Part shown: positions 1 to 30,347 of the stretch, in pieces
How positions within the stretch are numbered: the first letter of the stretch is position 1
Layout of the letters: each line of letters starts with the position of its first letter
NCBI GenBank assembly: GCA_002269645.1
Contig: NIVC01004066.1
Span: 31,632-61,978 of the forward strand
Direction: 5' to 3'
Source: Macrostomum lignano
Lineage: Eukaryota
Length of the DNA: 30,347 nucleotides
Position numbers and translations under genes: made by a program
The notes under the pieces: model-generated
What the model was told of the DNA's origin: nothing
The model's input: the letters and a program-made list of their open reading frames with translations, nothing else
Databases searched by the model: none

Positions 1-18
1 GTAGTACAGGTACGAGTA

Positions 19-660
19 GTAGACACCTCTGCCCTTCCTGACACCCCTGTCTTCCCTGACACCTGCCCTGCCTGACAACTCTGCCTCCCTGACACCTCTG
101 CCCTCTCTGACAACTCTGCCCTTCCTGACACCCCTGTCTTCCTGACACCTGCCCTGCCTGACAACTCTGCCCTCCCTGACTCCTCTGCCCTCTCTGACAA
201 CTCTGCCCTTCCTGACACCCCTGTCTTCCCTGACACCTGCCCTGCCTGACAACTCTGCCCTCCCTGACACCTCTGCCCTCTCTGACAACTCTGCCCTCCG
301 TGACAACTCTGCCCTCCCTGACACCTGCCCTCCCTGACAACTCTGCCCTCCCTGACACCTGTGCCCTCCGTGACAACTCTGCCCTCCCTGACACCTGCCC
401 TCCCTGACAACTCTGCCTCCCTGACACCTGTGCCCTCCCTGACAACTCTGCCCTCCCTGACGCCCCTGCCTCCCTGACACCCCTGCTTTCCTGACACCTG
501 CCCTCCCTGACCCCTGCCTTCCTGACACCCCTGACTTCCTGACACCTGCCCTCCCTGACACCCCTACCTCCCTGACACCCCTGCCTCCCTGACACCTGCC
601 CTCCCTGACACTACCTGCCTCCCCTGACACAACTGTTTTTCCTGACAGCCCCTGACTTTC
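19..660. repeat. C-rich minisatellite, degenerate 16-20 bp unit CCTGACA(C/A)(C/A)CT(C)TGCC(C)T
   Basis: CCTGACA core recurs every ~16-20 bp from the window start to ~660. Confidence 0.95.
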
Positions 661-1688
661 CTGGCGCTCTTCCCCTCAGTCCACTGACGACCCTTCCCTA
701 TCCGCTAGTTGTCAGCCGAGTTCTCTTTGACTCCATTGTCTTACCTGCCGACCTTGGAAAGCCCTAGTCACCCACTGACCTTGACATCCCTTGGTGTTTG
801 ACAAATTTAATCCTCTCTTCCTAATACAGGTTTGGAGACAATCCATGACATCTGCTAGTGCTTTTCTAAGCTTCCGGCTGCAAAACTGCTTTGTAAGAGC
901 TGTCAGTCTGTATAATTGGCGAGCCCATTATTTTTTAAGCTGCGGAGCAAGATAACACAGTAGATATAAAAGATGTATTAAGAGATTTCAAGCGTCTGAG
1001 TGGCGTCGTCTGCGCGCACGCCAGACTGTGCGGAGGCAGCAGGTGAGACACTGCAAGCCAAGACCACCAGCCGCAGCTGCAGCTGGCAGGTGTCAATCAC
1101 ACGCATTTTGCCTGCTTTGTGGGAGGCTAGGAGAGAGAGGGAGGGACAGGTAGAATTGAGTGGCAATCTATACGGCACTTCATCTGGATTCTGGCTGCTT
1201 TTTTTCTCTATTACAGTGTGGGATGTCCAGTGCGTGCCTGCCGCCGTAGCACTGAATAGAGTAGAGGCGGCGTTGCGGTGGGCTGCTGCTCCTAGAGGAG
1301 CGCCAGCTGTGCGATGTGCATAGAAAAAAAGTATTATTTGACCAATTTGGCCAAGGCTTACAATTCCAAGCAATTTAGGGGGGTCTGCAGGGAAGATCTG
1401 CACAGACAGGCGGGGCGGGGCACTGTGGGAAGCTTCCTGAAATTATTCTTCATTTTAATAACTCCTCACACTTTGGCTGGTCTGGCGTGGACTCTCTTCA
1501 GAGCCTGGTCTGACCTCATGCGGCTAAGCGATTATCAACCCACCACCTCTTCCTGAGCTCTCATTGGCCAGTGCATGCACAGCCCATGCATGCAGACTTG
1601 CTGGCACTCAGTATAAAGATGCGGTCAGCCTCCCAAGTCCTGATCCGATCCGTGCTGCTAGAATTCGAGACAGAAACTGGGCTTTGAG

Positions 1689-10042
<8,354 letters not shown>

Positions 10043-12429
10043 ATCACAATGTACATCTACGCGCTTGTAGGAGGCGATTTGCTGTAAAATTATACAAGCA
10101 TTTCTCACGAATCTGTTGAAATGATCAGATTGAGTGATATTGCTCGATTTGTAAAATATGACAGTTATGTATGAATATAGTGCTGCAGTTTTCTCTGAAC
10201 TATACTTCTAATTGCATAGTTGCAATCTCAAGTGAATGCTTTGAATCAATTGTTTCTAGAATACTATTACTAAATAATCTATCGATTTGTTAACAACGGG
10301 CGATAATCATCGCACTGTGCTTATATAGATTTTGTTTTGTCGCCTGAAATTTTTGCGCTTTGTGTTTCATTTATGATAGAATTTGTAACTAAGTGTATTT
10401 ATTATGACGAATTTCGGATCTCGGATCTCGTTAAAAATCGGATGCGGTTTTTAACGATTCTTGTCTCATTGTCGGTCCAGTAGAGAGATCCGATAGAGAA
10501 ACCGGCTCAATCGGCCACCGCTTCCATTTCAGAGCCTTAAGTTCACATGAAATCCCCATTTTTCCCCATTTATCCCATGCGGAAGCGGCCGGAGTGGAAG
10601 AAAGATCAATTACGCTTTTCTTGTCTATTTTGGGTCTGAATAGTGAGAATTTCGCAGCGGTTTGGTTGCCTGACTCACGGCTTCCAAATCGCGCTTAAGT
10701 TCACATCCTCTTTTGATTATTATTAACTCAGTTACAGTGAGAGTTAGACTAAGCTGTGTACATTACCTCGTAGCCCCGAGGTAAAGAAACTGCTATTTTA
10801 CTCGCACCTATGGCGAATGTCAGTTGAACTCGCGGCAGAAAAGTTTTCGTTCGAATTACGCATGTTTCCTTTTTTGATGTACATGTACATTTACGTATTA
10901 CGTATTACGTTGTCGTTATAAGAATTGAATTCGTGCTTTCTTATTTGAGATTTATTTTAGCCTTCAATAATAAGCTGGAATAGATGCTTAACAGGGAGGG
11001 TACCGTATGAAGGTAGGATATTGATTGTTAGCTTACGTGATGGATAAAATGTAAAATTTTAACATGGACTATACTGCAGAATTCCATGGAGACCAAATCT
11101 AAACAAGTTAGCTAGCGGATTTTAAATGGACCATCGACGTGTAAATTCCGATGGCTCTAGTGAGTTGACCGTAGGCTATTAGCAGAAATACTGTTTGAAT
11201 AGAACTACTTTATTTTTAAATCCATTCAGTTCAATCCAGAGAGCTTTAGTAAAAAAATAATTTATAGCAACGTCCTAAGGGCTACGCCTATTTTTGTATC
11301 AGTTCATGGACACGCTTAACGGTTTGCACGTTTTTTGGCGGGGAGCCGTCTGTTATTGTCTAATTGTTTGAAACGAAGCTGTTTACCAAAAAAAGTCCTA
11401 AGAGTTCAAAGCAAGAGACTTCTATTTTCATGCTCTAAAAATAAAGAAGGCTGTGCAATGAAGATGGAGGTCTAGATTTTATTTAGTCCGCAGAAATCTA
11501 CACACGAAAGTTTGTTTTTGATGCAGTGAATGTACACCGAAAGTCGAAGTTCCATTTTTTATGTACACGACGGTTAAAGTTCAAATCTGACATGACGAAA
11601 ACAAACTTCACATGAGTCTATCCACCTGTTTTTGGCTCTTATGTAAACAGTTAAATAATATAGCGAAAGAAAACAAACTGAAGTGTTTTCGTTGAAAACC
11701 GAAAATAGAAGTTCCCTTTTCACACTATAAAAAGAGCATGATTTTAGTGGATAGACTTGGCTAACCTACACAGTTTCTATTGCCATTGCTTTCACCTGAG
11801 AGACTTTTAATCTTCATACATTTGCTATCGAGGAAGTAACATCAAATTTTCGTAAGTAGCCATCATATTTGTAAGTTTTACAGCAATTAATTCCAGCTTT
11901 ATTGCAAGCATCTGCCATGCATTTGTGTGTCGATTTCTAGTATTTTTTAAACTTCAAGATAATAAACTTAATTTTGAACCTTCCATTGATTTCGCTTGTT
12001 GTTGTATATTAACAGAGAAGACATACCAGTAGAGTATGCCCCAGCCCAATGTTTTGTTGTCTAGGGCACAGCCTATTATTTTATAATAAATTATTAACTA
12101 CATGCATCCCAAGAGGAGATAATCTACCGGAGGAATACGATAGCTCGAACCGCTTAAGCGAACCATTGCCTTCTTACTTAAATGTAGCAGCTCCAGGTCG
12201 GAGCAGAAGACATAACACTTGTATATACTGGCTTTGTTCCGAAATAGGAGTTCAGAATGCCCAAACTTAAGAAGAAAGCTGTGAATTTACTAAACCGCTA
12301 GAGCCGTAAAAATTTGAAAGTGCATCTGGTCTCTTTTTCGAGAAGCTGAGAGTCTAAACACTGGAAGGTCATTTGGCATAGAGGCTAGCAGACACAACAG
12401 TTTTCAGACAGGAGCAGTCGCCACAGATT

Positions 12430-12770
12430 CTATGGTGGGCGCGGGGCTTGACTTACTTGACTTTAGCTGCAGGGGGCGTCGTCCGTCGGTACAGCGAGGA
12501 CGCGACGGAGACTGCCGGCCCCTGGCTACCAATAACTTCCAGCGAAGTGATGTCGCTCAGGAGGACCCGTCGGTCTCGCCTGCAGCGCGGCCCCTCCTCA
12601 CCAGCGGTGGGGGATAAATCAGCTCGCCCTGTGTCCCTTGGGGTACCCGTCGAGCACGGGTATGCTCTCGGGCCTACTAACGTCGGAGAGAACGGGGTTG
12701 GGCCCGAGGTGAGTAGTGAGCCTGGCCCTGTTGAAAACCGGGCTGTGGCAGATAAGGGCGCGAGAGAGAA
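12430..12770 (-). mobile_element. 3' remnant (zinc-knuckle tail plus 3' UTR) of an RNase H-bearing non-LTR retrotransposon
   Basis: 12595-12760 aligns by eye to 28600-28770, and 12528-12585 aligns to 27626-27682. The minus strand gives degenerate LICHSPVF...LGPNPVLSDV and ends in an AAGTCAAGTAAGTCAAG-type tail. Confidence 0.75.
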
Positions 12771-13068
12771 AGCACACAAAGTCCCCAAATTTGTAGGGCC
12801 CCTCAGCGATCCATTTGGCGCCTGGCTAGTGCTCTAAGCAATCGTGTCTGGTGCCGCAGATGTAATGCATGCAGCTATTCCATAAATGTCTCCTAAACAC
12901 TCAGTAAATTACATTGTTTTAACCCGCCACAGGAGCAACATGTAGAATCTATCAAGGAATAACTTAAAAGCTTCTGGATAAATTTATTTTTACAAAATGG
13001 AAAGGTAGAATGCAGTGATCTATTAGTATCCATTTTCCCGTTTACAAAAACTTTAACAGGGCGAGTCG

Positions 13069-16000
13069 ATGTCTGGAGAAACCGAGACACAAAAGCGGTT
13101 TAACGGCCTCGTCTCAGATTTGGGCCTGTCAAAATGGTTTCCAGGAAGACTTATTGCCGAGACTGCAATCGCGATTAGGCCAGCTGACTTGGATAAACCA
13201 GGCTTGCAGTTTGTCCGGCAAATCATTGGTTGTCTAGGAAAGGTACGAGATGAACTTCCTTTGCACCAAGAGCAGGATTGCACAAGCAAGATTGATTGTC
13301 AGCAGCAGGAGGATGGTTGGGACGAAGATGAAGACGAAGGAGATCAGTCTGGAGACGTGAATCCACTGGATGTCTTACTGACAGTTTTTGTCTGCTGCAG
13401 CGAGGACCTGAAGCAGCTGATCTGTCATAGGCTGTTCTATTGCAAGCTGGCTATTCCATTCATATATAAAGATGAGACAGACAGGTGGGTGTCAAACCAC
13501 AGCAACCTGAGACCCATTGCCATCGAGTACAAAGATAAGCAGGGTAAAGCTATAGAAATGCCTATATTTTCGGACCGAGAAGTATTTTGCGTCGCCTTCG
13601 TGCGCATTGGCGAACACTCTGTGTCGAAGTCCAAGATACTGAACTATATATTAAGCGATGGAAAGCATGACACGTTCTTCAATCGAGAGAGTAAAAATGG
13701 ATCGGCGAGAGTGAAGTACTCAAGAGGACTTATTGAAACAGCTGTGTACATTCCACCCGGAGACGGAAGTGACCCTTTTGTTGCTCTTAATCTGAGAGGT
13801 GACGTCACTGAAAATCCGGAGCTATCCGGTGTGCTTTCCAAGTGCTCCAGTACTCTAGTTTGCATGGTTGCTGTAGAAGACGCGTTGCAGAACGCTTCTC
13901 GACTCCAGGAGTTGGCTGCTGAGGCAAACAATATGGTTCTGGTTCTAACAAAAAGAGACTCCAATACTAAAGCTGACTCTGACTTTAAAAACTGTCTCCG
14001 TAAAAGCATAAGCGGCATTTGGAATAGAGCGACGGTTGTTCTGGCATTCAAAGCCAAGACAATCAAGAGCTGTCGGGAGATTCAGGCCGAAGTTACGAAC
14101 GTTTTACGGCAAAAAATGGGCCCCTCAAAGATCATTTCCGAGCAATTAAAATCCACTGGTCTTTTCCCAATGGACTCAGGAGATGGCGGACAAAGCCCAG
14201 CTCAACTGGCATCACTTGTGACGCAAAACTTTCGCTCCTATGAAAGCAAGACGAAATTTAAGAACGAGTTTCTGCCGTTGCACATGCAACTGTGGCAAGA
14301 ATACAGCAAACTGTACAAAGAGACATTTTCTGCAAAAGCTCAAAAGGAAAATCTCGCAAAGATGCAAGAGCGAATGCTTGAAATCAGAAACAAACAAGTC
14401 GAACTGTGCATGCAGTTTTCCCCCATCATCAGGGATTTATTCTCGAGTCTAAATGCTGCTGCGAGCCAGAGTGAGGAAATGGTAGGGGCCATCGTACTGC
14501 TAGAAGGAATCAAGCAACGATTCTATGAATGTTGCCTTGAAGTTGTTCCGCCGCTCCAGAGAGCATTTCTGGAAGCCAAAGAAAAGCATGACGCATGCCA
14601 GAGTGAGACTGAGATTGAAGCGCTACGGCAGAAATTACAAGAAGCTGAGAAGGAGCTGGTGAATGCATCGCTTGACTTGAACAGTCTATTTAGAGAAGCC
14701 GGCCAGATCTACGAGGCAAGCCAGGAAAATTCAACCGTGTTTACACCTCGCCTAAGGGACGAAGTATTGAATTTGCCAGACACGTTTGCAAAGCTGCTAC
14801 TTCACGGAATGCCACTGGAGATTTTGGATGGCGATTCCAGCAACATCCCAATTTTTTGGATATCCGCAGTGCTTCGGGCTTGTCACAAGCTTGTTGGCGA
14901 GAAGAAACTCTTCATCATTTCCGTGCTAGGAGTGCAGAGCTCGGGCAAGTCCACTCTTCTAAACACCATGTTTGGCCTGCGGTTTCCCGTGAGTGCCGGC
15001 CGATGTACGAGGGGTGCCTACCTCCAGCTAGTGAAAGTGTCTCCCGAAGCACGTCTACCTTTTGACTATGTCGCTATTCTCGACACCGAGGGTCTGAAAG
15101 CTCCAGAGCTGGGCATTTCGAGTCCTCGTCACGACAATGAGCTTGCAACTCTCGTCATTGGCTTGGGCGATGTTTCCATAATAAACATTAAAGGTGAGAA
15201 CTCTTCCGACATGAAGGAGATATTGCCCATCGCAGTGAATGCGTTTCTGCGCATGCGCCAAGTGAACAAGAAGCTGGAAATTCAGCGAAGCTGCATCTTC
15301 ATTCACCAGAACGTCTCTGCTATTTCTGCCAAGGAGAAGATGGAAGAAGCCACTGCGGTGATGAAGAAGAGCTTGGACGACTTTACTAGAGAGGCCGCGG
15401 AAGGTGAAGGCCTCGCGGATGTGAAAACTTTCAACCAGATTATTTCATTCGACAGCAAAATGGACATTTTCTTCTTGCCTGACCTCTGGTTCGGGGATCC
15501 GCCCATGGCCTCAGTGAATCCGGGCTATGCAGAGAAGGTGCAGGTGATTCGAGACCACATCATGTTTCAAATGGCATTGAAGCAGAAAACGTATGTCAGT
15601 TTTAATGATTTCACTATTCGAATCGGTGATATGTGGAAGGCTATTATGTCAGAAGACTTTGTCTTCAGCTTTAGGAACAGCATCGAAATGAAGGCTTACA
15701 TTCAAATGGAGCTGGCTCTTATTGATTGCAAAGACCAGATCGATGATTTCGGAAACGACTGGCTGCACAAGACGGCGTTCGTACAACTCAGGAATGCCTC
15801 CAGTGAGGAGAGCCTCTTTGCCGTAAAACAGAGTCTTCAGCAAGAGATGAGTGAGTCAATGAGCAGCATTCTTTCCAGAACAAAAGAACAATTGGAGCAA
15901 TACTTCGAAGAAGACTCTTACAAAGAGCACAGCGTTCAATGGAAGTCGGGAAGCCTCTTGGCTTTGGACCGGGCGTGCAACTTGAAGCAGGAAGAGCTTC

Positions 16001-17820
16001 ATGATCGAATTAAAGATGAATTGAAAATCCAGCGGCTAGAGATCAACCAGGCAGCAAAGCACAAACAATGGGAGAGCACTGCCCTCCAAAAAGCGAAAGA
16101 TTTGGCCCAAAAAATGACCGGTTCCAAAATCTCAGAAGAGGAGTTAAAACAATGCTTCGATATTCTGTGGGAGACAATAATAAGCGAGCTACCCACTGAG
16201 CAGCCGCATGACGCTGCTCCGATTGATGAGCAGATTGAGAGATTGCTACAAGACTTGTTCCACAAGGATGTCTCCATATTAAAAGCTCAGCTTCAGCAGA
16301 CTCCACTTAGCCAGACAATGTCTGAAGACGATTTTGAGCTGTTTCTATCCGACTGCATCGAAGAAATTAGCTACACTAACGAAGCCGCCCCAACAGCTCG
16401 AAGCAAGGCTTTCACAGCAGGCGGTAAAGCGTTTAAATCTGCCCAACTGCTGCTCCGTGACACTGCCAAGAAGGACTCTGGGTTCTACATTGCTGACGCC
16501 CGGAAGATTTTGGCTGAGGTCATAAGAGTTTTGCGAGATGAGCGAAGCAATCTGGCTAACGACGGCATCGGCCTTACAGCGGCCTTTGAGATCAAAGTGT
16601 CTATCGGAATCTGCAAACTTGCCATTCCCACGTTTGAAAAGATCAACGAAGCTTATCGAGCAAAGCTTAGTATTGCGGCGCGGCTTCAGACTCTGAAGGA
16701 GAAGATCTGGAATCTCTTCAAAAATATGGTAGCCAGCAAGGCTGGTGAAAAGATTTCGGCCGATTTCGTCCGGGATCATTTGGCTGGCCTTATCAAGGCG
16801 GCCGTCTTGGAGAGAATGGCTGACAAGCTGAAAGCTCATGTGCGTAACCAGATAGGAAAGCATAAATATTACCTTATAGTCATGATGCTGACAGAGTGGG
16901 CCGACAAGGATAATTTCCGATCGATCATATCTTACATAGAAAACTCCAAAGTGGCCGCCCTTGAATGGCTCACTGCCTTCATCGATCGCTTTCTGTTCAC
17001 TCGAAACGAAGCGCAGAGGACGGCCTTCTCAGAGATCGTGGAAGCTGATGTCGCCGCATCAATCTTTAAAACAGCTCACGATTCATGCGATCAAGCATGC
17101 AAAGCAATGGCGGGGAGGTCTGGAGACGATTGCATGAAGGAGTGGAGCGAAGACTTCTGCCAGCGCATGTCCCGAGAGCTGGCCGTGAAAGCCGAAGACT
17201 TTGCCGAGATATTCACGCAGCCGATTGGCGACTTCTCCGACTTCTCAGAGTGCCTGAAAGAAGGCCTGCGCGTCAACTCTCGTCAACTGACGGAGTGGCT
17301 GAGCACACTGGATGAAAGCTCAGTGCAATGGCCTGGCAAAAGTACTCTGTACTCTGCTGTGCTTGACAGCCTGTGGGGCTGCGATGCTCAGTGCCCGTTC
17401 TGCAATGAGCCGTGCTCCAATGCGTCCGCTGAACACCAAGAGTTCTCTCACAAATGCATCCAGCACAGACCCCAGTGTACTGCCGGAATGCGCAGAGTTG
17501 GATCGAACCAGGCAGTACCGGACACGTGTGGCTTCAGCATTAATGATCAAAGAATGAGATTTGGCTGCGTAAAATGTGAAAAGAATGGAGTGCATATGTT
17601 TACTTACCATCCATACAAAGAATACAAGAAGTTCTTTCCCTCGTGGGACATTGCTCCTGACGCATCAAACACTGGTTCGAAATTCTGGATGTGGTTTGTC
17701 TGGACTTTTAGAGAGAAATTAAAAGAACAGTACGATTACAAAATTGACGAACTTCCTGGTGCTTGGGCCGCCGTCACCAAGGACGCCGCGCAGCAGAGCC
17801 TGAGAGAACTGCTGAATTAA
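13069..17820 (+). CDS. GVIN1: Very large inducible GTPase family protein (VLIG/GVIN1/URGCP-like), 1583 aa, single coding exon
   Basis: G1 GVQSSGKSTLLNTMFG (14929-), G2 region AGRCTRGA, G3 DTEGL (15082-), HDNELATLVIGLGDVSIINIKGE and FIHQNV match the VLIG-type G domain. N-terminal NPLDVLLTVFVCC...CKLAIPF and C-terminal GCDAQCPFCNEPC...HRP...HPYKEY...FW.WF are hallmarks of the family. The symbol indicates family, not proven orthology. Confidence 0.92.
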   Translation: MSGETETQKRFNGLVSDLGLSKWFPGRLIAETAIAIRPADLDKPGLQFVRQIIGCLGKVRDELPLHQEQDCTSKIDCQQQEDGWDEDEDEGDQSGDVNPLDVLLTVFVCCSEDLKQLICHRLFYCKLAIPFIYKDETDRWVSNHSNLRPIAIEYKDKQGKAIEMPIFSDREVFCVAFVRIGEHSVSKSKILNYILSDGKHDTFFNRESKNGSARVKYSRGLIETAVYIPPGDGSDPFVALNLRGDVTENPELSGVLSKCSSTLVCMVAVEDALQNASRLQELAAEANNMVLVLTKRDSNTKADSDFKNCLRKSISGIWNRATVVLAFKAKTIKSCREIQAEVTNVLRQKMGPSKIISEQLKSTGLFPMDSGDGGQSPAQLASLVTQNFRSYESKTKFKNEFLPLHMQLWQEYSKLYKETFSAKAQKENLAKMQERMLEIRNKQVELCMQFSPIIRDLFSSLNAAASQSEEMVGAIVLLEGIKQRFYECCLEVVPPLQRAFLEAKEKHDACQSETEIEALRQKLQEAEKELVNASLDLNSLFREAGQIYEASQENSTVFTPRLRDEVLNLPDTFAKLLLHGMPLEILDGDSSNIPIFWISAVLRACHKLVGEKKLFIISVLGVQSSGKSTLLNTMFGLRFPVSAGRCTRGAYLQLVKVSPEARLPFDYVAILDTEGLKAPELGISSPRHDNELATLVIGLGDVSIINIKGENSSDMKEILPIAVNAFLRMRQVNKKLEIQRSCIFIHQNVSAISAKEKMEEATAVMKKSLDDFTREAAEGEGLADVKTFNQIISFDSKMDIFFLPDLWFGDPPMASVNPGYAEKVQVIRDHIMFQMALKQKTYVSFNDFTIRIGDMWKAIMSEDFVFSFRNSIEMKAYIQMELALIDCKDQIDDFGNDWLHKTAFVQLRNASSEESLFAVKQSLQQEMSESMSSILSRTKEQLEQYFEEDSYKEHSVQWKSGSLLALDRACNLKQEELHDRIKDELKIQRLEINQAAKHKQWESTALQKAKDLAQKMTGSKISEEELKQCFDILWETIISELPTEQPHDAAPIDEQIERLLQDLFHKDVSILKAQLQQTPLSQTMSEDDFELFLSDCIEEISYTNEAAPTARSKAFTAGGKAFKSAQLLLRDTAKKDSGFYIADARKILAEVIRVLRDERSNLANDGIGLTAAFEIKVSIGICKLAIPTFEKINEAYRAKLSIAARLQTLKEKIWNLFKNMVASKAGEKISADFVRDHLAGLIKAAVLERMADKLKAHVRNQIGKHKYYLIVMMLTEWADKDNFRSIISYIENSKVAALEWLTAFIDRFLFTRNEAQRTAFSEIVEADVAASIFKTAHDSCDQACKAMAGRSGDDCMKEWSEDFCQRMSRELAVKAEDFAEIFTQPIGDFSDFSECLKEGLRVNSRQLTEWLSTLDESSVQWPGKSTLYSAVLDSLWGCDAQCPFCNEPCSNASAEHQEFSHKCIQHRPQCTAGMRRVGSNQAVPDTCGFSINDQRMRFGCVKCEKNGVHMFTYHPYKEYKKFFPSWDIAPDASNTGSKFWMWFVWTFREKLKEQYDYKIDELPGAWAAVTKDAAQQSLRELLN

Positions 17821-18889
17821 TTCATATTTTATTATTTATCTCCAATATTGACTGACAATACAATGTGGGATTCGAGAACTGTTTCAGCCTAAAGTTGGTG
17901 GTAGAGCTATCAGAATTTTATGCCATCCAGGATAGGTGTTCCCAAATGAGCTTAGGAATAATAGACTCAACAGTTTGACACAGAGTTGATCTTTGTTTTG
18001 AATGGAGGAGTAGCACTCATCTATGGTGAAATTTTCATGATCGTTCATGCGTGGTAACTGTCACGTTATTAAATTCATGTTTCAATGTAATCATGTTTTC
18101 AGCTGGACTAATCTACTATACCTACATGTACATTTAGTGTGCAGTTACATGTTTAACTCCGAATGCAGGGGCCGACATCATGAAGGAAGTTCTAGTTGAC
18201 GAGTGATATTTCTCACGATTCTCACAGTTTAATGATGAATTTTATTGCATCACAGTTGTACTTTCTTTATGAAATCGGCCCCAGAAGTTTTCCAGCGTTT
18301 ATTCGACTTCAATACTTTGCACTCTTTCTAACCTATATTCCATATTATTTGGTCTGTAGCTACCTTTCCTTGTTAAGCTTACAGCTTAGTGACATTAGCA
18401 TGCAAACCAAGTAACTTTTTGTTTCTAACTTTTACTAAATAACCGCATGCTGTTCATGTTTTTCTGTTTTACTGGATAATATTTTTCGAGAACTAATGCT
18501 CTGTGTAAAAACTTTCCAAAATTTTCTATTATCGAAACTTTATAACCGATTGCTTTATGAGCTTTTAAAACTATTTTATTCAGACAAGACACAAAATCTT
18601 TTCTATTGTTAACAATAATCTCGCTCACTTTGCAAATTGAAGTACTTTCTCTATCAACATACACCAATATGCTACTACAACTGAGTAGCAAGTTTTGCTT
18701 GTCAATACATATTTTTCTTCACAGTCTTGGCTTTTCATTGGCTGTCGGAGCAAAGAAACTTTATTGGACATGAATATTATCAAGTGGAATTTTACTGAAG
18801 TGTTCTGAAATGAAATAAATAGTTCTTCTTAAATTATTGACACATACAGAATTATCAAGACTGAGACAGAACATCTAGATAAATCAAAA

Positions 18890-19100
18890 ACACTAGGAAA
18901 TAAAAGATAAAACACTAGGATATAACAAATAGAAAACTAAGATAGTACAGATAGAACACTAAGATAGTACAGATAGAACACTAGGATAGAACAGACAGAA
19001 CACAAGGATAGAACAGATAGAACACTAGGATAGAACAGATAGAACACTAGGATAGAACAGATAGAACAATAGGATAGAACAGATAAAACAGATAGAACAC
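18890..19100. repeat. GATAGAACA / GATAGAACACTAG degenerate tandem array
   Basis: Repeated GATAGAACA cores ending a few bases before the LHFPL ATG. Confidence 0.9.
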
Positions 19101-19106
19101 AGCTCG

Positions 19107-25167
<6,061 letters not shown>

Positions 25168-26484
25168 CACAGAGAGAGTGTGTGACAATCCTGATCCTAG
25201 ACAAGTAATGGTAGTTATGCTGTTGTCCAGGCCGTAGTGCACCTACTCCATAGTACAAATATAACATTAATGCTGTTCTGTCTTTTCTGTAAAACGATGA
25301 AATGATTGTGCATCAATTTTCCCATGTTATTCCTAACCGAAACGAGCCATAGTTTGCTCAATCTTGTTGATTGAATTTCGCATTGGGCAGAGAAAATAAG
25401 GCACCGAAAATTTCATAGTTGATTAAGCCTTCGGGCCGGGATTTGGGCTAATGAACTTCGCACAGTTGCTGGCAGCAACTTCAATTGTAGATTGAGTCGA
25501 TTTGAGCTCAAACACATCAACAAACGCATCAAAGGTCATAATTACTACCTTATGAATAGTATATCGATGGAGGCCAGCTGCATCTGCATCACTCACTCCT
25601 TAATGTTTTGCACTTAAGCTAAACTTAGGTTTTCGGAGGAGAGCTTATGGCTACACTTAATGAAGTACATAAGCTAATTTAAAAAAATAAAGGCAGCTGA
25701 AATAACTTTGATAAGTTTAGAAGCCCAAGCTTGCAGGCGTAAACAACTTGCTAATTGGTTCAGCAATAATGTAAATTAGCCAGTCCACTGAAATGTACAT
25801 GGCAGCTTTAGGCTGGAATTCCGAGAAAGACAATAAAAATTTGGGCTGGGCGGGGGGTAGTGTGGAAAGGCGCGGTTGGAGGGTTTCAAGCTGGGGGTAA
25901 AAGCCAATAAATAAGTATTGCCTTTAAAATGCATTAAAATGCTTCCAATTTCAAACTTACACTACTGAACTGAAAGTAGCTTGCACGCGAATGTGCTAAG
26001 TGGCCCATCTAGTTATTCTGGTATCTAGTATCGACAGATCGATAAGTTAGAAATATACGAATGCAACTAATATACCTAAAATTTTCTTGATACTTTACTT
26101 ACAGTACAAGTAGCAGAATATTACATGTATAAAAGTAATTATAATAAACTTTTATTTAACAATACTAGTCGTAAAATGTACATGAAAAATACGTAAAATA
26201 TATAATCGTATATAAAGCGTATCGATATAATACGCTCGTATGTTAAATCCATGCACAATCCTAATACTCGTAAAACTAAGTTCTTAGTCGAGACACAACA
26301 AAAATCTCCAGATTACTTCGTTTCTTAGAAATTCGGAACATAAATAGTGATAGATAGTTTTCTATTGTAAGCAATTCGAAAGCTCAGCTTTATTTATAAA
26401 AAAGAATCAGATTTACATAAATTACTATAAAAAGTCGGATAAATATTGTACATGGATTATATAAAAGTAATCAAATAATTAACC

Positions 26485-26775
26485 AACGGAACCCTCTCGG
26501 GTCATGGCTGTTTTGCCAGGCATCGCTATCTCCAGGAAAATCCGTAGTGAGGAATGCCGGCCCTTTCTGTCTCTCTGGTGTCGGGAATGCGGAGCACTTC
26601 ATCTGTAAATGCCCCGCATTTACTCAAGACAGGCTCGCCTACCTCATCTCCCGAAACCTGGGCCTTTCCCACGTTTTCAGGCCCAAGAACCTCTGCCAGC
26701 TAGTCCGCAATCTAAGGGCCACAGGGCGAGCGACCATCCACCTTCTGGACTCTCCGGAGGGGACCGCTCTGAGGA
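26485..26775 (+). mobile_element. Non-LTR retrotransposon 3' ORF fragment (CCHC knuckle), same superfamily as 27600-29535
   Basis: LSGHGCFARHRYLQ, frameshift, then PFCLSGVGNAEHFICKCPAF parallels GCFSRHRFLQ...CPFCRSGSENAEHFICHCPVF on the minus strand at 28750-28870. Confidence 0.8.
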
Positions 26776-26789
26776 CACCGGCACCACCG

Positions 26790-27290
26790 GATCTCCCTGC
26801 GTGACAACGCAGCACCAGCTGCCCGTGGTCGCCAGGGGTTTGCGGAATGAGCGAAGACGCGCCATCGCTGTATCCGGATGCCCGGAGCCCCTTGCAGCTG
26901 AGTCAAAGTAAGTCATGTCAACATCGGAACGCAGAGCACTGCGGTCTTCTGCGTTTTGACCACCAAGCTGACACTCTCAGCAAAAGCGACCAGCCTGTCC
27001 AACTGTCGCTGGGCACCCTCGACAGTCGAGGACAGCAGGGCGAGATAATCGGCGTAGCCAAGCAAACTGAGCCACCTCTCCGGTTGTCGTCGACCCACGC
27101 GTCACCGCCGCAGAAAGCTGTCGTCGTTGGTGGAAAAAGAGCCATTCCAGTTAAGCATCCGCAGCACCCAGTTAAGCACGAGAACGAACAGAAAATTCGT
27201 GAGCGCATCTCTCTGGAGCACTCCAGAGGAATCTCGAAAGAGTCCGACAAACCGTTAAAAAGTACTTCAATAAGTTTAGGGCAATGCCCT
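26790..27290 (-). mobile_element. Decayed reverse transcriptase fragment of an RTE-like non-LTR retrotransposon
   Basis: Frameshifted SDSFEI/SGVLQRDALTNFLFVLVLNWVLR (cf. GVLQGD.L.PFLF...DW.LR) and LGYADYLALLSSTVEGAQRQLDRLVAFAESVSLVVKTQKT (degenerate YADD motif). Confidence 0.8.
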
Positions 27291-27599
27291 TTATCTTAAG
27301 CGAAATAACAATGAGAAGCTTTCTTCGTTTTAGACTCGCTTAGTTATGCGTCAATAATGAATGATCATTGGGGTTAGTTTACCATTGTGCAGTTTTTCCG
27401 TTCATTAGATATCAGATCCTCGTGCACCCGTTTCAACGCAATCAGTAATTGCATTGCCGAACCTGCACTCGCCCACCAATAGGCAGAACTTCTTTCTTCA
27501 GTCCAGTCCATAATTGTATGCCTCATGGAAAGATGGAGAAAATTTTATTTAAGCCAAATTAGCTCGTATGCCAAACGTAAATAGCAAGGAGGCGGAGGA

Positions 27600-29535
27600 G
27601 ACCGCCCATTTCGCTAGCCTTTGGCGACCAATGACTTCCATCGAAGTGATGTCGCTCAGGGGGACCCGTCGGTCTCGCCTGCTGAAGAGTTTAAGAGTGG
27701 TGATCAGTCACTCAAAAACTCCCACTTCTAGACACTGGAGAACAAGTGCCTAGGTATTTACCAGTTCAAATAACTTACTGCGGTGGATCCTCTTGTGGTT
27801 GGTAGACTTCTGGTTCTTGCGGTGTGTGTGACTCTGTCTAACTTGGCTGAGCAGTAGTGACGGCCGATTTGGAGTAGTCTTCTTGAGTCCTTGACTTTTA
27901 TCTGTGGGTCGACCAAAACGAGAGCGAATCAGAATTCTTGTGACGGTCCTCGAGCTCGGAATTAACAATAGAACGTGCGCCCTAATGAACAATTGAATTC
28001 TGTGATAGGTCCTCCTGAAGGGCGGCTTCTTCGTTACGTCCGAAACGTGACGGATAACTCAATTAAATCAATAAATCCTCTAGGAATATATCCTAGGCAA
28101 TAAGGAGGCCTTTTTCAACTGTGTCGACAATAAACAGCTCTCTTAAACTCAATGAATCAACTTATTAACGCTAACAATAAAAGAACTGAAACCAGTAAAC
28201 GCTTACCAATTGGACAGGTGTGGTCCCTCAGAGATTGGTCTTCCTGTTTCTTCGGAGTCTTCTTAGAGACCGCTCTGAGTCTGAATTTTTTACTCAAATT
28301 TTCACTTATATTTATAGCAAAATTTTGGAGAAAAACCGGTTTGGGATTGGGTATTTACTTAGGTCAAAAATGTTTAATTAAGCTTTCATGCATGTTTGAG
28401 CATTACCATATATAAGCAAATACAGCTGTTGGAATCCGGTTCCTTGATCAAACAATGTAGGGTTCTAAATCATTCTGTTTGCGCGTGATTCCTAAAAATA
28501 GATATGTCTCATTCTAGAATAAATTGACTTTCCTAGAATATTACTTTAAGTAGAGCATTACGGTATGGTTTAATAACTCTCTACACTGCTGCGCGGTCCT
28601 CCTCACCCGCGGTGGGGAAGAAATCAGCTCGTCTCGTGTCCCTGAGGTACCGGGCGATCGGCGGTATGCTCTCAGGCATGCAAACGTCGGAGAGAACCGG
28701 GTTTGGCCCGAGGTGAGTGAGCCTGCCCCCCCTGGGGAAAACTGGGCAGTGGCAGATAAAGTGCTCGGCGTTTTCACTGCCTGAGCGGCAGAAGGGGCAC
28801 CGCTTCTCAGGTACCTGGCCCTGAAGGAAGCGGTGACGAGAGAAGCAGCCTACGCAGTAGGGCTCTACGCAGGAGGGGGAGGGACAGGGGACGGCAGTAC
28901 GGGATTGCCTGCAATTCCAAGTGTCGTAACACCTGCGGAGATGCTCGGAATCAGCCCAGCGCTTAACACGGGAGTTGATCACCGAGGCGGGGATGGGGCC
29001 CCTGGGCCCGGCCCCAGCAGCGCGCCGGCGGAGCCAGCCTTGGCCAGCAGGTCGGCGCGCTCGTTGCCGAGGAAACCAGCAGATCCATCTGAGCTCCACC
29101 TGGTTGCCTAGCGCAAGCCCGTTGAGCTGGGCGTTGCAGTCCAAGGCAGATCTGGAGCTGGTGGTGCTGCGGCAGAGGGCCCGAAGGGCTGCCTGGCTTT
29201 CAGAGTGAAATATATATTTCCGACAGCTGAGCTGCCTTCGGCGCAGCTCTGCCGCGCAGGAGCTGATGGCAAGCATCTCGCTCCGAAAAACACTGAAGTT
29301 GAGTCCAGTTGTGCTGGGAGTAGCTCCACACCGCTTCTCCCTTGAAGAAGATGCATGCTCCGAAACCTGGAAGACCATGCCTCATTGAGCCGTCAGTGTA
29401 ACAGTGGACTTCAGAATCGCTCCAGCTGTCACTCGCCTCGTGTCGAGGCTGAATGGTGACCTTATACCTCTGGCTCAAGAGAAGGGTGGCTGAGATCGAG
29501 TCCGTGAGGATGTTGCGCCCGCAATCAGCAAACAT
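27600..29535 (-). mobile_element. 5'-truncated non-LTR retrotransposon (I/R1/Tad/Loa-type) with RNase H, CCHC knuckle and 3' UTR, interrupted by an insertion at 27683-28585
   Basis: CYTDGS...GFGA, frameshift, then SVFRSEMLAI...IFHSESQAALRAL...CNAQLNGLALGNQVELRW is a non-LTR RNase H. CPFC...AEHFICHCP is the knuckle. The 3' UTR resumes left of the insertion and matches the copy at 12430-12600. Confidence 0.85.
27683..28585. mobile_element. Solo LTR-like insertion (903 bp, TG...CA ends, 4-bp TSD CTGC)
   Basis: [CTGC 27679-27682] TGAAGAGTT...AACTCTCTACA [CTGC 28586-28589]. Removing the insert and one TSD restores GGTCTCGCCTGCTGCGCGG, matching the uninterrupted copy GGTCTCGCCTGCAGCGCGG near 12572. 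Non-coding, with imperfect terminal inverted repeats. Confidence 0.75.
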
Positions 29536-30347
29536 TGTTTTTGAATTACTCTAATGAGTAGGCCAATTTAGCGAATGCAAGATTTACTGACTGTATGAGC
29601 AGATAAGAAGTTCCATCAATGTAGCTCGTACAATCGCACAAAGCATTTTAACTAGAAAGTGCAGAATGCTTGATGCAAGGACTACTCAAGTAGAAGGACG
29701 GGAAACTATGTCTCCTGGAAAATTTTACAAGGCAGGTTTCTTTTCGAAAAAATACATTTCGGAGAATGAAGGTTTTCATTTTTTCAGCACAAAAATTGTT
29801 ATTGCTTTTGATAGGAGGCAGACCCAATGTTCATCTTTTGAAATGTTGTGCCTTTCTTATAGCTCTATCGATATTCATAAAGCTTTTTGCTTAGAAAATA
29901 AAGTTTCTGTGTCCTGTATGCAAAATTATAAAAATGCATGGCACGGCTCGACTCATTGGTTTTGTGAATCAAATTGTTTTTCTGCTACACAGTCAGCTAA
30001 TAATGATAAATCGATTCATGAAACCAATGAGCCGAGCCGTGCCATTTTTATGCTTTTTAGGCGCAGAACATATACGAGTAAAACAAACTTAGTCAACAGG
30101 AACAGGCTAAGCCAGAGTCCATGCAATTAAAATACATATGCATATGCATATGATAAATAGAATGGAACAGATAAAGTCTGTTTTGAATATACCCAAGTAC
30201 CAGCCTACAATATCTTAAATATAGCTTTCTCCAAACATTTACTTTTTGCTGATAGACATGTTCTTAACCTGATTTGTTGCGAACACAGGGCAAATTTCCG
30301 GCAGAAATTATGTTGACAAAATTGAAGAAACGGCTGTCGGATTTTAT

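What the first reader, a model, noticed from the sequence alone, without database searches (positions are those of the whole stretch)
13069..17820. Complete VLIG/GVIN1-type giant GTPase in an apparently interferon-less invertebrate
Seen: an intact 1583-aa ORF with the full G1-G3 motifs, long predicted helical regions on both sides of the G domain, and the conserved C-terminal Cys/His block. Known: vertebrate GVIN1/VLIG is an interferon-inducible GTPase related to the GBP/atlastin class and linked to cell-autonomous immunity; interferons are a vertebrate innovation. Inference: if the host is a flatworm, this is a candidate for an uncharacterised, interferon-independent cell-autonomous defence effector. 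It is the best candidate for an undescribed system in this window.
Basis: partly seen in the sequence, partly recalled or inferred. Interest (0 to 1): 0.78.

Follow-up and report, generated by a model that had tools for sequence, protein, structure and literature searches.

The report
Flatworm giant VLIG-family GTPase gene
The window holds an intact, already catalogued gene of the flatworm Macrostomum lignano for a 179 kDa GTPase of the same family as vertebrate interferon-induced GVIN1; it is one of at least five paralogue lineages in an animal without interferon, and its function is untested.

Summary
Window 13069-17820 (+) is an uninterrupted 1583-codon ORF. Pfam places it in the VLIG/URGCP family (URGCP_GTPase 354.8 bits, cut-off 55). 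The G1, G2 and G3 motifs and a C-terminal Cys/His block are invariant across homologues. The host guess is also right: the exact protein is already in GenBank/UniProt as a Macrostomum lignano hypothetical protein, labelled 'VLIG-type G domain-containing'. The assembly holds four near-identical copies of it.

New here:
- M. lignano has at least five diverged VLIG paralogue lineages (35-38% identity over full length) that form one clade with 100% bootstrap, so the expansion is lineage-specific.
- This gene is co-orthologous to all sampled vertebrate GVIN1-like and URGCP-like proteins, not an orthologue of GVIN1.
- Comparison of two copies shows purifying selection (dN/dS 0.13 outside the N-terminus; G domain 0 nonsynonymous, 9 synonymous). 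The N-terminal tip is variable.
- The predicted G domain matches GBP1, atlastin and Sey1 folds, and the P-loop is Sey1-like.

The family is large (2252 clusters at 50% identity) and automated annotation already names members in echinoderms and mussels; a krill protein carries UniProt's VLIG-type G label. This is therefore a new member of a known kind. An interferon-independent defence role is plausible but untested.

The parts
13069..17820 (+). Complete single-exon ORF (1583 aa, about 179 kDa) of a VLIG/URGCP-family giant GTPase; one of four copies of M. lignano gene Mlig017367
13057..13059 (+). CAG, a candidate splice or trans-splice acceptor 9 nt upstream of the ATG. The context TAACAG has one mismatch to the M. 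lignano SL acceptor motif YTNCAG. Inference only.
   Evidence: motif from PMC8629364
13069..13248 (+). Short N-terminal helical region (aa 1-60). Codons 4-27 differ strongly between gene copies (9 nonsynonymous, 1 synonymous).
13249..13356 (+). Acidic linker (aa 61-96), 38% Asp+Glu over aa 60-98; low model confidence (pLDDT below 50 at aa 67-94)
13357..14118 (+). URGCP N-terminal alpha/beta domain (aa 97-350). It carries a conserved P-loop-like GEHSVSKSK motif (S186 K187 S188 N192 invariant in 44 sequences) and NLRGD (aa 241-245). Possibly a degenerate first G domain.
14197..14808 (+). Helical linker before the G domain (aa 377-580)
14815..15558 (+). VLIG-type large G domain (aa 583-830): G1 at 14929-14955, G2 at 15001-15015, G3 at 15082-15093, invariant HQN at 15304-15312
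15559..17328 (+). Long all-helical C-terminal region (aa 831-1420) with no solved structural relative
17329..17817 (+). C-terminal small alpha/beta domain with the invariant Cys/His block (aa 1438-1487, nt 17380-17529). Probably zinc-binding. Corresponds to Pfam GVIN1_C (PF26772) in the precomputed annotation.

Best explanation
Shown: this is a transcribed, selectively constrained gene of Macrostomum lignano for a soluble giant GTPase of about 179 kDa in the VLIG/URGCP family. Its layout is a short N-terminal helical tip, an acidic linker, a URGCP alpha/beta domain with a degenerate P-loop-like motif, a helical linker, a catalytically complete GBP/atlastin/Sey1-type large G domain, a helical region of about 600 aa, and a Cys/His domain. 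It belongs to a flatworm-specific expansion of at least five intronless or intron-poor paralogue lineages.

Inferred, at about 45% for the last step: like other large GTPases of this class, it binds GTP, pairs through its G domains and assembles into higher-order oligomers. Like human GVIN1, which coats cytosolic Burkholderia, the assembly probably forms on a foreign or damaged surface as a cell-autonomous defence. Interferon cannot control it in this animal, so control would be by some other signal or constitutive. The variable N-terminal tip and the paralogue diversity may set target specificity.
For: Family: Pfam URGCP_GTPase E 6.8e-106 and URGCP E 4e-42, and GVIN1_C in the precomputed annotation. 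Catalytic motifs and the Cys/His block are invariant across homologues. Fold: the G domain matches the hGBP1 LG domain (TM 0.70 on the target, E 3e-7), atlastin-1, Sey1p and RNF112; the family profile hits SEY1 at E 3.6e-8. Host and transcription: the exact sequence is deposited for M. lignano, and GenBank gene models of that assembly derive from RNA-seq transcripts (PMC5730564). Constraint: dN/dS is 0.13 for codons 31-1583; the G domain has 0 nonsynonymous and 9 synonymous changes. Immune-like dynamics: at least five paralogue lineages are monophyletic with 100% bootstrap, mussels also show several paralogues grouping by phylum, and the N-terminal tip has 9 nonsynonymous against 1 synonymous change. 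Mechanistic precedent: human GVIN1 forms a coat on B. thailandensis and is predicted to dimerise through its LG domains (bioRxiv 10.1101/2025.03.24.645074). M. lignano also keeps at least six Mx genes without interferon (PMC11789081).
Against: No expression, localisation or biochemical data exist for this gene; no paper mentions it. The only invertebrate expression datum I found, in sea cucumber, is a decrease after Vibrio challenge. Human GVIN1 needs an interferon-induced cofactor, which may have no flatworm counterpart. The vertebrate co-orthologue URGCP is described as a proliferation and NF-kB regulator, not an effector. The N-terminal excess of amino-acid changes rests on ten substitutions between two near-identical copies. 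The protein has no membrane anchor or CaaX box, and its helical region has no GBP-like structural match.
Confidence: 0.5

Rival explanations
1. It is a non-immune large GTPase: a signalling scaffold or proliferation regulator like vertebrate URGCP, or a housekeeping membrane or organelle remodelling factor like Sey1 and atlastin. The paralogue number would then reflect the duplicated, repeat-rich M. lignano genome rather than an arms race.
For: The flatworm clade is equally related to proteins named URGCP-like and GVIN1-like. URGCP is reported to act on NF-kB and proliferation. The P-loop GxQSxGKS matches Sey1's GSQSTGKS, not the GBP arginine-finger form. The G domain is under strong purifying selection. 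The M. lignano DV1 assembly is highly redundant.
Against: Assembly redundancy explains the four copies at over 98% identity but not five lineages at 35-38% identity. There is no transmembrane segment or lipidation signal for a fusogen role. Phylum-specific grouping of multiple paralogues in mussels is more typical of defence families. Where function is known, the only mechanistic data in the family concern defence.
Confidence: 0.35
2. It is a decaying or non-functional intronless copy (a retrocopy or redundant duplicate) that merely still has an open frame.
For: The gene is a single exon in a genome that averages 4.9 introns per gene. Retroelement-like repeats lie just upstream and downstream. 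One copy (g3) is truncated by a 1-bp deletion.
Against: A 1583-codon open frame is kept in three copies. dN/dS is 0.13 with zero amino-acid changes in the G domain. All family-invariant residues are retained. The gene model is transcript-based. The intronless state is shared with paralogue Mlig023000. The g3 deletion sits in a CCC run, a typical long-read assembly error.
Confidence: 0.04
3. The contig is contaminant or vertebrate-derived DNA, not flatworm.
For: Database names of homologues are dominated by vertebrates.
Against: The 99% match is to M. lignano contigs of 44-224 kb with collinear flanks. The best non-flatworm identity is 31-33%, to echinoderms and mussels, and vertebrates are at 25-27%. 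The closest relatives are other M. lignano genes, and vertebrates form a separate 100%-supported clade.
Confidence: 0.01

Closest known systems
[quoted passage not shown]
   Same: It has the same Pfam domains (URGCP, URGCP_GTPase, GVIN1_C) and the same invariant G1-G3 motifs and Cys/His block. It has the same order of parts that was predicted for human GVIN1: N-terminal domain, flexible linker, first LG-like domain, helical linker, LG domain, C-terminal domain. The ORF is on a single exon; that this is also true of mouse VLIG-1 is from my memory of Klamp et al. 2003.
   Different: Identity is only 25-27%. It is shorter, at 1583 aa and 179 kDa against the 200-285 kDa quoted for VLIGs. It lacks the extra N-terminal families PF26773, PF25974 and PF26771 listed for many homologues. 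It is not a one-to-one orthologue, because the flatworm clade branches outside the whole vertebrate clade. Interferon cannot be the inducer.
Vertebrate URGCP (up-regulator of cell proliferation)
   Same: It shares the URGCP and URGCP_GTPase domains. Many homologues of similar length (about 1500-1650 aa) are named URGCP-like, and they are as closely related as the GVIN1-like ones.
   Different: URGCP literature concerns NF-kB and proliferation in tumour cells. No such role has been tested in any invertebrate.
Invertebrate VLIG-family homologues (Lytechinus, Holothuria and Mytilus named 'GVIN1-like'; Meganyctiphanes labelled VLIG-type G domain)
   Same: These are the closest non-flatworm relatives, at 30-33% identity over nearly full length. 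They have the same core architecture, and mussels likewise carry several paralogues that group by phylum.
   Different: They belong to different phylum-specific clades, and several carry long N-terminal extensions. None has been functionally studied in the papers I could search.
GBP / atlastin / Sey1(RHD3) large GTPases of the dynamin superfamily
   Same: The G-domain fold is shared (Foldseek E about 3e-7, probability 1.00). G1, G2 and G3 are aligned, and the P-loop is identical in type to Sey1.
   Different: Sequence similarity outside the P-loop to switch II segment is negligible. There is no arginine at the GBP1 P-loop position (GLYRTGKS against GVQSSGKS). There is no GBP-like helical domain match, no CaaX box and no transmembrane segment. 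The extra URGCP domain and the Cys/His domain are specific to the VLIG family.
Mx proteins of M. lignano (precedent for interferon-type GTPases without interferon)
   Same: Both are conceptually interferon-associated dynamin-superfamily GTPases in vertebrates that are present as several copies in this flatworm (PMC11789081).
   Different: Mx is a different family, and that paper does not mention VLIG or GVIN.

Membership tests
VLIG/GVIN1-URGCP giant GTPase family | VLIG-type G domain profile above the curated threshold | tested here: met
   PF25683 URGCP_GTPase scores 354.8 bits against a cut-off of 55, E 6.8e-106, aa 423-821. UniProt labels the identical protein 'VLIG-type G domain-containing'.
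VLIG/GVIN1-URGCP giant GTPase family | URGCP-like domain N-terminal to the G domain | tested here: met
   PF25496 scores 145 bits against a cut-off of 27, aa 97-350. It is modelled as an alpha/beta domain.
VLIG/GVIN1-URGCP giant GTPase family | Conserved G1 (GxQSxGKST), G2 (RCT) and G3 (DTEG) residues | tested here: met
   All are present and invariant in 44 homologues. In the 37-sequence alignment S628 and T629 are at least 90% conserved and the rest invariant.
VLIG/GVIN1-URGCP giant GTPase family | C-terminal GVIN1_C domain with the Cys/His block | tested here: met
   PF26772 appears in the precomputed annotation of the identical or 99% protein. C1438, C1442, C1445, C1449, H1461, H1466 and C1487 are invariant in 44 sequences. 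My Pfam copy lacks this model, so I did not score it directly.
VLIG/GVIN1-URGCP giant GTPase family | Very large size (200-285 kDa in the review definition) | tested here: inconclusive
   179 kDa and 1583 aa is below the range quoted in PMC8286824. However, family members of 1500-1650 aa are common. Size is descriptive rather than diagnostic.
VLIG/GVIN1-URGCP giant GTPase family | Induction by interferon | not testable with these tools
   No expression data are available. By established knowledge, interferons are restricted to vertebrates, so this part of the name cannot apply to a flatworm.
GVIN1 orthologue (one-to-one) | Groups with GVIN1 to the exclusion of URGCP-like proteins in a tree | tested here: not met
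   In an NJ tree on 747 columns, the flatworm paralogues form their own clade (100%) outside a vertebrate clade (100%) that holds both GVIN1-like and URGCP-like names.
GBP/atlastin/Sey1 class of dynamin-superfamily GTPases | Large G-domain fold | tested here: met
   Foldseek hits: hGBP1 LG 2b8w at E 3.2e-7 (chain B; chain A TM 0.70 on the target), atlastin-1 7ol3 at E 2.7e-7, Sey1p 5ca9 at E 3.5e-5.
GBP/atlastin/Sey1 class of dynamin-superfamily GTPases | Membership of the GBP family proper (GBP sequence profile, P-loop arginine, GBP helical domain, CaaX box) | tested here: not met
   There is no GBP Pfam hit. The P-loop is GVQSSGKS against GBP1's GLYRTGKS. The C-terminal model has no PDB match. 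The protein ends in ...RELLN.
GBP/atlastin/Sey1 class of dynamin-superfamily GTPases | Nucleotide-dependent G-domain dimerisation and stimulated GTP hydrolysis | not testable with these tools
   This needs purified protein. It has only been predicted, for human GVIN1 by AlphaFold3.

The most novel reading that the evidence does not exclude
The M. lignano VLIG paralogues are interferon-independent, pathogen-coating defence GTPases. The variable N-terminal tips and paralogue diversity would set target range. On this reading the giant-GTPase arm of cell-autonomous immunity, like Mx, predates interferon and was later placed under interferon control in vertebrates. Because M. lignano is transparent, open to RNAi and transgenic, it would become the first invertebrate system in which the assembly of a giant GTPase on microbes can be watched and dissected.
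Probability: 0.3. Interest if true: 0.6.

Novelty: new member of a known kind. Interest (0 to 1): 0.35.

Why it matters
VLIG/GVIN proteins are the least understood of the four interferon-inducible GTPase families. The first mechanistic result, GVIN1 coating Burkholderia, dates only from 2025. Showing that a flatworm keeps an expanded, constrained set of these genes adds to the emerging picture that the effector GTPases are older than the cytokine that controls them in vertebrates; Mx has already been shown to follow that pattern in this same animal. It also points to a tractable invertebrate in which to ask what the ancestral trigger and target were. On its own, though, the gene is an ordinary family member that public databases already label. 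No experiment has been done, and similar homologues are annotated in echinoderms and molluscs, with a krill member labelled VLIG-type.

Tried and rejected
2. The word-index homologue search missed the flatworm paralogues entirely. Repeating it with a profile of the five paralogues returned the same list and no further flatworm proteins. Presence or absence in other Platyhelminthes therefore stays untested.
3. I tested whether the URGCP domain is an internal duplicate of the G domain with hhalign. Only the P-loop-like segment aligned, at probability below 1%. This is inconclusive.
4. Foldseek of the C-terminal 763-aa model against the PDB gave nothing below E 0.6. There is no structural analogue for the helical region or the Cys/His domain.
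5. A sequence search of the PDB gave only weak SEY1, GBP and Mx hits and no solved VLIG structure.
6. A literature search for the gene identifier found nothing. Searches for invertebrate VLIG studies found only passing mentions in transcriptome lists.
7. The MACPF domain (PF01823) listed in precomputed annotation for the sea-cucumber homologue was not reproduced at E <= 1e-3, so I make no claim of a pore-former fusion.
8. Loci L003 and L004 never reached the Python sandbox. I examined the g3 truncation with the alignment tool instead.
9. Contamination, vertebrate origin and pseudogene readings were considered and rejected on collinearity, identity levels, the tree and dN/dS.
Full report
OBSERVATION. 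Window 13069-17820 (+) is an uninterrupted ORF of 1583 codons plus stop. By chance this has a probability of about 1e-33. G1 is GVQSSGKS at aa 621-628, G2 is GRCTRG with T647, and G3 is DTEG at aa 672-675. In a 44-sequence alignment of homologues, G621, Q623, S624, G626, K627, S628, T629, R645, T647, D672, E674 and G675 are invariant. In a 37-sequence alignment that includes the flatworm paralogues, S628 and T629 are at least 90% conserved and the rest remain invariant, together with an H746-Q747-N748 motif that follows a beta strand where G4 would be expected. The C-terminal Cys/His block is also real: C1438, C1442, C1445, C1449, H1461, H1466 and C1487 are invariant, and H1456, R1467 and P1468 nearly so.

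STRUCTURE. I made two AlphaFold2 models with 44-row alignments. The model of aa 1-860 has pLDDT 82.8 and pTM 0.82. The model of aa 821-1583 has pLDDT 86.5 and pTM 0.72. Together they give this layout:
- a short helical tip (aa 1-60);
- an acidic linker of low model confidence (pLDDT below 50 at aa 67-94; 38% Asp+Glu over aa 60-98);
- an alpha/beta domain (aa 97-350);
- a helical linker (aa 377-580);
- the G domain (aa 583-830);
- an almost purely helical region to about aa 1420;
- a small alpha/beta Cys/His domain.

WHAT IT IS. Pfam gives URGCP_GTPase (PF25683; 354.8 bits, cut-off 55) and URGCP (PF25496; 145 bits, cut-off 27). It gives only sub-threshold Dynamin_N and RHD3_GTPase hits. Precomputed annotation of the same protein adds GVIN1_C (PF26772). 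The G-domain model matches the hGBP1 LG domain (TM 0.70 on the target), atlastin-1, Sey1p, RNF112 and SMG9, with Foldseek E down to 2.7e-7. A family profile hits SEY1 at E 3.6e-8 and GBP1 only marginally. In those alignments the P-loop is of the Sey1 type (GSQSTGKS) and lacks the arginine seen in GBP1 (GLYRTGKS). The C-terminal 763 residues have no structural relative in the PDB, and no VLIG structure has been solved. The protein has no transmembrane segment and no CaaX box. The order of parts is the same as that predicted for human GVIN1: N-terminal domain, flexible linker, LG domain, helical linker, second LG domain, C-terminal domain. The first alpha/beta domain carries a conserved P-loop-like G-x4-SKSK motif and an NLRGD motif. 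My profile-profile test of an internal duplication was not significant, so 'degenerate first G domain' remains a suggestion.

HOST AND STATUS IN DATABASES. The exact window protein is already in NCBI and UniRef. It belongs to a 90% cluster of four Macrostomum lignano entries: the window's own, BOX15_Mlig017367g1, g2 and g3. UniProt labels them 'VLIG-type G domain-containing protein'. They lie on four contigs of assembly GCA_002269645.1. The g2 locus is collinear with the window over about 20 kb. That assembly is known to be redundant, with 180 Mb in duplicated blocks of at least 95% identity, and its GenBank gene models derive from an RNA-seq-guided transcriptome (PMC5730564). The copies are therefore expected, and the gene is transcribed. 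The g3 copy is truncated at 1372 aa by a 1-bp deletion in a CCC run (window 17170-17172). This could be a long-read homopolymer error or a real frameshift. The flatworm guess is right and contamination is excluded.

CONSTRAINT. Window against g2 shows 49 substitutions in 4752 nt and no indels. Nei-Gojobori dN/dS values are as follows:
- overall: 0.22;
- codons 31-1583: 0.13;
- codons 401-837: 0.04;
- G domain: 0 nonsynonymous against 9 synonymous changes;
- codons 1-30: 9 nonsynonymous against 1 synonymous change.

This is a working gene with a variable N-terminal tip, though the tip result rests on small numbers. Divergence is mosaic. Window 12981-15578 holds 52 differences (2%), while 15579-19975 holds one in 4.4 kb (Poisson P about 2e-13). 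That points to recombination or gene conversion between copies, or to a chimeric haplotype assembly.

FAMILY CONTEXT. An exhaustive HMMER scan with aa 400-1583 found 2252 clusters at 50% identity with E <= 1e-3, and 1018 with E <= 1e-30. The closest are other M. lignano genes: Mlig023000g1 (1948 aa), Mlig027448g1/Mlig026403g5 (1751-1800 aa), Mlig002402g1-4 (1638 aa) and Mlig019641g1 (1841 aa). They are 37-41% identical over the matched stretches and 35-38% over full length. There is also a 3625-aa UniParc entry with six matched stretches that is probably a fused model. All have the same core Pfam architecture and keep the invariant G-domain residues. Mlig023000g1 is also a single 5847-nt exon, in a genome that averages 4.9 introns per gene.

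In a neighbour-joining tree (747 columns, 200 bootstraps) the five flatworm lineages are monophyletic (100%), with Mlig017367 sister to the other four (97%). The sampled mussel, echinoderm and vertebrate proteins each form their own clade (85%, 100% and 100%), and proteins named GVIN1-like and URGCP-like both sit in the vertebrate clade. The gene is thus a co-orthologue of the whole vertebrate VLIG/URGCP set, not of GVIN1. The family shows the phylum-by-phylum expansion typical of defence genes. Named non-vertebrate members include Lytechinus, Holothuria and Mytilus, and a protein of the krill Meganyctiphanes that UniProt labels VLIG-type.

MECHANISM. The following is shown: an intact, conserved GTP-binding and hydrolysis apparatus in a GBP/atlastin/Sey1-type fold; a soluble multi-domain giant protein; purifying selection; transcript-based annotation; and a lineage-specific paralogue expansion.

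The following is inferred from the class. Its members dimerise through their G domains on GTP binding and build oligomers, and this has been predicted for human GVIN1. The one functional study in the family shows GVIN1 coating cytosolic B. thailandensis and blocking actin tails, with an interferon-induced cofactor. From this I infer GTP-driven self-assembly on a foreign or damaged surface as a cell-autonomous defence, regulated by something other than interferon.

I put the family assignment at above 0.95 and the defence role at about 0.45. The main rival, at about 0.35, is a non-immune role: signalling or proliferation as reported for URGCP, or membrane remodelling as for Sey1. The tree cannot exclude it, because URGCP-like proteins are equally related. 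The only invertebrate expression datum I found is a decrease of a Gvin1-like transcript in sea-cucumber coelomocytes after Vibrio challenge, which does not help the defence reading.

COMPARISON AND NOVELTY. The gene is a member of a known family and passes every sequence-level membership test I could run. It fails one-to-one orthology with GVIN1, and it fails membership of the GBP family proper. It is already deposited and auto-labelled. Automated annotation already recognises invertebrate VLIG homologues, and these appear in passing in coral, mussel, clam and sea-cucumber transcriptome papers. I found no dedicated study of them, and no paper mentions this gene. The conceptual point, an interferon-type GTPase in an animal without interferon, has been made for Mx with M. 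lignano (at least six Mx genes) as an example; that paper does not discuss VLIG (PMC11789081).

The new elements here are the flatworm-specific five-lineage expansion, the intronless structure shared by two paralogues, the constraint pattern with a variable tip, and the Sey1-type P-loop. That makes it a new member of a known kind, of moderate interest (0.35).

SURROUNDINGS. The window is typical repeat-rich M. lignano DNA. It holds many minisatellite arrays and an (AGAT)n tract of about 1.3 kb. It also holds a PDZ-domain exon at 6615-7322 (+), an LHFPL-like exon at 19107-19607 (+), and retroelement-like ORFs at 26.5-29.5 kb. A repeat related to the retroelement-like region lies just upstream of the gene at 12274-12859. 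No second VLIG gene lies in the window. A CAG at 13057-13059, 9 nt before the ATG, may be a splice or trans-splice acceptor. The M. lignano spliced leader ends in ATG (PMC8629364) and would be in frame there. This is inference only.

Noticed in passing
window 12981-19975, compared with L001 9913-16907: Divergence between two copies of the locus is mosaic. There are 52 differences in 12981-15578 (2%) but a single difference in 15579-19975 (4.4 kb). This suggests gene conversion or recombination with a breakpoint near codon 837, or a chimeric haplotype assembly.
   Followed up: partly
window 13078-13149 (codons 4-27): There are nine nonsynonymous and one synonymous difference between the window and the g2 copy in the first 30 codons, against dN/dS 0.13 for the rest. 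The N-terminal tip may be variable, but the numbers are small.
   Followed up: partly
window 17170-17172; L004 about 14102: The g3 copy of the gene is truncated to 1372 aa by a 1-bp deletion in a CCC run and so lacks the Cys/His domain. This could be a long-read homopolymer error or a genuine pseudogenised copy.
   Followed up: partly
window 13057-13068: A CAG 9 nt upstream of the ATG may be a splice or trans-splice acceptor. The M. lignano spliced leader ends in ATG, which would be in frame with the ORF and add Met-Gly-Glu-Ser.
   Followed up: no
window 12274-12859, 27617-27682 and 28586-28759: A GC-rich repeat lies immediately upstream of the gene. It is related to retroelement-like sequence near 27.6-28.8 kb. 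This upstream stretch is only 86% identical, with indels, to the g2 copy, so the two copies differ in sequence from about 90 bp upstream of the start codon.
   Followed up: partly
window 6615-7322 (+): An ORF encodes a PDZ domain (Pfam E 1.9e-12) followed by a poly-Gln tract. It is probably an exon of a neighbouring gene.
   Followed up: no
window 19107-19607 (+): An ORF has a match to the LHFPL (lipoma HMGIC fusion partner-like) tetraspan family (E 5.5e-8). It is probably the first exon of the downstream neighbour.
   Followed up: no
window 22-630, 1846-2338, 2792-3740, 4292-5257, 9124-9700, 19793-20346, 21049-21481, 22605-23900: Minisatellite arrays are unusually dense (periods 18-292 bp), and there is an (AGAT)n tract of about 324 units. 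The large ORFs listed in these regions are repeat artefacts.
   Followed up: no
window 26547-26804 (+) and 28581-29535 (-): These ORFs share a Cys/His motif (...AEHFICxCPxF...) and have no Pfam hit. They look like remnants of a retroelement, present in two diverged copies.
   Followed up: no
P0065 (UniParc UPI0007A154EE, 3625 aa): The closest relative outside the gene's own cluster has six separate matched stretches. It probably represents tandem VLIG paralogues fused in an older gene model, which hints at clustered paralogues elsewhere in the genome.
   Followed up: no
P0002/P0064 (Holothuria leucospilota, 2582 aa): Precomputed annotation lists a MACPF domain (PF01823) on this sea-cucumber VLIG homologue. 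My Pfam scan did not reproduce it at E <= 1e-3.
   Followed up: partly
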